Shown: positions 1 through 44,776 of the stretch, one piece after another
How the letters are laid out: each line of letters begins with the position of its first letter
How positions within the stretch are numbered: position 1 is the stretch's first letter
Source of the DNA: Escherichia phage ZCEC10
Length of the DNA stretch: 44,776 nucleotides
Direction: 5' to 3' (one strand)
Sequence record: NC_073075
Program-made: the position numbers and the translations under genes
Notes under the pieces: generated by a model
Database searches by the model: none
Seen by the model: only the letters and a program-made list of their open reading frames with translations
What the model was told of the DNA's origin: nothing

Positions 1-77
1 GCGTCCTGCATCCTGTCGACGGGGGGAATAATAGATTGGTTGCAGGATGGGTGTCAACAACTAATTTCAAAAAAAAA
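1..77. repeat. Terminal direct repeat, left copy, identical to 44700..44776; probable circular-assembly overlap
   Basis: First 77 nt read identically at the last 77 nt of the window. Confidence 0.85.
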
Positions 78-104
78 AGCGCCGAGGCAAAATGCGACGG
101 CGCT
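69..104 (-). terminator. Putative rho-independent terminator on the minus strand (insulates the early leftward promoter)
   Basis: 7-bp GC-rich stem agcgccg/cggcgct at 79..104 preceded on plus strand by A10 (69..78), i.e. hairpin followed by U-run on the minus strand. Confidence 0.45.
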
Positions 105-174
105 AACCAATAAGAGACAATGAGACGGGGATTATTATTACACGCGTGCGCGCCCGTTTCAATATCCAAAGGAT

Positions 175-203
175 TTGACACCGTGCAGTTTTGGGTGTAG
201 TTT
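175..203 (+). promoter_or_regulatory. Possible sigma70-like promoter for the 235..564 gene
   Basis: TTGACA at 175..180, 17-nt spacer, TAGTTT at 198..203; weak -10. Confidence 0.3.
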
Positions 204-234
204 CGTTGGTCATTAACCAACTGAGGGCAGAGCA

Positions 235-564
235 ATGAATGTAAACGACGCAATCGAAATGTTAACGAAGACTGTTTGCAGTGAGACAAGCCGGTCATGG
301 GCTTATACCGATGCCGTGGGTGCGGTGTTATTTGAAATCGAGCGCCTGCGCAGTGTCGAAAAAGAATTGCGCGCCCGGCTGGAATTACTCAACGGTACGG
401 CAGCAAGCAAGCTGCAAAAACACAATGAAGAAATGGAAGAATACAAAAAGCAGGTTATCCGTTTGCGCGCCGAGGGTAAATCGTGGGCGATGATTGCCGA
501 GTTGACCGGAATTAATCAGAGCACAGTGCGCTCTTGGGTACGCAATAATAAAACTTCTAAGTAA
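235..564 (+). CDS. Helix-turn-helix DNA-binding protein, putative transcriptional regulator
   Basis: 109-aa ORF; C-terminal GKSWAMIAELTGINQSTVRSWVRN is a classic HTH; GAGGG RBS upstream. Confidence 0.6.
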   Translation: MNVNDAIEMLTKTVCSETSRSWAYTDAVGAVLFEIERLRSVEKELRARLELLNGTAASKLQKHNEEMEEYKKQVIRLRAEGKSWAMIAELTGINQSTVRSWVRNNKTSK

Positions 565-574
565 GGCCACGGCA

Positions 575-2839
575 ATGAGCTTAATTAAATTCGCTGTAAC
601 ACGACCCGCTAAAAAAGGCGAAAAAGCCAGGGCGGAAAACTTCCAGATGACTACCGAAGAGTTTTTCGAATTTATCAATGATGCGAAAGAAATATCCTCG
701 GTGCATATCAATAAGACGGAAGATAAAGCCGAGTATGCGCGCCGCAAGCGTAAGGCCGATGGCATCGTGGCGTATACCAGTGACGGATTGCGTCGTAAGA
801 CCAGTGCGGTGGACCGCTCGATCCTGTTCTTTGATATTGACCGCACCGACACCCGCACCCTACGCCGCTGCCGTAAGGCGTTCATCGACGCGGGACTGGA
901 GCACGTATTTCACACCACAACCGGCGACCGCCACCCGCTGAAAGGCGGCACGCGTTGCGCCCGTTTCCTGGTGCTCACGGACAAGCCTGTACCGGCTGAA
1001 GACCTGGGCCGCGTCCAGTATGCACTATTACACCAACTGGGTCTGTCAGATGTGGACTTCGACGACTGTACAAAAGACACAAACCGCCTTATGTACCTGC
1101 CACATCAGCAGTCTGTCGTTAAGTGCCACTACGGCAAACGCGCCAGCGTCCGTCGTCTGCTCCGTCGGGCGGATAAGCTGGGGGTGGAAAAAGAGGAAGT
1201 ACGCCGCGAACTAACCCAGGGCGATGACGGCGTGGCGGACGGCATTCTGGACTGGTGCTTCCAGGCAGGATTCGAGGAGTTATCTTCCGGTCGCGGTTAT
1301 GAAGTGCCGTGCCCGAACGAACATCTGCACAGCGGCGAAGGGTCGACGGCTATCATGGTCAAGGATGGCGAGACCCGTTTCAAGTGTATGCACACCGGCA
1401 ACGAGTGTTGCTCGGAACTGAACAGACACCAGCACCTGGCGCTGCGTCTTATCGGGATCCCGGACCACCTGAACGTCGAGCCACACAATATGTCACGCAA
1501 GCAAATCGCCGCCATCCTTCCGGGACTGGACGACGAGGAAGTGGAATCCTGCTATGAACATATCGTTGATGCAGTTGGCGACGGCGAAGAATACGGCGTG
1601 TGCACCGATGCCGACCTGGACAACGAGCCGGTTGCGCTGTTCAGTAAGCACGACCCGATCATCGAGGGGTTGATTAACTTTAAATCGACCTGGTACATGG
1701 CTGGCGAATCGAACATCGGTAAATCGTTCTACGTGCTGGGGCAGATGGGTGCGGTTGCCGCGGGTATTCCGTTTGGCGGTGCGAAGGTCGTCCAGTCTCA
1801 TTGCTTCTATTTCGACGCGGAAGGTGGCGAAGCCTCCAACCAGCGTAAGGAAGCATTGCAAATTAAATATGAGCACGACCTGGACAAGCTGCACATTATC
1901 GATCTGCAATCACGCGGCTGGGATATCACCAGCAAGTCCGGCTTGCGCGAAGTTATCAGCTTCATCAACCGCACCGCTAACGGCGAACCGGTTGGCCTGG
2001 TGGCGTTCGACTCACTCAACCAGACGGTTGCGTTGCGGTCCGCCGATGCCAAACCGTTCGACGAGAACAACGCCAGCGATATGGGCGAAGTGGTCAAGGC
2101 ACTGAAGGCCATCGCGGAAAACACAGGCGGCAGTGCGGGCGTCATCCACCACCCGGCGAAGGGTGCAAACGGAAGCAGATCCCCCCGCGGGTCCGGCGCG
2201 CTGCATGGCGCTGTCGATTCTGCGTTCTTCCTGGAACAGCCGGACGACAACCAGCCGGGACAACTTAACCTGTATCACGAAAAGGCACGTAACGGCATCA
2301 AGCAAGCGCCGCGCGGCTTCGTCCTGCTCAAGTGCAAGGTTAAGGTGGATCTCCGCAAGTCCGAGGCGTTCGAAGCCCACCAGTCCACCAGCACCGGGCC
2401 GGACTTCGGTGATGTGGTCGCCGGTTGGGACGTCAAGCCGATTGCCTCCACGCCTCGCGACGAGACTCTGTACCTCGTACCGGTCGCCCTGGCACCGTTC
2501 GCCATCGAACAGGCGAAGGCCGCGGGCAAGGCAGCAGTTAAGGAAGAGAACGCCGCGGGACCGCGCAACGAAAAAGAGAAAGTGCTCTATGCGGCACTGG
2601 AAAAACTGATGGAAGATAACCCGGACCATACCGGATTCAGTAAATCGGCAATTGTCCGCCAGGCTGGACTGGCGAAAGGTGGTACATCGACGAAGGCAAT
2701 TGACGATATGATCGAGCGCGGCGTACTCGGTTTTTATACAGACCCACACACCGGGGCCATCTATGGGTCGTCGAATATCGTCATAAAAACGAATATACCA
2801 ATCACGCTTTCTGCGACCGATGATGATTTGAAAGATTAA
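575..2839 (+). CDS. Bifunctional primase-polymerase / P-loop replicative helicase
   Basis: 754 aa; N-terminal FFDIDRTD prim-pol-like motif, Cys/His zinc-binding cluster (CPNEHLHSG...CMHTGNEC), Walker A GESNIGKS and Walker B-like VAFDSL. Confidence 0.8.
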   Translation: MSLIKFAVTRPAKKGEKARAENFQMTTEEFFEFINDAKEISSVHINKTEDKAEYARRKRKADGIVAYTSDGLRRKTSAVDRSILFFDIDRTDTRTLRRCRKAFIDAGLEHVFHTTTGDRHPLKGGTRCARFLVLTDKPVPAEDLGRVQYALLHQLGLSDVDFDDCTKDTNRLMYLPHQQSVVKCHYGKRASVRRLLRRADKLGVEKEEVRRELTQGDDGVADGILDWCFQAGFEELSSGRGYEVPCPNEHLHSGEGSTAIMVKDGETRFKCMHTGNECCSELNRHQHLALRLIGIPDHLNVEPHNMSRKQIAAILPGLDDEEVESCYEHIVDAVGDGEEYGVCTDADLDNEPVALFSKHDPIIEGLINFKSTWYMAGESNIGKSFYVLGQMGAVAAGIPFGGAKVVQSHCFYFDAEGGEASNQRKEALQIKYEHDLDKLHIIDLQSRGWDITSKSGLREVISFINRTANGEPVGLVAFDSLNQTVALRSADAKPFDENNASDMGEVVKALKAIAENTGGSAGVIHHPAKGANGSRSPRGSGALHGAVDSAFFLEQPDDNQPGQLNLYHEKARNGIKQAPRGFVLLKCKVKVDLRKSEAFEAHQSTSTGPDFGDVVAGWDVKPIASTPRDETLYLVPVALAPFAIEQAKAAGKAAVKEENAAGPRNEKEKVLYAALEKLMEDNPDHTGFSKSAIVRQAGLAKGGTSTKAIDDMIERGVLGFYTDPHTGAIYGSSNIVIKTNIPITLSATDDDLKD

Positions 2840-2933
2840 ATTTTGCGCGCATTGGTTGCCATTTTGGGTGTTTTTATCCGGTCGTATTGGTTGCCGTGTA
2901 GTGTAAATATAGTGAATAGTTATGCAATAAAAC

Positions 2934-3110
2934 TGCATAAAGTAAGCGGGACAGAAAGCGGGACAAACAAGGGGCGGGACAAAGCGGGACAGCACCCCCG
3001 TCCCGCCCCGGATGGCGCGGCCTGGCGAGGAGCGGGACAGCGGGACAGCACCCCAGTCTTTCAGACTAGACGGGGGGTCAATGGCCCCCCTCGTCTGAGA
3101 CTGCATAAAA
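2934..3110. repeat. Iteron-rich GC repeat R1 (six GCGGGACA(A/G) units plus long imperfect hairpin), paralogous to 20084..20253
   Basis: About 90 percent identical by eye to the second copy; both begin TGCATAAAGTAAGCGGGACAG and end in the hairpin cagactagacgggggg...cccccctcgtctgagactg. Confidence 0.8.
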
Positions 3111-3263
3111 TCCGGGGATTGCAAAATACACGGCAGCAGGATGCGAATCGCGGTCGTGGGCGAACTAGGCAACCAATGCGATATGTATTATGTGGAGTGA
3201 AAAACGCAGTTTGCAGCCACAGCAGATAGCGATCAACTTTTTCATGCGCGTGATTAATATTGG

Positions 3264-3292
3264 TTGCACTTGACCCGGCACCTTGCTATATT
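3264..3292 (+). promoter_or_regulatory. Sigma70-like promoter (TTGCAC-17-TATATT) flanked by two ATTGGTTGCAC motif copies
   Basis: -35 TTGCAC 3264..3269, 17-nt spacer, -10 TATATT 3287..3292; downstream gene starts at 3320. Confidence 0.5.
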
Positions 3293-3319
3293 GGTTGCAC
3301 ACCAACAGGAGGGCAGAAC

Positions 3320-3499
3320 ATGAAAACCGAAATGGTTAATAAGCGCGAAATCAAGATCGGCGATACGGTAGTCCACAACGGGGAGCTTCGCACTGTGTGC
3401 AAGCGGGCGTTTAGCATAGATGAATTTATGGGCCTGCTACTTTGGGGCGACAGCTATCGTTTAGGGCATAAACTGGTTGAGAGGGTTACGGAACTATGA
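3320..3499 (+). CDS. Hypothetical protein (59 aa)
   Basis: ATG preceded by AGGAGGG RBS; stop overlaps next gene start (ATGA). Confidence 0.45.
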   Translation: MKTEMVNKREIKIGDTVVHNGELRTVCKRAFSIDEFMGLLLWGDSYRLGHKLVERVTEL

Positions 3500-3801
3500 A
3501 AGCACTAATCTGGAATTACACAATGGCCGTGGCAAAGCTGGACGAAGCGAAGGCACTCAACGGCAACGTAGATCAGGCGCTTCAGGTTGCGATAATGGCA
3601 CATCAATCAATCCGGAGCGCGCTTTATGGTATGGACGCCAGCCTGGACGAACTGAAGCCGTTGCGTATGGCAATCCACGAATACGCGATGGCATTCTCCC
3701 GTGAGCGCCTGGCCTATCGCTTCGGTATTGGCGATAAGGCAGTGACAAACGTCGCCCGGATTAAAGCCCAGCGCGAACTATTCGCCCAGCTTGCGAAATA
3801 A
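3496..3801 (+). CDS. Hypothetical protein
   Basis: 101-aa ORF, translationally coupled to upstream gene. Confidence 0.55.
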   Translation: MKALIWNYTMAVAKLDEAKALNGNVDQALQVAIMAHQSIRSALYGMDASLDELKPLRMAIHEYAMAFSRERLAYRFGIGDKAVTNVARIKAQRELFAQLAK

Positions 3802-3810
3802 GGGGCCAAA

Positions 3811-4080
3811 ATGAGCCGTAGGCGCGCCAAACAGCTTTCGTGGCATATTCCCCTGCATTGCATACGAATATGGGCTGAGAATGCGAATGCGGGCGAATCG
3901 GTATTCTGGTGCTATCGCGATGACGTGAAGCCACTGACGCAGACTCGCTACTTGCACCAGTTTGCAGCACAACACGATTTCAGGGTGCGGACTTCCTTGC
4001 AACCAATGGGGGTCCGTATTACATTACGCCGGAAGCCCGCCGTTGAGAGGGTAGGCAAACACTGGAGACTGGCAAAATGA
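3811..4080 (+). CDS. Hypothetical basic protein
   Basis: 89-aa ORF, RBS-like GGGGCC upstream. Confidence 0.45.
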   Translation: MSRRRAKQLSWHIPLHCIRIWAENANAGESVFWCYRDDVKPLTQTRYLHQFAAQHDFRVRTSLQPMGVRITLRRKPAVERVGKHWRLAK

Positions 4081-4241
4081 ACAAGCAACCTGAACGCTGG
4101 CGGAGTAAGGCCACGCGACTGACTTACTTCGTGACAGAAGAAGCAAACGGCAACGTGACTATTTCACACCCTAAGTGTGGTACTCGACGCACTATCTCGC
4201 GCCTCACATTAGTTCGTAACTACAGGAGATTGACAGAATGA
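4077..4241 (+). CDS. Hypothetical small protein (54 aa)
   Basis: ORF below the track cutoff; ATGA overlaps with both neighbours. Confidence 0.3.
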   Translation: MNKQPERWRSKATRLTYFVTEEANGNVTISHPKCGTRRTISRLTLVRNYRRLTE

Positions 4242-4780
4242 AATTACTATTTCGCCGTAAGCACGATGGCAAAATCCTGAAGCCGAGCCAGACCCTGGAT
4301 TCCTACGTCCGCCTACAAAACGCGGCAGGCAATCGGGTGTGGCGGGCGCCGAAACACACGCTGCCGCAGTTCTTCGACGTACTCACGCACGATATTGAGC
4401 GCGGCGATGTGCTGCGTGATATCCGCGACGGGCAACTGTGGATCGTGGGGTATGTTGGTTTTTACCGCATTCGTATGCAGACCCGCGCGGGTGGAGTTGC
4501 GGGCAACATACAGAGGGGTATGACCTACTTCGAGCTGGTCAACTACGAGCGCGTAGGCCGCAAATACTGCCTGCGCAACCGCCAGCCGCATGAGCGCGCT
4601 ACTTACGACGCTACCCAGGTGCAATCTAAAATTCGCCATGCCACGCGTGAGATAGTCAATCGCTTTGATGCCGTGACGAATGCACAGCGCCAGGCGCGGG
4701 AATACGGCGTGGGATTCATCCGTGTCGAACAAGACGGCAGCATGAACGCCATTGACCCGCGCTCGGTGATTCTGAAATGA
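4238..4780 (+). CDS. Hypothetical protein
   Basis: 180-aa ORF with AGGAG RBS 7 nt upstream; opposite-strand ORF 4313..4786 judged a shadow. Confidence 0.6.
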   Translation: MKLLFRRKHDGKILKPSQTLDSYVRLQNAAGNRVWRAPKHTLPQFFDVLTHDIERGDVLRDIRDGQLWIVGYVGFYRIRMQTRAGGVAGNIQRGMTYFELVNYERVGRKYCLRNRQPHERATYDATQVQSKIRHATREIVNRFDAVTNAQRQAREYGVGFIRVEQDGSMNAIDPRSVILK

Positions 4781-4914
4781 GCGCAACTATCCGTGATATG
4801 CTCATGCATAACCGCTTTGAGATAGGCGGTAGGGTGTTTCGCAATTACTTCGTGGCGCGTGCCTGGGCGCGCCATATTGGAAAACCAGAGGGGGCAATAC
4901 GATGCTACACGATT
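4777..4914 (+). CDS. Hypothetical small protein (45 aa)
   Basis: ATGA overlap with upstream stop; low confidence. Confidence 0.25.
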
Positions 4915-4972
4915 TGATATATTGGTTTGGATTGGCCTGCGCGGTACTCCTGATCGGTGTCATGGGGCGTTG
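4901..4972 (+). CDS. Possible 23-aa transmembrane mini-ORF, paralogous to the N-terminus of the next gene
   Basis: MLHDLIYWFGLACAVLLIGVMGR with AGAGGGGG RBS; resembles MIHDVIYWFGMASMLCMVTGVLG of the 4996 ORF. Confidence 0.25.
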
Positions 4973-4995
4973 ATTATTAGTCTGGTTAAATACCT

Positions 4996-5295
4996 ATGGA
5001 GCAGATTATGATTCATGATGTGATTTATTGGTTTGGTATGGCCAGCATGTTATGCATGGTTACGGGAGTGCTGGGCGCAATATGGGTATTCCTAGTATGG
5101 CCTGCGGTGGAAGCTGCCAGCATTACCCGGATGACATTCCAGATATACAAGCGCCGTGGAATCACGGAGCACCCGACCAGGTTGCGCATGTGGTGGCTGT
5201 GGTATCGGGATATGATAGGCGGGCGAACATTCGAAGCCGTCCGGTCGAGTGGATGGGAGTGGAAAGGCGTCGGCAAGTGGTCCGTTTTCGATTAA
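4996..5295 (+). CDS. Small membrane protein (single N-terminal TM), possible lysis regulator
   Basis: 99 aa, hydrophobic N-terminus, basic and Trp-rich C-terminus. Confidence 0.5.
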   Translation: MEQIMIHDVIYWFGMASMLCMVTGVLGAIWVFLVWPAVEAASITRMTFQIYKRRGITEHPTRLRMWWLWYRDMIGGRTFEAVRSSGWEWKGVGKWSVFD

Positions 5296-5314
5296 TTATG
5301 CAAGCGTGATATAG

Positions 5315-5347
5315 TCCCAGTGAGCTAAAACTTACTGGGACTTTTTT
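5315..5347 (+). terminator. Rho-independent terminator
   Basis: 9-bp stem cccagtgag/cttactggg (1 mismatch) followed by CTTTTTT. Confidence 0.55.
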
Positions 5348-5638
5348 ATGGATAAGCTAAACGAGTGGTTATTCGCCCTTGCGTGTCTTGCTGGTGGCTT
5401 CGTGGGCGCACGCATTCACGGCGAGGCAACGAAAGGGCCGTTGAACTTCGTTTTATATGTCGTAGTTGGCTTCCTGTGTGCCATATTTGGTGCGCCAGCT
5501 ATTGCCGAGTGGTCTGGTTTGTCTGGCGAGCGCACTGTCGCCGGTTTGGGCTTCGTAACTGCCATCTTCTGGATGCCAATCGCCGACCGGATCCGGGAGA
5601 CAATTGCGACGCTACACCTTCCGGGGGGCGCAAAATGA
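5348..5638 (+). CDS. Holin-like membrane protein
   Basis: 96 aa with two or three hydrophobic segments, immediately upstream of endolysin. Confidence 0.55.
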   Translation: MDKLNEWLFALACLAGGFVGARIHGEATKGPLNFVLYVVVGFLCAIFGAPAIAEWSGLSGERTVAGLGFVTAIFWMPIADRIRETIATLHLPGGAK

Positions 5639-5880
5639 TTATCTCCGTCCTGTTGTTTGTTATCATAGGGGCTTCGTCCCTGTTTAACGTGTATGCGCCG
5701 TCCGTTCAGGATGGCTTCTTCGGTCGGGTGTTATATCTGCTAACAGCAATGACCTGTATTGTCGGGCTGTTGCAAACGGGAGACGTATCTGATGCCACCT
5801 GGACCGCGTTAATCTGGCTGTTTGCATTGCGCACGCTGCGCAATGCTGTTTTAAATGGGGTAAAACATGCGATTCAGTGA
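5635..5880 (+). CDS. Second small membrane protein (holin or antiholin candidate)
   Basis: 81 aa, two hydrophobic segments; ATGA overlap upstream and overlap with endolysin start. Confidence 0.5.
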   Translation: MIISVLLFVIIGASSLFNVYAPSVQDGFFGRVLYLLTAMTCIVGLLQTGDVSDATWTALIWLFALRTLRNAVLNGVKHAIQ

Positions 5881-6358
5881 CAACGGTCTAAGATTTACGG
5901 CAGCATGGGAGGCTTTCAGCCCAGTGCCGTATTTCGCGACTAAGAAAGAGCAGGCCCGCGGCCTGTATACCTGGGGCTATGGTCACACCGGCACTAATCC
6001 GCCACGAAGCATTACCCGTGCGGAAGCACTGGAGCTACTCAAGCGCGATGTGGCATATGCCGAGAACTGGGTGAACAAGTACGCACACCCGAGCATCAAT
6101 CAGGCGCAATTCGACGCGCTGGTGGACCTGGTAATCAATGCCGGTCCTGGTCCGATCATGCCGGACGACGTAGCCGGTGATTTCGACGATGCGATCCGCC
6201 TGGGCGACTGGGCAAAGGTGCGGGCTATACTGCCACAATTCCGCAAGCAAGGTGGGGAAGTGCTGAAGGGGTTAGTCCGTCGAGCAATCGGCAGGCAGGC
6301 GCTATTCGATGGTAAGCAGTGGGACGTTGCCGAGAAGATCGGACGTAACGCAGCATAA
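5867..6358 (+). CDS. Endolysin, GH24 lysozyme family
   Basis: 163 aa with lysozyme-like motifs (YTWGYGHT...NAGPG). Confidence 0.8.
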   Translation: MRFSDNGLRFTAAWEAFSPVPYFATKKEQARGLYTWGYGHTGTNPPRSITRAEALELLKRDVAYAENWVNKYAHPSINQAQFDALVDLVINAGPGPIMPDDVAGDFDDAIRLGDWAKVRAILPQFRKQGGEVLKGLVRRAIGRQALFDGKQWDVAEKIGRNAA

Positions 6359-6374
6359 TACGGGGTAACACAGT

Positions 6375-6782
6375 ATGTTAAAAAGTATTCTTGATCATAA
6401 CGCCGACGCGCTCGCCGCGCTGGCTAAAACCGAAGACCCAGGCGCACGCGCTATTGTAGCGGATACGATCAGCCATGCGGGGGTGTTTGGCGCAAGCCTT
6501 CCGGGTCCGAAACCAGAGGTGAAAGTGACAAGCGCCACGGTAACGGTAGCTCCCGAGGCGGTTACAATCGGCACCCCGGCGAAGGCTACTGCGGCGGTAC
6601 AACCGGCAGGGGCGACCAATAAATCCGGCGTGTGGGTCAGCGGGTCGCCGACCATTGCCACCGTGGATGCTTCTGGCAATATCACGGGTAAAGCACCTGG
6701 ATCTGTCGATATTATTTGGGTGGCTAAGGATGGAAGCGGGGTGTCGGGCCGCAAAACGGTAACTGTGGCAAACGCAGAGTAA
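6375..6782 (+). CDS. Bacterial Ig-like (Big_2-type) domain protein
   Basis: 135 aa; C-terminal TVTVAPEAVTIG...ATAAVQP...TIATVDASGNITGKAPGSVDIIWVAKDGSGVSGRKTVTV matches the Big_2 beta-sandwich pattern. Confidence 0.55.
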   Translation: MLKSILDHNADALAALAKTEDPGARAIVADTISHAGVFGASLPGPKPEVKVTSATVTVAPEAVTIGTPAKATAAVQPAGATNKSGVWVSGSPTIATVDASGNITGKAPGSVDIIWVAKDGSGVSGRKTVTVANAE

Positions 6783-6787
6783 TGAGC

Positions 6788-6815
6788 AAGCCCGCCGTAT
6801 TGGCGGGCTTTTTAT
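6788..6815 (+). terminator. Rho-independent terminator
   Basis: Stem agcccgcc/ggcgggct with loop gtatt, followed by TTTTTATT. Confidence 0.75.
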
Positions 6816-6900
6816 TGTTCGACCTGCGACCAATTAATATCCCATACTGCGGTCGCCGTGATATATTGACCGCGGACAATCTGAATCAGGAAGATATGCA

Positions 6901-8043
6901 ATGCACCCGCAAACTAAAATCACCGACGAGCAATTGATCGCCGAGTTGCAATCCGGCACTACCGCGAAAGAGATTGCGAAGAAGTACGGCCTTTCCCTCC
7001 GAAATGTCTACATGCGAAAAGCCCGCCTTTCGAAGAAAGGGATTGGTCACGGCAACGATGCCGTAATCCGTAAGCGCGTTGCCGATGGCTTCGGCGTTAA
7101 GCGCGTATCCGCCCTGGTGCGCGGCAATGGCGAGGAGGTCATGTCCTGGGTCATCACCGAGCAGGACAAGGAGCGCCAACTCGAGGCAATGCGCGCCGTT
7201 GTCGAAGGGATGAACAGCGAAATCACACCGGCAGCGCCAGTAAACGCCCCGCCAGTACCGATCCAGGCGCTCGACTTACTCAACCTGTACACCGTGTCAG
7301 ACTTCCACCTGGGCATGTTGGCCTGGGGCGAGGAGACTGGCGAAGACTGGGATATGGCGATTGCCGAAGACCTGTTCTACCGCTGGTTTGTCGAAGCCTT
7401 CGCACGCGCACCAGATGCAGGCACTGCCGTAATTAATATCCTCGGTGATATGGCGCACTTTGATAGCCTTGATGCCGTCACACCTGCCAGCGGTCACATA
7501 CTGGACGCTGACACCCGCTACCAGAAACTGGTCCGATACATGATTCGCATGGTGCGCAACGTAGTCGAACTGGCGCTGCAAAAACACCACAAAGTCAAAC
7601 TGCTAATCGTCCAGGGGAATCATGACGAGTCGGGTATGATTTGGCTGGCTGAGATGTTCAATACTCTGTACGAGAACGAGCCGCGCGTCGATGTGGATAC
7701 GTCCCCTGACGTCTACAAAATGGTGCAGCACGGCAAGACCACGCTATTCTTCCACCACGGGCACAAAGCGCGATTCGATGCGATCGAGCAGGTTATGATT
7801 TCTAAATTCAGACAGGCTTTCGGGTCCAGTGAGTACAGCTACGCGCACGTAGGCCACTTGCACCACCAGAAGATTGTAGAATCCCGCAACATGATTGTTG
7901 AACAGCACCGAACACTCGCCGCGAAAGACGCATATGCCAGCCGTGGTGGTTGGATGTCCGGTCGCAGCGCAAACGTCATCACCTACAGCGCCAACTACGG
8001 CGAAGTAGCGCGCTTAACCATTAGCCCGGAAATGTTGAAGTAA
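6901..8043 (+). CDS. HTH domain fused to a calcineurin-like metallophosphoesterase
   Basis: 380 aa; N-terminal HTH (TAKEIAKKYGLSLRNVYMRKARL); metallophosphatase motifs DFHLG, GDMAHFD, QGNHDE, HHGHK, GHLHHQ. Confidence 0.7.
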   Translation: MHPQTKITDEQLIAELQSGTTAKEIAKKYGLSLRNVYMRKARLSKKGIGHGNDAVIRKRVADGFGVKRVSALVRGNGEEVMSWVITEQDKERQLEAMRAVVEGMNSEITPAAPVNAPPVPIQALDLLNLYTVSDFHLGMLAWGEETGEDWDMAIAEDLFYRWFVEAFARAPDAGTAVINILGDMAHFDSLDAVTPASGHILDADTRYQKLVRYMIRMVRNVVELALQKHHKVKLLIVQGNHDESGMIWLAEMFNTLYENEPRVDVDTSPDVYKMVQHGKTTLFFHHGHKARFDAIEQVMISKFRQAFGSSEYSYAHVGHLHHQKIVESRNMIVEQHRTLAAKDAYASRGGWMSGRSANVITYSANYGEVARLTISPEMLK

Positions 8044-8062
8044 CGGCGACCCGTAACCCTCC

Positions 8063-8089
8063 CAGCCTGCCGATTTGGTGGGCTTTTTT
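8063..8089 (+). terminator. Putative rho-independent terminator
   Basis: Imperfect stem agcctgcc/ggtgggct followed by TTTTTT. Confidence 0.45.
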
Positions 8090-8094
8090 GTGCC

Positions 8095-8103
8095 TGTTAT
8101 AAT
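8095..8103 (+). promoter_or_regulatory. Possible extended -10 promoter element (TGtTATAAT) upstream of terminase small subunit
   Basis: TGTTATAAT at 8095..8103 about 70 nt upstream of the ATG at 8174. Confidence 0.35.
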
Positions 8104-8173
8104 CCCAATTAGATGGCAGGGCCGTCTCCTATGTTGCCGATGGTCGGCGCATATGCACAAAAGGGCTTATATC

Positions 8174-8725
8174 ATGGCAGAAATCAAAGTTAAGGGCCGA
8201 CGCGCCAAACTGGACGGACGAGTGGCAGTAACCCCGCGCCGTAAACCAGGCGAGCAAACAGAACATACCAATCTCGGACCTGAGATCGAATATGGCAAGC
8301 GTCGTAAAGGCGGCAAATGTGGGCGCCCTACTGACTACCGATCCGTTTACTGCGACCAGCTTCGCCGCTATTTTGCCGACGCCGACGCCTGGCAGGTAAA
8401 CTACTCCGATAAAGGCGCTGCGCAAGTAATCCCCCGCAACAAAATGCCAACCTTCGGTCGATTTGCCGCGGAAATCGGCGTGGGCGTAGCTTGCCTGTAT
8501 CGCTGGGCGCGTGCGCATGAGGAGTTCGCCGAGGCGATGGCGGACGCTATGGAGTTGCAGAAAACATTCCTGATGGAAGCTGGCGGCGTGACCATCGCGG
8601 CAGGCTTCGCTACGTTCCTACTTAAAGCCAACCACGGCGTCCGCGATGATGTTCCACTGGATGACGACGAAGATGATAACGGCGACGTCGTTGTGGAACC
8701 TACCGGCAAAGGCCAGGGTGAGTAA
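8174..8725 (+). CDS. Terminase small subunit
   Basis: 183 aa directly upstream of and overlapping the large terminase; HTH-like segment PTFGRFAAEIGVGVACLYRWARAHEEFAEA; acidic C-terminus. Confidence 0.6.
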   Translation: MAEIKVKGRRAKLDGRVAVTPRRKPGEQTEHTNLGPEIEYGKRRKGGKCGRPTDYRSVYCDQLRRYFADADAWQVNYSDKGAAQVIPRNKMPTFGRFAAEIGVGVACLYRWARAHEEFAEAMADAMELQKTFLMEAGGVTIAAGFATFLLKANHGVRDDVPLDDDEDDNGDVVVEPTGKGQGE

Positions 8726-10110
8726 TGCGTAACTATGCGGCAGAACATCGCGCCCTTGAACGAGCGATCGCAAAGCGAAACCGACCGCCGCGCCCGACAC
8801 GCGTTGCGCAGGCAGTCCGCCTTTACCAGCCTGATTGCCTTCCCCACCAGGTTGAACTACTGCGCGACACGAAGACTAAAATCCTCGGCCTGTGTTCCGG
8901 CTTCGGTGGCGGCAAGTCATGGGTTGCGGCGAGAAAGGTCATCCAGCTTCTGACACTGAACCCTGGTCATGACGGCATCGTGACCGAGCCGACTATCCCA
9001 CTCCTGGTTAAAATCATGTACCCGGAATTGGAAAAGGCGTTTGACGAGGCTGGCTTCCGGTGGAAGTTCAATAAGCAGGACAAGATTTATAGCGTTCTGG
9101 TGAAAGGAAAATGGACCCGCGTTATCTGCGAGTCAATGGAGAACTACACCCGCCTAATCGGGGTTAACGCCGCGTGGATTGTTGCCGATGAATTCGATAC
9201 CACGAAGCAAGACGTCGCGATGGCGGCATATCACAAATTGCTTGGTCGTCTGCGTGCTGGCTTGGTGCGCCAGTTCGTCATCGTGTCCACGCCTGAAGGC
9301 TTCCGGGCGATGTACCAGATTTTCGAAGTGGAGAAGGATAGCCAGAAGCGTTTGATCCGGGCGAAGACTACCGATAATCACCACTTACCGGCAGACTTCA
9401 TCGACACGCTGCGCAGTCAGTACCCGGCTAACCTGATTGATGCGTACCTGAACGGCCTGTTTGTCAACCTTACGTCTGGCGCGGTGTACAAGATGTTCAA
9501 CCGGGAGGAGAACGCCAGCACCGAAGAAGTGCAGCCGGAAGACACGCTGATTATCGGTATGGACTTTAACGTCACGAAAATGGCGGCGGTCGTGTACGTC
9601 CGACGGCAGCGCATCACCGAAAACAAGGAGTTCCGCGACGAGATACACGCAGTGGATGAATTTGTGGACCTGTTTGACACCCCGGCTATGATTGAGGCGA
9701 TCGAGGAGCGCTACCCCGATCATTGTGCTGCCGGTCGGGTCGTCGTTTACCCGGATAGCAGCGGCAAGTCCCGCAAGACTGTCAACGCATCGTCGTCAGA
9801 TATCGCACAACTGGAAGACGCGGGCTTCGAGGTGGAGTACGACAGCGTTAACCCACCTGTGAAAGACCGATTGATCGCGATGAATACGATGATGTGCAAC
9901 TCGAAGGGCGTGCGCCAGTATTTTGTCAACCTGGATAAATGCCCTACACTAGCGAAATGCCTGGAACAGCAGGTTTACGACCTGAAGAAAGGCGAGCCGG
10001 ATAAAACCGCTGGGGTGGACCACATGAACGATGCCGCGGGCTATCCAATTGCGCACCTGTTCCCAGTAATTCGTCCGATCGCCGTTGTTCCAACTGTAGA
10101 CTTCTACTAA
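8725..10110 (+). CDS. Terminase large subunit
   Basis: 461 aa; Walker A-like LCSGFGGGKSW, ATPase and nuclease layout, position between terS and portal. Confidence 0.9.
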   Translation: MRNYAAEHRALERAIAKRNRPPRPTRVAQAVRLYQPDCLPHQVELLRDTKTKILGLCSGFGGGKSWVAARKVIQLLTLNPGHDGIVTEPTIPLLVKIMYPELEKAFDEAGFRWKFNKQDKIYSVLVKGKWTRVICESMENYTRLIGVNAAWIVADEFDTTKQDVAMAAYHKLLGRLRAGLVRQFVIVSTPEGFRAMYQIFEVEKDSQKRLIRAKTTDNHHLPADFIDTLRSQYPANLIDAYLNGLFVNLTSGAVYKMFNREENASTEEVQPEDTLIIGMDFNVTKMAAVVYVRRQRITENKEFRDEIHAVDEFVDLFDTPAMIEAIEERYPDHCAAGRVVVYPDSSGKSRKTVNASSSDIAQLEDAGFEVEYDSVNPPVKDRLIAMNTMMCNSKGVRQYFVNLDKCPTLAKCLEQQVYDLKKGEPDKTAGVDHMNDAAGYPIAHLFPVIRPIAVVPTVDFY

Positions 10111-10121
10111 GGAAAACGACC

Positions 10122-11642
10122 ATGACCGTTAACGTTGACAACCAGCACCCACTATATGCGCGCATCGCGCCAGAGTGGAAGATGATTCGTGACTGTGTAG
10201 CAGGCGAGCGCGCCGTGAAGGCGTGTGGTCCTTTGTACCTGCCTCATCCCGCCAGTGGCGATAACACTGACCCGAAAGCACGGGCGCGGTATAAGGCGTA
10301 CAAGCAACGCGCTGTATTCCTGAACGCCACCGCCCGCACACTTAACGCGCTGTTAGGCGTTGCCTTTGCTAAACCGGTAAGTCTGGACCTTTCCGGGGCG
10401 ATGGCTGACCTGATTGACGACGTAGACGGCAGTGGTATGCCGCTGCCGCAACTCCTGCGCGGTGCTATGTCGGAAGTGCTGCAATCAGGCCGTGCGGGCT
10501 TTATGGTTGACTACGACCGCCAGGCGCATTTTGATGAACTGGGTAACGTAGTGCCGCAGACAGCCGCCGAGATGGCGTCACACCGCCCGCTTATCCGCTT
10601 ATATACGGCAGAACAGATCATCAACTGGCGGCAGACCCACGGCGTCGATACGCTGATTGTTCTGAAGGAAACGGACGAAATCAGCACCGAAGACCCGGAC
10701 GACTTCGCAAACCACGAAGTAACAATCTGGACCGAGCTTCGCATGATTAACGGTGCGGCACACGCCCGCCGCTGGTTTTATAATGCGGACACGTCCGAGG
10801 TGCAAATGGACTTGCCGCGGGGGTTTACCCGTACCGATCTTGTGCCGCTGGTGGATGCCGCCGGTAAGGCGCTGACACAACTCCCGTTTTGCTGGTGTGG
10901 TGCGGTGGACAACAACGCAACGCCGGACGCCGCGCCGCTGGCTGATATTGCGTCCATCAACATTAAGCACTACAACGCCGAAGCGGACGTCGCCGAGATT
11001 GCGCACATAGTGGGCCAACCAACCCTGGTTGCGACGGGCTTGACTCAATCATGGGCGGACAAAAACCTGAAAGGCGGCATCGCGCTCGGTGCGACTAAGG
11101 GCGTTATCCTGGGCCAGAACATGGACGCTAAACTGATCCAGGCGGAGGAGCGCAACTTGTCGGTTGCACTGTGTGAGCGTCGCGAATTGCAAATGGCTAA
11201 ACTTGGTGCGGCCCTGGTTGAGAAGGGGACTGCACCTAAGACGGCAACTGAAGCGGCCTACGATGCGCAGACTGATAACAGTATCTTGTCCCTGATTGCC
11301 GGTAACGTTGAGAAGGCTTTCAACCGCGCGTTGCAAATCGTCCAGCTATTCACGGGAGACACCGCCGACCAGCGTGTGACGCTGAATAAGTTCTACACCG
11401 AAATCACGGTTGATGCGCAGCTTATGACCGCGATGATGTCGGGGGTGCAGACTGGCACGGTCCGCCTGGCCGATTTCATCAAGTGGATGATGGCGCAGGG
11501 CGTCATCGACGACTCGCAAACCGTCGAGCAGGTGGAAGACGAATTGCGAAATCAGAATCCATTGCCTCAAATGTCCCCTGATGCGGTAGAATCTACCGAA
11601 GAAGACCCGGACAAGGTAGCGGACAATGGCGAAGACAATTAA
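10122..11642 (+). CDS. Portal protein
   Basis: 506 aa immediately after terminase, acidic C-terminus. Confidence 0.8.
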   Translation: MTVNVDNQHPLYARIAPEWKMIRDCVAGERAVKACGPLYLPHPASGDNTDPKARARYKAYKQRAVFLNATARTLNALLGVAFAKPVSLDLSGAMADLIDDVDGSGMPLPQLLRGAMSEVLQSGRAGFMVDYDRQAHFDELGNVVPQTAAEMASHRPLIRLYTAEQIINWRQTHGVDTLIVLKETDEISTEDPDDFANHEVTIWTELRMINGAAHARRWFYNADTSEVQMDLPRGFTRTDLVPLVDAAGKALTQLPFCWCGAVDNNATPDAAPLADIASINIKHYNAEADVAEIAHIVGQPTLVATGLTQSWADKNLKGGIALGATKGVILGQNMDAKLIQAEERNLSVALCERRELQMAKLGAALVEKGTAPKTATEAAYDAQTDNSILSLIAGNVEKAFNRALQIVQLFTGDTADQRVTLNKFYTEITVDAQLMTAMMSGVQTGTVRLADFIKWMMAQGVIDDSQTVEQVEDELRNQNPLPQMSPDAVESTEEDPDKVADNGEDN

Positions 11643-12729
11643 TCAATATATGGCGGATCGAATGATTCGCCGGCACATCTTCACCCAGCGCCTGAGCAAT
11701 GACCAGGCGCGGAGGGTGCTGGCTATGTGGGAGAAGTTCCGGCCCACGTTACTGGGTAAGCTGACCGAGTTACTTGATGGCAAAAAGTCCATGAACAACA
11801 AGGCACTTACCACACTATTAACGCAACTCGACAAGACCGTAAAAACGGAACTGCGCGCCGAGTTTAAAGTGCTGGCGGAGCGCCTTCAGGAGTTCGCCGA
11901 CACCGAGGCTGATTATCTCGCTGACACACTAACGGCAGCGATCCAGCCCGTTGTCGCCGTACCCGCTGTTGAAGTAGTTGGCGTTGTTACCGGCGCGCAG
12001 ATTGCAGCGACGGCAATGAAAAACCCGTTCCAGGGTAATACTATGATGCAATGGCCTGATTCCCTTTCCGAGTGGACCAGGACGCAGATCGGCAATCAGG
12101 TGCGCGCCGGATTCATCCAGGGCAAGCCAACGATGGAAATTATCGCGGACGTGAGGCGCGCGCTCGGCGGTCGTAGTGCGCAAGCAATCTCAAGCGTTGT
12201 TAAGTCCGCGGTCAACCACTATGCGGCGACCGCCCGCGAATTAATGGTAAAAGCTAATGACGATATTCTCGAAGGTCGCCAATGGTTGGCTACATTGGAC
12301 ACGCATACTTCTCCCATGTGCCAGCTACGCGATCGCCTGTTTTATCCGGTTGATGTTACTCCCGACACCAAAGGCAAGCGCGGCGGGAAAGTGGTGGCTG
12401 GATCACAATATGGCGCTGGTCCGGGCAAGCTGCATTATTGCTGCCGTTCGACGGAGACGTGGACAGTTAAGGGCATGGAAGATTGGCCCAGTGGTAAGCG
12501 TCCGGCACTGAAGGCTGAAGCGGGCAGATTGCTGAGTGAGCAGGTCGACGCGCAGACTGATTTCTTCTCATGGGTGCAGCGCCAGCCGCGCCATATTCTG
12601 GAGGAATTATATGGAGTGCAGCGCGCCGACCAGATTATGCGCGGCGTGAAAGTGCCGAAGATGTTCACTGACACCGGCGAACTGATGACTATTGCACAGC
12701 TTAAAAACCGGGGGTTATGGCGTGATTAA
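11626..12729 (+). CDS. Head morphogenesis / minor capsid protein (Mu F / SPP1 gp7-like)
   Basis: 367 aa following portal with start overlapping portal stop. Confidence 0.7.
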   Translation: MAKTINQYMADRMIRRHIFTQRLSNDQARRVLAMWEKFRPTLLGKLTELLDGKKSMNNKALTTLLTQLDKTVKTELRAEFKVLAERLQEFADTEADYLADTLTAAIQPVVAVPAVEVVGVVTGAQIAATAMKNPFQGNTMMQWPDSLSEWTRTQIGNQVRAGFIQGKPTMEIIADVRRALGGRSAQAISSVVKSAVNHYAATARELMVKANDDILEGRQWLATLDTHTSPMCQLRDRLFYPVDVTPDTKGKRGGKVVAGSQYGAGPGKLHYCCRSTETWTVKGMEDWPSGKRPALKAEAGRLLSEQVDAQTDFFSWVQRQPRHILEELYGVQRADQIMRGVKVPKMFTDTGELMTIAQLKNRGLWRD

Positions 12730-13051
12730 ATATGCAGCGATTGGACTGGTTATCGGTCTGGCGGTAGGATTCTGGCTGGGTGACTCCTATCGCGCTGGCG
12801 TAGTGGCGGAGGCGGCGCAAGAAGCGCAAGCCAAAGCCCAACGGCAGCAAACTAAAGTTGTTGAGCGCTCCGTGCAGGCAGAACAAGCCCGCGACGTGGA
12901 ATACCGGACTATCACGAAAGAGGTTGTTAAATATGTTACGCGCCCTAACCGCCCTGATTGTAGTTTTGATGCTGAGCGCGTGCGGATCAAGCAACGTGCC
13001 GTTGATGCCGCTAACGGAGTCGGCACTGCGACCGCCGTGCAAGTTCGATAA
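12722..13051 (+). CDS. i-spanin (Rz-like); start uncertain (GTG 12722 or TTG 12692)
   Basis: N-terminal TM AAIGLVIGLAVGFWLG followed by a charged coiled-coil region; contains an embedded out-of-frame lipoprotein gene. Confidence 0.5.
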   Translation: MIKYAAIGLVIGLAVGFWLGDSYRAGVVAEAAQEAQAKAQRQQTKVVERSVQAEQARDVEYRTITKEVVKYVTRPNRPDCSFDAERVRIKQRAVDAANGVGTATAVQVR

Positions 13052-13163
13052 CCCGTCCGCAGACCCCGACGAGGATTTGATGATTGACGTGAAAAATATG
13101 GAATGCGGGGCGAAGCTGAGGGCGCAGGTCCTGGAGTTGCAGCAAATAATTAAGGGGCCGTAA
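12933..13163 (+). CDS. o-spanin (Rz1-like lipoprotein) embedded in/overlapping the i-spanin gene
   Basis: 76 aa, signal peptide with lipobox LSAC, Pro-rich mature part; RBS AAAGAGG. Confidence 0.55.
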   Translation: MLRALTALIVVLMLSACGSSNVPLMPLTESALRPPCKFDNPSADPDEDLMIDVKNMECGAKLRAQVLELQQIIKGP

Positions 13164-13177
13164 TGGCCCCCTTTTGT
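13153..13177. terminator. Bidirectional rho-independent terminator between convergent genes
   Basis: Stem ggggcc/ggcccc with loop gtaat, AT-rich on both flanks. Confidence 0.7.
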
Positions 13178-13941
13178 TAGCGCGGAATACCGCAGATTTC
13201 GTTTAACGTCTTCACGTCCAGCGCCACCGCCGTGGACTTCAGCTTATCCGGGTATGGAATAAACTGTTCAACTTCAGGCCATGCTTTGATCAGCTTCTTA
13301 TCGGTATTGTGCATATCCAGCACGCCGGTAACAGTAAGTTTGAACGCGTCATACTTAGCTCGCAAATCGCGGCGGGCCTTGTCGTTACGGTCTAGTCGCT
13401 TGCAGAAATCGTGGTCCGCTGGGTAGTCTACACGACCGCGCGGAAGATATATCGGCAGCGCTTTCCCGTCCTCGTCGACTTCGCACACTGACGCGAGCAT
13501 AACTGTCTCGAACCCCGGAACGATATCGCCGAGATCAGGAGCGAGCTTATCCATATATTTCTCTTCCCAGTACCCGCGACGTACTCGGAATCGGTGTCCG
13601 TCTCCGCTCAATGACAGTGTGCGCACATTTCCGCCTGCGTTGATTTCGAAAGTGGCGTCGTAAACGCTGCCGATGCCTTTTGGGCGGTCGGCGTTATAAC
13701 TATACGTCGCCTTGTTGGTGTATACGCATACTCCGTACATCTGCGACGGGTCATCGCCGATTGCTTCAATGCGCGCGAGTAGCTCGGCGAATGTGCGAAT
13801 GCCTTCCGGCATACAGTCCAGCGTAATGTCATACGCCAGGTCGCGTGAGTCCATCATTATTGATTTGGCTTCGGTCGCGATTTCGTGGTCGCGCAGGATG
13901 TTAGCCAGAATCTGGTTTTTAATGTCTTTCGTCAGTCTCAT
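13177..13941 (-). CDS. Hypothetical protein (254 aa), antisense island within the head module
   Basis: Long clean ORF on the minus strand; no recognisable motifs. Confidence 0.7.
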   Translation of the reverse strand: MRLTKDIKNQILANILRDHEIATEAKSIMMDSRDLAYDITLDCMPEGIRTFAELLARIEAIGDDPSQMYGVCVYTNKATYSYNADRPKGIGSVYDATFEINAGGNVRTLSLSGDGHRFRVRRGYWEEKYMDKLAPDLGDIVPGFETVMLASVCEVDEDGKALPIYLPRGRVDYPADHDFCKRLDRNDKARRDLRAKYDAFKLTVTGVLDMHNTDKKLIKAWPEVEQFIPYPDKLKSTAVALDVKTLNEICGIPR

Positions 13942-13980
13942 TTGTGTGTCCTCGTGGTGGGGGCTTTCGCCCCGTTTGGT

Positions 13981-14295
13981 TTAGTTAAACTTGATGTTGC
14001 CGCCGGTGGAAGTTAAGCGAGCGCATACAGCTTCAACGGCATCGACGCACATGAAATCGTTAAAGGCTTCTACCAGGGCTTTGATGAAAGATGCCGGAAC
14101 CAGACCGCAAGCCGGATTGTCGAAGGTTGCAGAATTGATTGCGGCCTTCGCGGCTTCAGTAGCGTTCATGCTCTGGCACAGATTCAACGCTTCGGCGTTA
14201 CGCATTGCGTGAAAGGTAAAGGTATTGGCTACGGTAGCTTTATTGAAACGGGTCATTGCTACGTCTACTGGAGTTGCTACGGTCATGTTAGTCAT
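13981..14295 (-). CDS. Hypothetical protein (104 aa), first gene of the antisense island
   Basis: ATG at 14295 with AAGGAAAA RBS; the longer track ORF extending to 14748 is an N-terminal shadow over the scaffold gene. Confidence 0.55.
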   Translation of the reverse strand: MTNMTVATPVDVAMTRFNKATVANTFTFHAMRNAEALNLCQSMNATEAAKAAINSATFDNPACGLVPASFIKALVEAFNDFMCVDAVEAVCARLTSTGGNIKFN

Positions 14296-14330
14296 TTTGT
14301 TTTCCTTCATATCTCTGTTGGTGTGCAACC

Positions 14331-14359
14331 AATATATGCAACCAATACGAGGATTGCAA
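14331..14359 (-). promoter_or_regulatory. Sigma70-like promoter for the antisense island (TTGCAA-17-TATATT, minus strand)
   Basis: Minus-strand -35 TTGCAA (14354..14359), 17-nt spacer containing ATTGGTTGCA, -10 TATATT (14331..14336). Confidence 0.5.
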
Positions 14360-14449
14360 GCGAATTTTGCGATTATTTTTATCGCTGATAATATTAGAAG
14401 CGTGAAGTCGAGCGGGTGGCCCGCTCTGCCACAATCCCAGGGGGATAGC

Positions 14450-15154
14450 ATGAAACTTACTAAAGCAGAATATGACGCGTTGCCGGAAGGTATGAAGGCG
14501 CTTTTTGTTGCCGATGGCGACGGGTATAAATCAACGTTCATGACCGCAGAAGAAGTACAGGCGGAAATTAAGGGTCTGAAAGACAACAACGCGAAGCTGG
14601 TGAGCGAGAAGAAAGCAGAAGCCGAACGCCGCGCAGAAGCTGAGCGCCTTGCGAAAGAGAAAGAGGAAGCCGCCGCGCGCAAAAATGGCGACCTCGAAGC
14701 GATCGACAAGTCCTGGAAAGATAAGTTTGCGAAACACGAAGCAGACACATCGGGAAAAATCGAAGCCTACCGCAAGCAGATCCACGATCTAACCATCGGC
14801 AGCGCTGCCAAAGACCTGGCGTCGAAGCTGTTCGGTAAGAATGCGGGCATCATGCAACGCCACGTAATGGACCGCCTGACGCTGGAAGACGGCGAAGACG
14901 GCAGCTTGAAAGTGCGAGTATTGCAGGATGGCAAACCGTCCGCGCTGACTATGGAAGAGCTGGAAAAAGAGTTCCGTAATAACGCCGATTTTGCATCCGT
15001 CCTGGCTGGCACGCCAGCAGGCGGCGCGCCTAGCAAACCGACGCAGGTTGTCGAAGATGTGAAGTCGAAAATTACGATGGGCCATAGCTTCGGTATCACC
15101 GATCTCACCAAACAGGCGGGGGATATCATCGCGAAGATGGGCGACGACGAGTAA
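14450..15154 (+). CDS. Scaffolding-like protein
   Basis: 234 aa, Ala/Glu/Lys-rich coiled coil, directly upstream of major capsid gene; RBS AGGGGG. Confidence 0.6.
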   Translation: MKLTKAEYDALPEGMKALFVADGDGYKSTFMTAEEVQAEIKGLKDNNAKLVSEKKAEAERRAEAERLAKEKEEAAARKNGDLEAIDKSWKDKFAKHEADTSGKIEAYRKQIHDLTIGSAAKDLASKLFGKNAGIMQRHVMDRLTLEDGEDGSLKVRVLQDGKPSALTMEELEKEFRNNADFASVLAGTPAGGAPSKPTQVVEDVKSKITMGHSFGITDLTKQAGDIIAKMGDDE

Positions 15155-15251
15155 GCAGATCGCCCGCTTTCGCGGGCGATTTTGCTAGCGCGGAAATCTA
15201 AGGTAACATTAACGTCACTGGGCGAATGCTCACAACTCAAAGGATTTCGAT

Positions 15252-16352
15252 ATGTCTTTAACAGTGTTCCAGCGTAAACTCGTTACCGCGGTTACGCAAA
15301 TGATCCCCGACAACCTGAACGTTTTCAACGCCGCCGCCAATGGCGCTGTTGTTCTCGGTACTGGTGAAGTGCTGAAGGACGTTATTGAGAAAATGTCCGT
15401 AGGCTTGATCGCCAACCTCGTTACCGACCGTAACGCCTACGCCCCTGTTGGCACTCCGGCAACCGCGAAAGTGCTGGCGCGTATGCTGACCAACTCGGTT
15501 AACCTTTCCGCAAAAGTGGGTCCGGTAGCAATCACTAAGGCTATGATGGCTAAGATCGAAACCAACGTTAACAGCGTTGCGGCTGAGATCGCGGCACAGG
15601 CTACTCAAGCGATTATGCTGCACTACCTGAAAGCTGGTATCGGCGCAAGTAAAGCGGCGATCGAAAGCAACGCAGCGGCAAAATACACCCAACCGGCGCG
15701 CGTTGACGGCGTTGGCGGTCGTACCTTCCCGACCCTGGCAGACTTCCCGCTGGCGGCTTCTAAGTTCGGCGATCAGGCGTCTTTGATTAAGTCCTGGTTT
15801 ATGGACGGCGTTACCTGGGCAAACTTCATTGCGTACCAGGCACTCCCTTCCGCTGAACAGGTATTCGCAATTGGCGATCTCCAGGTAATGGGTGATGGCC
15901 TGGGCCGTCGCTTCATTATCTCCGATGCCGCTGCCGATGCTATGGGGGCTGGTAACATGCTGGGTCTGGTCCCTGGCGCGGTTGCAGTTACCACCAACGG
16001 CCTCGATATGCTGGCGCAGGAGAAAGGCGGTAACGAGAACATCGAGCGCTGGTGGCAGGGCGAGTTCGACTTCAACGTGGCTGTTAAAGGCTACCGTCTG
16101 AAGGCGTCCGCTCGTACCCCGATCGAAGGCGTCCGCTCGTTCAAGCTGGACGATATCACCACTTCCGCTAACTGGGAGCTGGACCAGGGCCAGGTAGACA
16201 ACGCACCGGCAACCGTTCAGGATGTTGGCGCTGTGGGTGACGGCGATACTAAAGGCCGTCGTAAGACCCAGGCCGCACAGGCAGTGCCTACCCGCCACAT
16301 CAAGGAAACCGCTGGTGTACTGGTTACGCTGACGGCGACCACAGCGTCCTGA
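15252..16352 (+). CDS. Major capsid protein
   Basis: 366 aa after the scaffold gene, followed by a strong terminator; the antisense ORF 15258..16361 is a shadow. Confidence 0.75.
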   Translation: MSLTVFQRKLVTAVTQMIPDNLNVFNAAANGAVVLGTGEVLKDVIEKMSVGLIANLVTDRNAYAPVGTPATAKVLARMLTNSVNLSAKVGPVAITKAMMAKIETNVNSVAAEIAAQATQAIMLHYLKAGIGASKAAIESNAAAKYTQPARVDGVGGRTFPTLADFPLAASKFGDQASLIKSWFMDGVTWANFIAYQALPSAEQVFAIGDLQVMGDGLGRRFIISDAAADAMGAGNMLGLVPGAVAVTTNGLDMLAQEKGGNENIERWWQGEFDFNVAVKGYRLKASARTPIEGVRSFKLDDITTSANWELDQGQVDNAPATVQDVGAVGDGDTKGRRKTQAAQAVPTRHIKETAGVLVTLTATTAS

Positions 16353-16372
16353 TCTACGCACATCCCAAATGG

Positions 16373-16396
16373 GCGGGCTTATGCCCGCCTTTTTTA
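16373..16396 (+). terminator. Rho-independent terminator after the capsid gene
   Basis: Stem ggcgggc/gcccgcc, loop ttat, followed by TTTTTT. Confidence 0.75.
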
Positions 16397-16410
16397 TAGG
16401 AGCAAATAAG

Positions 16411-16911
16411 ATGTATGGCGACCCGCAAACCTTTGTTGTTTATGCCGCTGCGCGAGGCGTTGAAATTACGCAGAGCGACGCAACGCGACACCTTACCATT
16501 GTTAATGACTTCCTTAACGGCATCGACTGGATCGGCGAACAAGCGGACCCGACCGGAATTGACGCATGGCCCCGCGTCAACTACCCGTCAGACGGTAAGC
16601 CGGTGCAAAACACGCTTACTGAAGATTTGGCAGTAGTTCCCGCTGGGCAGATTGTAGACTTCGCATCAATCCCTGTTGCCGTTGAACAAGCCGTTTACCG
16701 GCTGGCAATGTTGGTGGCGGACGATGTTGATATTTCTCCGATCGGAGACGGTAAGGAGACTATCCGCGAAACTGTAGGCCCGATCACGATGGAATATGAC
16801 CCGGCGTCGATTGGTAGCGGGGTGTCGTTCCCGTGGTGGGATGGCTTGTTAGGCCACTGGGTTGATTCAGGCGGCAACGCCGCAGGCAATTTCGACGTAT
16901 TCAGGGGGTAA
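16411..16911 (+). CDS. Head-tail adaptor/connector-like protein
   Basis: 166 aa immediately after the capsid gene. Confidence 0.5.
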   Translation: MYGDPQTFVVYAAARGVEITQSDATRHLTIVNDFLNGIDWIGEQADPTGIDAWPRVNYPSDGKPVQNTLTEDLAVVPAGQIVDFASIPVAVEQAVYRLAMLVADDVDISPIGDGKETIRETVGPITMEYDPASIGSGVSFPWWDGLLGHWVDSGGNAAGNFDVFRG

Positions 16912-16912
16912 T

Positions 16913-17044
16913 ATGAATCCTGCATTACTGGCGGCTATTATCGCCGCAAATACTAAACAGCCGACGGAACAAGAACCGGATCCAGAACCAGTACCAGTAC
17001 CAGTACCACCGGCACAGGAGAGCGAAGAAGATGGCGGGCTTTAA
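16913..17044 (+). CDS. Hypothetical small Pro/Glu-rich protein (43 aa)
   Basis: Short ORF between head-tail genes; low confidence. Confidence 0.3.
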   Translation: MNPALLAAIIAANTKQPTEQEPDPEPVPVPVPPAQESEEDGGL

Positions 17045-17384
17045 TTACGCGGGATTAAAGCGGAAAGTGAATCCGCTGATTAAAAAATTCGGCATGACCG
17101 TTATGGTTACGCGTCCTGGGTCTGTTGACCGCGTAGACGGCGAAGAAGTTGTCATCCCACCGACCTCGTTTGATGTCATCGGTCTTCGCGAGGAGTACAA
17201 GCCTAGCGAGATCGACGGAACGCGTATCGTTGCCGGTGATGTGAAGTTTTTATGTCGGGCGGTTGAGCAATTGCGGGTGGGCGACCTTGTTAACCTGAAC
17301 GGCACTGACTACCGGGTCGTCAACCCGAACCCACTGCAACCGGCAGGCACTACCATGCTGTTTCAACTACAGCTAAGGGGCTAA
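17031..17384 (+). CDS. Head-tail joining / head closure protein
   Basis: 117 aa in the neck gene block. Confidence 0.5.
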   Translation: MAGFNYAGLKRKVNPLIKKFGMTVMVTRPGSVDRVDGEEVVIPPTSFDVIGLREEYKPSEIDGTRIVAGDVKFLCRAVEQLRVGDLVNLNGTDYRVVNPNPLQPAGTTMLFQLQLRG

Positions 17385-17385
17385 C

Positions 17386-17979
17386 GTGGCTGAAGTCTAC
17401 TCATTCGCCGCCACTATTGCTACGTGGGTGGATAAGACGAAGGAGAACAACGATAAGGCGGTGCGGGCGTACGGGATGCAAATACTCGGACGCCTTATTG
17501 AGATCTCCCCGGTGGGCGACCCCCGCCGGTGGAAAATTAACAGGGCTTACGCGCTGGCCCGCCAGCACGCGAACAAGGTGAACGCCGCGCAGCGTCGCAA
17601 GAATGGTGGCAAACTGAAGCGCGGGCAGAAAAAGCACGCCAGCGTGCTGGTATCATTCAAGACTAAAAACGGCAACGTCACGTTCCGCCAGCGTGGCTGG
17701 GCTGCGAAGAATTACACCGGCGGACGCTTCCGGGGAAACTGGCAGGTTACGTTCGACCGACCGGCGGTTGGCGCTATAGACCGCGTGGACAAGGCCGGAA
17801 CGGCAACATTAGCCGCTGGGCGTGAAGTGCTGGCGCATTACGATTCAAGTGAATACGGGTCGATCTGGTTTACTAACAACGTGCCATACGCGCAGCGACT
17901 TGAGTATGGCTGGAGTAAACAAGCGCCCGCGGGGATTGTTCGCGTCGTAGCGGCAGAAATTAATTCGAAGGTGAAATAA
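17386..17979 (+). CDS. Neck/tail component
   Basis: 197 aa in the neck gene block; GTG start likely. Confidence 0.5.
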   Translation: MAEVYSFAATIATWVDKTKENNDKAVRAYGMQILGRLIEISPVGDPRRWKINRAYALARQHANKVNAAQRRKNGGKLKRGQKKHASVLVSFKTKNGNVTFRQRGWAAKNYTGGRFRGNWQVTFDRPAVGAIDRVDKAGTATLAAGREVLAHYDSSEYGSIWFTNNVPYAQRLEYGWSKQAPAGIVRVVAAEINSKVK

Positions 17980-18401
17980 TGAGCAATACCGCAATCCGCA
18001 AAGCGCTTAACAGCGTGGTTGATGAGTTATCGGCAAGCCTGAGCACAAGCCAGCGTCCGATTAGGGTTAACTGGGAGAACGTGAGCGGCGACCACGCAAA
18101 CGGCAGCGGTGTCTACCTGGAGCCGTACCTGCTACCGGCCCCGACCCAGTTTGTGGGCTTACAGCAGAAGGGCCGGATCTATGCTGGCGTATATCAGGTT
18201 GCCGTGGTGTTTCCGGCTGGCACTGGCACACAGTACGCGAGCGAACTGGCGGACGCCATCGCTACGTCGGATAAGTGGCTGGCGGTGAAGATTTCCGGCG
18301 CGTCATTTCAGCTTCAGGACGCGCCATACACCAGTTCAGTGATTGAAGACGTTGATCGCGCCCGCATTGTGGTTACAGTCCCCTACACCTGTTGCGCCTG
18401 A
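17979..18401 (+). CDS. Tail completion / terminator protein
   Basis: 140 aa directly upstream of major tail protein. Confidence 0.5.
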   Translation: MSNTAIRKALNSVVDELSASLSTSQRPIRVNWENVSGDHANGSGVYLEPYLLPAPTQFVGLQQKGRIYAGVYQVAVVFPAGTGTQYASELADAIATSDKWLAVKISGASFQLQDAPYTSSVIEDVDRARIVVTVPYTCCA

Positions 18402-18461
18402 TTTGGCGCATTTCTGCGCGTGCTGTATCATTAATCCGTATATCTAAACAGGAGCTTCATT

Positions 18462-19187
18462 ATGGGTTATCAACTTCCTAACGGGTCCAGCGTCCAGATT
18501 GGGTCCGTACTGGGTAGCGGCATCGCTGTTACGGCGGCTACCAACGCCGCAGCGTCGATCTCCGACCTTACGCAAGGTTGCGTAATTACCTGTGCGGCTT
18601 CGCATGGTCTGGTTGTTGGCGACGTTGTTATGTTCACTAAAACCCCGTGGGTCCGAGCGCTTAACCGCGCATTCATCGTGGGTAAAGTGGACACCAACAA
18701 CGTTACGCTGGCGCGCTTCGACACCGAAGACGTCACAAAATACCCGACCGGCGCTTTCAGCGTAGGCACTCCGGGCGAAGTGGTGAAGGTGTCGGGCTTT
18801 ATCGACTTCCCTTTCATTACTAACGTTGCCGTGTCTGGTGGCGACCAGCAGACGACTACCTTCCAGCCGTTGCAGGTGAACACCGCAATCAGTCTGAACA
18901 CCACGAAAAACCCGTTGGTACAGACTTACACTTTCACCCACGACGAAGAAGACCCGATCCGCCCAATCCTGGAAGACCTGGACGACACACAGAAAACCAC
19001 TGTGATTAAGTTCACGAACCCAGCGGCAGCAAGCGGCAAAGGTGAAATCCGTATTTACCCTGCTAAGGTATCTTTCCAGAAGATTCCGTCCGCTGAAGTA
19101 AACAACGTGGAAACAGTACAATCCACTCTGACCATGCAGTCTGATATGGTTATCTACCGTAAGGATCTGGTCGAGGCATTGTCTTGA
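18462..19187 (+). CDS. Major tail (tube) protein
   Basis: 241 aa; AGGAG RBS; followed by strong terminator and the chaperone frameshift pair. Confidence 0.7.
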   Translation: MGYQLPNGSSVQIGSVLGSGIAVTAATNAAASISDLTQGCVITCAASHGLVVGDVVMFTKTPWVRALNRAFIVGKVDTNNVTLARFDTEDVTKYPTGAFSVGTPGEVVKVSGFIDFPFITNVAVSGGDQQTTTFQPLQVNTAISLNTTKNPLVQTYTFTHDEEDPIRPILEDLDDTQKTTVIKFTNPAAASGKGEIRIYPAKVSFQKIPSAEVNNVETVQSTLTMQSDMVIYRKDLVEALS

Positions 19188-19217
19188 TTTGGTCGCTTAA
19201 ATAGCGAGTGATAATAT

Positions 19218-19244
19218 GGGGCCAGCACGGCCCCTTTTTTTTTT
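19218..19244 (+). terminator. Rho-independent terminator after major tail gene
   Basis: Stem ggggcc/ggcccc followed by T10. Confidence 0.75.
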
Positions 19245-19260
19245 ATTGGAGAATATTACA

Positions 19261-19623
19261 ATGGCTAAAGCACCACTCTTCACACTTGACCCTAAGCCAA
19301 CCTTTAAGCTGCCGATTGAGATTCCGCGCCCTGGTGAGAACGAACCCGGCAAGATGACGTTTACCGTCCGTCACCGCCCGATCGACGAATTTTCGCAAAC
19401 CATGCAGGACACCGAACGGAAGTTGTCGGAATATGACGACAATGACCCGGACGGATTTAACGTTATGGTCGAGGCCATCATGCACGTCGCTGAAGGCTGG
19501 AATCTGCCGGACGAATTTAACGCAGAGAACGTCCGCCGCCTGGTGGTCAACTACCCACGCGCGTTCGGTGTGTTCCACACGTCGTACTATCTCGAGCTGA
19601 TGGGGTTGCGTGAAAAAAACTAA
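19261..19623 (+). CDS. Tail assembly chaperone (G-like)
   Basis: 120 aa between major tail and tape measure genes; ends at slippery AAAAAAC. Confidence 0.7.
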   Translation: MAKAPLFTLDPKPTFKLPIEIPRPGENEPGKMTFTVRHRPIDEFSQTMQDTERKLSEYDDNDPDGFNVMVEAIMHVAEGWNLPDEFNAENVRRLVVNYPRAFGVFHTSYYLELMGLREKN

Positions 19624-19937
19624 TTGAGGCGGCGCGACGCTTTTATGGCCCGCCGCCACCCTCCGAAGATTTAGCCGCAAGTTTATGGGGAGCGGCCCCC
19701 GAAGATGTTTGTCCGCCTGTTGCGCTATGGCCCGACAACGCGAAGGTAGTCGCAGTCTTCACAGATTGCTCCACGCAATGGCGCACCGGATTTGGTGGCG
19801 CATACGGCATCGACTACGGCGTGCTGGCGTGGTTATTTAAGATGCACGGTATCGAAAACGAGCAGCGAGCGTTTAAAGATATCAAGCTAATGGAACGAAT
19901 CGCGCTTGATGAGATGGCGCAGCAGAACCCCGCATAA
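19261..19937 (+). CDS. Tail assembly chaperone GT-like fusion made by programmed -1 frameshift at 19614..19620
   Basis: Slippery heptamer A_AAA_AAC immediately before the G stop; the -1 frame is open for 105 more codons to TAA at 19935..19937 with no ATG start of its own. Confidence 0.6.
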
Positions 19938-19943
19938 TGAAGC

Positions 19944-19973
19944 GGGACAAAGCGGGACGTCCCGCTTTGTCCC
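19944..19973. repeat. Perfect 30-bp palindrome GGGACAAAGCGGGAC|GTCCCGCTTTGTCCC
   Basis: Arms are exact reverse complements with no loop; built from the same GCGGGACA unit as the iteron repeats. Confidence 0.8.
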
Positions 19974-20083
19974 TACCTGTAAAACCGCATATCTAATCAC
20001 TATTATTGCATAAACTCAAAGCGGGACAGGCGGGGCGTCCCGTTTTGTCCCACCCCGAAATGTGCATACCTATTCGAATTTCG

Positions 20084-20253
20084 TGCATAAAGTAAGCGGG
20101 ACAGAAAGCGGGACAGCCAAGGGGCGGGACAAAGCGGGACAGCACCCCGTCCCCGCCAGTGCTGCCGCGGGTTTTAGCCGATCGGGACAGCGGGACAGCA
20201 CCCCAGTCTTTCAGACTAGACGGGGGGTCAACGGCCCCCCTCGTCTGAGACTG
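20084..20253. repeat. Iteron-rich GC repeat R2, paralogous to 2934..3110
   Basis: Same unit order and terminal hairpin as R1. Confidence 0.8.
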
Positions 20254-20320
20254 AATAAGGATTGTTTTAAAATCGCTGATACAATGTCAATCGGCAACTG
20301 CATAAAAAGGGGACTGCATA

Positions 20321-22963
20321 ATGGCAGATCAAGCGGCAGGCATCACGCTGAAGGCTGATGTTGCACAAATCAGAACGGCAAATACTGTGCTGGACTCCTT
20401 CGCACAGAAATCCGAGAACACAGAAAACAAGGTTAAGAAATTAAACGACACCCTCGGCAAATCCAAAAAGGTTACTGGCGACGCCGCGGGCGGAATGGAG
20501 AAGCTGGCGACTGAATCGCAGCGCGCCGCCGATGGCATGACGAAACAAGAGCGACTTGCCAACAGGTTAGGCATGTCGACCAAAAACCTGGGCTTTGCCT
20601 CGCGTAACGCCGCATTCCAGTTACAGGATATCGCAGTTACGCTTGAGATGGGGATGCCGGTACACCGCGTTATGCTTCAGCAGCTACCACAGCTAACCGG
20701 CGCATTTGGCGGACTGGGTAACACGCTGCGTTATGTTGCAGGCTTCCTCGGCCCAGTAGGGATCGGACTTGCTGCCGTAACGGCGACGTTAGGCGTGGGC
20801 GTGGCAATTACGTCACGGGCAGAGAACCAGGTAGCCGCGCTTAATAAGACGCTGGCGCTGTCCGGTAATATCTCCGGCCTCACAGCTAACCAGATCCTGG
20901 TGCTGTCCGAGAACGCTGAGCGCATGGGCGGGTCATTTCGCAAGACGCGTGACACAATCCAGGCGCTGGCGGCGGCGGGTGTGAAAGCGGGTGGTGACTT
21001 CGGCGCATTGGCTAAGGTAGTTAATGACTTTGCGAAGGTGTCCAGCCAGCCGATCGAGGATGTGGTAGCGGCGGTGGCGAAGCTGTCAACCGACCCCGTT
21101 GGCGGACTGCGTGCGCTGGCGGATAAGTATCACGTCGTAAACGAAGCGCAGATCCAGCAGGTACAGTCGCTCGTTGATGCGGGTCGTGAGACAGACGCAG
21201 TTGCGTTGGCTAACAAAACAGCCGCTGCGTCGTTCACCAGCATGACCAATGAGATCAAGGCGAACATGGGTACGCTTGAGCGGTCGATGAACGTCGTCAC
21301 ATCGGCAGCCAAATCGATGTGGGACGCTATCCTGGATGTGGGTCGCGCGCAGTCCTCCAATGAATCCGAGATGAAAGCGCGCGAATCACTGCAGCGGCTG
21401 ACCACGGCTTACTATGCCGAGATGAAAGCGGTAAACGCTGCCGGTGGGGTAATGACTGAAGCGCAGAAAGCACGTATTAACATGCTTTACAGCGAACTGG
21501 TCGCCCAGGAAAAAGTGGTGGCGTCGCTCACCCTGCGTAACCGTGCTGAGCGAGACAACGCCCGCGCCGCAGACGAATCCGCAAAGGCGAACGAGGAGGC
21601 CAACCGCACTGCCCGTGACCGCGCCGCGTTCGAGAAGGAATACGCCACCAACGCTAAGAAGCGCGCCGACGAGATCGCCCGCCTCAATTTGCTGAATAAG
21701 CGCGGCGTTATTGATGAGAAAGAACTAGCCGAGGCGGTGAAGCAGGTTAACAAGCGCTACAAAGACCCGGCACCGAAGAAGGCTGCGGCTGTTCGCGTGG
21801 ATGCTGGTATGAAAATGCTGGAAGTCGCACGGAGCGAACTGGCCCAGCTTCGAGAATCCGGCAAGCAGATCGAAGCCAACGCATCGACGCAGACCCGCAC
21901 GCAACGCGCTCAAGCGGCCTTAAACAAGCTGATCGCGGATAATGAGCAGTTAATCGCCGCAAGCAAAGAAAGGGCGCTAACGGCAGCCGAAAAGCAGCAG
22001 ATGGTCGAATTCGGACGCGTGAAGGAAGTGCGCGAGCAGATCGTCGAAGAAGCCAAATTGCTGGACGCGAAAGAGAAGCAGGTCAAGGCGCACGCGCAGA
22101 TCGATGCCTTCGTTAAGAACCAGAACGCCGAACTAAAAGCCACCGCCGCGGGTTATGCGCTTTCCACTCGCGAAGCGGCAAACCTGCGTGAAGAATTGCA
22201 GCTAATTGACCGCTTGAAGCGGGTTGGCGCTAACGATACCGATATTGACAAGGCGGTGTCTAAGCTGCGCGAAGTGCAGGAGGCACAGACCGGCGCTAAC
22301 GCCTCGCTATGGGATGGCTTCAGCCGCGGGCTTAAGGATAGCGTGGATGATATGGGTAACGGATATACGCAGATGGCGTCGCTCACAAAATTCACGTTCA
22401 GCGCTATGCAAGACACGATGAACGAGTTTTTCGAGACGGGCAAGCTGAACGCAAAGGATATGGTTAAGTCCATCCTTAGCGAATTAATAAAGCTGGCTAC
22501 CTCGCAGGCATTCAAGTCCATCGTTAGCGCTTTCGGCGGTGACGGCGGCAAAAACGGATTGTTCGGCGCTATCTTCTCTGGCCTCACTAAGAATGCGGAC
22601 GGCGGAGCGTACGCAGGAGGCAATCTCGCGGCCTATTCGGGGAAAGTGGTAAGCCAGCCTACCTTTTTCAGTTATGGCGTCCAGGCGTTCGCTAAGGGCG
22701 CCGGGTTGATGGGTGAGGCCGGACCTGAGGCCATCATGCCGCTGAAGCGCGGGCCAGACGGTAAACTTGGCGTTGCCGCGTCGGGCGCAGGCGGTGGTAT
22801 GGTCGTGACGACTAACGTTTACACGGGGGCCGGTAAAACAGATACCAGTGTCAGTGGGCCAGACCCACGTACCGCGCAGGCGTTCGGGAAGCAAATCACC
22901 GAGGCGGTCAAGGCCGAGATCGTGAAGGCGACGAAACCGGGTGGTGTACTTTACAAACGATGA
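20321..22963 (+). CDS. Tail tape measure protein
   Basis: 880 aa, Ala/Glu/Lys-rich coiled coil, Gly-rich C-terminus, located after the chaperone pair. Confidence 0.85.
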   Translation: MADQAAGITLKADVAQIRTANTVLDSFAQKSENTENKVKKLNDTLGKSKKVTGDAAGGMEKLATESQRAADGMTKQERLANRLGMSTKNLGFASRNAAFQLQDIAVTLEMGMPVHRVMLQQLPQLTGAFGGLGNTLRYVAGFLGPVGIGLAAVTATLGVGVAITSRAENQVAALNKTLALSGNISGLTANQILVLSENAERMGGSFRKTRDTIQALAAAGVKAGGDFGALAKVVNDFAKVSSQPIEDVVAAVAKLSTDPVGGLRALADKYHVVNEAQIQQVQSLVDAGRETDAVALANKTAAASFTSMTNEIKANMGTLERSMNVVTSAAKSMWDAILDVGRAQSSNESEMKARESLQRLTTAYYAEMKAVNAAGGVMTEAQKARINMLYSELVAQEKVVASLTLRNRAERDNARAADESAKANEEANRTARDRAAFEKEYATNAKKRADEIARLNLLNKRGVIDEKELAEAVKQVNKRYKDPAPKKAAAVRVDAGMKMLEVARSELAQLRESGKQIEANASTQTRTQRAQAALNKLIADNEQLIAASKERALTAAEKQQMVEFGRVKEVREQIVEEAKLLDAKEKQVKAHAQIDAFVKNQNAELKATAAGYALSTREAANLREELQLIDRLKRVGANDTDIDKAVSKLREVQEAQTGANASLWDGFSRGLKDSVDDMGNGYTQMASLTKFTFSAMQDTMNEFFETGKLNAKDMVKSILSELIKLATSQAFKSIVSAFGGDGGKNGLFGAIFSGLTKNADGGAYAGGNLAAYSGKVVSQPTFFSYGVQAFAKGAGLMGEAGPEAIMPLKRGPDGKLGVAASGAGGGMVVTTNVYTGAGKTDTSVSGPDPRTAQAFGKQITEAVKAEIVKATKPGGVLYKR

Positions 22964-22970
22964 TAAAATG

Positions 22971-22998
22971 GCCCTCACTACAGCGTGGGGGCTTTTTT
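22971..22998 (+). terminator. Putative terminator/attenuator between tape measure and tail tip genes
   Basis: Stem gccctcac/gtgggggc (1 mismatch) followed by TTTTTT. Confidence 0.4.
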
Positions 22999-23598
22999 AT
23001 GTCACAAGGTACAATCACACTAACGAAAGGAAGTAAGACCGTCACGGGCGCGGGAACGGCGTTCTTGAGCGAGGTCGGGAAGGTACGCGTATTCGCCCGC
23101 ATCGACGGCAACGACTACACCGGCAAAATCGCGGCATTCAACTCTAACACCGTCATCACCCTGGCGGATAACTGGGCCGGACCGACAAAAGCCGGTGTGG
23201 CTTATGAGCTAATCGAAGCGCACGACCCGCGGTCAAACGAATGGCCATATTACTGGCACATGCAGTTGCAGGGCGGCGGTGACGTGCAGCTGGCTTTCCG
23301 GTCCGAGGAATTGCAATTCGGTAACGGTTACGGTCAGAACATCGCGGACGGCCCGAACGCCGAAACGAAACAGTTCCCCGTGCAATTCATCGGACTGACT
23401 ACTGACAAGTGGTGTGACCCTAAACTGGTTTACAACTTCCTTCGCGGGCACTTCGTCAAACCGTTTGTTGTCACCGCGCCGGATGGCGAAACAGGTTTGT
23501 TCGTGGTCGAGCGTTCGAGCTTGTCGTACACTGACAACGGGCACTACACGGCAACGGTGTCCGCCACCCTTAAGACAGCTATCGGATTCGTAAGATGA
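22999..23598 (+). CDS. Minor tail protein (lambda M-like); alternative coupled start at 22960
   Basis: 199 aa at the head of an M-L-K-I-J-like gene order. Confidence 0.7.
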   Translation: MSQGTITLTKGSKTVTGAGTAFLSEVGKVRVFARIDGNDYTGKIAAFNSNTVITLADNWAGPTKAGVAYELIEAHDPRSNEWPYYWHMQLQGGGDVQLAFRSEELQFGNGYGQNIADGPNAETKQFPVQFIGLTTDKWCDPKLVYNFLRGHFVKPFVVTAPDGETGLFVVERSSLSYTDNGHYTATVSATLKTAIGFVR

Positions 23599-24383
23599 AT
23601 AAACTATATCGCGAGGCGACGCGCTTTGACCCATCGGGACGCGTTCGCCTGATTCACATTGACGCGCAGGACGTGGAGCCGGGCGACGGCGCGATCGGCG
23701 CGGGTCATCACTATTTTCACTATTGCTTTATCCCGCACACTGCCGAAGATATTGCCGCTGCGGGTGGCGACGAGGACAAGCTAAAACCTAAATCCATCTT
23801 CTTCGGCGGGCAGGAGTTCGAATTCTGGCCCTTCGATCTGTCCGGCCTTAACTTCTCCACATCAACGGCAGCAGAACCGCAGCTAACAATCGTCGATATT
23901 GGCGGCATAATAACCCGGCTGTCGCTGAATCACGACCAGCTACTGGGCGCGAAGGTTGAGATCATTGATACGTTCGCGAAGTTCCTTGATAACGGGTCGG
24001 ATCCAGACCCGACGCAAAAACGTGTCCAGGAGTATTACATCGACTCACAGGTTGGTCGCAATCCTGGCAAGCAAATCACCTTCGCATTATCCTCACCCGC
24101 GGATATGGAGGGGCAAGTAGTTCCCCGCCGCCAAATCATGAATATGTGCGAATGGGCGTTAAATGGGAAGTACGCCAGCGGGGACGGGTGTACCTGGAAC
24201 CTTGCGAAGCCAGGTATCAAGTATTACGACGAGCGGGGTAATGAAGTCATCGCGATGAACATGGACCGATGCGGCGGCTGTTTGTCCGACTGTTATCTTA
24301 GATTTGGGCAAGGGCTTGCGGACCCTAAAGCGGCGGTGCTGGACTTCGGCGGTTTTCCGGGGTCCAGATTAATTAAGGGGTAG
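23595..24383 (+). CDS. Minor tail protein (lambda L-like)
   Basis: 262 aa; conserved Cys/His cluster (HYFHYCF...CGGCLSDC). Confidence 0.75.
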   Translation: MNKLYREATRFDPSGRVRLIHIDAQDVEPGDGAIGAGHHYFHYCFIPHTAEDIAAAGGDEDKLKPKSIFFGGQEFEFWPFDLSGLNFSTSTAAEPQLTIVDIGGIITRLSLNHDQLLGAKVEIIDTFAKFLDNGSDPDPTQKRVQEYYIDSQVGRNPGKQITFALSSPADMEGQVVPRRQIMNMCEWALNGKYASGDGCTWNLAKPGIKYYDERGNEVIAMNMDRCGGCLSDCYLRFGQGLADPKAAVLDFGGFPGSRLIKG

Positions 24384-24385
24384 TC

Positions 24386-25126
24386 ATGTTAACGAAGAAG
24401 GTTAAAAGCGATATCGCCGCACACGTCGCGGCATGTCTTCCGGAAGAAGCCTGCGGCCTGGTTGTCATGGTGGGCCGTAAGCAAGTATTCGTCCCGTGCG
24501 TTAACGTATTCGAAGACCCTACCGGTGCGCGCTCGCGTAAGGACGCGTTTACAATCAGTGATACGGCCTGGATGGATGCGGAGGATATGGGCGACGTCGT
24601 GCGTGTAGTCCACTCGCACCCAGGTCAGCGAGAGCTAACCCCGTCGTTGGGCGACGTTAACGGATGCAACGGCAGCGGCGTCGTCTGGACCATAACTAAC
24701 GAATATGGCGACTTTATCGAGATCGACCCGGAAGACCCGCCACTGGTAGGTCGCCGATTTGTTCTCGGAATTACGGATTGTTACGGCCTCGTCATGGACT
24801 GGCACAAAAAGCAGGGAGTAAGACTGCCTGACTTCCGCGTGCCGTATAACTGGTGGGAGACAGGCGAGAATCTGTATATGGATAATTGGTACGGCGCGGG
24901 CTTCAGGGAGTGTGAGGAAAATACGCCGGGGGCAATGGTAATTATGCAAATCAGCGCGCCAGTACCTAACCATGCCGGGATATTCCTTCCGGGCAACCAA
25001 CTACTACACCATATCTACGGCAGTCTGTCGAGTGTGATACCCTTCCGGTCAGGATTTTTCCGGGACAATGTGGTTAAATGGGTACGTCATAAAGACCTAC
25101 CGGGGAATATAACAGAATGGCAATGA
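24386..25126 (+). CDS. Tail assembly protein (lambda K-like; MPN/JAMM plus NlpC/P60 domains)
   Basis: 246 aa; HSHPG metalloprotease-like motif and Cys-His pair (ITDCYGLVMDWH). Confidence 0.8.
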   Translation: MLTKKVKSDIAAHVAACLPEEACGLVVMVGRKQVFVPCVNVFEDPTGARSRKDAFTISDTAWMDAEDMGDVVRVVHSHPGQRELTPSLGDVNGCNGSGVVWTITNEYGDFIEIDPEDPPLVGRRFVLGITDCYGLVMDWHKKQGVRLPDFRVPYNWWETGENLYMDNWYGAGFRECEENTPGAMVIMQISAPVPNHAGIFLPGNQLLHHIYGSLSSVIPFRSGFFRDNVVKWVRHKDLPGNITEWQ

Positions 25127-25734
25127 CCACATTTAAATTATACGGCGTTTTAGGACGTCGATTCGGTAAAGTGCATAAGCTGGACTGCTTCACTCCGGGC
25201 GAGGGTATCACCGGCCTGTGCGTGAAGTTACCCGGCTTACAGGACTTTCTAATGTCGGCACACCTGGACAATATGATGTTCAAGGTGCGCAAAGGCGACC
25301 ACACGATGACCAGCTATGATGAGCTGGGAGAGTTCCACGGCAACCGCGTCGTTACCATCGCGCCAGTTATGACTGGCGCAAAAAGGGGATTGGGACAATT
25401 GCTGGCTGGTGTCGCGATTGTGGTGGCGTCGTTCTATACGGGCGGACTTGCTACTGCCGCTTTCGGGGCTTCGGCGGCAACCGCTGCCGCAATCGGGACG
25501 GCGACGTTTTCGTTCGGCATGTCGCTTGCGCTGGGCGGTGCTATGCAATTGCTGTCCCCACAGCCAAAAGGATTGCAGACCCGGCAGGACGTGGATAACA
25601 AAGCGTCGTACGCGTTCGGCGGGCCAGTGAATACAACCGCGCAAGGCACGGCACTTGGTGTATTATGGGGCGAGCGTGAGATCGGCGGCGCTATTATTTC
25701 AGCCGGAATCGTAACCGAGGACTTAAACGAATGA
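25117..25734 (+). CDS. Tail assembly protein (lambda I-like)
   Basis: 205 aa, N-terminal ubiquitin-like segment and Gly/Ala-rich hydrophobic C-terminus. Confidence 0.7.
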   Translation: MAMTTFKLYGVLGRRFGKVHKLDCFTPGEGITGLCVKLPGLQDFLMSAHLDNMMFKVRKGDHTMTSYDELGEFHGNRVVTIAPVMTGAKRGLGQLLAGVAIVVASFYTGGLATAAFGASAATAAAIGTATFSFGMSLALGGAMQLLSPQPKGLQTRQDVDNKASYAFGGPVNTTAQGTALGVLWGEREIGGAIISAGIVTEDLNE

Positions 25735-28700
25735 CGATTATCTACGACGTCACTGGGCATAAAGGCGGCGGCGGCAAACAGCACACCCCACAGGAGACGC
25801 CCGATAGCCTGCATTCGCTGGCTAAAATCCGCATCTTGCTCGCACTGGGCGAAGGGGAATTCGAAAGTATTACCAGCGCCAGCGAATTACGGCAGCGAGT
25901 ATATCTGGACGGCACGCCGATCCAGAACGCCGATCTGTCGGAAAACTTCCCCGGCGCGCGCGTGGAGTTCCGCCCCGGCACACAACACCAGGACGTGATC
26001 CACGGATTTTCAGCGGTGGAAAGTGAGCAATCCGTAGGCGTAAAACTGGAAAACGGCACGCCGTGGGTGCGCCAGATTAATGACACCAGTCTTGACGCCG
26101 TGCGCATTCGAATCGGCATTCCCGCCCTGTACACAAACGAAGATAATGGCGACCTGGTGGGCGGGCGCATCGACTATAAGATCGTTGTGTATACGGATAA
26201 CGCAGACCCGCGTGAGTTCAGATTCGCCGCCGTTGGTAAAACAATGTCGCTATATGAGCGCGACCACCGCATCGAATTACCGCCGAACGTGAATACCGGC
26301 TGGCGGGTGGAGGTGCACCGCATAACGGCAGACTCCACATCGGCGAAAGTGGTTAATGATATCCGGGTGCAATCCATCACTGAGATTATCGACGCCCGCC
26401 TGCGATACCCGCTAACCGCGCTGTTGTTCGTGGAGTTCGACGCCAAAGCGTTCCAGAACATCCCGCGCGTGTCCATCAAGTGCAAAGGGCGTAAAGTGCT
26501 GGTGCCGAACAACTATGACCCGATTAATCATACCTATTCGGGAAACTGGGATGGCACGTTTAAACGCGCATGGACGGATAACCCCGCGTGGCACTGGTAC
26601 GATATTTGTATTACTGAGCGCTTCGGCCTCGGTCGGCGTATCAAACCGCAAATGTTAAACCGGTACGCGCTCTACCAGATTGCGCAGCGCTGCGATCAGT
26701 TGGTCAGCGACGGCAACGGTGGTCGAGAAATCCGCTTTAAGAATGATATGTACATTCAGTCACAGACGGATGCCTGGACCGTGCTTAAGGATTTAGCCGC
26801 TATCTTTGCTGGTATGACCTGGTGGGGAAATCAGATGTTGAATATCGTCAGCGACCAGCCGGTCGCAGCGGTATCGCACACCATCACCAACGCCTCGGTC
26901 ATTGATGGTCGATTCGACTACGCGTCCGGTAGCCAGAAAACTCGGTATTCCACGTTCGCGGTAGCCTACGGCAACCCAAAGAACCACTATGAAGATGCTA
27001 TCGCAACGGGACAACGTGTTGAACTGGTACGCCGCCATAAGATTAACCGTCTTGATATCACGGCGATCGGCTGTACGCGTGAATCAGAAGCGCAACGCCG
27101 CGGTCACTGGGCTCTAATCTCCAACCAGCTTGACCAGCAAGTTAGCTTTAAGGTTGGCATGGAGGGACTTTTCTTTATTCCTGGTAGCGTAGTCGCGATC
27201 GCCGATACAAACATTTCTGGCGGCTTCGAGACACGCGGCGGTCGCCTGTTGACAGATCCTGGCACGCGGACGGTGCTGAACACAGACAGCGAAATCACGT
27301 TCCGCCCCGGTGATAAATTCCTGGTACGCACCGATAGCGGTAATGTGGAGACTCGCGAGATCGCCAGCGTCAACGGCAACAAGGTAACGCTAAAAACCGC
27401 ACTGGACGCAGACCCGATTCCTGATCAGCCGTTTTGCGTTGATGGCAACGATATCCAGTTGCAGAAGTTCCGCATCACCGACCTGGAATATGACGACTCT
27501 ACCAGCACTTTTTCAGTGCGCGGGATCGAGTACAACGATAGCAAATATGATGCCGTTGATAATGGCGCTCGCCTTGATCCGGGCATCTTCACGCAAGTGC
27601 CTGACGGCGTAATGAAGGGGCCGGAGTCCGTGACCATCACCCCGTCGCAGATTTCATCGCAAGGCCAGCTAATCACCAACGTTGATATTGTATTCCCGCC
27701 GGTGAAGGATGCCGTGGTGTATGAAATCCAGTGGCGACGTACCAGCTTGCAGAATATGGAAATCCAGTGGGGTAACGACTGGGTAAACATCCCACGTACG
27801 GCATCGAACGGCGCGCACATCCCTAACGTGTTCTCCGGTAACTACCAGGCACGCGTCCGCGCAATCGGTATGGGCGAGATTTCGTCCCCGTGGGTGTCGT
27901 CCGCTATCACGCCGATCGAAGGTCGTCTCGGCGGGCTTAACGCGCCTATCATCACCAACGCGATTTCGGGCCTCCACCAGATTTTGTGGAAGTGGAACCA
28001 TAACAACGCCGCGACGGATATCTCCTACACCGAGCTTGAAGTGCGCAAGACTGGTGAGACGGAATGGAATTTCTTAACCAACGTCCCATATCCTGGGTCG
28101 GAGTATGCGCAAACGTCGCTGGAGTTCGGCATTTACCAGCAGTTGCGCGCCCGCGTAGCTGATAAAATCGGCAACCTGTCGGACTGGTCCGCCCTGTTTG
28201 AAGGCCAGGTGAGTGACAAAGTTGACGAGTACATGAAGGGGCTTGATGACGAGTTCTTGACTTCCGAGGACGGTAAACGCTTCCAGGAAGCGATCGACAC
28301 CATGCCGCAAGGTATCTATGAGTCTATGCTTACGGACGCCCAGCAGCTATTCAATGCCCGCGCCGAGTATAAAGGGATTTATGCGGAAATCACGGTGGCG
28401 TATAACGTGGCGGCGGACGCGCATAAAGCCGTAGCGCAACTGGAAACGTTGATCGGCACGCGCCTTGATGACGCCGAAGCATCAATCCACACGTTGCAGA
28501 CTGCGCAAAGCACACATGAACAAGCGTTCGCCCAGTACCAGCAAACTGTTGCCGCTAAGTTTTCGGAACAGGAAGCAGCCATCCAGCAGGTACAAACGGC
28601 AACGGCGGACGTGGCTGGCGCGCTAGCGGAGTACAAAACCCAGGTCGCGGCACAGTTCGATCAGCAGTCCGCCGCTATTGAGCAGAAGATGACGTCATCG

Positions 28701-29150
28701 TTTAACCATGCTGGCGGTAGCGCTACATATAGCCTTAAAGCTGGCGTGACGTATAACGGGACTTACTATGATGCCGGTATGCAGCTTTCCGTCGTGGCGG
28801 AAGGTGGCGCGGTTAAATCCCGCATCGCGTTCAAGGCGGACCAGTTCTACATCATGCACCCATCTAACGGGTCGCTTTCGTCCGCGTTTATCGTGGACGG
28901 CGGCGCGGTGTATATTGACACGGCACGCATCAAGGACGCGACTATCAACTTCGCGCAGATCACGGACACGCTGCAATCGAATAACTATGACGGCTACTCG
29001 CGTGGCTGGCGCTTAGGGAAAGACGGAACGTTTATCAACCTGGGAACCGGTAACGGTGGTGGGATGAAGCAGACAAACACGCAAATCAGCGTCAGGGATG
29101 GAAACGGCGTGCTCCGCGTGCAGATTGGTGAAATCACAGGTTATTGGTAA
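25731..29150 (+). CDS. Tail tip / host specificity protein (lambda J-like central fibre)
   Basis: 1139 aa, largest ORF, follows the I-like gene with overlapping start. Confidence 0.85.
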   Translation: MTIIYDVTGHKGGGGKQHTPQETPDSLHSLAKIRILLALGEGEFESITSASELRQRVYLDGTPIQNADLSENFPGARVEFRPGTQHQDVIHGFSAVESEQSVGVKLENGTPWVRQINDTSLDAVRIRIGIPALYTNEDNGDLVGGRIDYKIVVYTDNADPREFRFAAVGKTMSLYERDHRIELPPNVNTGWRVEVHRITADSTSAKVVNDIRVQSITEIIDARLRYPLTALLFVEFDAKAFQNIPRVSIKCKGRKVLVPNNYDPINHTYSGNWDGTFKRAWTDNPAWHWYDICITERFGLGRRIKPQMLNRYALYQIAQRCDQLVSDGNGGREIRFKNDMYIQSQTDAWTVLKDLAAIFAGMTWWGNQMLNIVSDQPVAAVSHTITNASVIDGRFDYASGSQKTRYSTFAVAYGNPKNHYEDAIATGQRVELVRRHKINRLDITAIGCTRESEAQRRGHWALISNQLDQQVSFKVGMEGLFFIPGSVVAIADTNISGGFETRGGRLLTDPGTRTVLNTDSEITFRPGDKFLVRTDSGNVETREIASVNGNKVTLKTALDADPIPDQPFCVDGNDIQLQKFRITDLEYDDSTSTFSVRGIEYNDSKYDAVDNGARLDPGIFTQVPDGVMKGPESVTITPSQISSQGQLITNVDIVFPPVKDAVVYEIQWRRTSLQNMEIQWGNDWVNIPRTASNGAHIPNVFSGNYQARVRAIGMGEISSPWVSSAITPIEGRLGGLNAPIITNAISGLHQILWKWNHNNAATDISYTELEVRKTGETEWNFLTNVPYPGSEYAQTSLEFGIYQQLRARVADKIGNLSDWSALFEGQVSDKVDEYMKGLDDEFLTSEDGKRFQEAIDTMPQGIYESMLTDAQQLFNARAEYKGIYAEITVAYNVAADAHKAVAQLETLIGTRLDDAEASIHTLQTAQSTHEQAFAQYQQTVAAKFSEQEAAIQQVQTATADVAGALAEYKTQVAAQFDQQSAAIEQKMTSSFNHAGGSATYSLKAGVTYNGTYYDAGMQLSVVAEGGAVKSRIAFKADQFYIMHPSNGSLSSAFIVDGGAVYIDTARIKDATINFAQITDTLQSNNYDGYSRGWRLGKDGTFINLGTGNGGGMKQTNTQISVRDGNGVLRVQIGEITGYW

Positions 29151-29153
29151 CAC

Positions 29154-29175
29154 AGGGGCTTCGGCCCCTTTCTTA
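29154..29175 (+). terminator. Putative terminator after the J-like gene
   Basis: Stem aggggc/gcccct with loop ttcg, weak T-tract. Confidence 0.5.
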
Positions 29176-29187
29176 GGGAGGTATTGC

Positions 29188-29490
29188 ATGGCTTTCGGCG
29201 TAGCAACATGGGACGCGCAAGGGCGACCAAACAACTACGGGATCAAGCCCGTTTCGGTTGTCGGAATTATTAAACTGACTCAAGGTCAAACATGGGGGGC
29301 GTGGTCGTTCGATATTCCGTCCGGTATGAAAGTAGGTTTTGCGGTTACGCTGGACGTAGGCGGCACTACGGTCGGTCGGGCGATCCGCGCCAGCGGGAAC
29401 ACGATAACAGTATCTGCGGCAAACAGCGCCGGTATTGGAAACTACCCGGCATCAGAATGTGAGGTAGTAGTTTTTGTGGAGAAAGCGTAA
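29188..29490 (+). CDS. Hypothetical tail-associated protein
   Basis: 100 aa with GGGAGG RBS. Confidence 0.5.
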   Translation: MAFGVATWDAQGRPNNYGIKPVSVVGIIKLTQGQTWGAWSFDIPSGMKVGFAVTLDVGGTTVGRAIRASGNTITVSAANSAGIGNYPASECEVVVFVEKA

Positions 29491-29492
29491 AA

Positions 29493-30164
29493 ATGGCAAA
29501 CTTCGGCGCGTTAATCGATAACAACAACGGCAACCCATTCATTACGCCAAACTCAACGCCGTTCGTCCTCTACGCTAAAGTGTCGGCAAATTCAGTGGAC
29601 GCCGGTGCAGATTATAAAACAGCAAGCGGTGGAGTGGATATCCCCGCGAACTATCCGGCGATGGTGTTCATGCGGTCCAATAACCGTTGCGTCCTGGCGG
29701 CGTCACGATCAGGTAACCGGATCATATTTAGCGGAAGCATTCAGGGTCAGAATAACCCACATTTTACCGTCACGGCGTACATATTCGCGCGATTCCCGCA
29801 ACCGCTGCCGAGATGGGGGTTTGCTATTTGGGACGCCAGCGGGACGTGCATACTCACCAACGAGAGCAAGGTACTCACTGATTTAGTCACAGTTGGCAGC
29901 TTCGGCAATAATGGGGGGATCAACATAGACCAGACGCTGCCGGGTAAATACGCGGTATCCCCTATGTTAATGGGCGCTACTCTGATCCAGATCTTTGTAC
30001 AAGGGCAGCCGCAGATTATCCAGATCTCGGCGGGGGCCGGTGCTTACGACAACGGAAGCGGCACTCGTATTAACGCGGTCGCTACGCAGGCGGGGTCGGG
30101 GAGCATCGCTGGGTATCAAAACACCGGCGTTGCGCTGACCGCAATTAACGTTGATGGGATATGA
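29493..30164 (+). CDS. Hypothetical tail-associated protein
   Basis: 223 aa clean ORF. Confidence 0.55.
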   Translation: MANFGALIDNNNGNPFITPNSTPFVLYAKVSANSVDAGADYKTASGGVDIPANYPAMVFMRSNNRCVLAASRSGNRIIFSGSIQGQNNPHFTVTAYIFARFPQPLPRWGFAIWDASGTCILTNESKVLTDLVTVGSFGNNGGINIDQTLPGKYAVSPMLMGATLIQIFVQGQPQIIQISAGAGAYDNGSGTRINAVATQAGSGSIAGYQNTGVALTAINVDGI

Positions 30165-30190
30165 AAAAGCCCCGTTCGGGGCTTATTTGC
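30164..30190. terminator. Bidirectional terminator between convergent genes
   Basis: A-run, stem gcccc/ggggc with loop gttc, then T-rich tract. Confidence 0.65.
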
Positions 30191-30401
30191 AGGTTGTTCT
30201 TTTGAAGTTGTCGATAGACACATACTGGAAGTTGAATGGGTATCCCGCCCGTAACATTTTATGACCGCTAACGTCTGCAACCCCAAACACAGGGACGGAA
30301 TACTCCATACCACTATTCATGTATGTTGCGTCGCAGATTTTAGACGGCATGTCGGCACAACCGGACAAAAGAACCGCACAAATCATAATTAAAGTTTTCA
30401 T
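30183..30401 (-). CDS. Small lipoprotein, candidate Cor/Llp-like superinfection exclusion protein
   Basis: 72 aa from the ATG at 30401 (AGGAG RBS); signal peptide with lipobox LLSGC; antisense gene beside the receptor-binding genes. Confidence 0.55.
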   Translation of the reverse strand: MKTLIMICAVLLSGCADMPSKICDATYMNSGMEYSVPVFGVADVSGHKMLRAGYPFNFQYVSIDNFKRTTCK

Positions 30402-30482
30402 GGTATCATCTCCTATATTTGGTTGAGTTTTAGTATTGCACCTCTCAATCAAGAATGCAACCAATTTTATGAGGATTCAGCT

Positions 30483-32315
30483 ATGGCAGCGGGTACACTC
30501 TCCGTAACGAATAACAGCAAGGCGGTTGTCGGGGCAGGCACGACGTTTACCGCGTTTACCGCTGGCGACTTCTTAACTCTGGTGGTGGGGCAAGTCCCCT
30601 ACACCGTGGCGATCTCTTCCGTCGAGAGCGACACCGCGCTTACTTTGGTGCTGCCGTTCGATGGACCAACGGCAACCGGCCTTGCGTGGGATGGGGTTAA
30701 GCGCGATACCATGTCACTGGCAACGATGGGCGTTACCGTACAGGCACAGAAAGCATTGCGCTTGATGATTGCGGATGAAAACAACTGGCGTGCAATCTTC
30801 GGCGACGCTGAAGAAATCACAGTGACGTTACCTAACGGGCAGGTTATGCAGGGTATGTCATGGGGCTACCTGTCATCCTTGATGAAGGAAGTAGACCCCG
30901 TCGAGATGCGCAACCTGCAACAACAAGCCGCCGCATCGGAAGCCGCCGCGCAAGGATTTCGTAATGAGGCCGAAGGCTTCAAGACTGAGACGGCTGGGAT
31001 TCGCGACGCCACCAACCAGATTAAGGCGGATACGCAGGCGGTCCACGACGCCACTAATACCATCAAGACGCAAACCGATCAGATTAAATCTGATACGCAG
31101 GCCATAAAAGACCAGACCAACCAGATTAAGACGGATACCGGCGTTATTCGCGACGAAGCTAATACAGCGAAGACCGACGCGCAAGCCGCCCGCGATGCCG
31201 CGCGAGGGTTTCGCGATCAGGCGGAAGAATGGGCGCAAAGCGTAAACCCCGACAATCTGCTAACCAAATCCGGCAACCTCGCCGGGCTTGCGGACAAAAG
31301 TGCGTCGTGGGCTAACCTTATGCCGTCAGGACCGCTTCGCGTAGGCGCGGACCCCATTGAGGATCTGGATGCCGCGACTAAGCGCTGGACTCTGGCGCTT
31401 TTAGACGCAGGCACGGCGAATACGTCGTGGAGTGTTAAGAACGCAGATGGTAGCGCACCTCCACTCGGCACTGTCGTCCGTGGCGGCGAGGTGGTATCGG
31501 AATATTCCAACCCAACAGCTACGCAGTTCGCCCGTCTGTACTCAAGCTCGGTATTTGGTTCTTCTGTCGGGGCTGTTGTTGAGTCTCAGGGGGCAGACGT
31601 ACACCAATTCAGGTTCTATGAGAACGGTAACATGGACTTCCGAAAGTCCGGTCATGGAAACGCTTTGGGGATGTATTCTGCCCAGGTCGCCTGGGATTCG
31701 ATACTCCGTGCGGGGCCGTCCGACTTGGTTACGGGCGGGGTTGATCGTGTGTCGGAAGGTGCTGGCTCGGATATCGTACTACTTGGTTATTCACTCGGTG
31801 CGGCTGGTCCAACAGGGTATCCGACTAAAGTAGGCTTCCACCAATACATGCCAGGAAGTCCAGCATTCGGTTCGGCGGTCATTACTGTTGGTGGTGATAA
31901 CAACTTCTGGTCGCGGTACTTCTTCGATATCACCGGGCAGATTTACGGGGCTACAAACAACGGCGAGTTCAGCTACGCGCGTAATGGCGTATCTGATGAG
32001 CGGGTTAAGCATGATATCGCCCCTGTAGGTGTTGAAAAGTCGTATTCTAATATTCGGGGTCTGGAGTTTGTAAAGTTCGTCTACAATAACGACGAGCAGG
32101 AGCGCGTCCGGCATGGTGTAATTGCGCAGCAGGCGGAGACTGTGGAACCTCTATACGTTAAGACTCGTAAGTACGTGGGTATTAATCCGGGAGAGGTTGT
32201 GGAGCAGAAGGAACTGGACACCACGCCGATGTTGCTGGATACTATGCACGTTGTGCAGACGTTGATGCAGAAGATCGAGGCTATGGAGGCCGAGATCGCG
32301 GCGCTGAAGAAATAA
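30483..32315 (+). CDS. Tail fibre protein with C-terminal intramolecular chaperone (peptidase S74-like) domain
   Basis: 610 aa; tandem IKxDTQAxxDxTN repeat segment; C-terminal SDERVKHDI...VVQTLMQKIEAMEAEIAALKK resembles auto-cleaving chaperone domains. Confidence 0.75.
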   Translation: MAAGTLSVTNNSKAVVGAGTTFTAFTAGDFLTLVVGQVPYTVAISSVESDTALTLVLPFDGPTATGLAWDGVKRDTMSLATMGVTVQAQKALRLMIADENNWRAIFGDAEEITVTLPNGQVMQGMSWGYLSSLMKEVDPVEMRNLQQQAAASEAAAQGFRNEAEGFKTETAGIRDATNQIKADTQAVHDATNTIKTQTDQIKSDTQAIKDQTNQIKTDTGVIRDEANTAKTDAQAARDAARGFRDQAEEWAQSVNPDNLLTKSGNLAGLADKSASWANLMPSGPLRVGADPIEDLDAATKRWTLALLDAGTANTSWSVKNADGSAPPLGTVVRGGEVVSEYSNPTATQFARLYSSSVFGSSVGAVVESQGADVHQFRFYENGNMDFRKSGHGNALGMYSAQVAWDSILRAGPSDLVTGGVDRVSEGAGSDIVLLGYSLGAAGPTGYPTKVGFHQYMPGSPAFGSAVITVGGDNNFWSRYFFDITGQIYGATNNGEFSYARNGVSDERVKHDIAPVGVEKSYSNIRGLEFVKFVYNNDEQERVRHGVIAQQAETVEPLYVKTRKYVGINPGEVVEQKELDTTPMLLDTMHVVQTLMQKIEAMEAEIAALKK

Positions 32316-32322
32316 ACAGAAT

Positions 32323-32346
32323 GGGGCCATACGGCCCCTTTTTTTA
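32323..32346. terminator. Bidirectional terminator at the switch between the plus and minus gene blocks
   Basis: Stem ggggcc/ggcccc with loop atac, followed by T8. Confidence 0.7.
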
Positions 32347-32919
32347 GTTTGAGTTTTCCCAATCCATCTTGCGCCTCACTAGCGGGCTTTCGTAGTATTC
32401 CTTGCCCTCTACTTCCACCAAAGGCCAGTCGTTCACAATCACGTAAGGCTCTGCGATATCCTCGATCACGCCGTGCGCGCTATGTTGTCCGAACGATACG
32501 CCCACCAGGATAACACCGGCAACGCGACGGGTCAGATATTCGCGAGCGCAACGGGCCTCCACCAGTCCGCGACGGATGCCGCTGGTGGCCTTAACCTCGT
32601 AGGTCCATACAGCATCGATCACATGCTCGCGGAAGTCTGGGCCGGACTTTACCTTGCGCTTGCCGACCATGATGATATCGCCGCGGTCGATGGTGTTAGC
32701 GCTGAACAGACCGGTACGCATTAGTAAGCCTTGCGGTATGCAACTACGCCCGCCCGCCTGCCCCTCAAGGTACATACCTGCAAACATCTCGCCCAGAACA
32801 CCGACAAGACGGCTTTGTTTGCACGCGTCAGACTTTAGGCGCCACTGGTCAAACTCGATGCTTGCGATCATTGCCGCCAGGTGGAATTGTTTACCGGATA
32901 TTTCATATTCGCCGTGCAT
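32344..32919 (-). CDS. Putative PD-(D/E)xK-type nuclease
   Basis: 191 aa; GDIIMV ... WTYEVKATSG fits a D...(E)xK active-site arrangement (motif level only). Confidence 0.45.
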   Translation of the reverse strand: MHGEYEISGKQFHLAAMIASIEFDQWRLKSDACKQSRLVGVLGEMFAGMYLEGQAGGRSCIPQGLLMRTGLFSANTIDRGDIIMVGKRKVKSGPDFREHVIDAVWTYEVKATSGIRRGLVEARCAREYLTRRVAGVILVGVSFGQHSAHGVIEDIAEPYVIVNDWPLVEVEGKEYYESPLVRRKMDWENSN

Positions 32920-32961
32920 TGTGTTGCCCTCATTGATGCGGGCCGAAGCCCGCGATTAGAA

Positions 32962-33516
32962 TTATTTAAGTGCGCCAGTCACCAGTGTTTTTTCCATGTT
33001 ACGGAAATCTTCCTGCGTCATGCAGATTTTCGATCCGTCTTCGCCGGTGAGCACGACCATAGGCTGGACGTCTTGCGCTACAACCCCAAAATCGTGGGCC
33101 TTCACCGTCTTGCCGAACGAGGCCACCGTATCTTCTGCAACGCGAATTGCGCTGTTATACGCATTAATCTCACCGTCAAGACGTACGGACAGTCCTTTGA
33201 GGCTGTCGAATTGTGCTGCCGTTGTATCGATCTGAATCTCGTCATGCACGGTCATGTAAGACTCGCCCAGCAGGGCGGCATACGCCACCAGGTCCACGAT
33301 ATTATCTTCCTGGTGCTTACGGTGCTGGCGCACCAGCTTCAGGCAGATTAAGAAGGTCCAGGCTTCTTGCTCGGTCAGGTCGCGACCGGTAAGCGCGTTA
33401 AACACGGCAGCGATTTGCTTAGCGCTGCGTTCCTCTTTCGCGTTGTCATAGCCGTTTTCTTTCCCGCGCTGTTCCATAGTGGCGGCCGCGTTTTTGCAGT
33501 ATTCGTATGCTTTCAT
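32962..33516 (-). CDS. Hypothetical protein
   Basis: 184 aa clean ORF. Confidence 0.6.
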   Translation of the reverse strand: MKAYEYCKNAAATMEQRGKENGYDNAKEERSAKQIAAVFNALTGRDLTEQEAWTFLICLKLVRQHRKHQEDNIVDLVAYAALLGESYMTVHDEIQIDTTAAQFDSLKGLSVRLDGEINAYNSAIRVAEDTVASFGKTVKAHDFGVVAQDVQPMVVLTGEDGSKICMTQEDFRNMEKTLVTGALK

Positions 33517-33562
33517 TGTGTGGTCCTTTTAGTGGGAGGCGGTATTGCCTCCCGACGTGATT

Positions 33563-33592
33563 AAGATACTGCAACCAACCTATTGGTTGCAA
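33563..33592 (-). promoter_or_regulatory. Putative sigma70-like promoter (TTGCAA-18-TATCTT, minus strand) inside a palindromic TGCAACCAA..TTGGTTGCA element
   Basis: Minus-strand -35 at 33587..33592, -10 at 33563..33568. Confidence 0.4.
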
Positions 33593-34050
33593 GTGAATTT
33601 TGCAACGTTTATCGCATAAATTTTCGGGACCAGATCGCCGCACGCCCGACGAATTGCCGCGATGTTCTTCGGACAGTCTTCAATGATGACCAGTTCCGAC
33701 ACGTCCGCATAGCATACCATTTTGAACACGGCGCACGCCTTAAACTCTGGCGGCGGGGTGTCGTCCAGCATGTGGCGCATAAACAACCGGCCGTTCGGGA
33801 ATACTTCCAGTTGCTCGGCGGTGGTTTCCCAACATTCGCGCTGCCGGTTGGTCAGGTACGCGATCTCGAAGCCTTGCTCTTTGTACATGGTCAGCAGCGG
33901 CAGCATATCCATGTTCAGATCTTCGCGTATATGCGCTTTGTGCCACTTCGCCCAAAAGGTGGATTTTGTTTTTATGCCCGGAACCAGGTCGGCACGCGCA
34001 TCGCTTGAACCGTTAATAACGCCATCCAAATCGCAAATCAGTAGTTTCAT
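33580..34050 (-). CDS. HAD-superfamily hydrolase-like protein
   Basis: 156 aa; N-terminal LICDLDGVI matches HAD motif I (DxDG); Thr and Asp motifs downstream. Confidence 0.6.
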   Translation of the reverse strand: MKLLICDLDGVINGSSDARADLVPGIKTKSTFWAKWHKAHIREDLNMDMLPLLTMYKEQGFEIAYLTNRQRECWETTAEQLEVFPNGRLFMRHMLDDTPPPEFKACAVFKMVCYADVSELVIIEDCPKNIAAIRRACGDLVPKIYAINVAKFTCNQ

Positions 34051-34280
34051 TTTAAGCTCTCAATAAGGGTGTATCGGGCGCTGCGCGCGGTGAAGGAGTT
34101 GCACACGAAATGGCAACGCTGAGTCATGACAAGCCAACCGGTGAGGTCAAGGCCCAAGATGTATTCGGGGCGAGACGCGCGCACCACACGATTGCGTCGC
34201 GGGTCGATGTTATAGTCTCTTTGCATTTGGTCTACGACCGCGGGGTCGCGGTCAACGATTAAGATATTCATGTAACTCAC
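34047..34280 (-). CDS. Hypothetical protein (77 aa)
   Basis: Start/stop coupled to neighbours. Confidence 0.4.
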   Translation of the reverse strand: MSYMNILIVDRDPAVVDQMQRDYNIDPRRNRVVRASRPEYILGLDLTGWLVMTQRCHFVCNSFTARSARYTLIESLK

Positions 34281-34737
34281 TCTCGCTCATTATTTCAATT
34301 TGTGCGCCGCCGCTGGGCGTCGCTTCGTCAAATATTATTAATTGCTGGCACTTGTTATTGCTCGGCCCGACTTCACCGGTGACAGCGTGTATAAATCGGA
34401 TACGCCAGTCCAGCAGAATTATCAGGTTTGCAGTCTTCCGGGCCAGCTTCGCCCACTTCGTCGACGTGTCCTGATTAAGTAGCATGACGGTCCGGCGTCC
34501 GTGCGCTGCGCACTTGACCCACGGCAGTGGATCGGAATACGGCGGGTTGCACCACTTCCACCCTTTCAACTCTGACCAGTCCACCTCAAGCGCGCTGTGC
34601 TCTGCCGTGAAGTAACGCGGCAGCAGGTGGTTTGTGTCGCTTGCCGCCATATCGTAACGGAATCGGTACTTCCGCCGAAGCGGTTTAAATAAAGCTGGCG
34701 GCGTGCGCCAGCTATCCTTCTGCTCACTCTTCTGCAT
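34252..34737 (-). CDS. DNA N6-adenine methyltransferase (phage Dam-type)
   Basis: 161 aa; WRTPP near N-terminus and catalytic CNPPYS motif. Confidence 0.8.
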   Translation of the reverse strand: MQKSEQKDSWRTPPALFKPLRRKYRFRYDMAASDTNHLLPRYFTAEHSALEVDWSELKGWKWCNPPYSDPLPWVKCAAHGRRTVMLLNQDTSTKWAKLARKTANLIILLDWRIRFIHAVTGEVGPSNNKCQQLIIFDEATPSGGAQIEIMSESELHEYLNR

Positions 34738-35188
34738 GGTCGGTGTCTATCGCATACAGGGCGATTTTATTGCCGGTCTTGAGAATGCGTTGCACGCGCT
34801 TTGTCTCCTCGACACTAAGCGGGCGCGCGTCCGGGTAGAAGCTGCCATTTGTAGGGTTGCGCCACGCCATAAGCACCAAATCTTTACGGTCAACCTTAGA
34901 CTGGCGACCCTTCGGACGCACGTACTCCTCGGCCCGTTTGCAATGCTCACGCAGCCCGTCGGCAGTGATGCGGTTTAGTGCGACGCTGGTGGTGTATCCG
35001 GTGCGCTGCATAATCCCCATCAATTCGAATAGCAGTTCGAAGCGCTCCTCTAATTCCTTGCGCATCTTCTCCTCGCCTTCATAGCTCGCCAGGTAGGTAT
35101 CCGCCAGCGCGTTCGCACGTTCGGCCTGTTCGCGGGCTTCGAGGCATTGCGCGGCCCAGTAATTTTTCTCTTCTTGTAAAATTTTCAT
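34724..35188 (-). CDS. Hypothetical protein (154 aa)
   Basis: ATG at 35188 with GGAG RBS directly downstream of a promoter; longer track ORF to 35299 lacks an RBS. Confidence 0.55.
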   Translation of the reverse strand: MKILQEEKNYWAAQCLEAREQAERANALADTYLASYEGEEKMRKELEERFELLFELMGIMQRTGYTTSVALNRITADGLREHCKRAEEYVRPKGRQSKVDRKDLVLMAWRNPTNGSFYPDARPLSVEETKRVQRILKTGNKIALYAIDTDHAEE

Positions 35189-35236
35189 CGTGTCGTCTCC
35201 AGGTATTAAAAAAGGGCGCCCAAACCGGACACCCTC

Positions 35237-35265
35237 AATATACTGCAACCAATCTAATTGTGCAA
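35237..35265 (-). promoter_or_regulatory. Sigma70-like promoter (TTGCAC-17-TATATT, minus strand) with two ATTGGTTGCA copies
   Basis: Minus-strand -35 at 35260..35265, spacer carrying ATTGGTTGCAG, -10 at 35237..35242. Confidence 0.5.
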
Positions 35266-35270
35266 CCAAT

Positions 35271-35594
35271 TTACGAATAAAAATTTGGGTCGCGCGCAAC
35301 GTCTACCAGATACAGGTTACTAATGCGGTTGCCGTAATGGCCTGGTGTGCGTTGACGGCACACTACGGCATAGCCTGGAGGGATTGTATTGCCAGTCTCA
35401 ATAATCCACGCCACGCGTGCGCCAGACAGCGTCTTGCCGTTGCATTCGATACGAGTACCGCCATCGGCGGTATTGAGGTTGCCAATCTTGCAGCCTGTGG
35501 ACTTCAGACGAATGACGCCGGTTTTGCTGTCGTAGGAGAATAACTGGTTAGTCATTGCGACCGAAAAATCGATGGCTTCGAATGTAGTGTTCAT
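35271..35594 (-). CDS. HNH/AP2-like endonuclease-related protein, possibly degenerate
   Basis: 107 aa; YDSKTGVIRLK...GARVAWIIETG...NRISNLYLV resembles the HNH_3 pattern but lacks a clear catalytic His. Confidence 0.4.
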   Translation of the reverse strand: MNTTFEAIDFSVAMTNQLFSYDSKTGVIRLKSTGCKIGNLNTADGGTRIECNGKTLSGARVAWIIETGNTIPPGYAVVCRQRTPGHYGNRISNLYLVDVARDPNFYS

Positions 35595-36301
35595 TCTAAA
35601 TTTTCCTCATTGACTGCTATCGCGAAGCCGCGCGGGGTGAGCGACCGGATTAATTTTGTGCGGGCTGATTTGCCTCCGAGGCGACTATACTGCTTCGAGT
35701 ACCCTTTTTCAACGAATACAGGCTTTTTCTCCGGCATACGGAAGCCGTTGCCGGTCCACAAGCAGGTCAGCTTCGGATATGAATCGCGGGCGTTGATGTA
35801 TTCCGGGAAGAGCGGGTGTACGTCATCCTCCGGCAGATATCCCCCATACTCCCACGGGTCAAACGAGTGGTCTGGCTTGCGCCACTTGGTGGAAAGCACA
35901 CTGCGCGGATTCTCAATCATGTACGGCACTTCGAAGAAATCACCCAGGTAAGCGGCGATCTTCGCGGTGCGCACCGCCTTAAGCTGGAAGGCAGGGTCTT
36001 TTGCACGCTTGCGCGGGAAAGCTGGCGCGCCGCTCACGGCCAGATCCGTACACGGAGGGAACGCATAGATGATATCCGGCGTTCCAAAATCACCATTCAT
36101 CGCGCGGTCCACGAAGTCAAGATCGATAAACTCATTACGATAGCGGATTCCGCGACCATAGATCCGGTAGTCAAGGTAAGACCCGTGATCGGCTTCGGAG
36201 TAGTTGAAGCAATAACACTTATGCCCCATCTCGGCAGCACGCTCAATCATCAACCCGCTGCCGTCGAATAATGACCAGATTGTCATTTTAGCAATAGTCA
36301 T
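35591..36301 (-). CDS. Short DNA cytosine-C5 methyltransferase-like protein
   Basis: 236 aa; motif I-like LFDGSG, catalytic-type FPPCTDLAVSG, ENV-like MIENP; too short for a standard target-recognition domain. Confidence 0.55.
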   Translation of the reverse strand: MTIAKMTIWSLFDGSGLMIERAAEMGHKCYCFNYSEADHGSYLDYRIYGRGIRYRNEFIDLDFVDRAMNGDFGTPDIIYAFPPCTDLAVSGAPAFPRKRAKDPAFQLKAVRTAKIAAYLGDFFEVPYMIENPRSVLSTKWRKPDHSFDPWEYGGYLPEDDVHPLFPEYINARDSYPKLTCLWTGNGFRMPEKKPVFVEKGYSKQYSRLGGKSARTKLIRSLTPRGFAIAVNEENLE

Positions 36302-37722
36302 TTGCGCGCCTTTTTAGCTTTCATGTATTCCATCAAATCGTCCTGGATATCTCGCTTACTGTCGCGACGCTCGGCGACCAGTTCGTCCAGTGTTCCGCGC
36401 GCCTGGATAATGTAGACGAATACCGGTCGAGGGTGTCCGGCCTGCATCTGGCGAACCGGCCCGATACGTTCAACGATCTGCGAAAAGTGCTCAAAGTTCC
36501 AGGTATCGGAGAAGATTGCCAGGTGGTGTCCGCCGTCCTGCAAGTTAAGTCCATGACCCGCCGATGCCGGGTGCGCGAACATGATGGGGATCTCGCCCCT
36601 GTTCCACGCTTCCATATCCTTATTGCCCTGCTTTCCTTTACCCAACGCAACGCCGTGCGGAAATTTCTTCTTAAGACGAGCCAGGTCATGTTTATACTGA
36701 TACGCGACGAGCAACGGCGCACCGTTCAACTCCTCCACGATACTTTCCAGCGCGTCCAGCTTCGCGTCGTGAATCTTCACCCACTCGTCGGTCCGTTCGC
36801 CGTCTTCATCCACCTTATACACAGCGCCGGAAGCAAGCTGAAGGCACTTAATTGTCTTCGATGCCGCGTTCGCCGCTTCCACTGTTCCGCTTTCCAGTTC
36901 TGCAAATAGCTCGCTTTCAAACTGGTCGTAAATCTTGCGGGCTTTCTTCGGCAGATCCACAACAACCGGCGTATATATTGGCTTGTCACATCCGAAGTAT
37001 TCAGCCGCGTCAACGGTGAGGGATACATCAGACAGGCGTTGTTGTATTTCTTTCTCGGAGTTCTTTAGCGGAGCGTGCTGCATCGTGAAGCTGCCAGGCT
37101 TAACAGGCTTGCTAATGAACCAACGATCGGTAAATGCCTTATAGCTACTGCCGAGGCGTTCTCCGCCGTCGACAAACCACGTCTGACCCCATAAGTCTTT
37201 CAAGCCATTTGGTGCGGGCGTGCCGGTCAGGTTAATCCAGCGCTTGACGTGCTTATGTGCAATCGCTGCCAGTGCGCGTGCGCGCTTGCTCCCCTGCTTG
37301 CTACGATAGCCTTTCAGCTTAGTCGATTCATCGGCAACAACGACCGTAAACGGCCACGCATCGCCGTAATAGTCAACCAGCCACTCAACCACATCGTAGT
37401 TAACACAAACCACGTTAGCGTCGCTCTCAAGCGCTGCAATACGGTCCTTCTCCGACCCAGTGCCATCTACGACCAGCAGGGATGAGAACCGCCATTTCTC
37501 CTGCTCCGGGGGCCATGTACCTGACGCAACACGCAGCGGGGCCAGCACCAGTACGCGGTCCTCGTGATGGGACAGGACGCCAGTCTGGAACATTTTATTC
37601 AGCGCCCACATTGTCGCGCCGGTTTTCCCGGATCCCATTGTCGCCCATATATTGCATCGCTTATGCTTGAGGATGAACGCGGTAATCAACTTCTGATATT
37701 CGCGGCGTCGGAATCGTGCCAT
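36298..37722 (-). CDS. SNF2/DEAD-like superfamily 2 helicase
   Basis: Walker A MGSGKTG, DExx-box VVADEST, motif III LTGTP; start taken at the ATG with AAAGAG RBS (alternative 37812). Confidence 0.8.
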   Translation of the reverse strand: MARFRRREYQKLITAFILKHKRCNIWATMGSGKTGATMWALNKMFQTGVLSHHEDRVLVLAPLRVASGTWPPEQEKWRFSSLLVVDGTGSEKDRIAALESDANVVCVNYDVVEWLVDYYGDAWPFTVVVADESTKLKGYRSKQGSKRARALAAIAHKHVKRWINLTGTPAPNGLKDLWGQTWFVDGGERLGSSYKAFTDRWFISKPVKPGSFTMQHAPLKNSEKEIQQRLSDVSLTVDAAEYFGCDKPIYTPVVVDLPKKARKIYDQFESELFAELESGTVEAANAASKTIKCLQLASGAVYKVDEDGERTDEWVKIHDAKLDALESIVEELNGAPLLVAYQYKHDLARLKKKFPHGVALGKGKQGNKDMEAWNRGEIPIMFAHPASAGHGLNLQDGGHHLAIFSDTWNFEHFSQIVERIGPVRQMQAGHPRPVFVYIIQARGTLDELVAERRDSKRDIQDDLMEYMKAKKARK

Positions 37723-37729
37723 CTCTTTA

Positions 37730-37951
37730 TTACGCCTTTTTCCAGACTTCAGTTTCACTATCCCAGTTCCTCTTTGTGGCGTCGTAGTTGGTGGCGTGTC
37801 CGACGTGGACACCGGTAGCCCGGAAGCTCTTAAACTTCTGCCAGCACACCGTCAACGGCAGCGGGTAGTTCATGCCCGCAATAAACCACACGCGATCGCC
37901 CGGTTTACATTCGCCCAGCTTGGTGAGTCGGTAATGTTCTTTCATCGTCAT
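37730..37951 (-). CDS. Hypothetical protein
   Basis: ATG at 37951 with GGGAGA RBS; track ORF start at 37960 uses TTG. Confidence 0.45.
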   Translation of the reverse strand: MTMKEHYRLTKLGECKPGDRVWFIAGMNYPLPLTVCWQKFKSFRATGVHVGHATNYDATKRNWDSETEVWKKA

Positions 37952-37956
37952 GTCTC

Positions 37957-37981
37957 CCAAAAAGGGCGGGACAAGCCCGCC
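37957..37981 (-). terminator. Putative minus-strand terminator/attenuator
   Basis: Stem ggcggg/cccgcc with loop acaag; T-run on the minus strand. Confidence 0.4.
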
Positions 37982-37988
37982 GTATTAA

Positions 37989-38162
37989 TTATTTTTGCTC
38001 TGCGCGATAGCGGCGCTGCCGTTCGCGCTCTTTTTTATTGCGGCACGATTTGCACTCGGCCCGATATCCGTCCGGGCTGCGTGCAGTCTTACCGGTGTAT
38101 TTGTGGAACTGGGATAGCGGTTTAACGCAGCCGCAATTACTGCAACGTTTTTCTTCAATCAT
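37989..38162 (-). CDS. Small zinc-ribbon protein (57 aa)
   Basis: CxxC ... CxxC pattern (CSNCGC...CKSC); GAGGG RBS. Confidence 0.4.
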   Translation of the reverse strand: MIEEKRCSNCGCVKPLSQFHKYTGKTARSPDGYRAECKSCRNKKERERQRRYRAEQK

Positions 38163-38202
38163 CTCTAAAACCCTCGATATGGCTAACCGGCACACTATAC
38201 CG

Positions 38203-38481
38203 CTATGCGACCAATTCAGCAACCAATAAATCACAGTCGGCGATGTTGTCTATAACGCGAACGTCCGCGCCGCGGCGGGCCATCCGCTCATGTTCACGTA
38301 CCTGGTGCGGCTTCGGTTTTCCTCCGGGGCGCTTCACTTCGACGAACACTATTTTGCCGTTGATGATGATAATCAGATCGGGCGCACCTGCGCGCCCCTC
38401 CCATGCCACTTTTCGGCAGAATCCGCCGACGGCTTTAACCAACTTCATAAGGTGACTTTGGATCTTGCCTTCTGGTGTCAT
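38203..38481 (-). CDS. VRR-NUC domain nuclease
   Basis: 92 aa; PDLIIIINGKIVFVEVKRPGG is a PD-(D/E)xK core typical of VRR-NUC; start overlaps polymerase stop. Confidence 0.7.
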   Translation of the reverse strand: MTPEGKIQSHLMKLVKAVGGFCRKVAWEGRAGAPDLIIIINGKIVFVEVKRPGGKPKPHQVREHERMARRGADVRVIDNIADCDLLVAELVA

Positions 38482-40772
38482 TATTTTCTGTACCTGTACA
38501 TGATGTCGCCTTCCGCGGCAAGCGGGAAGCCTTTCGCCCAAATAGGCAGGTCGCACATCAGCGCGCAAAGCTCCTCGGTCGTGTAGTCGTCGGTGTCCGG
38601 CACTTCGGTTATCAGTTCATCGTGAACGGACAGTACGATCTCATAGCCCGCAGCCTCAACGCCGGGCATGGACCACGCGAGGATATCGCGACACAGCGCC
38701 TGTACGATGTTTTCCGTCAGTTTGCCGCCGTAGGTGTACTGGAACCCCCACTGGCGCGTCGTCTGATTCTCGCCCTGGTATTTGATGCGGGTACTGGTGC
38801 GCTTCTTGCCGGTGTCTTCGTCGATCTCGGTCGTGACAGACAGTGCGATGCCTGGGTAGCTCATTATGCGCCCTGACGGCAACTCAATTTTAAGCCACCA
38901 CCCTGCCGCGTTCGGGTCGTCTCGCTCCTCGTCGAAGGTTGGGTCATGCTTCGCCTTCGTTCTAACAATTTTGAGCGCTTTTCTGCCGTCCGGGCGAACG
39001 TTCGCGCCCGCCCAGTATGCTTTGCCCGGATTGCGGATTGCACACAACACCGCGTCCTCAAGCTCGGCCCAAAAGGCTACCGTCTTCGGGTGAGCCTCAC
39101 GCCACATACGTTTGATCGCGTCACAAGTCAGCCACACGTTTTTAGGCAGTATGTAAGTCGGGCGCTCGTCCTTCTTGCCCGGCTTCGGTGGGCGCTTCGC
39201 TTCGTTAATGCGGGCGTACTCATAACCGCGTTTCGCCGCCGCCCAAATGTGATCCGGGAACGTGCCTTTCATAACGTCCGCCATAGTGTAAAGGTCGAGG
39301 CCCAGGTTTTTAGCGAACTGCAAGAACGCCGCGACGCCGCCACCATAGCCCAGTCCCAATTCGCACGCCTTACCGATCTGGCGTAAGTCCTTGCGGTTAG
39401 CTTTGATGTAATCCGGGTCAAGGCCGAACATTTTACCGGCAGTCTCGCAATAGATATCTCGTCCGGCCTTAAACACCATTAGCGCGGTTTTCTCTCCCGC
39501 GATCCAGGCAAGCCCACGCCCTTCCACGTTGGAGTAGTCCGCTACGACAAACTTCTTGCCCTTAGCCGGGATAATGCACCCGCGAACGGTCGAGGCTGTC
39601 AGCTTAGATATGTCATACGCCCAGTGCGCGGTCCCGCGTAACAGGGAATTGATGCCGTTGGTGAGCATGTGCGACCGGACCCAAAAAGCAACGTCGCTCT
39701 CGCCTTCGCGGCGTTTAATCTTCCCTTCGTGGTCGTCGCTATACTCGCCGCGTGCCAGGTTTTGAGGCTGGAAGCCTTTACCCGCCCAGCGTAACGTGCG
39801 CTTTGCGCCACCATACTGAAGACACCCACGGCGGCGACCATCGGCGGAGAGGCCATTAACGAGCGGATTGTACTTAGTCGATGCCGTTGATGACGCCCCG
39901 AGGCGCATTTCGATAAGCGCTTTGCCCTCGTCTGGGAAGTCCGGGTCTTCCAGTAGGTCGTTTAGCGTGGATTTCTGCGCGTTGTGTATTGTGAATGCTG
40001 GCGCAATATCACGCAGGATTGGCAGGAAGTCATTGCCGGTCAGCTTACCGCCAAATCGCTCCCAGGCTTCTTCCTTCAATTCTTCCTTATGCGCCTGCAC
40101 CGCTTTGATCGCGGCGTTCGCCAGGTCAACGTCCACATAGAAGCCTCGGTCATTAATCATCTGGTCGATGAGCAGGATTTCGTCTTCCTTCGGTGAGTTG
40201 CCCCAGTCCGGTATGCGCCAGTAGACTTCACGCATCGCGATAATATCCAGCGCGGCATATCGCAGAAATTTGGCCCATTCTTCAGGGTGAGTCTCGCGCG
40301 TGTAGCGGCGTATTTTGTAGGTCTTAGGGGTAGGCTTACAGAATCGTTTGATCAGCGCCTTGCCTGCCTTATCCTTCGCGTGCTCTGCGTCAACGCCCAG
40401 CACCTGACACTGCATATCGAGGCTGCCTGGCAGCGCGTGCCGAAAGGCCATAATCATGGTGTCTTCGATCTGGCTTACCGGCAGGTCAATACCCCACTTC
40501 TCACGGATAACCAGGCGGTCAAACAGGAGGCCGTTAGCCATCACGATTTTTGCTTTCTTGCGGGATACCTGACGGAGCGCCTTGCGCAGTTCACGCGGCA
40601 TTGTCGGGGATTCAGTGGCATCCCATGTCTGCACGCGGCCCTCGTCGATGGCGTATGTGCAAATCATAATCGCGGTCGATGGGTGTTCTGCGTAGGCGTA
40701 AGCGCCTACTTTCTTCAGGTCCACATCGCTAAATGTCTCGGTGTCGAGAAACAGACGTTCGAAGTCTTTCAT
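38481..40772 (-). CDS. Family A DNA polymerase with 3'-5' exonuclease domain
   Basis: 763 aa; Exo I motif FLDTETFS near N-terminus; Pol A motif C LSVHDELITEV. Confidence 0.9.
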   Translation of the reverse strand: MKDFERLFLDTETFSDVDLKKVGAYAYAEHPSTAIMICTYAIDEGRVQTWDATESPTMPRELRKALRQVSRKKAKIVMANGLLFDRLVIREKWGIDLPVSQIEDTMIMAFRHALPGSLDMQCQVLGVDAEHAKDKAGKALIKRFCKPTPKTYKIRRYTRETHPEEWAKFLRYAALDIIAMREVYWRIPDWGNSPKEDEILLIDQMINDRGFYVDVDLANAAIKAVQAHKEELKEEAWERFGGKLTGNDFLPILRDIAPAFTIHNAQKSTLNDLLEDPDFPDEGKALIEMRLGASSTASTKYNPLVNGLSADGRRRGCLQYGGAKRTLRWAGKGFQPQNLARGEYSDDHEGKIKRREGESDVAFWVRSHMLTNGINSLLRGTAHWAYDISKLTASTVRGCIIPAKGKKFVVADYSNVEGRGLAWIAGEKTALMVFKAGRDIYCETAGKMFGLDPDYIKANRKDLRQIGKACELGLGYGGGVAAFLQFAKNLGLDLYTMADVMKGTFPDHIWAAAKRGYEYARINEAKRPPKPGKKDERPTYILPKNVWLTCDAIKRMWREAHPKTVAFWAELEDAVLCAIRNPGKAYWAGANVRPDGRKALKIVRTKAKHDPTFDEERDDPNAAGWWLKIELPSGRIMSYPGIALSVTTEIDEDTGKKRTSTRIKYQGENQTTRQWGFQYTYGGKLTENIVQALCRDILAWSMPGVEAAGYEIVLSVHDELITEVPDTDDYTTEELCALMCDLPIWAKGFPLAAEGDIMYRYRK

Positions 40773-40939
40773 TGCTTAATCCTCACTACGGCGTCAGCGC
40801 TGCCGATCATGGAGAAGATGCCGTCTGACAGGGCGATCTCTTCGCCGTTGTTGCGAATCTCGGCAACCGTGAAATATTCCCCCAGTAGCTTGGACCATAC
40901 TTGCATTCCGACTTTTACTTCGCTGGCTTTAATACGCAT
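40769..40939 (-). CDS. Hypothetical small protein (56 aa)
   Basis: ATG at 40939 just downstream of a minus-strand terminator; ATGA overlap with the polymerase start. Confidence 0.4.
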   Translation of the reverse strand: MRIKASEVKVGMQVWSKLLGEYFTVAEIRNNGEEIALSDGIFSMIGSADAVVRIKQ

Positions 40940-40954
40940 TTTTCGTTGTCCTAT

Positions 40955-40978
40955 TAAAAAGCCCGCATTAAGCGGGCT
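40955..40978 (-). terminator. Minus-strand rho-independent terminator after the SSB-like gene
   Basis: Stem agcccgc/gcgggct with loop atta, T-run on the minus strand. Confidence 0.6.
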
Positions 40979-40997
40979 TGAATAGTGGGCTTTGCCC

Positions 40998-41783
40998 TTA
41001 ACGGCGACGACGTTTACGTGGTGCTTCGTCTTCGTCGTCTTCGTCCTCATCTTCGTCATCGCGGGACTTGCGGCGTTTGCGAGGTTTTTCATCTTCCTCA
41101 TCGTCGTCGTCATCGCGGCGCTTGGATTTCTTGGACTTGCGCGGCTTGTCATCTTCATCATCGTCATCACGACGTTTTGACTTCTTAGCCTTGCGCGGTG
41201 CTTCGTCTTCGTCGTCGTTGTCCAGGTCTTCATCGGAGCAAGAAGACCCGCCACCCCCGAAGGCTTCACCGTCATCACGGAAGCGTAAACCCAGCAAGCC
41301 AGCACCGAGTCCCTTGCCGTTGGTGTTGTTCCACGCCCAAATATCAAGGGACACGTTGCAATAACAACCAGAGTAGATCTCCTGGCCTTCAATCTCGTCG
41401 CCTTCTACGGTCAGACCCTGTTCGGTCTGCTTCTCACCGAGTGACGTTTGAATGTTTGGCTGTTTGAACGATTTAGCGTTGATGTACAACATGCCTTCGA
41501 ATTCTTCAGTCACTTCGTCGCGCTCGTCACCGTCGCGGACTGCGCATTCCTTCGAATCCTGGGCGTAGTGGCGGTCCATCCACTTATCGGCATTCTTCTC
41601 GGATTTCAGCTTGTCGGTGAGCACTGCGCGCGCTGCCGCTTCCACTTTGTCCACCTGCGGATCTTCTTTATCCAGAAGAATCACGGCACGATATGCCGGT
41701 TTTTGTCCATCCTGTTTAGGGGTGTCACGTTCCCAAATTTTCAGGAAGCATACGCGCACATTTTTCAGGTTGACTTTAGCCAT
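40998..41783 (-). CDS. Single-stranded DNA-binding protein-like (T7 gp2.5 / DUF2815-type) with a long acid/basic repeat tail
   Basis: Start MAKVNLKNVRVCF with GAGGAA RBS; position between exonuclease and polymerase; C-terminal 80 aa of alternating DDDDEDD and KPRKSKKSKRR blocks. Confidence 0.6.
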   Translation of the reverse strand: MAKVNLKNVRVCFLKIWERDTPKQDGQKPAYRAVILLDKEDPQVDKVEAAARAVLTDKLKSEKNADKWMDRHYAQDSKECAVRDGDERDEVTEEFEGMLYINAKSFKQPNIQTSLGEKQTEQGLTVEGDEIEGQEIYSGCYCNVSLDIWAWNNTNGKGLGAGLLGLRFRDDGEAFGGGGSSCSDEDLDNDDEDEAPRKAKKSKRRDDDDEDDKPRKSKKSKRRDDDDDEEDEKPRKRRKSRDDEDEDEDDEDEAPRKRRRR

Positions 41784-41873
41784 TTTCCAATTCCTCATTC
41801 TCACATGTATCGGGGTTATTGGAAGCCACCCCGTTCGGCTTGGTTGCTAATCTACTTGGTTGCGCCTAAGCGG

Positions 41874-42116
41874 TCAAGCATTTTCATTAAAAAGATTTCT
41901 GGTAACGTAGTTGGTGGCGTTATCGATCCAGCTTAACGGCGGGCGATTAATGTTCTTCTCCACCCAATCGACGGCAGCGTCGCTATAACCGTCGTCCAGC
42001 CAGCGGGTTGGATGACGAATCATCCAGGCCACCATTAACACGCCTTGCACGCAATGCAGGAGAAAGCCCAGCGCGCCGATAACAAACATCAATAAGATTG
42101 CGAATACTTTATTCAT
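41874..42116 (-). CDS. Small membrane protein
   Basis: 80 aa with N-terminal TM (FAILLMFVIGALGFLL). Confidence 0.45.
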   Translation of the reverse strand: MNKVFAILLMFVIGALGFLLHCVQGVLMVAWMIRHPTRWLDDGYSDAAVDWVEKNINRPPLSWIDNATNYVTRNLFNENA

Positions 42117-43539
42117 TGCTTAAGTCCTCGTCAGTAGCTTCAGACCACGCAGGGCGCGGGTCGTCAATTGGTGCTAATACAGGTTTAGCCGGTGCGCGCG
42201 TGATTTTATCACACAACTTCGCCCACACTTTCGGCTTCTCGTCCTTAAGTACCTTCTCGGCATCCGTAGGACTGAGCAATGTTTCTTTGTACATCACATC
42301 GCGCTTGATCCGGGCCTTCGTGAAGATTTCAATCACTTCGCTCTCGTCCGCCCACTTACGGATCCCTTCCTTACCGGCAACCATCTTGAGGCCCAGCGAT
42401 TCGCCATCGCCCGCCATGACCGCCTTGAATACCGCGGACTCGATAGCCTTGATGTGCTGGCGCATTGCGTCCAGGCCTTCATAAGCCTTGCGAAGTTCCG
42501 CCGCGCTCATAGCTCCGGGGGCCGCTTCTTTCTTACCACGCTTCGCACGTCGTGCCGCCTTCCTGGCTTCGCGGGCCATATTGCGGTCATGGTTGGCGCA
42601 TTCTTCCTCTGTCGCAATACTCACGTCGTCGCCCAGGTCTTCGTCGGTTGCCGTTGGGGGTGTCATCGTGTCGATTGCGGCCTTAGCGCGGGCACTACAC
42701 TGATCCGCAAATCGACACCACTGGCACGCATCAACGCTGGGCCGGAAGTCTGCGCGGGTGAGTCCCTTCTTGCCGCGGGAGTACGCTTCCAGGGCGGCGA
42801 CAGCACGCTTGGACGCAAACTTCGCGAATATCTCCAGGGCTTCTACCGTAATATCCCACTCCGACGCCCCGCCGCAATACGGCTGGAAGATAACCAGGCG
42901 CACGGTCGTAATGTCGTACATGGTTTTCAGCTTGCGCAGCAGGCCCAGCGCATACAACATAAGCTGTTTGTTCTCTTTCGCCTCGACCTTATGCCGCCCG
43001 GTCTTCAGGTCGCCAACAATCAGCATGTACGTCCCATCGGTCTTTTTCATGACCATGACCATATCGGCAGTACCGAACGTTTTAATCCTGTTGCCGTCGA
43101 TCTCGTAGCCTGAGTGAAGGACGCGGGTCAGATCGGCGCGCATCTCAAGCTGGACAAACTCCGCCACTTCGAGGAGCGGTCGCCAGTGGTCGATGTACGC
43201 GTCGCACTGTTTCACCATGTCGTCGTTGACCAGTACGCCGCCTTTCGGTGCTTTAGGGTGTGCCTTTACCGGCCCCTTTCCTTCGTTCTCGACGTAGCAC
43301 CCTTTATACGTCTTCGCGGTTATCAGCTTCTCACCGGCGATAATGCGGTTTAGCACCACCTCCGATACGGTGTGCATACTCGTACCGTTAATCGCGGCTT
43401 GCCCGGATTCGTTCGGGATATCTTTTTCAACCACCAGGGCGGCGGGGCAACCCATCCACTTTTTAGCACCAGATGGCCCAAGTAATGAGTGTTCCGTATT
43501 GCTGCCGGATTGCGTCTTACGTTTTGGTTTAATCGCCAT
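42109..43539 (-). CDS. Cas4/RecB-like exonuclease (DUF2800-type) with Fe-S cysteine cluster
   Basis: 476 aa; nuclease core IVGDLKTG; cysteine motif CQWCRFADQC; typical partner of the SSB-like and Pol A genes. Confidence 0.7.
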   Translation of the reverse strand: MAIKPKRKTQSGSNTEHSLLGPSGAKKWMGCPAALVVEKDIPNESGQAAINGTSMHTVSEVVLNRIIAGEKLITAKTYKGCYVENEGKGPVKAHPKAPKGGVLVNDDMVKQCDAYIDHWRPLLEVAEFVQLEMRADLTRVLHSGYEIDGNRIKTFGTADMVMVMKKTDGTYMLIVGDLKTGRHKVEAKENKQLMLYALGLLRKLKTMYDITTVRLVIFQPYCGGASEWDITVEALEIFAKFASKRAVAALEAYSRGKKGLTRADFRPSVDACQWCRFADQCSARAKAAIDTMTPPTATDEDLGDDVSIATEEECANHDRNMAREARKAARRAKRGKKEAAPGAMSAAELRKAYEGLDAMRQHIKAIESAVFKAVMAGDGESLGLKMVAGKEGIRKWADESEVIEIFTKARIKRDVMYKETLLSPTDAEKVLKDEKPKVWAKLCDKITRAPAKPVLAPIDDPRPAWSEATDEDLSNE

Positions 43540-43718
43540 TATTCCACCCGTGTAAACTGGACAATTACATATTTCACATTAGCCATGCCCGCTTTTTCGA
43601 CGCGGCGCTTAACTTCATTTTGTGCGTCAACAAAGCAATTGCTTGCGTTGGTGTTTTCAACAATAAAAGAGCAATGGTCGTCTAATTCGTGGCATGTTGC
43701 CAGGACGAAGAATTTCAT
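43539..43718 (-). CDS. Hypothetical early protein (59 aa)
   Basis: ATG at 43718 with GGGAGA RBS. Confidence 0.4.
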   Translation of the reverse strand: MKFFVLATCHELDDHCSFIVENTNASNCFVDAQNEVKRRVEKAGMANVKYVIVQFTRVE

Positions 43719-43969
43719 TATTTTGTCTCCCAGCGGTCGATTGTTTTTGCTTCTGATGCAACTGCGAAGCGAACAAATTCCAGATTGGAATCCGCCCAAA
43801 TATAAAAGTCGGGATTAATAAAGGTGGTGCGCTTAATTTGCGCGGGGGTATTGCGGCGCTTGTCTATTACGGCAACGCGTGACTGAAAATTGCCGATGCG
43901 TTCGAATAGCCAATAATATGGGCGCTGGTCGCGGGAGTCCACCGCCTCGATTAGCGTGAAACGTGCCAT
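43718..43969 (-). CDS. Hypothetical early protein (83 aa)
   Basis: Clean ORF, stop overlaps downstream start. Confidence 0.45.
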   Translation of the reverse strand: MARFTLIEAVDSRDQRPYYWLFERIGNFQSRVAVIDKRRNTPAQIKRTTFINPDFYIWADSNLEFVRFAVASEAKTIDRWETK

Positions 43970-44017
43970 TGTCTCGTCCTCTAAAAAGAGGCCCGCAGAT
44001 TAGCGGGCCGGAATATA

Positions 44018-44530
44018 TTAATCTTCCAATTCGAAATAGGTTTCGACGATTTCTTTTAGCTCTGTGTGGAAGTCTTCGACGTCGTCATCTTCCAGCTTGG
44101 CGATTGATTTGATCTCGAACGACTCCAGCAGGTCGTCGAATTCGTCGTTCGCGTCGTCGTCATCACCGCCAGCGATAATCGCGGCATATTGTTTGATCTC
44201 GTCGCGCATCTCTGCCAGCGGATCGGCATCTTTCTTACCTTTGCCTTTCGCCGGTGCTTTCTTAGCCTTAGCCGGTTTTTCGTCTTCGGCATCGTCGTCG
44301 TCTTCTACGACTTCTTTTTTGGCCTTGCCTTTCGCCGGGGCTTTTTTAGATTTAGCCGGTTTTTCGTCATCGTCGTCATCGTCGTCATCTTCGACAACTT
44401 CTTTTTTGGCCTTAGACGGCTTCTTGTCTTCCTGCTTACCAACGGCAGCGCCAGCGGTTTCATAATGTTTAGCGATGGTTTCCAGTGCTACTACGCCGCG
44501 AGTGATCAGGTTTACGATTTGCTCAAACAT
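44018..44530 (-). CDS. Acidic early protein with tandem acid/basic repeats; first gene of the leftward operon (alternative start at 44710)
   Basis: 170 aa from the ATG at 44530 with GGAG RBS; two near-identical 25-aa units (KKEVVEDDDD..EKPAK.KKAPAKGK.KK); Asp/Glu-rich C-terminus. Confidence 0.55.
   Translation of the reverse strand: MFEQIVNLITRGVVALETIAKHYETAGAAVGKQEDKKPSKAKKEVVEDDDDDDDDEKPAKSKKAPAKGKAKKEVVEDDDDAEDEKPAKAKKAPAKGKGKKDADPLAEMRDEIKQYAAIIAGGDDDDANDEFDDLLESFEIKSIAKLEDDDVEDFHTELKEIVETYFELED
44225..44410. repeat. Tandem direct repeat (about 87 bp, two copies) inside the acidic early gene
   Basis: Two adjacent units sharing ...ggccttgcctttcgccgg..ctttttta.(a/c)(t/c)ttagccggtttttcgtc... 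Confidence 0.6.
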
Positions 44531-44699
44531 GGTATATCTCCGATTGGTTAAGTTTAGGTGTCGGCAGTTAACTTCGTCGGTGGCCTTAACATATTGCCAG
44601 GTTACGCGTTCTCCCGTTCGGGTAGTGGACCTGGTTATATCATCACGGTTGGGAATCCTGACACTTCGATCCGGCCCCTGCGTTGCCCCTCTCCAGTTT

Positions 44700-44776
44700 G
44701 CGTCCTGCATCCTGTCGACGGGGGGAATAATAGATTGGTTGCAGGATGGGTGTCAACAACTAATTTCAAAAAAAAA
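44700..44776. repeat. Terminal direct repeat, right copy
   Basis: Exact match to 1..77. Confidence 0.85.
44727..44756 (-). promoter_or_regulatory. Sigma70-like early leftward promoter (TTGACA-18-TATTAT, minus strand) inside the terminal repeat
   Basis: Minus-strand -35 TTGACA at 44751..44756, -10 TATTAT at 44727..44732, spacer containing TGCAACCAAT; identical copy at 28..58. Confidence 0.45.

What the first reader, a model, noticed from the sequence alone, without database searches (positions are those of the whole stretch)
19608..19937. Programmed -1 ribosomal frameshift in the tail assembly chaperone pair
The chaperone ORF ends at ...GAA AAA AAC TAA with slippery heptamer A_AAA_AAC at 19614..19620. 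The -1 frame is open for a further 105 codons to TAA at 19935..19937 and has no start codon of its own. This matches the conserved G/GT frameshift of long-tailed phages and adds confidence to the tail module annotation.
Basis: partly seen in the sequence, partly recalled or inferred. Interest (0 to 1): 0.4.

Follow-up and report, generated by a model that had tools for sequence, protein, structure and literature searches.

The report
Tail chaperone G/GT programmed frameshift
This is the standard -1 ribosomal frameshift that lets a long-tailed phage make a short and a long tail-assembly chaperone from one gene; it is real and strongly conserved, missing from this phage's GenBank annotation, and ordinary in kind.

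Summary
The window is the whole genome of Escherichia phage ZCEC11/ZCEC12 (Dhillonvirus). Every detail of the observation checks out. A 120-aa chaperone ORF (19261..19623, Pfam Phage_TAC_4) ends GAA AAA AAC TAA. The -1 frame opens at 19614, the first base of the heptamer A_AAA_AAC (19614..19620), and runs 105 codons to TAA 19935..19937. It encodes a DUF1799 domain (E 5e-21) with no usable start codon.

The gene pair lies between the major tail and tape-measure genes. In 106 of 114 related loci, down to about 30% identity, T is in the -1 frame. An in-phase heptamer abuts the G stop in nearly all lineages. Three lineages carry other canonical heptamers there (G_GGA_AAC twice, A_AAG_GGT once), which points to tRNA slippage rather than RNA-polymerase slippage.

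A GC hairpin lies 7 nt downstream (19628..19657). It sits in the one stretch of the gene pair where synonymous variation among 22 Dhillonvirus genomes is suppressed (4/16 versus 150/210 sites, p=3e-4).

The homologous pair in T1-like phage Stevie is already annotated as a frameshift product. Lambda G/GT has the same architecture but belongs to unrelated sequence families.

This is a new, unannotated member of a well-known kind, of low interest. No fusion protein has been observed.

The parts
18462..19187 (+). Major tail (tube) protein gene, the upstream neighbour of the chaperone pair
   Evidence: Pfam Phage_tail_3 at E 6e-32 and phrog_584 'major tail protein' at E 1e-73
19218..19244 (+). Intrinsic-terminator-like hairpin GGGGCC-AGCAC-GGCCCC followed by T10, between the major tail gene and G. 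It probably attenuates transcription into G/GT/tape measure.
   Evidence: Terminator scan; sequence. A terminator is annotated at the same place in phage CS16.
19261..19623 (+). G: tail assembly (tape-measure) chaperone ORF, 120 aa, 13.96 kDa, zero frame. GGAG at 19248..19251 lies 9 nt before the ATG.
   Evidence: Pfam Phage_TAC_4 at E 1.4e-23 over its full length; phrog_569 at E 1e-40. The start at 19261 matches the homologues' MAK... N-termini. Variable sites among relatives fall 71/8/5 on codon positions 3/1/2. Mass.
19611..19613 (+). TGA in the -1 frame, immediately before the heptamer. It restricts the G/T overlap to exactly the 7 nt of the heptamer.
   Evidence: the -1 frame opens at 19614
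19614..19620 (+). Slippery heptamer A_AAA_AAC, with the P-site Lys AAA and A-site Asn AAC codons in the zero frame
   Evidence: It is invariant in all 22 Dhillonvirus sequences and present in 34 of 39 clusters at 95% identity. G_GGA_AAC (2 clusters) and A_AAG_GGT (1 cluster) replace it at the same position.
19621..19623 (+). Zero-frame stop TAA directly abutting the heptamer. Its first two bases are bases 2 and 3 of the invariant -1-frame Leu codon CTA.
   Evidence: A stop abuts the heptamer in nearly all lineages while its identity varies: TAA 18, TGA 17, TAG 4 clusters. Dhillonvirus 'rolling' has TGA, which is CTG Leu in the -1 frame.
19628..19657 (+). Predicted stimulatory hairpin 7 nt after the heptamer: outer stem GGCGGCG (19628..19634) / CGCCGCC (19651..19657), plus inner pairs
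   Evidence: MFE -17.1 kcal/mol, z -2.05 for the 52-nt segment. The stem is invariant in 22 Dhillonvirus genomes. Only 4 of 16 third-codon positions vary in 19609..19657, all between the two stem arms, against 150 of 210 elsewhere in G+T (Fisher p 3e-4). The longest invariant third-position run in the gene pair is 19611..19634.
19620..19937 (+). T: the -1 frame extension, 105 codons plus TAA, translated only as the C-terminal part of GT. GT = join(19261..19620, 19620..19937), 225 aa, 25.55 kDa.
   Evidence: Pfam DUF1799 at E 4.7e-21; phrog_680 at E 1.6e-30. phrog_17368 (213 positions) matches both G and T, so it is a fused family. Variable sites fall 66/19/9 on codon positions 3/1/2 of the -1 frame. 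The frame is intact in all 22 Dhillonvirus sequences and open in 106 of 114 related loci. Mass.
20321..22963 (+). Tape measure protein gene, the downstream neighbour. By analogy with lambda it is the presumed binding partner of the G moiety.
   Evidence: Pfam TMP_2 at E 2e-43 and Tape_meas_lam_C at E 6e-14; phrog_24 at E 5e-182

Best explanation
A programmed -1 ribosomal frameshift makes two tail assembly chaperones from one start codon.

Most ribosomes translate G (19261..19623) and terminate at TAA 19621, giving the 14-kDa chaperone G. A minority slip. With tRNA-Lys on AAA (19615..19617) and tRNA-Asn on AAC (19618..19620), both tRNAs move back one base on A_AAA_AAC. The next codon read is then CUA (19620..19622), and translation continues for 105 codons to 19937. 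The product is the 25.6-kDa fusion GT (...LREKN-LIEAARR...), whose C-terminal part is a DUF1799 'T' domain.

The slip is probably helped by a GC-rich hairpin that begins 7 nt downstream, and perhaps by the pause at the abutting stop codon.

By analogy with lambda G/GT, the G moiety would coat the tape measure protein and the T moiety would recruit the major tail protein. A low GT:G ratio, set by a heptamer that is weak in E. coli, would be needed for correct tail assembly, and neither protein would end up in the virion.

Shown here: the ORF anatomy, the domain identities, the gene order, the conservation and substitution of the heptamer, and the suppression of synonymous variation over the heptamer and hairpin. 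Inferred: that slippage happens on the ribosome, its efficiency, the role of the hairpin and the stop, and the binding partners.
For: (1) Anatomy. The in-phase heptamer occupies the only 7 nt where both frames are open, and T has no start upstream of its domain.

(2) Identity. G is Phage_TAC_4 (E 1.4e-23) and T is DUF1799 (E 4.7e-21). One PHROG family spans both. The pair is flanked by the major tail and tape measure genes.

(3) Comparative evidence. In 106 of 114 loci T lies in the -1 frame with more than 80 codons beyond the G stop. Of 39 clusters at 95% identity, 34 carry A_AAA_AAC, 2 carry G_GGA_AAC (a Ralstonia phage and a Comamonadaceae MAG) and 1 carries A_AAG_GGT (phage Jahat). The codon before the heptamer changes amino acid (GAA, GTA, GCA, ACA, CAA) but always ends in A. 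The stop varies among TAA, TGA and TAG.

(4) Selection in the -1 frame. Variable sites fall 66/19/9 on codon positions 3/1/2.

(5) RNA signal. Synonymous variation is suppressed exactly over the heptamer, spacer and stem, and the hairpin is predicted at -17.1 kcal/mol.

(6) Precedent. Stevie's homologous pair has the same heptamer followed by TAA and is 38.7% identical (E 1.6e-41). It is annotated as a joined CDS and described as a conserved translational frameshift (PMC4319613). Lambda needs a 30:1 G:GT ratio (PMC5009743). [quoted passage not shown]
Against: No direct evidence of the fusion protein exists for this phage or any Dhillonvirus. The ZCEC paper does not mention frameshifting, chaperones or a tape measure.

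Thermodynamic support for the hairpin is modest. The z-score is -2.05 on 52 nt, -0.98 with my own mononucleotide shuffles on 55 nt, and -0.29 on 113 nt. Many distant relatives have no comparable hairpin, so it is at best a lineage-specific stimulator.

No conserved Shine-Dalgarno-like element lies upstream. The GGGG at 19603..19606 includes a variable wobble base.

A run of seven A could also permit some RNA-polymerase slippage. Two of the 39 clusters lack a recognisable canonical heptamer abutting the stop (L111 and L114).
Confidence: 0.88

Rival explanations
1. Transcriptional slippage. RNA polymerase stutters on the A7 tract (19613..19619) and adds one A to a fraction of mRNAs. Standard translation of those mRNAs then yields GT.
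For: The site is a run of seven A. AAAAAAA is under-represented in E. coli genes in all three frames, possibly because of transcriptional slippage (PMC4066793). An extra A gives the same frame as a -1 shift. Three IMG/VR relatives carry A8 in their DNA, which shows the tract is length-labile.
Against: Homologues have G_GGA_AAC or A_AAG_GGT at the same position, with no long homopolymer. The Drexlerviridae lineages (GTA AAA AAC) and others (GCA, ACA) have only six A. What is conserved is the 7-nt motif in phase with the frame, including the final C, and not the run length. Efficient slippage by bacterial RNA polymerase is reported for runs of 9 A or T (PMC5009743). The suppressed synonymous variation over a hairpin 7 nt downstream fits a ribosomal stimulator.
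Confidence: 0.06
2. T is translated on its own, by re-initiation after termination at TAA 19621 or from a non-canonical start such as ATT 19623. G and T would then be separate proteins, as most GenBank records of related phages annotate them.
For: Many records annotate a separate downstream ORF, for example ACG-M12, NBD2, SU57 and CS01. Stop and restart coupling is common in phage operons.
Against: In this window the -1 frame has no ATG, GTG or TTG for its first 67 codons, and no Shine-Dalgarno sequence precedes ATT 19623. Residues encoded immediately after the slip site are invariant across the family (L121 and A124 in alignment A1), so the conserved protein begins at the heptamer. The in-phase slippery heptamer and its canonical substitutes would be unexplained. 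A PHROG family of fused G+T proteins exists.
Confidence: 0.03
3. It is an artefact or a decayed gene. G-T would be one gene broken by a sequencing error or a real frameshift mutation in the A run, or T would be a non-functional remnant.
For: Homopolymer length differs in a few database relatives: A8 in L030 to L032 and A5 in L033.
Against: The same A7C-plus-stop arrangement is present in about 159 independently sequenced Dhillonvirus records, most at 91 to 98% identity, and in 106 of 114 loci overall. The T frame shows purifying selection and is intact in all 22 Dhillonvirus sequences examined.
Confidence: 0.02

Closest known systems
Tape measure chaperone pair of T1-like phages (Drexlerviridae), e.g. 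Citrobacter phage Stevie CPT_Stevie15/16, KM236241 join 10144..10775
   Same: Same Pfam families (Phage_TAC_4 plus DUF1799). Same position between the major tail and tape measure genes. Same heptamer A_AAA_AAC directly followed by TAA, and a -1 extension of about 105 codons. The fusion is 38.7% identical to the window's over its full length (E 1.6e-41). It is annotated as a joined CDS and described as a conserved translational frameshift (PMC4319613). Some members also have a hairpin 6 to 7 nt downstream, GGGCGGTTT/AAACCGCCC.
   Different: G here is 16 residues longer because of an insertion around residues 55 to 70. The G/T overlap here is cut to exactly 7 nt by a -1-frame TGA, against 70 to 100 nt in T1-like phages. 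The hairpin sequence differs. T and the tape measure gene are separated by 383 nt of repeat-rich non-coding DNA, against about 40 nt in T1-like phages.
Bacteriophage lambda gpG / gpGT (G_GGA_AAG frameshift; Levin, Hendrix and Casjens 1993 and Xu, Hendrix and Duda 2004, 2013, 2014, as cited in PMC5009743)
   Same: Same gene order V-G-T-H. The second ORF is in the -1 frame without its own start. A canonical X_XXY_YYZ heptamer lies near the end of G, and the expected efficiency is low. The presumed division of labour is the same: G binds the tape measure and T binds the major tail protein (PMC5009743).
   Different: There is no detectable sequence relationship. Lambda GT is PF06894 plus PF06223, and hhalign against the family alignment gives probability 0.5%. 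The heptamers differ (G_GGA_AAG against A_AAA_AAC). In lambda the G stop lies about 5 codons after the heptamer and T overlaps H, whereas here the stop abuts the heptamer. Lambda's fusion is experimentally proven; this one is not.
IS-element -1 frameshift signals of the IS1/IS3 families that use A_AAA_AAC or G_GGA_AAC
   Same: They use the same two low-efficiency heptamers, often with a downstream hairpin as stimulator. The purpose is to set a low, fixed ratio of fusion to upstream product (PMC4066793).
   Different: The proteins are unrelated (transposase against chaperone). IS3-type signals often include an upstream Shine-Dalgarno-like stimulator or a pseudoknot; none is conserved here.

Membership tests
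G/GT-type tail assembly chaperone frameshift of long-tailed phages (Xu, Hendrix and Duda 2004 class) | Two ORFs located between the major tail protein gene and the tape measure gene | tested here: met
   Major tail gene at 18462..19187 (Phage_tail_3) and tape measure gene at 20321..22963 (TMP_2) flank G/T
G/GT-type tail assembly chaperone frameshift of long-tailed phages (Xu, Hendrix and Duda 2004 class) | The second ORF overlaps the end of the first in the -1 frame and has no translation start of its own | tested here: met
   The -1 frame is open from 19614 to 19937. The first ATG, GTG or TTG is GTG 19821, inside the domain.
G/GT-type tail assembly chaperone frameshift of long-tailed phages (Xu, Hendrix and Duda 2004 class) | A canonical slippery sequence (X_XXY_YYZ) in phase within the overlap | tested here: met
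   A_AAA_AAC at 19614..19620 fills the whole overlap
G/GT-type tail assembly chaperone frameshift of long-tailed phages (Xu, Hendrix and Duda 2004 class) | The arrangement and slip site are conserved in relatives despite sequence divergence | tested here: met
   106 of 114 loci keep the arrangement. 37 of 39 clusters at 95% identity have a canonical heptamer abutting the stop, and three different heptamers are used.
G/GT-type tail assembly chaperone frameshift of long-tailed phages (Xu, Hendrix and Duda 2004 class) | Both the short product and the fusion are made, at a low fixed ratio, and both are required for tail assembly | not testable with these tools
   Needs a Western blot or mass spectrometry, plus phage genetics. 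The predicted products are 13.96 and 25.55 kDa, with junction peptide NLIEAAR.
Lambda gpG/gpT sequence families (Pfam PF06894 Phage_TAC_2 and PF06223 Phage_tail_T) | A significant sequence or profile match to the lambda families | tested here: not met
   The window proteins hit PF08748 and PF08809 only. Lambda GT hits PF06894 and PF06223. hhalign gives probability 0.5%, E 0.11.
Phage_TAC_4 / DUF1799 chaperone pair (T1-like and HK578-like phages and enterobacterial prophages) | The N-terminal part matches PF08748 and the -1 extension matches PF08809, both above the gathering score | tested here: met
   83.9 bits against a cut-off of 21.1, and 75.2 bits against a cut-off of 26
Phage_TAC_4 / DUF1799 chaperone pair (T1-like and HK578-like phages and enterobacterial prophages) | Full-length similarity to a member annotated as a frameshift fusion | tested here: met
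   38.7% identity over 225 aligned positions to the Stevie joined CDS, E 1.6e-41
Bacterial -1 programmed ribosomal frameshift signal | A downstream RNA structure starting about 5 to 9 nt after the heptamer | tested here: inconclusive
   A hairpin with a 7-nt spacer is predicted at -17.1 kcal/mol, but z-scores run from -2.05 to -0.29 depending on the segment. Strong suppression of synonymous variation over it in Dhillonvirus (p 3e-4) supports a function. The stem never varies, so no covariation is available. A comparable hairpin is absent in many distant relatives.
Bacterial -1 programmed ribosomal frameshift signal | An upstream Shine-Dalgarno-like stimulator (an optional feature, as in dnaX and IS911) | tested here: not met
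   Only GGGG at 19603..19606 is present, and its last base is a freely varying wobble position, G, A or C
Programmed transcriptional slippage | A long homopolymer (efficient with runs of 9 A or T in bacteria, PMC5009743) whose length, and not its reading phase, is conserved | tested here: not met
   The run is A7 here and A6 in the GTA, GCA and ACA lineages. It is replaced by GGGAAAC or AAAGGGT in others. The phase is strictly conserved.

The most novel reading that the evidence does not exclude
The signal may be a compact three-part cassette, heptamer plus directly abutting zero-frame stop plus hairpin, in which the stop codon is itself a selected stimulator. Slow termination with an empty A site would give the Lys and Asn tRNAs time to slip. 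This would tie the GT:G ratio to release-factor activity and so to host physiology.

The evidence does not exclude this. In 37 of 39 clusters a stop directly follows the heptamer while its identity changes among TAA, TGA and TAG. The rare Leu codon CTA, or CTG, is retained in the -1 frame, which keeps a stop in the zero frame. The adjacency could equally be historical, frozen by the double coding constraint. One relative (L114) has its stop 5 codons later.
Probability: 0.25. Interest if true: 0.35.

Novelty: new member of a known kind. Interest (0 to 1): 0.15.

Why it matters
Mainly for annotation. The GenBank record of ZCEC11 lacks GT and fills 19624..19937 with two small 'hypothetical' ORFs, one of them on the opposite strand. 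It also starts G inside a terminator. None of the roughly 13 Dhillonvirus records whose annotation I inspected annotates a fusion, and the product names listed for the wider set do not suggest one. Correct annotation adds an essential tail-assembly protein to a group of phages that is being developed for therapy.

The comparative data also give a clean natural example of a low-efficiency heptamer kept by selection. It is substituted only by other canonical heptamers, and it comes with a hairpin marked by suppressed synonymous variation. This is useful as a benchmark for frameshift-finding software, but it is not new biology.

Tried and rejected
- **Rfam.** An E-value scan of 19100..20400 found nothing near any gathering score. 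The only matches were generic hairpin hits to miRNA models.
- **PDB sequence search** with GT found no relative with a solved structure.
- **NCBIfam** gave no hit.
- **Profile comparison with lambda GT** showed no relationship. The only alignment was a non-significant 13-residue match, YGIDYGVLAWLFK against SGLTYTVLSLFFS.
- **Folding a longer 113-nt stretch** gave no signal (z -0.29), so there is no thermodynamic support for a larger structure or pseudoknot.
- **A universal downstream hairpin** across the family was rejected. It is present in Dhillonvirus, some Drexlerviridae and one Comamonadaceae locus, and absent or different elsewhere.
- **An upstream Shine-Dalgarno-like stimulator** was rejected because the candidate is not conserved.
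- **Alternative ORFs over the T region.** I tested the minus-strand 55-aa and 145-aa ORFs and the +1-frame 51-aa ORF. None has a Pfam or PHROG match. The antisense frames are broken by stops in distant relatives. The minus-strand 55-aa ORF is intact in all Dhillonvirus sequences only because it shares wobble positions with the T frame.
- **The distribution of -1 extensions past ORF stops** turned out to be confounded by overlapping neighbouring genes, so I used stop density instead.
- **Not run.** I did not run structure prediction or the large protein-database searches. The Pfam and PHROG assignments and about 120 related loci already decide the question, and a fold model would not change the verdict.

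Full report
**What the window is.** The 44,776-bp window is 100% identical over the queried 2 kb to Escherichia phage ZCEC11 (OK310512) and ZCEC12 (OK310513). Both are 44,776-bp genomes of the genus Dhillonvirus (HK578-like siphoviruses), so the window is a complete phage genome. The paper describing these phages does not mention frameshifting, chaperones or a tape measure.

**Checking the observation.**
- The sequence at 19609..19623 reads CGT GAA AAA AAC TAA.
- The chaperone ORF is best placed at 19261..19623 (120 aa). GGAG lies 9 nt before this ATG.
- The longer ORF from ATG 19216, used in GenBank, starts inside a terminator-like hairpin followed by T10 at 19218..19244. Homologues begin at the equivalent of 19261.
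- AAAAAAC occupies 19614..19620 in the phase A_AAA_AAC.
- The -1 frame is closed by TGA at 19611..19613 and opens at 19614. It stays open through 105 codons after the shift, to TAA 19935..19937. The only place where both frames are open is therefore the heptamer itself.
- The first ATG, GTG or TTG in the -1 frame is GTG 19821, 38 codons from the end.
- Every statement in the finding is correct.

**More than chance.**
- Stop density in the -1 frame of this genome's long ORFs is 0.057 per codon, so 105 open codons have P about 0.002.
- AAAAAAC occurs twice in the genome on both strands, against 7.9 +/- 2.8 expected. This is the only + strand copy.
- The encoded proteins are recognisable. G matches Pfam Phage_TAC_4 (E 1.4e-23, full length) and phrog_569. 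The -1 extension matches Pfam DUF1799 (E 4.7e-21) and phrog_680 (E 1.6e-30).
- phrog_17368, a 213-position family, matches G with its N-terminal half and T with its C-terminal end, so it is a family of fused proteins.
- The upstream gene is the major tail protein (Phage_tail_3, phrog_584). The downstream gene is the tape measure protein (TMP_2, Tape_meas_lam_C, phrog_24).
- The other ORFs over the region have no family match: the minus-strand 55 aa ORF annotated in GenBank, a minus-strand 145 aa ORF, and a +1-frame 51 aa ORF. Antisense frames are full of stops in distant relatives.

**Comparative evidence.** I collected 114 loci holding relatives of the predicted fusion. They came from GenBank phages, IMG/VR contigs and bacterial genomes carrying prophages.
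- In 106 loci the T-like sequence lies in the -1 frame relative to G and runs more than 80 codons beyond the G stop.
- Clustered at 95% protein identity (39 clusters), the 7 nt before the G stop are:
  - AAAAAAC in 34 clusters.
  - GGGAAAC in 2 clusters (a Ralstonia phage and a Comamonadaceae MAG).
  - AAAGGGT in 1 cluster (Escherichia phage Jahat_MG145).
- All three are canonical X_XXY_YYZ heptamers in the correct phase.
- One further cluster (a Comamonas MAG, L114) has A_AAA_AAC five codons before its stop. One (a Nitrotoga MAG, L111) has no canonical heptamer that I could recognise.
- The codon supplying the first A changes amino acid (GAA, GTA, GCA, ACA, CAA) but always ends in A.
- The stop varies among TAA (18 clusters), TGA (17) and TAG (4).
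- This is selection on the nucleotide motif and its phase, not on the protein.

**Selection within Dhillonvirus.**
- Among 17 genomes, variable sites in the T region fall 66/19/9 on codon positions 3/1/2 of the -1 frame. In G they fall 71/8/5 on positions 3/1/2.
- The T frame is intact in all 22 sequences examined.
- One lineage ('rolling') has TGA instead of TAA. This is stop to stop in the zero frame and Leu to Leu in the -1 frame.

**Ribosome or RNA polymerase?** A run of seven A could support some transcriptional slippage, and adding one A would give the same product. Four points argue against it as the conserved mechanism.
- The homologous position carries GGGAAAC or AAAGGGT in three lineages.
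- The Drexlerviridae-type sequence GTA AAA AAC has only six A.
- The phase and the terminal C are conserved, and not the run length.
- Efficient bacterial RNA-polymerase slippage is reported for runs of 9 (PMC5009743).

A small contribution from transcriptional slippage cannot be excluded without cDNA data.

**Stimulators.**
- Seven nucleotides after the heptamer lies a hairpin at 19628..19657. Its outer stem is GGCGGCG/CGCCGCC, and it folds at -17.1 kcal/mol.
- Thermodynamics alone is weak evidence. The z-score is -2.05 on 52 nt, -0.98 with my own shuffles on 55 nt, and -0.29 on 113 nt.
- The better evidence is evolutionary. In 22 distinct Dhillonvirus sequences, 150 of 210 third-codon positions vary outside 19609..19657, but only 4 of 16 vary inside it (Fisher p 3e-4).
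- All 4 lie between the two arms of the outer stem. The longest run of invariant third positions in the whole gene pair is 19611..19634. Variation resumes at 19658, the first base after the stem.
- Some Drexlerviridae have a different hairpin at the same distance (GGGCGGTTT/AAACCGCCC, z -3.4 to -4.6). Many other relatives have none. The hairpin is therefore a lineage-specific enhancer and not a defining part.
- No conserved Shine-Dalgarno-like element lies upstream.
- The stop codon abuts the heptamer in nearly all lineages. Whether that adjacency is functional or merely frozen by double coding is open. From memory, Horsfield et al. 1995 reported that a stop codon 3' of a heptamer modulates -1 shifting in E. 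coli. I could not verify this in the held library, so it is a lead only.

**Mechanism and function.**
- Most ribosomes terminate at 19621 and release G (13.96 kDa). A minority slip -1 on A_AAA_AAC, read CUA next, and make GT (225 aa, 25.55 kDa; junction ...GLREKN|LIEAARR...).
- Lambda requires about 30 G per GT (PMC5009743). A weak heptamer with a modest stimulator fits that need.
- The roles of the two moieties are inferred from lambda and are not tested here: G on the tape measure, T recruiting the major tail protein, and neither in the virion.

**Comparison with what is known.**
- The closest known case is the tape measure chaperone pair of T1-like phages. Citrobacter phage Stevie annotates a joined CDS at 10144..10775. 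Its sequence has the same A_AAA_AAC followed by TAA, and its fusion is 38.7% identical to the one here (E 1.6e-41). The genome paper calls it a conserved translational frameshift (PMC4319613). Phage U136B was annotated in the same way (PMC8104045).
- Lambda G/GT shares the architecture but not the sequence. It belongs to PF06894 and PF06223, against PF08748 and PF08809 here, and hhalign gives probability 0.5%.
- The feature is therefore a member of the functional class and of the Phage_TAC_4/DUF1799 family. It is not a member of lambda's families.

**Novelty and verdict.** What is new is local.
- ZCEC11's record lacks GT and annotates two small ORFs over the T region instead.
- None of the roughly 13 Dhillonvirus records whose annotation I inspected annotates a fusion. 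The product names listed for the wider set do not suggest one.
- I classify it as a new member of a known kind, with interest 0.15.
- The remaining uncertainty is experimental: no fusion product has been demonstrated.

Noticed in passing
window 20084-20258 and 2934-3108 (+ strand): A 175-nt non-coding module is present twice in the genome at 89% identity. One copy lies between T and the tape measure gene. The other follows the 754-aa ORF at 575..2839. Each carries several AAGCGGGACA motifs and ends in a strong hairpin (about 20204..20252, CAGUCU...GACGGGGGG-UCAAC-GGCCCCCCUCGUC...AGACUG) with no U-tail. No Rfam match. Its function is unknown. It could be a regulatory or promoter module, a processing site or a small RNA.
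   Followed up: partly
window 19938-20320: There is an unusually long (383 nt) gap between the chaperone pair and the tape measure gene; in lambda and T1-like phages the two genes nearly abut. The motif AAGCGGGACA (up to 1 mismatch) occurs 16 times in the genome against 3.2 expected. Eight copies lie at 19940..20197 and five at 2944..3047. This recalls the unexplained intergenic repeats reported in T1 and Stevie (PMC4319613).
   Followed up: partly
window 19944-19973: A perfect 30-nt palindrome, GGGACAAAGCGGGAC/GTCCCGCTTTGTCCC, lies 7 nt after the T stop. Relatives annotate the same spot as a terminator (WF5505) or a repeat_region ('rolling'), but no T-run follows it on the + strand.
   Followed up: partly
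window 19216-19261: GenBank starts the chaperone CDS at ATG 19216 (135 aa). That start lies inside the terminator-like hairpin plus T10 at 19218..19244. Homologues and the GGAG at 19248..19251 support ATG 19261 (120 aa).
   Followed up: yes
L001 (OK310512) locus 2744-3038, equal to window 19643-19937: The ZCEC11 record annotates two 'hypothetical proteins' over the T region: a minus-strand 55-aa ORF and a 37-aa fragment of the T frame's C-terminus. Two more small ORFs are annotated in the non-coding gap. The tape measure protein is named 'gene transfer agent tail tape measure'. The small ORFs over T have no family support.
   Followed up: yes
L030, L031, L032 (IMG/VR), slip site near locus position 890-927; L033 near 905: Three relatives have A8 instead of A7, so G and T are fused in one frame (REKKL...). 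One relative has A5. These are either homopolymer sequencing errors or natural length variation of the slippery tract. The A8 form arose at least twice, in different lineages.
   Followed up: partly
L004 (NC_073065, phage Zar3M) locus 401-1075: This RefSeq record carries many N bases, mostly at wobble positions, through G and T. It looks like a consensus of a mixed population. Its heptamer reads A_AAA_AAT.
   Followed up: no
L087 (IMG/VR) and L096 (Leclercia adecarboxylata chromosome): These are decayed prophage copies. In L087, G ends ...REKN* but unrelated DNA follows in place of T. In L096, G is broken by an upstream frameshift while the REKN*/KKLIAV junction survives.
   Followed up: no
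GT residues 182-194 (window about 19803-19841) against lambda T: The most conserved DUF1799 motif, YG(I/L/F)DY(N/G)VL..LF, aligns with SGLTYTVLSLFF of lambda gpT. The hhalign E-value is 0.11, which is not significant. It is a possible trace of very remote common ancestry of T domains.
   Followed up: no

Follow-up and report, generated by a model that had tools for sequence, protein, structure and literature searches.

A GGGAC pentamer array in the tail operon of Dhillonvirus phages as a candidate half of a two-site iteron-type replicator

Introduction

Iteron replicators are an established kind of replication system. In satellite phage P4, the alpha polypeptide joins a primase, a helicase and a C-terminal winged-helix DNA-binding domain, and the ori and crr sites lie several kb apart. 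Site II of the SV40 and polyomavirus core origin consists of four pentanucleotides in two inverted pairs, which together make up a perfect palindrome of ~27–30 bp with an AT-rich flank and are bound by large T antigen. The oriV of RSF1010 and the IncQ plasmids combines iterons, GC-rich and AT-rich segments and the ssiA and ssiB hairpins, and works with the RepA helicase, the RepB′ primase and RepC. Lastly, the SaPI and PICI elements have their origins right behind the 3′ end of the pri-rep genes, in the form of an AT-rich region flanked by iterons.

Here we describe a gap in the tail operon of a virulent siphovirus that is filled with GGGAC pentamers, and a second cluster of the same units next to the primase-helicase gene. 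The resemblance to P4 lies in two separated iteron sites with direct and inverted units and in a primase-helicase with a predicted winged helix. However, the P4 alpha helicase belongs to another superfamily, while the phage protein has a RepA/DnaB-like AAA_25 core; the unit is GGGAC instead of TGTTCACC; and the sites are 17 kb apart, one of them within the tail operon. Like site II of SV40, the longest palindrome of the gap is composed of 2+2 inverted pentamers beside an AT-rich flank, for which a head-to-head loading of two hexameric helicases can be proposed. In contrast to SV40, the protein family is unrelated, the pentamers are spaced by 10 bp rather than 6, the arms are unequal in most Dhillonvirus relatives, and there are extra direct iteron arrays. 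RSF1010 shares with these phages the RepA-like helicase core and an order of elements that runs from iterons through GC-rich DNA to a hairpin with conserved stems, possibly a single-strand initiation signal. In the phage, however, primase and helicase are fused and no separate RepC-like gene is present, and each locus has one hairpin, both on the same strand. As in the SaPI and PICI elements, the origin proposed here would lie directly 3′ of the initiator-helicase gene, and the iterons are lineage-specific and appear matched to the initiator; the SaPI origin, on the other hand, is a single one and works with different proteins, whereas the virulent siphovirus studied here has a second copy in its tail operon. 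We regard all of these comparisons as analogies and not as memberships; the phage system may work in a P4-like way.

Both loci were already marked as a repeat_region, 'region A' and 'region B', in the record of Sodalis phage SO-1 (NC_013600), in which a note mentions direct, inverted and palindromic repeats and similarity to region B. In the literature that we searched, we found nothing on these repeats, no paper analysing regions A and B, and no replication origin described for this group of virulent coliphages. Whereas the iteron replicator as such and the flags in the SO-1 record are thus known, what appears to be new is that the iterons go with the primase-helicase gene across genera, that the repeat unit switches in a matched way, and that the long palindrome is not conserved. 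With middling confidence, and from sequence comparison, we propose that the gap may be one half of a two-site iteron-type replicator, in which the origin would adjoin the gene of the initiator and the tail operon would hold the other site.

Results

Genome context and borders of the gap

The window, by which we mean the whole stretch of DNA that was analysed (44,776 nucleotides of Escherichia phage ZCEC10, NC_073075), represents an entire phage genome; it is 100% identical to Escherichia phage ZCEC11 (OK310512.1) and circularly permuted by ~3,560 nt relative to it. ZCEC11 belongs to the genus Dhillonvirus, which comprises HK578/SO-1-like virulent siphoviruses. A single long rightward transcription unit extends from ~235 to 32,315 and contains, in this order, the genes for a small helix-turn-helix (HTH) protein and the primase-helicase, small genes, and the genes for lysis, terminase, head, tail, tape measure, tail tip and fibres, while the other replication genes are encoded on the opposite strand. 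Within the tail operon, the tail assembly chaperone gene G (19216–19623, + strand; Pfam Phage_TAC_4) is extended via a −1 frameshift into the DUF1799-like T, the frame of which has no stops up to 19937 and is closed by a TAA at 19935–19937 on the same strand. The slippery run, read directly from the sequence, is GAAAAAAA, and the pair of G and T genes is likewise annotated in SO-1 and HK578. The tape measure ORF (+ strand; TMP_2 and Tape_meas_lam_C) starts with an ATG at 20321, preceded by the Shine-Dalgarno sequence AAGGGGA at 20307–20313. Since the T stop codon ends at 19937 and the tape measure gene starts at 20321, the gap comprises positions 19938–20320. It measures 383 bp, and the separation of about 380 bp between tail chaperone and tape measure genes that a sequence-only reading of this DNA had pointed out is therefore real. 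The same reading had seen no plausible ORF in the gap, and this holds in substance. Mechanical ORFs are present, such as one of 98 aa with a GTG start at 20062–20358, and two tiny ORFs are annotated inside the gap in the ZCEC11 record, but 1-nt indels in relatives break the reading frame across this region.

Pentamer arrays at two loci

The heptamer GCGGGAC was found 23 times in the window against 9.4 expected occurrences, a number that was reached in none of 100 shuffles, and 16 of the 23 sites are located inside two loci. Counting both strands, we found 15 copies of the core pentamer GGGAC in the 383-bp gap, where the rest of the genome predicts 0.38, and 7 copies in the 481 bp at 2840–3320, where 0.48 are expected. 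One of the 15 sites in the gap, at 20310, merely represents the Shine-Dalgarno region of the tape measure gene. Regions A and B together hold every GGGAC array of the genome. Such arrays were not found in the other intergenic and promoter regions, which are marked instead by the dispersed TTGGTTGC motif. The dense symmetric GCGGGAC sites that had been noticed in the gap were thus borne out, and both loci show the short repeats far above chance that characterise an iteron cluster. An AT-rich segment lies beside the iterons as well, which is weak evidence because intergenic DNA is generally AT-rich.

The gap starts with the perfect 30-bp palindrome that had been reported from the letters alone. 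It lies at exactly 19944–19973 (palindrome 1; left arm GGGACAAAGCGGGAC, right arm GTCCCGCTTTGTCCC), and it consists of four GGGAC pentamers in two inverted pairs (GGGAC-N5-GGGAC/GTCCC-N5-GTCCC). It is followed by a first AT-rich spacer (19974–20018; 69% A+T), which contains TGCATAA at 20007–20013. A second, imperfect palindrome, which had been placed around 20019–20052, spans ~20023–20051 (palindrome 2). Its units are a GGGAC at 20023–20027, a degenerate GCGGGGC, and GTCCC at 20037–20041 and 20047–20051; several relatives have one forward and two reverse units in its place. The second AT-rich spacer (20053–20095; 60% A+T) contains TGTGCATACCTAT and TGCATAAAGT and is the counterpart of a GTGAATAGTTATGCA...TGCATAAAGT element upstream of the region-B iterons. 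HK578 has GTGAATAGTTATGCAG at the position of this spacer, and the same 13-mer is present twice ahead of the iterons of a Cornellvirus phage. Among the eight most AT-rich 40-mers of the genome, those at 19980–20019 and 20252–20291 both fall within region A.

Region A further contains a repeated module of ~170 bp, composed of iterons and a 21-bp hairpin, that is found at 20084–20253 and again at 2934–3103. Its AT-rich lead-in ends in TGCATAAAGT. The iteron block of region A (20096–20197, + strand) opens with four direct (A/G)CGGGACA units, with GGGAC at 20098, 20110, 20126 and 20136, and continues with an inverted unit at 20149–20153, a GC-rich spacer that differs between regions A and B, and two further direct units at 20184 and 20192; these units are invariant in 32 module copies. 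Downstream of the block lies the long hairpin (20204–20253, + strand), with 21 bp in stems of 5+6+2+8 pairs, three small bulges and a 3-nt loop. The iteron repeat designated R2 in the sequence-only reading is thus genuine and has a second copy, as positions 20084–20258 and 2934–3108 are 88.6% identical. The latter copy belongs to region B (2905–3103, + strand), which is situated directly 3′ of the stop codon of the primase-helicase gene (2837–2839). Here the segment 2905–2944, which carries a TTATGCA-N7-TGCATAA inverted repeat and adjoins the iterons, is the most AT-rich 40-mer of the genome. It precedes an iteron block with the same 4+1+2 arrangement (2948–3046, + strand) and the same hairpin (3054–3103, + strand). 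Accordingly, both loci read as an AT-rich element, 4+1+2 iterons and a GC-rich 21-bp hairpin, to which region A adds the two pentamer palindromes with AT-rich spacers between them. When folded as RNA, the hairpin has a predicted energy of −29.8 kcal/mol (z = −3.6) in region A and of −30.4 kcal/mol (z = −5.1) in region B, and in 23 distinct copies its stems are invariant and its loops variable. On both sides the module is flanked by TGCATAAA or TGAATAAG, and copies A and B of the same genome show signs of gene conversion. No terminal inverted repeats were found on the module, and searches of PLSDB plasmids and of 5,426 complete E. coli genomes returned no copy of it.

Conservation within Dhillonvirus

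The gap is present in all ~157 Dhillonvirus records, and both loci were present in all those that were checked. We aligned 16 genomes for the gap and 32 copies for the module. In these alignments the pentamers, the central CGGGAC/GTCCCG and the hairpin stems were invariant, whereas the linkers (in length as well), the loop of the hairpin and the AT-rich spacers were variable. Judging from these alignments, the pentamers are under strong purifying selection. The perfect palindrome 1 behaved differently: among the 16 genomes its length is 30 bp in ZCEC11 and jat and 34 bp in SO-1, but only 12 bp in 11 of the 16, and in 2 of the 16 there is no perfect palindrome at this place. This long palindrome is not conserved because the left linker usually measures 4 nt and the right one 5 nt, so that only the 12-bp core is self-complementary in most relatives. 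As only the units and this core are conserved, selection acts on the units and not on the complementarity of the arms, which argues for protein-binding sites as the conserved object rather than a cruciform or an RNA stem. Comparison of the same junction in related phages, which the sequence-only reading had called for, therefore gave a divided answer: the gap and its pentamers are kept, the long perfect palindrome is not. Of the interpretations offered in that reading, the one in which the symmetric sites serve a DNA-binding protein as a platform gains support, since GGGAC is invariant in the 16 genomes and the 32 copies and the unit changes in step at both loci of other lineages, as described below. 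The idea that a cruciform or a palindromic RNA is what has been conserved is not supported, in view of the unequal arms in most relatives, the absence of covariation in the RNAalifold analysis and Rfam hits that were only sub-threshold chance matches.

Lineages beyond the genus

In the metagenomic L130/L133 lineage, with a primase-helicase that is 69% and a tape measure protein that is 60% identical, GGGAC, the palindromes and the hairpin are found at both loci. The more distant contig SRR26384698_5047 (tape measure 51%, primase-helicase 46% identical) has kept both gaps, but its unit is GGGAT, with 7 copies in 236 bp against 0.36 expected at one locus and 6 copies in 645 bp against 0.98 expected at the other. 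Edwardsiella phage eiAU-183 (Eiauvirus) has the same two gaps, with a common 52-nt block and CGCCCC-type repeats, the enrichment of which is weak (P about 0.002–0.04, for a motif picked after looking). The hairpin in its tail gap has the same inner stem and a different outer stem, and analogous hairpins of a G-run and a C-run with differing outer stems are present in eiAU and other lineages. In a Cornellvirus phage, where the primase-helicase is 43% identical, six GGGGAG units, four of which read GGGGGAG, start 7 nt past the stop codon of its gene. They sit under an annotated ORF and were found by a scan for 5-mer density. Two copies of GTGAATAGTTATG precede them, and the 13-mer GTGAATAGTTATG also precedes the region-B iterons of ZCEC11. 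No second iteron cluster was found elsewhere in this Cornellvirus phage, and none at its junction between the G/T and tape measure genes.

Iterons are consequently located directly 3′ of the primase-helicase gene in five lineages: Dhillonvirus (GGGAC), L130 (GGGAC), SRR26384698 (GGGAT), eiAU (CGCCCC-type) and Cornellvirus (GGGGGAG). This comparison shows the locus beside the primase-helicase as the general one and the tail-operon locus as a second copy in some lineages, and it shows a unit that differs between lineages and is matched between both loci of one genome. Since the module adjoins the primase-helicase gene and the Cornellvirus iterons are found only there, the array follows the replication gene and not the tail genes. 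For the same two reasons, the suggestion that the array was placed where it could control tape measure and tail tip expression received no specific support.

Candidate iteron-binding proteins

The primase-helicase gene (575–2839, + strand) encodes 754 aa, with the RepA/DnaB-like AAA_25 core at residues 357–531. For the last ~75 structured residues, structure prediction indicated a C-terminal winged helix at residues ~666–737 (nt ~2570–2785) with a pLDDT of about 80, followed by the acidic tail ATDDDLKD. The putative recognition helix of this winged helix differs between lineages. The sole PDB sequence hit for the protein was RSF1010 RepA, which was very weak (E = 0.43). No sequence match to P4 alpha was detected for the primase-helicase, no P4 alpha domain was among the fold matches listed, and the 219-aa C-terminal fragment had no hit in a large protein database. 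A second candidate is encoded just upstream, at 235–564 (+ strand), in the form of the small HTH protein of 109 aa with similarity to HTH_23 and sigma-70 region 4. This protein is 82% identical in the L130 lineage, which also keeps GGGAC, and in eiAU and other lineages, where the unit differs, an unrelated HTH_3 protein takes its place. Co-variation cannot separate the winged helix from the HTH protein, because both change whenever the iteron changes. The winged helix is nevertheless favoured because the primase-helicase is the constant neighbour of the iterons across lineages. We therefore consider the predicted winged helix of the primase-helicase as the most likely candidate iteron binder and the small HTH protein as a possible alternative.

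Promoter, terminator and RNA signals

Near the 3′ end of the gap, 36 nt before the tape measure ATG, lies the extended −10 promoter-like element TGATACAAT (20277–20285, + strand), which matches the motif TGnTAnnnT. It was read by eye, and a two-hexamer promoter scan did not pick it up. The sequence GCTGATACAAT upstream of the tape measure gene is invariant in the 16 genomes. The 3′ end of the gap is thus predicted to carry a conserved extended −10 promoter-like sequence for the tape measure gene, and the gap is probably a transcription boundary too. Control of tape measure expression, as suggested in the sequence-only reading, may hold as far as this element and the conserved 21-bp hairpin before it are concerned, but received no specific support for the iterons.

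Palindrome 1 and the hairpin at 20204–20253 were considered as intrinsic terminators and rejected, as they are followed on the + strand by TACCTGTAAAA and AATAAGGATTG, respectively, with no U tract. A terminator scan at the gap returned minus-strand candidates only. In LM40P1 and Ioannina, a separate canonical hairpin with T5 is present at the T stop codon, and terminators are annotated in the gap in HK578 and other records, palindrome 1 itself being called a terminator in HK578. The 21-bp hairpin could serve as an RNase III site or as an RNA-stabilising element. A search of the whole window against Rfam gave no hits at the gathering level. Below threshold there were only chance matches to miRNA and antisense-RNA families in region A, and none in region B. 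RNAalifold, applied to the 32 module copies, returned the terminal hairpin only, with a covariation term of 0 and compensatory changes in 0 of 32 pairs.

Discussion

An initiator-like neighbour gene, lineage-specific units, an AT-rich flank and the restriction to two loci together make up the signature of an iteron origin adjoining its initiator gene. SaPI elements and many plasmids follow this plan, and P4, with ori and crr, is an example of two separated iteron sites that serve a primase-helicase with a winged helix. In the mechanism that we envisage, a phage-encoded sequence-specific protein, either the C-terminal winged helix of the hexameric primase-helicase or the small HTH protein, would bind the pentamers. 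Two helicase rings would be brought into a head-to-head arrangement by the 2+2 inverted pentamers, in the way that large T antigen is placed on the GAGGC pentamers of SV40, and the AT-rich flanking DNA would melt. On the displaced strand, the hairpin might then fold and signal priming or loading, comparable to the ssi sites of RSF1010. Region B would represent the ancestral origin next to the initiator gene, and region A would be either another origin or an enhancer that acts in cis, comparable to crr in P4. A more specific and more tentative version of this proposal is a bipartite replicator, in which a self-loading winged-helix primase-helicase might act on SV40-like palindromes in the middle of the tail operon and communicate with the site beside its own gene, the pentamer specificity having been swapped between lineages (GGGAC, GGGAT, GGGGGAG, CGCCCC).

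The cumulative GC skew rises to ~32 kb and then falls, with no inflection at 3 kb or 20 kb; it is uninformative on the origin because it follows gene orientation and transcription. Sequences that look like DnaA boxes (TGTGCATAC and CGTGCATAA) were also considered, but TGTGNAWAA with up to one mismatch occurs 59 times against 56.8 expected. Further points speak against an origin, among them the weak enrichment of the eiAU repeats. Both modules are oriented with transcription and each of them ends in a hairpin followed by promoter-like sequence, which fits a transcriptional role too. Moreover, inside a late operon, replication and transcription would use the same DNA.

As the main alternative, the loci could mark transcription boundaries with an array of regulator sites, an explanation that may coexist with a replication origin but that we rate as rather unlikely. 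The hairpin would then be an RNase III site, an RNA-stabilising 3′ end or a partial terminator, the extended −10 element would restart transcription, and the GGGAC units would be operators, for instance for the HTH protein, that time this restart. In the tail operon, the hairpin would separate the abundant messages for head, tail tube and chaperone from the low-copy ones for tape measure and tail tip, and after the primase-helicase gene it would divide early genes from later ones in the same manner. This agrees with the position of both modules, along the direction of transcription, at plausible class boundaries of the long rightward operon, with the stable and conserved 21-bp hairpin and the invariant GCTGATACAAT upstream of the tape measure gene, with the terminators annotated in HK578 and others and the hairpin and T5 at the T stop codon of LM40P1 and Ioannina, and with an HTH protein that covaries with the iteron type. 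However, no U tract follows the hairpin or palindrome 1 on the coding strand, and the iterons lie 85–190 bp upstream of the promoter element with the hairpin in between. Moreover, a set of 14–15 sites far exceeds the need of a typical operator, GGGAC arrays are missing at every other promoter region, where TTGGTTGC is found instead, and the Cornellvirus iterons are located only beside the primase-helicase gene and not at the junction of the G/T and tape measure genes. Transcription boundaries leave the 14–15 pentamers, their absence at other promoters and the placement in the Cornellvirus phage unexplained.

It is improbable that the loci are DNA transaction sites of another type for a phage protein, be it for packaging (pac) or genome ends, for recombination as a hot spot, or for condensation or a partition-like process. 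The linear plasmid-prophage N15, with dispersed SopB-binding inverted repeats of which some lie in late genes, provides the model for a partition-like role, and the phage likewise has two dispersed clusters of inverted and direct repeats. Furthermore, the first position of the linear eiAU-183 record lies shortly before its region-A repeats, and three Dhillonvirus records begin or end inside region A. These record ends are at different positions, however (about 20148, 20226 and 20249), and they are better explained by assembly breaks at the repeats and palindromes. In addition, the terminase is of the P22/Sf6-like headful type according to Pfam. Headful terminases of this type have their pac in or near terS, whereas both loci are 5–10 kb away from the terminase genes. 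No ParA/ParB-like or recombinase gene is present in the annotation, and partition would have no obvious use since the phages are virulent.

It is still less probable that the module works as a transcribed non-coding RNA of ~160 nt, from TGCATAAAGT to the hairpin, in which the GGGACA repeats titrate an RNA-binding protein in the manner of CsrB and RsmZ, or which acts as a cis antitermination RNA like put of HK022. The two copies are in sense orientation and each ends in a strong hairpin, and the repeats contain GGA. Nevertheless, the CGGGACA unit fits the CsrA consensus poorly, no sigma-70 promoter was found at the 5′ end, and the hairpin lacks a U tract. There is also no Rfam match, no covariation and no conserved structure beyond the terminal hairpin, and the units occur in both orientations, which would be meaningless for an RNA-binding motif but is natural for DNA sites. 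Finally, a selfish or neutral repeat, that is, a MITE-like element or relic duplication flanked by TGCATAAA that has no function for the phage, could account for the bounding TGCATAAA or TGAATAAG and for the signs of gene conversion, but is highly doubtful given that ~157 genomes and other genera have exactly two copies, at syntenic positions that do not change, and given the strong purifying selection on the pentamers, and the lack of terminal inverted repeats and of copies in plasmids or E. coli genomes.

The phages of this group are common, and among them are members of the BASEL collection and many candidates for therapy. If the loci are indeed replication origins, the origin would be pinned to ~200 bp per locus and its likely initiator would be named. 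Should the more specific bipartite arrangement be true, a set of orthogonal pairs of origin and initiator would exist naturally in E. coli phages, and the initiation of replication would be embedded in, and possibly coupled to, late gene transcription. The lineage-specific pentamers form a natural series for mapping how the winged helix might read its sites and could provide orthogonal phage-derived replicons. If, on the other hand, the loci are transcription boundaries, they would define where early and late, and high-copy and low-copy, transcription is divided in these phages. The repeats also explain the small spurious ORF calls and the assembly breaks at both spots.

The iteron modules of regions A and B

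The GGGAC iteron array of region A, between the tail chaperone G/T and tape measure genes, and that of region B, directly after the primase-helicase gene, were compared across genomes, and the last two iterons of the module were found in two variants, AGCGGGACAGCACCCC with an 8-bp spacing versus AGGCGGGACAAAGCCC with a 9-bp spacing (columns 101-122 of alignment A3, corresponding to window 20184-20203 and 3034-3053). The variant is shared between copies A and B in most genomes, trailing bases included. This agreement between the two copies suggests that gene conversion has occurred between the loci or, alternatively, that they are co-selected.

Immediately 5′ of the iterons, AT-rich elements based on TGCA are present in both regions (window 2912-2940 and 20060-20091) as well as in the Cornellvirus Salmonella phage vB_CECAV_044 (PQ220373.1; 13663-13696). 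An identical 13-mer, GTGAATAGTTATGCA, is common to region B of ZCEC11, region A of HK578 and the Cornellvirus, while further TGCA elements take the form of the inverted repeat TTATGCA-N7-TGCATAA and of TGCATAyCTATGCAG. TGCATAAA has five copies genome-wide, all of them within regions A and B.

The T gene end and open reading frames near the arrays

In the LM40P1/Ioannina branch, a canonical terminator-like hairpin, GGCCGGGTAATTCCGGCCTTTTT, is located at the end of the T gene, across its stop codon and directly 5′ of palindrome 1 (225-255 in L137, OZ035746.1; also in Ioannina, L008). In the record of the BASEL phage JohannBuxtorf_Bas84 (L136, PQ850611.1), a run of 12 C at 230-250 takes the place of the final ~17 T codons and of palindrome 1 in its entirety. 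Either this is an artefact of assembly or sequencing at the palindrome, or palindrome 1 has been lost by natural deletion in a viable phage.

Inserted small opposite-strand ORFs separate the T gene from the repeat array in two lineages, namely two in the lineage whose tape measure is 60% identical (L133, 1353-2101) and one, gp54, in Edwardsiella phage eiAU-183 (L129, 42367-42720). Evidently, extra sequence can be accommodated at the junction on the upstream side of the array. In the ZCEC11 record, tiny ORFs are annotated within the gap itself (record 23722-23808 and 23805-23918), along with numerous overlapping ORFs on the opposite strand. Likewise, the annotated hypothetical protein cecavS44_021 of vB_CECAV_044 (13654-13962) overlies the GGGGAG iterons that follow the primase-helicase gene, and this ORF is probably no real gene.

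Ends of the window and of related records

Positions 1-77 of the window exactly repeat 44700-44776. The record carries this sequence only once (3561-3637); the 77-nt terminal repeat arises where a circular or permuted assembly wraps around and is not a feature of the record. Three linear records (LR990702.1, MZ234029.1 and OX460974.1) start or end within region A, at window equivalents of ~20148, ~20226 and ~20249, and position 1 of the eiAU-183 record (NC_023555) lies slightly upstream of its region A repeats. Breaks introduced by assemblers at the repeat or the palindromes probably account for these ends, physical genome ends being the less likely alternative.

A dispersed motif separate from the iterons

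Scattered over the window and separate from the GGGAC iterons, the motif TTGGTTGC(A) occurs 19 times versus 1.9 expected (at 36, 2852, 2887, 3169, 3260, 3291, 3999, 14325, 14338, 24993, 30457, 33571, 33583, 35245, 35262, 38219, 41840, 41856 and 44735). Copies are frequently paired, with 12-31 bp between partners, or form the palindrome TGCAACCAA-N4-TTGGTTGCA. There is overlap with promoter-like sequence, as in the case of TATATTGGTTGCA (3287-3299), shortly 5′ of the gene at 3321. TTGGTTGC(A) probably serves the phage as a promoter or operator element that is not the same as the iterons. It is retained in eiAU-183 (21 copies), and other lineages have the related motifs GCTGCCAAC, GCGGCCAAC and TTGCGAGT instead.

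Follow-up and report, generated by a model that had tools for sequence, protein, structure and literature searches.

A putative FhuA-blocking cor lipoprotein gene, antisense to the tail operon, in a Dhillonvirus genome

A small open reading frame lies on the minus strand among the plus-strand tail genes of this phage, and the questions it raises are what kind of protein it encodes, which receptor that protein might act on, and how it could be expressed against the late tail operon. Our reading is that the gene is very probably the cor gene of a FhuA-dependent Dhillonvirus, and that its product would cause exclusion by way of FhuA. The window, by which we mean the whole 44,776 bp stretch of DNA that was analysed, is a rotated version of the ZCEC11 record (OK310512.1, 44,776 bp, Dhillonvirus) from which it differs at two positions, 31563 and 31728, and ZCEC12 is identical to it over the region compared. 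An exact 77 bp duplication is present at its termini (1–77 is identical to 44700–44776), and the GenBank record also carries one, in another rotation. This duplication has the look of a k-mer overlap that the assembler left on a circular or permuted sequence, and the unique genome would then be 44,699 bp long.

The gene and the signals immediately around it are as follows.

30183..30401, minus strand: cor coding sequence, 72 amino acids plus stop (from translation, PHROG 1119, NCBIfam NF047972 and dN/dS)
30357..30401, minus strand: predicted lipoprotein signal peptide MKTLIMICAVLLSG and lipidated Cys15 (from reading of the sequence; Cys15 does not vary among 21 diverse members of the family)
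30410..30414, minus strand: ribosome-binding site AGGAG, 8 nt 5' of the cor ATG (its GG core is the same in all 12 of the Dhillonvirus loci aligned)
30167..30184, minus strand: intrinsic terminator hairpin common to cor and the convergent gp23-like gene (T1 is annotated likewise)

The reading frame extends from an ATG at 30401–30399 to a TAA at 30185–30183, and its product is MKTLIMICAVLLSGCADMPSKICDATYMNSGMEYSVPVFGVADVSGHKMLRAGYPFNFQYVSIDNFKRTTCK. An earlier note on this DNA had described a 72-amino-acid lipoprotein with an LLSGC lipobox, and the translation of 30183–30401 and the position of Cys15 bear that description out: the N-terminus has Lys2, a hydrophobic core and the lipobox L-S-G-C that ends in this cysteine. 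The residues that follow MKTLIMICAVLLSG are C-A-D, so the +2 residue is Ala and there is no Lol-avoidance Asp at that position (the lipoprotein signal and the +2 rule were assessed by eye). By the established Lol-sorting rules an Asp at +2 causes retention of lipoproteins in the inner membrane, and because the residue here is Ala, Cor is likely delivered to the outer membrane. Transcription of the gene has an evident end point in the stem-loop and T-run at 30184–30167, which follow the cor stop and overlap the stop codon; on the cor strand the T-run is a good one.

The gene is already labelled "super-infection exclusion protein" in GenBank, where it is given as 93 amino acids from a TTG at 30464, with the region 30402–30464 as the extra part, and the neighbouring tail fibre gene is started at a TTG at 30423, so that the two coding sequences overlap head to head. 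All of the homologues begin at the MK of the 72-amino-acid form, which leaves the TTG start of cor unsupported, and the tail fibre orthologue in one related genome (L009) begins with MAAGTLSV, corresponding to the ATG at 30483. Since the N-termini of the homologues match the shorter forms, the two GenBank starts are probably wrong, and ATG 30401 for cor and ATG 30483 for the tail fibre are favoured. Comparison of seven Dhillonvirus orthologues gave a dN/dS for cor of 0.03–0.15 at a dS of 0.5–1.3; purifying selection on this frame is therefore strong. With this low ratio and with significant matches to family models (below), cor is, on the sequence evidence, no chance ORF.

The family to which the protein belongs is clear. 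It matches PHROG 1119 (Cor superinfection exclusion protein) with E = 3e-27, residues 1–72 aligning with positions 1–75 of the 78 in the profile, and it scores 64.9 bits over residues 2–71 against the NCBIfam equivalog NF047972 (phage exclusion lipoprotein Cor), whose cutoff is 31. Pfam has no family for Cor, and the lone match there, Herpes_gp350_C with E = 0.18, is spurious. A tblastn search with the protein found matches in 241 phage records, most of them labelled Cor or superinfection exclusion. Its identity is 51% with T1 Cor and 40–44% with Cor of N15, phi80 and HK022, and Cys15, Cys23, Cys71 and the sequence RAGYPF are invariant among all of these and the Dhillonvirus Cor proteins. A word-indexed homologue search returned only six proteins, and an HMM was therefore run against the full set of 1.84 billion cluster representatives; it found 38 clusters (50% identity) at E ≤ 1e-3, nearly all of them of 55–110 amino acids, so this is a small family. 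Across 21 diverse cluster representatives (50% identity; 71–86 amino acids) no residue is invariant other than Met1 and the three cysteines, a pattern that fits one lipidated cysteine and one structural disulfide, and mature Cor probably contains a Cys23–Cys71 disulfide. The protein thus combines a length in the 70–80 amino acid class, a lipobox cysteine without Asp at +2, two further cysteines and an (R/K)AGYPF core, and its gene directly follows gp22-like and gp23-like genes 3' of J, as it does in FhuA-dependent phages. The AlphaFold2 model, built from a shallow alignment of seven sequences, is a small beta-barrel with a mean pLDDT of 81 and values above 90 over residues 21–70. A Foldseek search of the PDB with this model gave no significant match, the T5 protein Llp being seventh (E = 0.16) among generic small beta-barrels; the predicted fold nonetheless resembles the small disulfide-stapled beta-barrel of Llp, if the disulfide is taken to form.

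The genes on either side of cor are listed here.

25731..29150, plus strand: J-like central tail fibre (PHROG 31), of which the last ~45–55 codons are part of a swappable cassette
29188..29490, plus strand: gp22-like "outer membrane protein", 100 amino acids (PHROG 557, E = 2e-31), the first gene of the cassette and in the position of N15 gene 22
29493..30164, plus strand: gp23-like "membrane associated protein", 223 amino acids (PHROG 425, E = 8e-67), a candidate FhuA-binding receptor protein
30483..32315, plus strand: lateral tail fibre (PHROG 1980), divergent from cor

The earlier note had cor antisense and between the J-like and tail fibre genes, which is so, but it is not directly beside J, since the genes at 29188–29490 and 29493–30164 intervene. 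The first of these is started at 29098 in GenBank, inside J, and the ATG at 29188 gives the 100-amino-acid form found in N15. Homologues of the gp23-like protein are present in T1, phi80, N15, HK022, ES18 and JLBYU60, the last of which is a FhuA-dependent Dhillonvirus (PMC10373560), and J, gp22-like, gp23-like and cor follow one another in the same order in N15, phi80, HK022 and T1. A gp23-type protein has been proposed to be the receptor-binding protein (PMC8594841, PMC12309495), and the role of gp22 and gp23 is disputed, with those two papers on the side of receptor binding and PMC13164509 on that of accessory exclusion proteins. The suggestion in the same note that the lipoprotein is a Cor/Llp-type candidate for superinfection exclusion is supported by NF047972, by PHROG 1119, by this J/gp22/gp23/cor cassette and by the GenBank label.

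A role in lysis, as the outer membrane subunit of a spanin, was also considered, since the product is a small predicted outer membrane lipoprotein with conserved cysteines and the lysis cassette of this genome (holin 5348–5638, endolysin 5867–6358) yielded no recognisable spanin. We regard an o-spanin identity for the gene as extremely unlikely, and reject it by argument from context and homology, the true spanin being unrecognised in that cassette. The gene is about 24 kb from the holin and endolysin genes (5348–6358) and has no overlapping or adjacent inner membrane spanin partner, its neighbours being the gp23-like gene and the tail fibre gene; its product matches the Cor models over its full length, and its mature domain co-varies with the receptor-binding module and not with the lysis genes. 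In addition, the predicted structure is a compact Llp-like beta-barrel and not the extended, proline-rich form of a spanin. We note that the gene next to the endolysin, at 6375–6782, is annotated as "major tail protein" and matches Ig-domain structural proteins.

The case that the cor product acts on FhuA is made by phages whose receptors are known. The gp23-like protein is 94.6% identical to that of PaulFeyerabend, and KarlBarth Cor is 90.3% identical to the protein encoded here; the BASEL data give FhuA as the terminal receptor of both phages, and LptD as the receptor of TheodorHerzl (whose closest relative is SO-1) and of Oekolampad. The cor cassette, together with the two genes upstream of it, occurs in the Drexlerviridae and Dhillonvirus phages of BASEL, all of them FhuA users (PMC13164509). 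Because near-identical alleles of the cassette are found in BASEL phages for which FhuA has been measured, FhuA is the likely target, and the list of receptors that had been put forward earlier for this lipoprotein (FhuA, BtuB, LptD and OmpC) appears to narrow to this one. A protein of the Cor fold could in principle be aimed at a different outer membrane protein, for example BtuB or another TonB-dependent transporter, as Cor/Llp-like lipoproteins do accompany BtuB-dependent phages in other groups (PMC13164509, PMC9586334). This is unlikely here, however: the adjoining gp22/gp23 module is an allele found only with FhuA-dependent phages, the near-identical alleles are those of phages with FhuA as the measured terminal receptor, and the match is to the Cor equivalog model itself. 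FhuA therefore remains the target that we prefer.

Five other Dhillonvirus genomes (L008–L012, of the SO-1/slur05/EK99P-1 type) match Cor over its first 16 residues only. From the BASEL assignment of LptD to TheodorHerzl, the relative of SO-1, these appear to be LptD-type phages. Their lipoproteins are 73 amino acids long; the promoter region, the ribosome-binding site and the signal peptide up to and including LLSGCA do not differ from those of cor, but the 57-residue mature parts are unrelated to that of Cor, and in all five the homology ends right after codon 16 of the lipoprotein gene, at LLSGCA. At the DNA level the homology to these genomes ends at window position 30353 and returns at 28986–29026 in the end of J (the last ~50 codons), which makes 28987–30352 (~1.35 kb) the exchanged segment, with its counterpart in the five at about 6049–7408. 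The mature domain of the lipoprotein has thus been exchanged along with the receptor genes and the end of J. In the LptD-type genomes a gene for a receptor-binding protein of ~321 amino acids begins 5 nt after the lipoprotein gene on the same strand, and the two form an antisense operon; in the window, cor has no homology to the mature domain of the LptD-targeting lipoproteins and is not followed by a co-oriented receptor-binding protein gene.

A mature exclusion domain that is swapped along with the J tip and the receptor genes is what is expected of a receptor-matched exclusion protein. The block that carries the promoter, ribosome-binding site and signal peptide (30354–30465) may be the fixed recombination arm of a receptor-switching cassette in the Dhillonviruses, a proposal that we hold to be evenly balanced between right and wrong. 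The exclusion domain, the receptor-binding genes and the J tip change as a single unit in these comparisons, while the expression and export signals stay constant; if the proposal is right then, taken with the occurrence of ATTGGTTGCA across the genus, cor would lie in a defined class of phage promoter that also serves the receptor-binding protein gene of the other type of cassette. Elsewhere in this region, the part of the tail fibre gene that encodes the C-terminal half (31300–32270) is a second recombination hot spot, where the homology to every Dhillonvirus compared ends at ~31000–31380 and returns at ~32200–32370; this is consistent with the O-antigen-specific tail fibre tips proposed in PMC8594841.

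The putative promoter of cor and the occurrences in the window of the motif that it carries are given below.

30432..30465, minus strand: candidate sigma-70-type promoter, ATTGGTTGCA with the -35 hexamer TTGCAT, a 17-nt spacer and TG-n-AATACT (motif and hexamers invariant in 12 loci)
35, 2851, 2886, 3177, 3259, 3290, 4007, 6834 and 14333: ATTGGTTGCA sites with at most one mismatch
14346, 30465, 33579, 33582, 35253, 35270, 38215, 38227 and 44734: further ATTGGTTGCA sites with at most one mismatch

The earlier note offered the string TTGCAT-17-TGcAATACT as a possible promoter and drew attention to a motif upstream of the gene. Both are where they were said to be, the string at 30460–30432 (TTGCAT at 30460–30455, the 17-nt spacer, and TG-C-AATACT at 30440–30432), with a single occurrence in the whole window, and ATTGGTTGCA at 30465–30456. 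By consensus the candidate is weak, with three of six positions in the -35, four of six in the -10 and in addition the extended -10 TG, and it was not called in a generic sigma-70 promoter scan, whose calls in and around cor resemble noise (4 found, 2.3 expected). In the alignment of 12 loci, ATTGGTTGCA, the hexamers, the TG, AATACT and the core of the ribosome-binding site are all invariant, and most of the substitutions in the -35/-10 region fall in the spacer. Furthermore, the shared 82 bp intergenic region must hold a working promoter, because the LptD-type relatives express their receptor-binding protein gene from there. The promoter reading is thus plausible, its function being suggested by this conservation and by the need of those relatives for transcription. 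A sigma-54 reading of TTGGTTGCA was also considered and rejected, as the spacing from GG to GC misfits the -24/-12 consensus.

The weak match to consensus bears on whether cor has any role in the lytic cycle at all. Cor first became known from temperate phages, where it serves lysogenic conversion, and ZCEC11 has no lysogeny genes (PMC8954371), so the gene could be imagined to be a moron left over from temperate ancestors that is silent or barely expressed. We think this very unlikely, given that cor is under strong purifying selection despite synonymous divergence that is saturating, that the promoter hexamers, ribosome-binding site and signal peptide do not vary in the 12 loci, that the virulent phage T1 retains the same antisense arrangement, and that the essential receptor-binding protein gene of the LptD-type relatives must use the same promoter region. 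None of the three alternatives, a different receptor, a lysis protein or a silent remnant, is favoured over a functional cor gene directed at FhuA.

The motif ATTGGTTGCA is not confined to cor. Allowing one mismatch there are 18 sites in the window, a count that includes one site twice (35 is the same as 44734) owing to the 77 bp terminal duplication, where 3.1 are expected; this is an excess of about sixfold, and none of 100 shuffled sequences had as many. The sites are intergenic, lie 5' of gene starts and are often in tandem pairs, and at four of them (3259, 35270, 38227 and 30465) the arrangement is TTGCAN, 17 nt, and then TATATT, TATAGT or AATACT. The motif is kept at orthologous sites in 11 other Dhillonvirus loci, it was not found in the T1, N15, phi80 and HK022 loci, and a literature search for it gave only unrelated primer sequences. 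It is probably an extended -35 element of sigma-70-type promoters in the Dhillonviruses, or else a regulator site that overlaps that element, and if it is read as a promoter element then cor would belong to that class of promoter. We note that the window contains a second antisense unit, 13177–14283 on the minus strand, a pair of genes set into the plus-strand structural module where the head morphogenesis genes give way to the major head protein gene. It has a strong-looking promoter (TTGCAA, 17 nt, TATATT) that is overlapped by the tandem ATTGGTTGCA pair at 14346 and 14333.

These observations suggest the following course of events in the infected cell. The cor gene would be transcribed alone, probably early and antisense to the late tail operon, from its small sigma-70-type promoter bearing ATTGGTTGCA, and transcription would stop at the hairpin that it has in common with the convergent gp23-like gene. 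The 72-amino-acid precursor would be exported, lipidated at Cys15 and cut by signal peptidase II, and the mature protein, 57 residues long, would form a small beta-barrel that is probably stapled by the Cys23–Cys71 disulfide. Mature Cor would then bind FhuA from the periplasmic side, in the manner described for T5 Llp (PMC9586334), and so make FhuA unusable as a phage receptor. As a result, a second phage of the same receptor class should be able neither to adsorb nor to inject, and new virions should not be lost on envelope debris. It has been reported that Cor functionally inactivates FhuA (10.64898/2026.03.26.714494), exclusion of FhuA phages and loss of FhuA transport on expression are known from the literature for the Cor proteins of mEp167, phi80, N15 and HK022, and in an AF3 model a T1-like Cor docks with FhuA from the periplasm (PMC13164509).

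For the annotation of the genome this analysis confirms and refines what is on record: the gene is cor, FhuA is its probable target, and the ATGs at 30401 and 30483 are the better starts for cor and the tail fibre gene. ZCEC11 was isolated against APEC O18, and if it is used in therapy Cor would make infected cells refractory to other FhuA-dependent phages; the design of phage cocktails should weigh such exclusion, and hosts can be expected to become resistant by losing fhuA. The boundary of the cassette and the promoter motif could also aid receptor-swap engineering in small siphophages; they extend the published work on allelic receptor-binding loci and overturn none of it. The gene itself comes from a published genome, already carries an annotation and falls into a well-known family, and its setting has been described before in Dhillonvirus; the ZCEC11 paper (PMC8954371) does not discuss it. 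Two observations go somewhat beyond the literature that we found: the cassette breaks exactly where the signal peptide ends, and ATTGGTTGCA recurs throughout the genus as a probable promoter motif.

Among known systems the closest in arrangement is that of the Tunavirus T1, whose Cor (AAP49969.1) has the 51% identity given above, the same length class, the lipobox, the cysteine pair and RAGYPF. T1 has the same cassette (J, ORF32, ORF31, cor), with cor antisense and a terminator common to it and the convergent gene, and both phages are virulent siphophages, so the antisense orientation of cor is not new. T1 belongs to another genus or family, however, has a recombination gene and not a lateral tail fibre gene beyond cor, and is without ATTGGTTGCA at this locus. 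The Cor proteins of N15 (gene 24), phi80 and HK022 have the same invariant residues and their genes the same J/gp22/gp23/cor order; all three phages are FhuA-dependent (PMC13164509), and Cor-mediated exclusion was defined in them. They differ from the present case in that their cor runs in the direction of the tail genes and works from the prophage, in lysogenic conversion, whereas here it is antisense in a genome that has no lysogeny genes. T5 Llp, known from the FhuA–Llp complex (PDB 8A60, chain B), was the sole match of Cor to PDB sequences, and this phmmer match is not significant (E = 0.39, residues 3–40 only). The partner receptor-binding protein of Llp in T5 is pb5, whereas the neighbours of cor are of the gp22/gp23 type (PHROG 557 and 425) and no pb5 gene adjoins it, and at the level of sequence Llp is a family separate from Cor. 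The lipoprotein of the Rtp45/Oekolampad type (PDB 9RPS), finally, occupies the same slot in sister Dhillonviruses, with no change in the promoter, the ribosome-binding site or the signal peptide up to and including LLSGCA, and follows the same logic of an exclusion lipoprotein matched to the receptor (PMC12685063), but it has an unrelated mature domain, is encoded in a same-strand operon with the receptor-binding protein gene, and targets LptD.

What the first reader, a model, noticed from the sequence alone, without database searches (positions are those of the whole stretch)
32344..36301. DNA-modification and nuclease gene cluster
Contiguous minus-strand genes encode a PD-(D/E)xK-like nuclease, an unknown 184-aa protein, a HAD-like hydrolase, a Dam-type N6-adenine methyltransferase (NPPY), an HNH/AP2-like protein that seems to lack the catalytic His, and a very short C5-cytosine-MTase-like protein (236 aa, PC and ENV-like motifs but no room for a normal target-recognition domain). 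The short MTase-like enzyme next to a HAD phosphatase raises the possibility of non-canonical DNA or nucleotide modification rather than plain 5mC methylation; the cluster is in any case a likely anti-restriction module.
Basis: partly seen in the sequence, partly recalled or inferred. Interest (0 to 1): 0.6.

Follow-up and report, generated by a model that had tools for sequence, protein, structure and literature searches.

The report
Ordinary phage methylase and accessory genes
This stretch is the tail end of the early/DNA-metabolism operon of the known coliphage ZCEC11 (genus Dhillonvirus): it holds two ordinary self-protecting DNA methylases (one for adenine, one unusually compact one for cytosine), an already described anti-defence gene and a few accessory enzymes, with no sign of an exotic DNA chemistry.

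Summary
The window is the complete genome of Escherichia phage ZCEC11 (Dhillonvirus). The genes are real and sit where stated, but there are eight, not six.

- **236-aa protein.** It is not a remnant. It belongs to a large phage family of uniformly ~230-aa C5-cytosine methyltransferases. Its confident model resembles the DNMT3A/B catalytic domains. It is 53% identical to the KarlJaspers "Dcm-like" enzyme. The counterpart in phage K42 (genome 95% identical to KarlJaspers) makes 5-methylcytosine by LC-MS and triggers retron Ec86.
- **HAD gene.** It accompanies this methylase only within Dhillonvirus, and some isolates have lost or truncated it. One isolate has lost the methylase but kept the HAD gene. 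A two-enzyme modification pathway is therefore unsupported.
- **Dam.** It is a bona fide phage Dam. Among related phages, loci with a Dam homolog keep GATC at expected frequency; many Dam-less loci have purged it.
- **191-aa protein.** It has a PD-(D/E)xK nuclease fold.
- **107-aa protein.** It is an HNH_3-like protein without the catalytic His.
- **Missed 154-aa gene.** It is mislabelled "DNA ligase" and is 86% identical to the published anti-Tmn protein.

Verdict: already known and low interest. An Nmad5 gene elsewhere in the genome is the better lead for unusual modification.

The parts
32323..32338 (.). G+C-rich hairpin (GGGGCC-ATAC-GGCCCC) between the convergent tail-fibre gene (+) and the 191-aa gene (-). 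It is followed by a T-run on the + strand, so it is a likely terminator at the operon end.
   Evidence: Terminator-like hit on both strands. ORF layout.
32344..32919 (-). 191-aa PD-(D/E)xK-fold nuclease-like protein, restricted to Dhillonvirus-like phages. Substrate unknown.
32962..33516 (-). 184-aa protein with an N-terminal DUF6378 domain. Function unknown; the C-terminal half varies in length among isolates.
   Evidence: PF19905, E 7e-10, above the Pfam cut-off. phrog_9871, E 2e-123; the 'phosphofructokinase' label of phrog_474 is unsupported. No PDB sequence match. Gene lengths differ in SM_S22 and SM_A8.
33580..34050 (-). 156-aa capless HAD-superfamily phosphatase (D7-x-D9, T67, E124-D125). 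It is closest to phage 'polynucleotide kinase/phosphatase'-type proteins and is dispensable in some isolates.
   Evidence: phrog_415, E 1e-35. Pfam Acid_phosphat_B, E 8e-5, 22.7 bits, below the 27-bit cut-off. Motif positions. Absent from L018 and truncated in SM_A8.
34047..34271 (-). Small conserved ORF (74 aa from the ATG; 77 aa from the upstream GTG at 34280). Unknown function.
   Evidence: phrog_10685, E 2e-45, matching residues 4-77. Annotated as 225 nt in ZCEC11.
34252..34737 (-). 161-aa phage Dam-type N6-adenine DNA methyltransferase (NPPY at residues 64-67).
   Evidence: PF05869, E 5e-36, 124 bits against a cut-off of 28. TIGR01712, 87.5 bits against a cut-off of 97. PADLOC orphan MTase, E 1e-11. 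GATC is not avoided in this genome (165 observed, 167 expected) but is purged in Dam-less relatives.
34724..35188 (-). 154-aa homolog of the Dhillonvirus anti-Tmn protein (ORF35 of phage SM_S22).
   Evidence: 86% identity over all 154 residues to SM_S22 CDS0035. ORF35 is the anti-Tmn gene, and it is absent from SM_A8. No KxDG motif and no Pfam or NCBIfam family. The longer TTG-start ORF (to 35299) runs through the hairpin listed below.
35212..35264 (-). Terminator-like hairpin (35236-35212, 11 pairs plus a T-run) and an adjacent sigma-70-like promoter match (35264-35237), in the 82-nt gap between the HNH-like gene and the anti-Tmn homolog.
   Evidence: Consensus scans only. Function not shown.
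35271..35594 (-). 107-aa HNH_3-like protein with a degenerate active site ('VVCRQRTPGHYGNRISNLYLV'). It is probably not a nuclease. It is found only in Dhillonvirus.
   Evidence: phrog_99, E 1e-16. Pfam HNH_3 only E 0.05, 13.7 bits against a cut-off of 24.8, matching profile positions 5-21 of 46. The sequence is conserved in all full-length homologs; the SSL-2009a copy diverges at its C-terminus.
35591..36301 (-). 236-aa compact Dcm-like C5-cytosine DNA methyltransferase. Motifs: I F12-x-G14-S-G16; IV P82-P83-C84; VI E130-N-P132; C-terminal I218-R-S-L-T-P-R-G225.

Best explanation
The interval is the distal part of the minus-strand early/DNA-metabolism operon of a Dhillonvirus. The gene order is DNA polymerase I, VRR-NUC-type nuclease, SNF2 helicase, then this stretch.

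**Methyltransferases.** It carries two orphan DNA methyltransferases that act on replicating phage DNA using S-adenosylmethionine:
- a phage Dam that makes N6-methyladenine, most likely at GATC;
- a compact DNMT3-like 'Dcm-like' enzyme that makes ordinary 5-methylcytosine, probably at CCWGG.

Together they make the phage independent of the host's Dam/Dcm status. They protect only against restriction enzymes whose sites overlap these motifs. The cost is that they can trigger methylation-sensing retrons.

**Other genes.** These are independent accessory cargo:
- a homolog of the anti-Tmn inhibitor;
- a HAD phosphatase, likely acting on nucleic-acid ends or nucleotides;
- a PD-(D/E)xK-fold nuclease-like protein;
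- a catalytically degenerate HNH_3-like protein;
- two proteins of unknown function.

**Shown here:** gene identities, folds, motifs, family sizes and gene co-occurrence.

**Shown by others on homologs:** 5mC formation and retron triggering by the K42 enzyme; anti-Tmn activity of the SM_S22 protein.

**Inferred:** activity and site specificity of the ZCEC11 proteins themselves, and the roles of the HAD protein and the nuclease-like protein.
For: **Identity and conservation.** The region is 100% identical to ZCEC11 and is conserved in 147 records.

**Dam.**
- PF05869 at 124 bits, with NPPY present.
- GATC observed/expected is at least 0.71 in all 41 related loci that hold a Dam homolog.
- It is 0.02-0.25 in 17 of the 38 loci without a Dam homolog. 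These include all 10 Dam-less loci of the sister group that shares the polymerase, helicase and methylase. The one Dam-positive sister locus, L026, has 1.12.
- T7, which has no methylase, has 6 GATC against 156 expected.

**C5-methyltransferase.**
- The motifs FxGxG, PPC and ENP are invariant.
- 24 of 38 relatives hit PF00145. The family profile's best PDB matches are M.HaeIII and DNMT3B, aligned from motif I to the PC motif.
- The short length is a family trait.
- It is 53% identical over its full length to the KarlJaspers Dcm-like enzyme.
- The egaa ortholog has its catalytic Cys at position 82, the numbering used for K42 Dcm.
- K42 Dcm raises 5mC on retron Ec86 msDNA by LC-MS. A catalytic mutant does not. 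Defence requires the CCTGG site (bioRxiv 10.1101/2023.08.16.553469).

**No coupling between methylase and HAD.**
- No HAD homolog lies within 8 kb of the methylase in 64 of 64 non-Dhillonvirus loci, and L018 lacks it.
- The HAD gene is truncated in SM_A8.
- Teewinot retains only residues 181-236 of the methylase but keeps all its neighbours.

**Anti-Tmn homolog.** 86% identity to SM_S22 CDS0035, which is ORF35.

**Nuclease fold.**

**No other modification genes.** No hydroxymethylase, kinase, aGPT-Pplase, glycosyltransferase or CmoA is annotated in close relatives.
Against: - No experiment exists on ZCEC11 itself; its description paper does not mention methylation.
- The methylase shares only 53% identity with the tested enzyme. 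They differ in the loop at residues 190-207, which could change specificity.
- The CCWGG assignment for K42 rests on mutating the retron site, not on a methylome.
- CCWGG frequency does not discriminate: T1 lacks this methylase and does not avoid CCWGG either, at O/E 1.16.
- This protein itself does not reach any Pfam or NCBIfam threshold.
- Dhillonvirus phages are reported as sensitive to the tested restriction-modification systems, so the protective value is narrow.
- Roughly half of the Dam-less loci do not avoid GATC. Dam could also lie outside the 8-kb flanks that were examined.
- An Nmad5 gene elsewhere in the genome (13177-13941) leaves room for an uncharacterised modification.
Confidence: 0.75

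Rival explanations
1. The short C5-methyltransferase-like enzyme installs a non-methyl group on cytosine (for example carboxymethyl from carboxy-SAM, as CmoX does) or on a nucleotide precursor. The adjacent HAD phosphatase acts in the same pathway.
For: [quoted passage not shown]
- The family has an invariant Arg219 in the motif-X region, near the position where CmoX has its cofactor-selecting Arg.
- The genome also carries an Nmad5 gene.
Against: - The K42 homolog gives 5mC by LC-MS in E. coli MG1655.
- The CmoX signature is SPPC plus an Arg replacing HhaI N304, usually with phage CmoA and a CmoY ligase. ZCEC11 has FPPC, and no CmoA or AMP-ligase is annotated in relatives.
- From my own recall of the sequence, not checked here: DNMT3A/B, which are genuine SAM-dependent methylases and the best structural matches, also carry 'GRSW' in motif X.
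- The HAD gene is not co-inherited with the methylase outside the genus and is lost or truncated within it.
- The methylase is lost in Teewinot while the HAD gene is kept.
Confidence: 0.05
2. The two methylases are active but serve mainly phage physiology rather than anti-restriction. Possible roles are replication or packaging control, avoidance of host MutH/Vsr processing of under-methylated progeny DNA, or gene regulation.
For: - Dhillonvirus phages are described as sensitive to the type I-III restriction-modification systems tested.
- BASEL found no simple link between methylase genes and restriction resistance in the related Drexlerviridae.
- Teewinot is viable without the C5-methylase.
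- The genome shows a Vsr-like signature: CTTGG/CCAAG at O/E 0.40.
Against: - The sharp GATC depletion in Dam-less relatives, against normal GATC in Dam-positive ones, is what selection by GATC-cutting enzymes predicts.
- The restriction-modification systems tested in BASEL do not have GATC- or CCWGG-overlapping sites (my own knowledge), so they do not test this.
Confidence: 0.15
3. The 191-aa PD-(D/E)xK protein is a restriction-type endonuclease that works with the phage methylases as a phage-borne restriction-modification-like pair. It would cut unmethylated host or competitor DNA while phage DNA is protected.
For: - One GenBank record labels the ortholog 'restriction endonuclease'.
Against: - The gene is four genes away from Dam and six from the C5-methylase.
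- It is absent from all non-Dhillonvirus loci, including those with both methylases.
- Teewinot keeps it without the C5-methylase.
- Ordinary E. coli DNA is already Dam/Dcm-methylated (my own knowledge).
Confidence: 0.04
4. The 236-aa protein is an inactive, truncated remnant of a normal C5-methyltransferase.
For: - It gives no Pfam or NCBIfam hit of its own.
- It is about 100 residues shorter than classical bacterial enzymes (my own knowledge).
Against: - 46 columns are invariant, including every catalytic motif.
- There are thousands of homologs of the same length.
- The model is compact and confident.
- A family member is active in vivo.
- A real remnant looks different: the 61-aa ORF in Teewinot.
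Confidence: 0.01

Closest known systems
Phage K42 / KarlJaspers (Bas06) 'Dcm-like C5 cytosine methyltransferase' (Drexlerviridae, Hanrivervirus)
   Same: Same length (236 aa, 711-bp gene). 53% identity end to end. Same spacing between the catalytic Cys, the ENP Glu and the YxK(K) motif. Same position near the helicase gene. The K42 enzyme makes 5mC and triggers retron Ec86.
   Different: The loop at residues 190-207 differs: 'GYSKQYSRL' here against 'DKDNPGWAKT' there. K178 is Leu here. No experiment has been done on the Dhillonvirus enzyme.
DNMT3A/DNMT3B catalytic domains (eukaryotic de novo C5-methyltransferases)
   Different: Sequence identity is only 14-17%. There are no regulatory domains. 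The oligomeric state is unknown. The likely target is CCWGG rather than CpG.
E. coli Dcm / M.EcoRII-type bacterial C5-methyltransferases (PF00145)
   Same: Same chemistry and probably the same target site. The PC motif aligns.
   Different: Host Dcm is 472 aa with a large target-recognition domain. Profile comparison aligns only 25 columns, E 0.21. The ZCEC11 protein does not reach the PF00145 threshold.
CmoX, DNA cytosine C5-carboxymethyltransferase of Synechococcus phage S-B43 (PDB 8yf3)
   Different: CmoX has SPPC plus a cofactor-selecting Arg350, uses carboxy-SAM made by a phage CmoA, and is usually found with a CmoY ligase. ZCEC11 has FPPC and none of the partner genes.
Phage Dam family PF05869 (phage N-6-adenine methyltransferases of the T1/HP1/VT2 type)
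   Same: Pfam score 124 bits and the NPPY motif. 32% identity to T1 Dam.
   Different: It scores below the NCBIfam equivalog cut-off, 87.5 against 97. At 161 aa it is shorter than T1 Dam (237 aa; gene 39024-39737).
Anti-Tmn (ORF35) of Dhillonvirus phage SM_S22 (PMC11846954)
   Same: 86% identity over 154 of 154 residues. Same position between Dam and the HNH-like gene.
   Different: The paper reports that close homologs differ widely in which Tmn variants they inhibit. The activity of the ZCEC11 allele is unknown.
I-Ssp6803I and other small PD-(D/E)xK nucleases (Hjc, SSV D212)
   Different: Sequence identity is about 10-14%. There is an extra N-terminal helical region (residues 10-54). No family assignment. 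Activity untested.

Membership tests
C5-cytosine DNA methyltransferase (PF00145 superfamily) | Motif I FxGxG (AdoMet binding) | tested here: met
   F12-D-G14-S-G16. F12, G14, S15 and G16 are conserved in at least 90% of family members. The motif aligns to M.HaeIII and DNMT3B motif I.
C5-cytosine DNA methyltransferase (PF00145 superfamily) | Motif IV Pro-Cys with the catalytic cysteine | tested here: met
   P82-P83-C84 is invariant. It aligns with the PC motif of M.HaeIII, DNMT3B and E. coli Dcm.
C5-cytosine DNA methyltransferase (PF00145 superfamily) | Motif VI Glu-Asn-Val | tested here: met
   E130-N131-P132 is invariant (ENP instead of ENV). It corresponds to E128 of K42 Dcm, which was mutated in the inactive control.
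C5-cytosine DNA methyltransferase (PF00145 superfamily) | Score above Pfam's gathering threshold | tested here: not met
   This protein has no PF00145 hit at E <= 0.1. 24 of 38 relatives hit at E <= 1, best 1.3e-6. Membership is at superfamily/fold level.
C5-cytosine DNA methyltransferase (PF00145 superfamily) | C5-methyltransferase fold | tested here: met
C5-cytosine DNA methyltransferase (PF00145 superfamily) | Target-recognition domain of usual size between motifs VIII and IX | tested here: not met
   Only about 75 residues lie between ENP (130-132) and the C-terminal conserved block (from L208). This is a family-wide trait and resembles DNMT3.
C5-cytosine DNA methyltransferase (PF00145 superfamily) | Product is 5-methylcytosine | not testable with these tools
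   Shown by LC-MS for the K42 homolog only.
CmoX-type DNA C5-carboxymethyltransferase | SPPC motif plus Arg at the HhaI-N304 position | tested here: not met
   The motif is FPPC (F81, nearly invariant A80-F-P-P-C), against the SPPC required in PMC12783734. The residue equivalent to N304 could not be fixed by alignment: hhalign reached only the PC motif.
CmoX-type DNA C5-carboxymethyltransferase | Phage-encoded CmoA and/or CmoY ligase in the genome | tested here: not met
   None is annotated in the fully annotated relatives UDS3lw and SM_S22. The gene labelled 'DNA ligase' is the anti-Tmn homolog and matches no ligase family. No dedicated profile search for CmoA was run.
Phage Dam (PF05869 / TIGR01712) | Pfam gathering score | tested here: met
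   124.3 bits against a cut-off of 28.1.
Phage Dam (PF05869 / TIGR01712) | NCBIfam equivalog cut-off | tested here: not met
   87.5 bits against a cut-off of 97.05.
Phage Dam (PF05869 / TIGR01712) | (D/N)PPY catalytic motif | tested here: met
   C-N-P-P-Y at residues 63-67.
Phage Dam (PF05869 / TIGR01712) | GATC specificity | tested here: inconclusive
   Indirect only. GATC is retained wherever a Dam homolog is present and purged in many Dam-less relatives. No methylome data.
HAD-superfamily phosphatase | Motif I DxDx(T/V) nucleophile, plus motifs II-IV | tested here: met
   D7-L-D9-G-V, T67, K104 or K110, E124-D125.
HAD-superfamily phosphatase | Curated family thresholds | tested here: not met
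   Acid_phosphat_B 22.7 bits against 27. TIGR01662 14.2 bits against 44.6. Only phrog_415 is strong, E 1e-35. The subfamily and substrate are unresolved.
PD-(D/E)xK nuclease superfamily | Restriction-endonuclease-like alpha/beta core fold | tested here: met
PD-(D/E)xK nuclease superfamily | D ... (D/E)-x-K catalytic signature | tested here: met
   D81 and D102, then E108-V-K110, all invariant. Which Asp is catalytic was not resolved.
HNH endonuclease (HNH_3, PF13392) | Catalytic His of the beta-beta-alpha-metal motif | tested here: not met
   The Pfam match stops at profile position 21 of 46, 13.7 bits against a cut-off of 24.8. The expected 'DH' position reads C79-R80-Q81, conserved in all full-length homologs. 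The position assignment was made by hand.
Anti-Tmn (Dhillonvirus ORF35 family) | Sequence homology and synteny with the tested SM_S22 protein | tested here: met
   86% identity, E 2e-103, full length. Same slot between Dam and the HNH-like gene. The slot is empty in SM_A8, as the paper states.
Anti-Tmn (Dhillonvirus ORF35 family) | Inhibition of a Tmn defence system | not testable with these tools
   The paper reports that activity is allele-specific among close homologs.

The most novel reading that the evidence does not exclude
Dhillonvirus DNA may carry something beyond plain Dam/Dcm methylation, in one of two ways.

1. The compact DNMT3-like methylase may have a specificity or product different from host Dcm. 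K42 Dcm raised 5mC on the retron DNA in a strain I know to be dcm+ (MG1655), which hints that it does not simply duplicate host Dcm.
2. The lone Nmad5 protein at 13177-13941 may direct an uncharacterised base modification. Members of this family sit in thymidine-hypermodification cassettes of M6-like phages. Mutation of the Dhillonvirus gene lets the phage escape the Tmn defence.

My evidence excludes neither. No nucleoside analysis of any Dhillonvirus turned up in my literature searches.
Probability: 0.1. Interest if true: 0.55.

Novelty: already known. Interest (0 to 1): 0.15.

Why it matters
As a discovery it matters little. The phage and its genes are in GenBank with essentially these annotations. 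The compact methylase family has been shown to make 5mC, and the anti-Tmn gene has been published.

The practical value lies in corrections and in tests that are now straightforward:
- The widely propagated 'DNA ligase' label on the 154-aa gene should read anti-Tmn homolog.
- The 191-aa 'hypothetical protein' can be called a PD-(D/E)xK-fold protein.
- The 'HNH endonuclease' is probably not a nuclease.

For phage-therapy candidates such as ZCEC11, these genes predict two sensitivities: to methylation-sensing retrons (Ec86/Eco1) and to Tmn.

The contrast between Dam presence and GATC avoidance among close relatives is a clean natural experiment on methylase-mediated escape from restriction.

Tried and rejected
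- **Single-sequence searches of PDB sequences.** Queries with the methylase, HAD, 191-aa and DUF6378 proteins gave only chance hits or nothing.
- **Methylase family profile against PDB sequences.** Hits were weak (E 0.4-0.9) although all were C5-methyltransferases.
- **hhalign of the family against E. coli Dcm.** It aligned only the PC motif, so the residue equivalent to HhaI N304 / CmoX R350 could not be fixed.
- **PADLOC.** It matched only Dam.
- **CCWGG enrichment as evidence for methylase specificity.**
  - The genome has 150 sites against 70 in dinucleotide shuffles.
  - The excess disappears under a third-order Markov model, O/E 0.93.
  - T1, which lacks this methylase, also does not avoid CCWGG. 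The signal was rejected as uninformative.
- **Retron-Eco7 lead.** I looked for the unnamed Dhillonvirus gene whose mutation escapes Retron-Eco7 (PMC12640716). It is not named in the text and no supplement is held.
- **Literature gaps.** Iyer et al. 2013, the source of the Nmad domain names, is not held. The ZCEC11 paper contains nothing on methylation, restriction or nucleases. Searches for a Dhillonvirus methylome or nucleoside analysis found none.
- **Rejected readings.** Truncated pseudogene, restriction-modification pair and HAD-coupled modification pathway were all considered and rejected; see the rival explanations.

Full report
**What the window is.** The 44,776-base window is the complete genome of Escherichia phage ZCEC11 (OK310512.1, genus Dhillonvirus). 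Region 32344-36301 matches it at 100%. At 80-95% DNA identity it matches 147 other records over at least 80% of its length, nearly all Dhillonvirus coliphages. The paper describing ZCEC11 says nothing about methylation, restriction or nucleases.

**Check of the observation.** Each matches a phage protein family strongly.
- Two more conserved genes lie in the interval and were missed:
  - a 74/77-aa ORF at 34047-34271/34280 (phrog_10685);
  - a 154-aa ORF at 34724-35188.
- The longer TTG-start version of the 154-aa ORF (191 aa) would run through a terminator-like hairpin (35236-35212) and a promoter-like site in the 82-nt gap downstream of the HNH-like gene. Relatives annotate the short form.
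- The genes abut or overlap by a few bases. They follow the SNF2 helicase, a VRR-NUC-type nuclease and DNA polymerase I on the same strand.
- They end at a G+C-rich hairpin (32323-32338) facing the convergent tail-fibre gene.

**The 236-aa methyltransferase-like protein: family and fold.** It has no Pfam or NCBIfam hit of its own, but it is neither isolated nor decayed.
- At least 2888 homologs were found; the 120 listed are mostly 225-250 aa.
- An exhaustive search found 824 representative clusters at 50% identity, nearly all 210-260 aa.
- tblastn found the gene in 1509 phage records, including Drexlerviridae, rV5-like myoviruses and Klebsiella siphoviruses.
- In an alignment of 38 members, 46 columns are invariant. 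These include P82-P83-C84, E130-N-P132 and a C-terminal block L208-G-G-K...I218-R-S-L-x-P-R-G225; the motif I residues F12, G14, S15 and G16 are at least 90% conserved.
- 24 of 38 members hit PF00145, best E 1.3e-6.
- The family profile's best PDB sequence matches are M.HaeIII and DNMT3B, aligned from motif I to the PC motif.
- The AlphaFold model is confident: pLDDT 91.6, pTM 0.90.
- Foldseek's top hits are all DNMT3-family catalytic domains.

That is the family's normal state, and it has a precedent in DNMT3.

**The 236-aa protein: experimental anchor.** The protein is 53% identical over its full length (E 8e-86) to the 'Dcm-like C5 cytosine methyltransferase' of phage KarlJaspers/Bas06. A preprint on retron Ec86 (bioRxiv 10.1101/2023.08.16.553469) studied phage K42, whose genome is 95% identical to Bas06.
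- Escape mutants disrupt a 711-bp dcm gene.
- The predicted active-site residues are C82, E128, K175 and K176. This is exactly the spacing of C84, E130 and K177 here. The egaa ortholog indeed has Cys at position 82.
- Expressing the enzyme, but not the quadruple mutant, raises 5mC on the retron msDNA by LC-MS.
- Defence requires the CCTGG site.

Plain 5-methylcytosine is therefore the demonstrated product of this family. The site specificity of the ZCEC11 enzyme remains an inference. The two proteins differ in a loop at residues 190-207.

**Is the HAD phosphatase a partner of the methylase?** The 156-aa protein has all four HAD motifs (D7-x-D9, T67, K104 or K110, E124-D125). It matches phrog_415 'polynucleotide kinase' at E 1e-35, but it is below every curated Pfam and NCBIfam cut-off. 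I fetched 79 viral loci encoding relatives of the methylase, with up to 8 kb on each side, and searched them with all the cluster proteins.
- A HAD homolog accompanies the methylase in 14 of 15 Dhillonvirus-like loci and in 0 of 64 others.
- Locus L018, whose methylase is 91% identical, lacks the HAD gene.
- Phage SM_A8 has a truncated copy.
- Dhillonvirus Teewinot keeps the HAD gene and every other neighbour, but retains only residues 181-236 of the methylase, as a 61-aa ORF.

Neither gene depends on the other. Only the polymerase-helicase-methylase core is shared with a sister group; the remaining genes are genus-specific cargo.

**Could it be a CmoX-like enzyme?** CmoX (PDB 8yf3) is a natural phage C5-carboxymethyltransferase. 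It is defined by an SPPC motif, an Arg replacing HhaI N304 that binds the carboxyl group of carboxy-SAM, and usually a phage CmoA and a CmoY ligase (PMC12783734).
- ZCEC11 has FPPC.
- No CmoA or AMP-forming ligase is annotated in well-annotated relatives.
- The family does have an invariant R219 in its motif-X region. I could not fix its structural equivalence by alignment.
- From memory, DNMT3A/B carry a similar 'GRSW' and use SAM.

Together with the K42 LC-MS result, I put this reading at about 5%.

**Dam.** The 161-aa protein scores 124 bits on PF05869 and has NPPY at residues 64-67. It falls slightly short of the NCBIfam equivalog cut-off.
- GATC is not avoided in ZCEC11: 165 sites against 167 +/- 11 in shuffles.
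- T7, which has no methylase, has 6 GATC against 156 expected.
- Among the 79 loci, all 41 with a Dam homolog have GATC observed/expected of at least 0.71.
- 17 Dam-less loci have 0.02-0.25. These include all 10 Dam-less loci of the sister group that shares polymerase, helicase and methylase (0.05-0.22).
- The one sister-group locus with a Dam homolog has 1.12.

This is indirect but consistent evidence that Dam relieves selection by GATC-cutting restriction enzymes. Two caveats apply: only 8-kb flanks were examined, and about half of the Dam-less loci do not avoid GATC.

**CCWGG counts are uninformative.**
- The genome has 150 sites against 70 +/- 7 in dinucleotide shuffles. The excess vanishes under a third-order Markov model, O/E 0.93.
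- T1 lacks the short methylase and does not avoid CCWGG either, at 1.16. T7 has 2 sites against 71 expected.
- CTTGG/CCAAG is depleted, O/E 0.40, a Vsr-repair-like signature that I did not pursue.

**The 191-aa protein.**
- It has no hit in the curated Pfam, NCBIfam or PADLOC libraries, and only six homolog clusters, all from Dhillonvirus-like contigs.
- D81, D102, E108 and K110 are invariant.

The substrate and role are unknown.

**The 107-aa protein.**
- It matches phrog_99 'HNH endonuclease' at E 1e-16. It matches only the first part of Pfam HNH_3 (profile positions 5-21 of 46; 13.7 bits against a cut-off of 24.8).
- Where the catalytic 'DH' is expected it reads C79-R80-Q81, while the downstream 'NRISNL' is kept. 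This is conserved in all full-length homologs, which are found only in Dhillonvirus.
- 'Lacks the catalytic His' is supported. An AP2 domain was not detected.

**The missed 154-aa gene.** PHROGs and many GenBank records label it 'DNA ligase'. It has no ligase family hit and no KxDG motif.
- It is 86% identical over its full length to CDS0035 of phage SM_S22.
- In PMC11846954, ORF35 of SM_S22 is the anti-Tmn protein. Deleting it sensitises the phage to the Tmn defence system, and the gene is 'absent in SM_A8'.
- The ORF numbering matches the GenBank CDS numbering: CDS6 is Nmad5 in both.
- SM_A8 indeed has an empty 139-nt gap between Dam and the HNH-like gene.
- The paper stresses that close homologs differ in which Tmn variants they block. 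The activity of the ZCEC11 allele is therefore open.

**Context on restriction.** The BASEL papers describe Dhillonvirus phages as sensitive ('considerable' or 'moderate') to the tested restriction-modification systems, in contrast to the deazaguanine-modified Queuovirinae. That fits narrow, motif-limited protection rather than a general anti-restriction module.

**A better lead for unusual modification lies outside the interval.**
- Window 13177-13941 (minus strand, embedded in the plus-strand head module) encodes a 254-aa Nmad5 protein: PF18757, E 2.6e-57. It is 90% identical to SM_S22 Nmad5.
- A K296E change in the SM_S22 protein lets the phage escape Tmn, whereas deleting the gene does not.
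- Nmad5 genes sit in the thymidine-hypermodification cassette of M6-like phages. They also occur in Stx phages.
- Dhillonvirus annotations show none of the partner enzymes.

No chemistry is known for this protein. I record it as a lead, not a finding.

**Verdict.** The gene-level readings are mostly right. The interesting hypothesis is not supported. The cluster is an already annotated, largely understood set of phage genes: two orphan methylases making ordinary marks, a published anti-defence gene family, and accessory enzymes of unknown role. Novelty: already known. Interest is low.

Noticed in passing
window 13177-13941 (-): A full-length Nmad5 ('nucleotide modification associated domain 5', PF18757, E 2.6e-57) gene sits in reverse orientation inside the head-gene module. 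It is 90% identical to SM_S22 Nmad5, whose K296E mutation escapes the Tmn defence. No partner modification enzymes are annotated in the genus, and its chemistry is unknown.
   Followed up: partly
loci L022, L027, L030, L034, L044, L046, L047, L054, L055, L077 versus L026 (IMG/VR contigs, ~44 kb phages sharing PolA, SNF2 and the short methylase at 60-67% identity): The ten loci without a Dam homolog have almost no GATC (observed/expected 0.05-0.22). The one with a Dam homolog has 1.12. CCWGG is not strongly avoided in any of them. This is a natural contrast linking Dam carriage to relief from GATC avoidance.
   Followed up: partly
L087 (Escherichia phage vB_EcoD_Teewinot, NC_073053.1) 5986-6171: In this Dhillonvirus the C5-methylase gene is reduced to a 186-nt ORF that keeps only residues 181-236. 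All neighbouring genes are intact. It is a natural knockout, showing the methylase is dispensable.
   Followed up: yes
L091 (phage SM_A8, PP920553.1) 5376-5732 and 6420-6558; L018: SM_A8 has a shortened HAD gene (357 nt against 471 nt) and no anti-Tmn gene. IMG/VR locus L018 lacks both the HAD gene and the small ORF. The distal genes of this operon are variable cargo.
   Followed up: partly
whole window: CTTGG/CCAAG is strongly under-represented (20 observed against 50 expected under a third-order Markov model, O/E 0.40), while CCWGG is at expectation. This is a signature like that attributed to Vsr very-short-patch repair in E. coli.
   Followed up: no
window 32344-36301, + strand; GenBank OK310512.1 and OK310513.1: The deposited ZCEC11 and ZCEC12 annotations carry several plus-strand 'hypothetical protein' CDSs that overlap the conserved minus-strand genes. 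ZCEC12 even has an 'olfactory receptor' product name. These look like over-calls.
   Followed up: no
P0280 (Escherichia phage SSL-2009a 'putative HNH endonuclease'): The SSL-2009a copy of the 107-aa HNH-like protein diverges completely after residue ~73. This is consistent with a frameshift in that record.
   Followed up: no
PMC12640716 (Retron-Eco7 paper): Escape mutants of a Dhillonvirus ('phage98') map to an unnamed gene of unknown function that triggers Retron-Eco7. It could be one of the genes in this operon, but the text does not identify it and no supplement was available.
   Followed up: partly

Follow-up and report, generated by a model that had tools for sequence, protein, structure and literature searches.

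The sequence analysed here, referred to below as the window, is the 44,776-nucleotide genome record of Escherichia phage ZCEC10 (NC_073075). Close to its right end lies a series of leftward genes (Table 1), among which two small ORFs, here named p83 and p59, stand directly before a gene for a DUF2800 nuclease. The segment that carries them (41800-44776, 2,977 bases) is 100% identical to Escherichia phages ZCEC11 and ZCEC12, and 93-95% identical to about 150 other Dhillonvirus phages, for example HK578, EP23, SECphi18 and several phages of the BASEL collection. The public record of ZCEC11 is a permutation of the window, and the first 77 bases of the window exactly repeat its last 77. A first-pass annotation had described p83 and p59 as translationally coupled and had located them between an acidic early gene and the replication genes. 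The gene order bears this out, with the acidic gene on one side and, on the other, the nuclease, a gene for an 80-aa protein and, past a short gap, the Gp2.5/Enc34-type gene together with a DNA polymerase A gene.

Table 1. Features of the leftward early region of ZCEC10, in order of transcription.
Feature	Position in window	Strand	Details
Sigma-70-type promoter-like site, TTGACA-18-TATTAT	44727..44756	-	11/12 consensus match only
Acidic early protein gene, 170 aa	44018..44530	-	pI 4.4; phrog_3127; first gene of the leftward unit
Intrinsic terminator/attenuator-like hairpin, GGCCCGC-N6-GCGGGCC followed by TCTTTTT	43982..44009	-	stem 44009-43990 plus T-tract; between acidic gene and p83
p83 gene, 83 aa	43718..43969	-	ATG 43969; stop TAA 43720-43718; phrog_4965
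p59 gene, 59 aa	43539..43718	-	ATG 43718-43716; stop 43541-43539; phrog_9934, type A
DUF2800 / PD-(D/E)XK nuclease gene, 476 aa	42109..43539	-	Pfam E 2.6e-66
80-aa protein gene, N-terminal hydrophobic segment	41874..42116	-	phrog_11211
Gp2.5/Enc34-type ssDNA-binding and annealing protein gene	40998..41783	-	context: recombination partner of the nuclease

The leftward early transcript would be driven from the promoter-like site at 44756-44727, which is the only near-consensus site within 41700-44776. This site falls inside the 77 nt that recur at the start of the window. The acidic gene carries an 84-nt internal tandem duplication, and the C-terminal part of its product is conserved in Guernseyvirinae. 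The terminator-like hairpin that comes after it directly precedes the p83 ribosome-binding site (RBS); its stem and T-tract are kept in all 17 Dhillonvirus loci that we aligned, and its loop reads either TAATCT or the reverse complement, AGATTA. The presence of a conserved terminator behind the acidic gene indicates that p83 and the later genes would form a read-through unit instead of opening the transcript. The earlier placement of the two ORFs at the start of the leftward operon must be amended, since the promoter-like site, the acidic gene and the terminator all precede p83. We would expect p83, p59 and the genes that follow to be transcribed together with the recombination and replication genes, by read-through of the terminator after the acidic gene.

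Stop and start codons overlap as TAATG both between p83 and p59 and between p59 and the nuclease (at 43539), while the nuclease stop overlaps the start of the 80-aa gene (ATGAATAA). Shine-Dalgarno-like motifs are found upstream of p83 (AGAGGA-N7-ATG), p59 (GGGAGA-N7-ATG) and the nuclease (GGGTGGA-N3-ATG). A coupled translation chain may thus run from p83 through p59 and the DUF2800 nuclease to the 80-aa membrane protein. No Rfam family reached threshold in the region, and no RNA element or repeat that would explain the p83/p59 region was found.

Both p83 and p59 are real, protein-coding, conserved early genes under purifying selection. Pairwise Nei-Gojobori comparisons among Dhillonvirus sequences gave dN/dS values of 0.05 for p83 (15 sequences) and 0.21 for p59 (nine sequences); the corresponding values were 0.24 for the alternative allele of the p59 slot described below as type B (six sequences), 0.07 for the nuclease (13 sequences) and 0.26 for the 80-aa protein (12 sequences), all of them descriptive because the sequence pairs are non-independent. 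Purifying selection, taken with the RBS and coupling signals, suggests that both ORFs are translated, and the doubt raised with the first-pass annotation, that they might not be conserved in relatives, is settled by their conservation in more than 150 genomes. An antisense ORF of 109 aa on the + strand (43489-43818) is interrupted by stop codons in relatives. In the GenBank record of ZCEC11 the second ORF starts at a TTG, has 86 aa and overlaps p83, while the 59-aa start adopted here agrees with the annotation of relatives and with the RBS. ORFs this short often arise by chance in DNA of such composition, and the different start in the ZCEC11 record could hint at an annotation artefact, but the notion that p83 and p59 are chance reading frames or artefacts is effectively refuted by their conservation, by dN/dS values well below 1, by the RBS and coupling signals, by the confident folds presented below and by the broken antisense frame.

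The three small proteins of this region (p83, p59 and the 80-aa protein) had initially been described as having no recognisable motifs. This stands as far as Pfam, NCBIfam and PDB sequences are concerned, where p83 and p59 are without a match (for PDB, without a significant one), and it falls for PHROGs, where each of the three belongs to a family whose function is unknown (Table 1). The basic p83 (pI 9.6) matches phrog_4965, a family of unknown function, over its full length (residues 2-83, E 2.6e-36), as do all 71 aligned members of the p83 family. Homologues are found in Dhillonvirus, Kagunavirus, Cornellvirus and other Guernseyvirinae. With tblastn we retrieved 191 phage records, about 153 of them Dhillonvirus at 80% identity or above and about 38 Guernseyvirinae at roughly 30%; this search misses the Kagunavirus copies, so that the count is an underestimate. 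A profile search returned 115 clusters, nearly all on contigs of 40-47 kb, and an exhaustive HMMER scan of 1.84 billion proteins found only 31 cluster representatives. The credible HMMER matches are all stand-alone proteins of 46-94 aa, and a single long match (1824 aa, E 5e-4) looks spurious; searched for fusions or distant relatives of p83, the exhaustive profile scan returned only small stand-alone proteins.

Invariant residues of the p83 family are L6, D11, D14, L21, A33 and K46, and a further set (Y4, R13, W20, T49, P53 and W80) is conserved at 90% or above. Structure prediction, which had been suggested as a check with the first-pass annotation, gave confident, compact folds for both p83 and p59. 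The AlphaFold2 model of p83, built from the family alignment (pLDDT 93.5, pTM 0.84), is an α+β protein of topology β-β-β-α-β-α-β, whose β1-β2 hairpin bears a D-x-R-D motif and whose helix 1 carries K46 and T49; no solved structural relative of the model was found. Convincing matches in BFVD are to uncharacterised small phage proteins only. A weak match there (E 4.5e-3) is a 252-aa protein of Hafnia phage Pocis76, a candidate fusion with polynucleotide kinase/phosphatase. A 96-aa protein of phage Rtp, rtp10, picked by its length as the Rtp match in BFVD, was discarded as it has no profile similarity to p83.

Wherever p83 is present, it lies just upstream of the DUF2800 PD-(D/E)XK nuclease, across several genera, and the p83 HMM matches every p83-nuclease locus examined. 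In Hafnia phage TS33 and in the metagenomic loci L024, L026/L027, L029 and L030, which represent four distant lineages, the p83 homologue itself overlaps the nuclease start. A single small gene separates the two in Dhillonvirus, Cornellvirus (Shemara, VSiA), Kagunavirus (Snoke gp47) and Klebsiella Guernseyvirinae. Adjacency and translational coupling of p83 with the nuclease are conserved across these divergent lineages. Co-occurrence is not strict: in Jerseyvirus jersey, whose nuclease we found using the nuclease of VSiA (Cornellvirus) as query (56% identity), an acidic-type gene is followed directly by the nuclease, and no p83 was detected in a 7.4-kb stretch around it, also when searched with the p83 HMM. 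Jerseyvirus thus shows that the nuclease can do without p83. More broadly, nuclease homologues occur in 695 phage records, against about 170-190 records with p83, the latter being an undercount. Since some phages have lost or truncated p83, it is also dispensable; Klebsiella phage 37P2 has an in-frame stop in the gene, and shortened alleles occur on full-length contigs. Neighbouring, translationally coupled genes are frequent in compact phage genomes, and this arrangement is no proof that p83 and the nuclease are physical partners.

The nuclease itself is probably an orthologue of Bas14_0045, a DUF2800 protein of the BASEL phage Bas14, which we take to be a Dhillonvirus; the assignment is drawn from the shared domain and from that presumed genus. 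According to a 2026 preprint, Bas14_0045 is an AdnA/RecB-like nuclease whose cleavage of msDNA sets off type IX retrons; it tolerates truncation and is dispensable for plaque formation. The gene after the nuclease had been called a small membrane protein, and its strongly hydrophobic N-terminus indeed fits one transmembrane helix, the 19-residue Kyte-Doolittle mean peaking at 2.57 at roughly residues 4-22. This 80-aa protein is variable in the genus, with alleles about 44% identical in two relatives, and was undetected in the HK578-like locus L016. Unrelated small hydrophobic proteins occupy the same post-nuclease position in Klebsiella and Hafnia relatives and, weakly, in Jersey. Another promoter-like site is found at 41877-41849, near the Gp2.5/Enc34-type gene.

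The second ORF has a different history. p59 is near-neutral (pI 6.1; eight D/E and seven K/R, net charge about -1) and is found only in Dhillonvirus, its matches lying solely on contigs of Dhillonvirus size. It exists as two deep allele types of 59 aa (type A) and 62 aa (type B), about 40% identical to each other, both of which match phrog_9934 (E 2.6e-38 and 9.9e-36, respectively). By tblastn, about 52 phage records carry type A and about 100, SECphi18 among them, carry type B, with 13 weak cross-matches. Together these roughly equal the approximately 153 Dhillonvirus records with p83, which indicates that almost every Dhillonvirus has one p59 type. The flanks are near-identical between allele types, and the type is unrelated to nuclease identity. 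In other genera the same slot is taken by an HNH endonuclease (Shemara), by a DUF551-like protein (VSiA, Snoke) or, in Klebsiella phages, by a phrog_1997 protein; it can also be empty. The junction between p83 and the nuclease is an insertion hot spot for small genes.

The AlphaFold2 model of p59, also built from a family alignment, has the topology ββαβ and a pLDDT of 93.8. The two types share five invariant residues (V5, L6, C9, C28 and A32). Change is absent or nearly absent from the β1 core and the β3 strand, and variation falls in the helix and the loops. No positive selection was seen in p59, regional pN/pS being at most 0.38.

As the best reading of these data, which we put forward tentatively, p83 would be an accessory factor of the nuclease or of recombination and p59 a variable accessory cassette. 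We infer the following functional steps. p83 would accompany the DUF2800 (RecB/AdnA/Cas4-like) nuclease throughout the lineage, most likely as a non-enzymatic factor that binds or modulates either the nuclease or the recombination machinery formed by the nuclease and the Gp2.5-like annealing protein; it would be useful enough to be kept under strong purifying selection, yet dispensable. p59 would be a later, Dhillonvirus-specific insertion at the p83-nuclease junction, with alleles that swap independently of the flanking genes, and most likely it binds a host component through its variable helix/loop face, as a host-modulating or counter-defence accessory. Against this reading it must be said that neither protein is linked to an activity by experiment or by homology and that p59 shows no signal of positive selection.

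There are precedents for such an arrangement. P22 arf/abc, lambda gam and T7 gene 5.9 are, like p83 and p59, small genes co-transcribed beside exonuclease or annealing genes, and non-essential. T7 gene 5.9 sits upstream of the gene 6 exonuclease, a position that p59 mirrors, and p83 mirrors the position of P22 arf. The likeness is one of arrangement: neither sequence nor fold similarity was detected between p83 or p59 and the P22, lambda or T7 accessory proteins, and the nuclease here is a DUF2800 PD-(D/E)XK enzyme, unlike lambda Exo, RecE or FEN-type nucleases.

We regard it as less likely that p83 and p59 serve host takeover or anti-defence, each by neutralising an immune or a housekeeping protein of the host at an early stage of infection. 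Their early position, small size and want of housekeeping homology would fit, as would the loss of p83 in some phages and the existence of small Dhillonvirus proteins, encoded at other places in the genome, that counter defences or are sensed by them. The restriction of p59 to one genus, its two deep alleles and the unrelated inserts at its junction are compatible with this view and are not proof of it. For p83, constraint like that of core enzymes and synteny with the nuclease across genera would be unusual in a counter-defence gene, and neither protein has a relevant match in Pfam, NCBIfam, PHROGs or PDB sequences. The idea may hold more for p59 than for p83.

The ββαβ fold of this variable cassette, shared with T7 Gp2 (an inhibitor of host RNA polymerase), T4 Dmd (an antitoxin) and AcrIC9, speaks for such a role as well. 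It is a generic fold, shared here without sequence homology, and ribosomal protein eL20 and a designed protein both score above T4 Dmd and AcrIC9 against p59. p59 does have the fold of T7 Gp2, but p59 and three other alleles gave no match to the Gp2 family in Pfam (PF16857) even at E values up to 10, while Gp2 itself, used as a control, scored 4e-28; in hhalign the probability for p59 against Gp2 was 0.1%. By residue count Gp2 has a net charge of about -5, far from that of p59, and it has a conserved Arg pair in β3, whereas in p59 just one Arg lies in the C-terminal TRVE. Also, the 78 features of the ZCEC11 record include no annotated phage RNA polymerase, so that shut-off of the host polymerase by p59 would be self-defeating. 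p59 as an inhibitor of the T7 Gp2 type was rejected on these grounds: it has neither the sequence homology, nor the strongly acidic surface, nor the Arg pair, and no RNA polymerase is annotated for the phage.

The small Dhillonvirus proteins for which the literature searched gave a characterised part in defence are products of different genes, located elsewhere in the genome. Anti-Tmn (phiSMS22 ORF35) has a proven role in defence conflict, and Ksap1, a 74-aa protein encoded between methyltransferase and phosphatase genes, is the trigger of KpAvs2. Position, size and pattern of presence and absence rule out that p83 or p59 is either of them; phiSMA8, for instance, has no anti-Tmn, yet carries both p83 and p59. 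Other escape loci of SECphi18 and SECphi4 also correspond to other genes, the triggers of RAZR, Retron-Eco8 and Borvo being the portal, the SSB and the DNA polymerase, respectively, and p83 and p59 were discarded as candidates for these. We found no published work on p83 or p59 in the literature searched.

We consider it improbable that p83 or p59 modulates host RecBCD or other nucleases, as an analogue of lambda Gam, T7 gp5.9 or P22 Abc2. The place of p59 directly upstream of an exonuclease, as that of T7 gene 5.9 before gene 6, speaks for it. So does the want of a recognisable Gam in the window, where the gene annotated as such ('nuclease inhibitor gamma', 235-564) encodes an HTH protein. 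In addition, P2 OLD, which can be activated by RecBCD inhibitors, restricts Dhillonviruses. On the other hand, neither p83 nor p59 is acidic, and both are without a sequence or family match to Gam/gp5.9-type RecBCD inhibitors and without their acidic DNA-mimic character.

There is likewise a slim chance that p83, p59 or both make up a control module that tunes or masks the DUF2800 nuclease and in this way decides whether nuclease-sensing defences, such as the type IX retron, detect the phage. If so, an arms race with a nuclease sensor would have left its mark in the A/B dimorphism of p59, and p83 would be a nuclease regulator with a new fold, common to several genera of enterobacterial siphoviruses.

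Finally, p59 might have little function as a protein and be either a translated leader that feeds ribosomes to the nuclease start or a selfish filler cassette, which we think very unlikely. Type A shows hardly any synonymous change over its final 11 codons (pS 0.03), and this conservation of the 3' end probably reflects the translation-initiation region of the nuclease rather than protein function. Such conservation at the nucleotide level and the TAATG coupling are what a leader would show, and the tolerance of the junction for unrelated inserts, or for none, would suit a filler. Both p59 types, however, have dN/dS values of 0.21-0.24, they share invariant residues, Cys9 and Cys28 included, in spite of being only about 40% identical, and the model is compact and confident; these three observations together point to selection on a folded protein.

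As conserved hypothetical genes, p83 and p59 already had a place in public families; what is added here is the linkage of p83 with the nuclease, the division of p59 into two allele types and the recognition of an insertion hot spot. The analysis thereby separates two genes that look alike, one (p83) constrained and present in several genera and the other (p59) specific to a genus and split into two alleles. Should neither give a phenotype, they would be ordinary conserved hypothetical genes. Provided that the orthology with Bas14_0045 holds, p83 would be the companion of a nuclease of the DUF2800 kind that has recently been shown to trigger retron defence. The BASEL collection includes Dhillonviruses, and phage therapy and studies of defence systems make use of them, so that their uncharacterised early genes are practical targets.

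Where the gene for the p83 homologue meets that for the DUF2800 nuclease, there is an insertion hot spot. In Hafnia phage TS33 and several metagenomic relatives the two genes are found without an insert, while other relatives carry an HNH endonuclease, a DUF551-like protein or a phrog_1997 protein at this position (see table, where L numbers designate loci of relatives). On the 3' side of the nuclease gene, phages of several genera encode a small hydrophobic, transmembrane-like protein whose gene abuts or overlaps the nuclease stop. There is no obvious sequence similarity among these proteins in the five loci listed, and VSiA is an exception, since a non-hydrophobic protein fills the position.

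Coordinates of features in the window and in loci of related phages
Feature	Location	Strand	Remarks
HNH endonuclease, p83/nuclease junction	L019 4240-4746		Shemara
DUF551-like protein, p83/nuclease junction	L021 2731-2916		VSiA
DUF551-like protein, p83/nuclease junction	L033 2744-3001		Snoke
phrog_1997 protein, p83/nuclease junction	L020 4258-4428		Klebsiella phages
Small hydrophobic protein after nuclease	window 41874-42116
Small hydrophobic protein after nuclease	L020 5779-6030
Small hydrophobic protein after nuclease	L022 4279-4485
Small hydrophobic protein after nuclease	L031 5622-5831
Small hydrophobic protein after nuclease	L032 4428-4604
p83 homologue	L022 2495-2760		Klebsiella phage 37P2; unannotated
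Second small gene, ZCEC11 GenBank annotation	window 43539-43799 (OK310512.1 2400-2660)		86 aa, TTG start
Terminator stem	window 43990-44009; same site in L002-L018		perfect palindrome
'DNA recombination nuclease inhibitor gamma' gene	window 235-564	+	annotation in ZCEC11 and phage bob
Tandem duplication in acidic early gene	window 44224-44391		84 nt (28 aa)
Promoter-like site TTGACC-17-TAGATT	window 41849-41877	-	directly upstream of SSB gene

The p83 homologue of Klebsiella phage 37P2 has an in-frame stop near codon 30, which either is due to a sequencing error or marks the gene as a natural pseudogene. When the p83 model was searched against BFVD with Foldseek, it matched A0A8E7KY21 (Hafnia phage Pocis76, 252 aa; E 4.5e-3, query-normalised TM 0.69), a protein annotated as a polynucleotide kinase/phosphatase. 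The Pocis76 protein could combine an end-healing enzyme with a p83-like domain in one chain, or the match could be due to chance. As for the second small gene, the GenBank version shares 82 nt with p83; relatives, the ribosome-binding site and the 62-aa type B allele point to the ATG that gives 59 aa as the correct start.

The terminator between the acidic early gene and p83 has a 6-nt loop that reads TAATCT in some phages and its reverse complement, AGATTA, in others, with ATATTA and AGAATA as further variants, a pattern which suggests that the loops may have arisen by hairpin flip inversions. Positions 1-77 and 44700-44776 of the window are exactly identical, and 77 is the sole length at which start and end match. 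Rather than a biological terminal repeat, the match appears to be a k-mer overlap from circular assembly; the unique genome would then measure 44,699 bp, with two copies of the leftward promoter in the window.

The gene annotated as Gam is labelled 'transposase' in other records, and its family matches are to helix-turn-helix domains only (HTH_23, HTH_28, Sigma70_r4_2). A transcriptional regulator heading the rightward operon is thus the likelier identity, and the phage has no recognisable Gam.

The duplication within the acidic early gene encodes poly-Asp blocks alternating with Lys/Ala-rich blocks, and a similar acidic/basic alternation occurs in repeats in the C-terminal tail of the SSB (window 40998-41200). 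Among the Retron-Eco8 escapers of phages SECphi4, SECphi6 and SECphi18, a published study reports some with SSB-promoter mutations, in keeping with an SSB-specific promoter at the promoter-like site that precedes the SSB gene.

Follow-up and report, generated by a model that had tools for sequence, protein, structure and literature searches.

A conserved structured leader RNA is predicted at the start of the leftward early operon in Escherichia phage ZCEC10 and other virulent enterobacterial siphophages

What lies at the right end of the genome record of Escherichia phage ZCEC10 (NC_073075; 44,776 nucleotides, analyzed here at full length as the window), and which of its features belong to the phage? 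The original prediction for positions 44531 to 44776 described a terminal repeat holding an early leftward promoter, followed by a long 5' leader that might contain a regulatory RNA structure or might encode the start of the early protein. We find that this description mixed an artifact (the repeat), ordinary and real signals (the promoter, a terminator, and a ribosome-binding site), and a correct hunch about the leader RNA. Our main reading, which we hold with a probability of roughly 0.8, joins four elements: an artifactual end overlap, a leftward promoter (P_L), a terminator upstream of it, and a structured leader RNA that occurs in several phage lineages.

BLAST of the right end placed the window in Dhillonvirus (HK578/SO-1-like virulent coliphages) and matched it with 100% identity to Escherichia phages ZCEC11 and ZCEC12, whose records are likewise 44,776 bp long; ZCEC11 and the window are identical across the 6.6 kb compared. 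Positions 1 to 77 of the window repeat positions 44700 to 44776 exactly, and the identity ends there, as base 78 differs. Within the second copy lie P_L and the initial ∼20 nt of the leader RNA. The sibling records each carry a 77-bp end overlap of their own at a different place. The ZCEC11 record starts at the equivalent of window position 41140 and overlaps at 41140 to 41216, and the junction of the window is internal to it and present in one copy. The ZCEC12 record, which is on the opposite strand, overlaps at the equivalent of 26231 to 26307, inside the tail-fiber gene. The window-junction sequence is also internal and single copy in 170+ relatives, and ZCEC11 agrees with a circular unit of 44,699 bp. 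The paper on these phages reports three 44,776-bp genomes assembled using SPAdes with k values of 21, 33, 55, 77, and 99 (PMC8954371), and Dhillonvirus members have been recovered as circular assemblies with PhageTerm scores for headful packaging (PMC9022532, PMC13348001).

Because the overlaps of the siblings lie elsewhere, their common length is one of the k values given to SPAdes, and the genus packages by headful, we conclude that the 77-bp "terminal repeat" arose as an artifact when SPAdes circularized the contig at k = 77 and that the real length of the circular unit is 44,699 bp. The overlap of the window does not differ in any respect from the overlaps that de Bruijn graph assemblers such as SPAdes leave on circular contigs, with a length of exactly k (77, not 78) and an arbitrary position that changes between assemblies of the same genome, and this accounts for the repeat. 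We give almost no credence to the alternative that the virion DNA truly ends in short direct repeats that contain the early promoter. An exact repeat is indeed present at both ends of the record, as originally described, but a property of the phage chromosome should recur at the same position in independent assemblies of one phage, and it does not. Three GenBank genomes are thus 77 bp too long, and the repeat is unfit for inferring packaging. The contig break point falls by accident in an intergenic control region.

Once joined, positions 44531 to 44776 and 78 to 234 form a 403-bp divergent intergenic region that separates a leftward DNA metabolism operon from a rightward HTH/primase-helicase operon. 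The first leftward gene (44018 to 44530, minus strand) encodes a 170-aa protein that is acidic, contains KPAK-type (lysine) repeats, and matches the PHROG profile phrog_3127. It is followed by genes for small proteins and a PD-(D/E)XK nuclease and, further left on the same strand, by a DNA polymerase I gene. An intrinsic terminator (GGCCCGC-N6-GCGGGCC-UCUUUUU, window ∼44009 to 43990) lies directly after the first leftward gene, ahead of the nuclease and replication genes. In the rightward direction, a 109-aa HTH protein (235 to 564) precedes the replicative primase-helicase.

The leftward operon has a sigma-70-type promoter where the original prediction placed a minus-strand TTGACA-18-TATTAT promoter. 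P_L (44727 to 44756, minus strand) consists of a −35 hexamer at 44756 to 44751, an 18-nt spacer, and a −10 hexamer at 44732 to 44727; with 11 of 12 consensus positions matched, it was the top promoter-like site of the region in our scan. The −35 hexamer is identical in 17 of the 18 aligned Dhillonvirus genomes and reads TTGACG in the most distant one (L021), and the −10 hexamer of the relatives is TATTAT, TAATAT, or TATCAT. P_L thus combines near-consensus hexamers, a spacer within 16 to 18 nt, and conservation, and its predicted transcription start is ∼44720/44719. The spacer also contains a 10-mer, TGCAACCAAT (44743 to 44734), that is overrepresented genome-wide (18 observed versus 3.3 ± 1.65).

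Immediately upstream of P_L, on the same strand, the predicted hairpin-U10 terminator at 69 to 104 was likewise borne out. Its GC-rich hairpin (104 to 69) folds with −16.7 kcal/mol, and its stem has changed among relatives from GCGCCG/CGGCGC to CCCCG/CGGGG to CCCCAG/CTGGGG, all three complementary. In the two most diverged relatives (L018 and L021), the U-tract is retained (U9 to U13) while the stem is rebuilt. The 7-bp inverted repeat that had been singled out, CATCCTG/CAGGATG, is present (44708 to 44714 and 44742 to 44748) but is neither conserved nor beyond chance: the arm in the P_L spacer is altered in three of the four spacer variants of the relatives, and, by our estimate, chance alone would give ∼0.15 such pairs in 77 nt. 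The other arm is conserved because it is part of the leader RNA element.

Counted from the predicted start of P_L at ∼44720, the leader is about 190 nt long and not 170 nt as first thought. Most of it would be occupied by a conserved structured RNA of ∼160 nt with eight helices (44560 to 44719, minus strand), delimited by a covariance model and by pair counts. In transcript order, a closing helix, P0, pairs GUCGACAG (44719 to 44712) with CUGCCGAC (44567 to 44560). It is followed by P1, a hairpin with a GGA loop (∼44709 to 44699; UGC-AGGAC-GCA in its simplest form), the sequence GGAGAGG (44694 to 44688), the long-range helix P2 (44689 to 44685 with 44584 to 44579), and a near-invariant stem-loop domain formed by P3 to P5 (44683 to 44645). 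The remainder comprises P8 (44640 to 44637 with 44592 to 44589), P6 (44634 to 44629 with 44602 to 44597), the P7 hairpin (44625 to 44611), an invariant AGAACGC (44612 to 44606), and an invariant tail, CGACGAAG (44579 to 44572), all on the minus strand. Through P0, the very start of the predicted transcript is paired with a segment 4 to 6 nt past the tail. A C/A-rich, G-poor spacer (44531 to 44559, minus strand) follows the element and ends in the Shine-Dalgarno sequence GGAG (44541 to 44538).

The covariance model found exactly one copy in the window, at 44728 to 44560 on the minus strand (163.2 bits; E value, 7e-45), and the next-best score was 12 bits. About 75 positions of the leader RNA are invariant. 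Of 39 copies, 38 have CAGGAUG or CAAGGAUUG as the P1 loop; in Dhillonvirus, CAGGAUG-CAGGACG stands in tandem. When a single sequence is folded, its energy does not stand out (z = 0.01), and the consensus structure lies ∼3 to 11 kcal/mol above the minimum free energy, a gap that shrinks to a few kilocalories per mole once the structure is extended.

The case for the fold comes from covariation. Throughout the P6 to P8 domain, helix sequences vary freely and complementarity is kept. P6 occurs as CCAGGU/ACCUGG, CAUGAU/AUCAUG, CUAUC/GAUAG, CGCAC/GUGCG, CAUAAC/GUUAUG, CAUUGG/CCAAUG, and other forms, and P7 occurs as CCC-GAAC-GGG, CUC-GAAA-GAG, GCC-ACCA-GGC, and CCG-GAAA-CGG. P0 variants include GACGGGC/GCCCGUC, GACGGGU/ACCUGUC, GGGCGGC/GCCGCCC, and AGACGG/CCGUCU, with compensatory change visible in UAGGGCG/CGCCCUA versus UGAGGCG/CGCCUUA. 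P2 switches between G:C and A:U among lineages. P5 shows one G:C-to-A:U change (KMI8) and two U·G-to-U-A changes (IME279 and MQ-4), and P3 and P4 never vary, so covariation hardly tests the near-invariant P3 to P5.

A MAFFT/RNAalifold alignment missed P6 and P8 because linker lengths vary between lineages, and it was replaced by a hand-made structural alignment (22 distinct sequences; 42 pairs in seven helices) and then by a covariance model alignment. The latter held 37 distinct copies, including metagenome copies that had not been used to derive the structure. Canonical pairing reached 93.5% of cells in the hand alignment (15 compensatory pairs), compared to 30 to 46% when partners were slid by 1 to 3 columns, and 94.3% in the covariance model alignment (16 compensatory pairs), percentages that are inflated by the hand-made or model-fitted alignment of P6, P8, and P0. 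The covariation score of the hand alignment was 0.355, versus 0.123 ± 0.010 in shuffles (0 of 500 as high). Controls over both alignments gave 27 to 46% pairing when slid, 1 to 5 compensatory pairs, and covariation of 0.11 to 0.12. Every new variant was compatible with the pairing of the structure. All-against-all column covariation, computed for pseudoknots, was dominated by two-state lineage effects; only C104:G127, replaced by A:U, resembles an extra pair, and it would extend P6. With compensatory pairs well beyond those of the controls, comparative evidence points to a ∼160-nt RNA in the P_L leader whose specific fold is maintained by selection. The suggestion of a possible regulatory RNA structure in the leader thus gained support, in the form of a covariation-supported RNA common to several phage genera.

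Substitutions that compensate for RNA pairing also bear on whether the leader is coding, with the early protein starting at the in-frame ATG at 44710. No stop codon interrupts the frame between 44710 and 44530, and the GenBank coding sequence UJQ87886.1 of ZCEC11 uses the equivalent start for a 230-aa form. Against this choice, ATG 44710 lies ∼10 nt from the predicted 5' end and has no Shine-Dalgarno sequence, relatives carry frame-breaking 1-nt and 2-nt indels in this stretch, and a block of ∼136 nt is missing from 5 of 18 Dhillonvirus genomes. The phrog_3127 profile matches the 170-aa form over its entire length and covers that form only, and the annotations of welsh and PTXU06 start at the equivalent of 44530, the ATG that the GGAG precedes. 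Protein sequence in the leader is therefore extremely improbable. These comparisons indicate that ATG 44530, the start originally proposed as supported by a ribosome-binding site, is the true start and that ATG 44710 is not one. In the ZCEC11 record, the first 60 codons of the annotated 230-aa protein are the RNA element.

The element was present in about 170 phage records from at least four lineages. Carriers include Dhillonvirus, Drexlerviridae of the Tempevirinae (Warwickvirus swan01, tunus, and JLBYU07; Motto; and KMI8), Murrayvirus Lumpael, and the group of Arya, MQ-4, IME279, Alux-21, and HeidiAbel_Bas97. All inspected records show it between genes and in the same orientation as its neighbors, and in every lineage it begins 0 to 4 nt past the predicted start of a near-consensus sigma-70 promoter. 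The order is the same across lineages: promoter, 0 to 4 unpaired nucleotides, P0 with the rest of the element, C/A-rich spacer, Shine-Dalgarno sequence, and a small gene. The distance from the tail to the first plausible start codon is 25 to 61 nt, most often ∼40 nt, and several lineages (Dhillonvirus and the Alux-21 type) have a terminator ahead of the promoter. The first downstream genes are unrelated between lineages. Dhillonviruses that lack the element have retained a minimal 5'-terminal hairpin in its position (e.g., GUCG-AAA-CGAC), and for this reason the element looks like an elaborated loop of a 5'-terminal hairpin.

This distribution also speaks to the possibility that the conserved block works as DNA, as a replication origin, a priming site, or a protein operator by the primase/helicase genes. 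The block does adjoin primase/helicase genes in Dhillonvirus and in the Bas97/MQ-4/Alux-21 group, and its transcript is G-rich. Its orientation, however, is always that of transcription, compensatory changes keep pairing within one strand, and in Drexlerviridae it is not near replication genes; it is also absent from close relatives, which must still replicate. We consider a DNA-level role very improbable, and even together with protein coding it accounts for only a small share of our expectation.

Beyond phage records, a pattern scan of 185,579 bacterial and archaeal species (one genome each) gave a single match, on a 42.8-kb phage-like contig binned into a metagenome-assembled genome (MAG). 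A metagenome scan gave 14 matches, 12 of them on contigs of 39 to 52 kb and 2 on short fragments. We detected no similarity to the element in 5,426 complete Escherichia coli genomes and 72,556 plasmids, and we rejected host-RNA mimicry and prophage origin on this basis. A locus that shares an 18-base seed (L046) is not a member, given that the model did not score the seed site and its best score in L046 was 12 bits, elsewhere. We conclude that the element is modular, promoter proximal, and confined to virulent enterobacterial siphophages.

Searches of Rfam 15 with three divergent members (E value of ≤10, lax filters) returned only noise, with scores of ≤21 bits against thresholds of 38 to 72. 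Full-text literature searches with the invariant strings, and with Dhillonvirus or Drexlerviridae combined with RNA element terms, returned no description of the element. A literature match to ACCGACGAAG raised the idea of an omega-RNA (a TnpB/IscB scaffold), which we discarded: the match is a umuDC guide sequence and due to chance, and there is no TnpB or IscB gene nearby. One study describes a bulk catalog from IMG/VR of 8,495 unnamed phage RNA candidates, with motifs of at most 151 nt (PMC10690425); like our element, these are covariation-supported intergenic phage RNA motifs without an assigned function. By sequence comparison, then, the element appears to be a well-supported new RNA family, possibly with a prior listing in that catalog.

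How might such a leader act? Simple 5'-terminal hairpins protect mRNA from 5'-end-dependent decay. We tentatively favor, at less than even odds, a leader that works in cis, shielding the 5' end and docking a host factor. The element would act in cis on the early transcript, with P0 sealing the 5' end against 5'-end-dependent decay. Its invariant core and exposed GGA motifs would dock a conserved enterobacterial host factor, which could then set the stability, translation, or elongation of the operon. The near-invariance of the P3 to P5 core argues for recognition of something conserved in hosts. As in ompA-type 5' stabilizing stem-loops, P0 is 0 to 4 nt from the predicted 5' end, and element-less relatives keep a minimal hairpin; unlike them, the hairpin loop is expanded here to a multihelix domain of ∼145 nt, beyond the needs of end protection. 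Leaders with and without the element share a single feature, a helix at the extreme 5' end. A simple 5' stabilizer has no need for 160 nt or for ∼75 invariant positions, and close relatives do without the element, which weighs against the protection and docking mechanism itself.

CsrA is a candidate for the host factor because the P1 loop CAGGAUG equals the CsrB repeat. That repeat is CAGGA(U/A/C)G, and CsrA sites present GGA in a hairpin loop (PMC7652899). P1 is accordingly a predicted CsrA site by sequence, with GGA in the loop of a short hairpin as A(N)GGAUG and another GGA near. The element resembles CsrA-regulated leaders and CsrB/CsrC in its (C)AGGAUG loop, a second exposed GGAGA 7 to 12 nt downstream, and a third GGA in the Shine-Dalgarno sequence. 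It differs from them in that most of its conserved nucleotides are unrelated to the GGA sites, and CsrA binding stays a prediction.

The same loop, which follows the GGA-in-loop rule, could instead serve in trans, as a small RNA or decoy processed from the 5' untranslated region (UTR) that titrates a host RNA-binding protein, such as CsrA, or a defense component. The compact closed fold transcribed from a strong promoter would suit such a role, and, like accessory anti-host genes, the element is dispensable and spreads horizontally. Nevertheless, GGA motifs are not enriched in the leader (6 versus 4.4 ± 1.7 expected from composition), on which ground the idea of a CsrA sponge was rejected. There is no terminator or defined 3' end past P0, and the strictly conserved place at the start of the mRNA points to a role in cis. 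We judge a trans-acting RNA to be distinctly unlikely.

Another cis-acting possibility, which we regard as unlikely, is a processive antiterminator of the HK022 put or Bacillus EAR kind, whose nascent fold would stay on RNA polymerase and read through the terminators of the operon. Like those RNAs, the element is structured, directly follows early promoters, is indifferent to the identity of the downstream genes, and has a terminator within its operon, between the first gene and the nuclease and replication genes. The invariant core would fit recognition of a conserved host machine, and, to our knowledge, the carrier phages encode no RNA polymerase of their own. The terminator after the first gene, however, is also found in element-less relatives, so the two do not correlate. 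The put RNA has two stem-loops in ∼70 nt, compared to eight helices in 160 nt here, and no similarity in sequence or architecture is detectable; antitermination by the element is putative.

The conserved nucleotides in junctions and loops, the covarying peripheral helices, the multihelix junctions, and the ends that form a closing helix would also suit a new riboswitch aptamer or self-cleaving ribozyme, in which P0 switches or closes and gates the early operon or trims the 5' end. The likeness to P1-closed riboswitch aptamers extends to the location in a 5' UTR. In some lineages, P0 and P1 overlap, with the 5' strand of the former running into the base of the latter, and in Motto one C-to-U change is compensated in both partners, but KMI8 shows no overlap and the Alux-21 type one of just 1 nt. 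Downstream of the element, there is neither an intrinsic terminator nor a clear alternative that sequesters the Shine-Dalgarno sequence, and no expression platform is recognizable. The downstream genes belong to no common pathway or function, and the element is absent from bacteria, both unusual for metabolite riboswitches; its carriers are virulent phages only. No Rfam aptamer or other known riboswitch or ribozyme model matched. We see this reading, too, as an unlikely one.

RNAs this large and conserved have often proved to be riboswitches or ribozymes, or else machines working on the polymerase or the ribosome. It is possible, if doubtful, that the element is a new phage-specific catalytic, ligand-sensing, or RNA polymerase-modifying RNA, carried on a portable promoter-plus-leader cassette that is swapped among unrelated virulent enterobacterial siphophages. 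If so, it would reprogram how the host handles the early transcript, by antitermination, self-processing, or sensing of host metabolites or state. A large, highly conserved, covariation-supported RNA thus opens early operons in about 170 sequenced coliphage-type genomes. The carriers include the experimentally tractable BASEL members Bas84 and Bas97, and the natural plus and minus variants within one genus make the function of the element directly testable.

The remainder of the control region holds further signals, and a tRNA/tmRNA scan of it found nothing. On the plus strand, positions 174 to 234 contain what is probably the rightward promoter, P_R, with a short leader to the HTH gene (ATG at 235). 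P_R was read from the sequence as TTGACA (174 to 179), 17 nt, and TAGTTT (197 to 202), a −10 that matches just 3 of 6 consensus positions and falls below the scan threshold; the site is conserved in relatives, and its leader contains the palindrome GTTGGTcattaACCAAC. On the minus strand, a second promoter-like site (TTGAAA-17-(TG)AATAAT, 134 to 162; 10 of 12 in the scan, with TG) and the terminator upstream of P_L delimit a candidate small RNA of ∼58 nt (about 127 to 69). Comparison of this candidate with the phage genome gave no standout target, and a 10-nt match at the start region of gene 2 lay outside the best duplexes. Its promoter, its 5' segment CGUCUCAUUGUCUC, and its terminator are all conserved, the most distant relative included.

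The 10-mer TGCAACCAAT is over-represented in the genome, with 18 copies at up to one mismatch compared with 3.3 ± 1.65 expected (0 of 100 shuffles). One copy (44734 to 44743) lies in the spacer of P_L, the minus-strand promoter of the leftward operon, where it abuts the upstream side of the -10 element and is kept in all relatives. Further sites include 3259, 3290, 3998, 14324, 14337, 30456, 33570/33582, 35244, and 35261, and they frequently form tandem pairs or palindromes, such as TGCAACCAAC-CT-ATTGGTTGCA at 33570 to 33591. Several of these sites, flanked by terminator-like hairpins or -10-like hexamers, look like noncoding control regions. A related palindrome, GTTGGTcattaACCAAC, is found at ∼209 to 225, directly past the presumed rightward promoter, P_R. 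The 10-mer probably serves as the operator of a DNA-binding protein made by the phage; the 109-aa helix-turn-helix (HTH) protein encoded at 235 to 564 may be that protein.

We also identified a candidate small RNA of ∼58 nt on the minus strand (69 to 162, promoter-like site included). A promoter-like site, TTGAAA-17-(TG)AATAAT (162 to 134), is followed by the 5' segment CGUCUCAUUGUCUCUUAUUGGUUA and then by a hairpin-U10 terminator, and all three elements are kept in relatives, including L021, the most distant Dhillonvirus aligned. A search of the phage genome for base-pairing targets of this candidate returned none that was outstanding.

The leader RNA, the structured element of the leftward operon, offers hints of alternative pairings. 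In some lineages (L022, Motto; L023 and L026, Warwickvirus; L025, Lumpael), the 5' strand of the closing helix, P0, runs into the P1 stem and overlaps its outermost 3 nt; this overlap, however, is absent from KMI8 and comprises just 1 nt in the Alux-21 type. The Motto leader RNA additionally carries one C-to-U change that is compensated in both possible partners, and together with the overlap this change hints that the RNA may pair in more than one way. Columns 104 and 127 of alignment A4, which compares leader RNA copies across phage lineages (window positions ∼44628 and ∼44605), possibly form an extra pair that would lengthen P6 across a 2-nt bulge; Dhillonvirus, Motto, and Lumpael carry C:G there, and the Arya/MQ-4/IME279 group carries A:U.

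In GenBank record OK310512.1, the first leftward gene is annotated as a 230-aa product (UJQ87886.1; 44018 to 44710, minus strand). Because the first 60 codons of this annotation belong to the leader RNA, the gene actually begins at 44530 and its product is 170 aa long. Both the ZCEC11 record and that of ZCEC12 contain 77 redundant bases, and the same excess can be presumed for the record of the third sibling. Directly 3' of the gene, an intrinsic terminator on the minus strand (GGCCCGC-N6-GCGGGCC plus UCUUUUU; 43990 to 44009) is kept in nearly all relatives, with or without the leader element.

The 170-aa protein varies from 138 to 180 aa across relatives. Tandem 84-nt repeats within its gene (44224 to 44391) encode KPAK/acidic repeat units, kin of which occur ∼3 kb away in another gene (41014 to 41234). 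Elsewhere, a 175-nt direct repeat (2934 to 3108 and 20084 to 20258; 89% identical copies, 17 kb apart) holds internal 26-nt units (CAAAGCGGGACAGCACCCC...) and is adjoined by clusters of the motif (G/T)GCAACCAAT.
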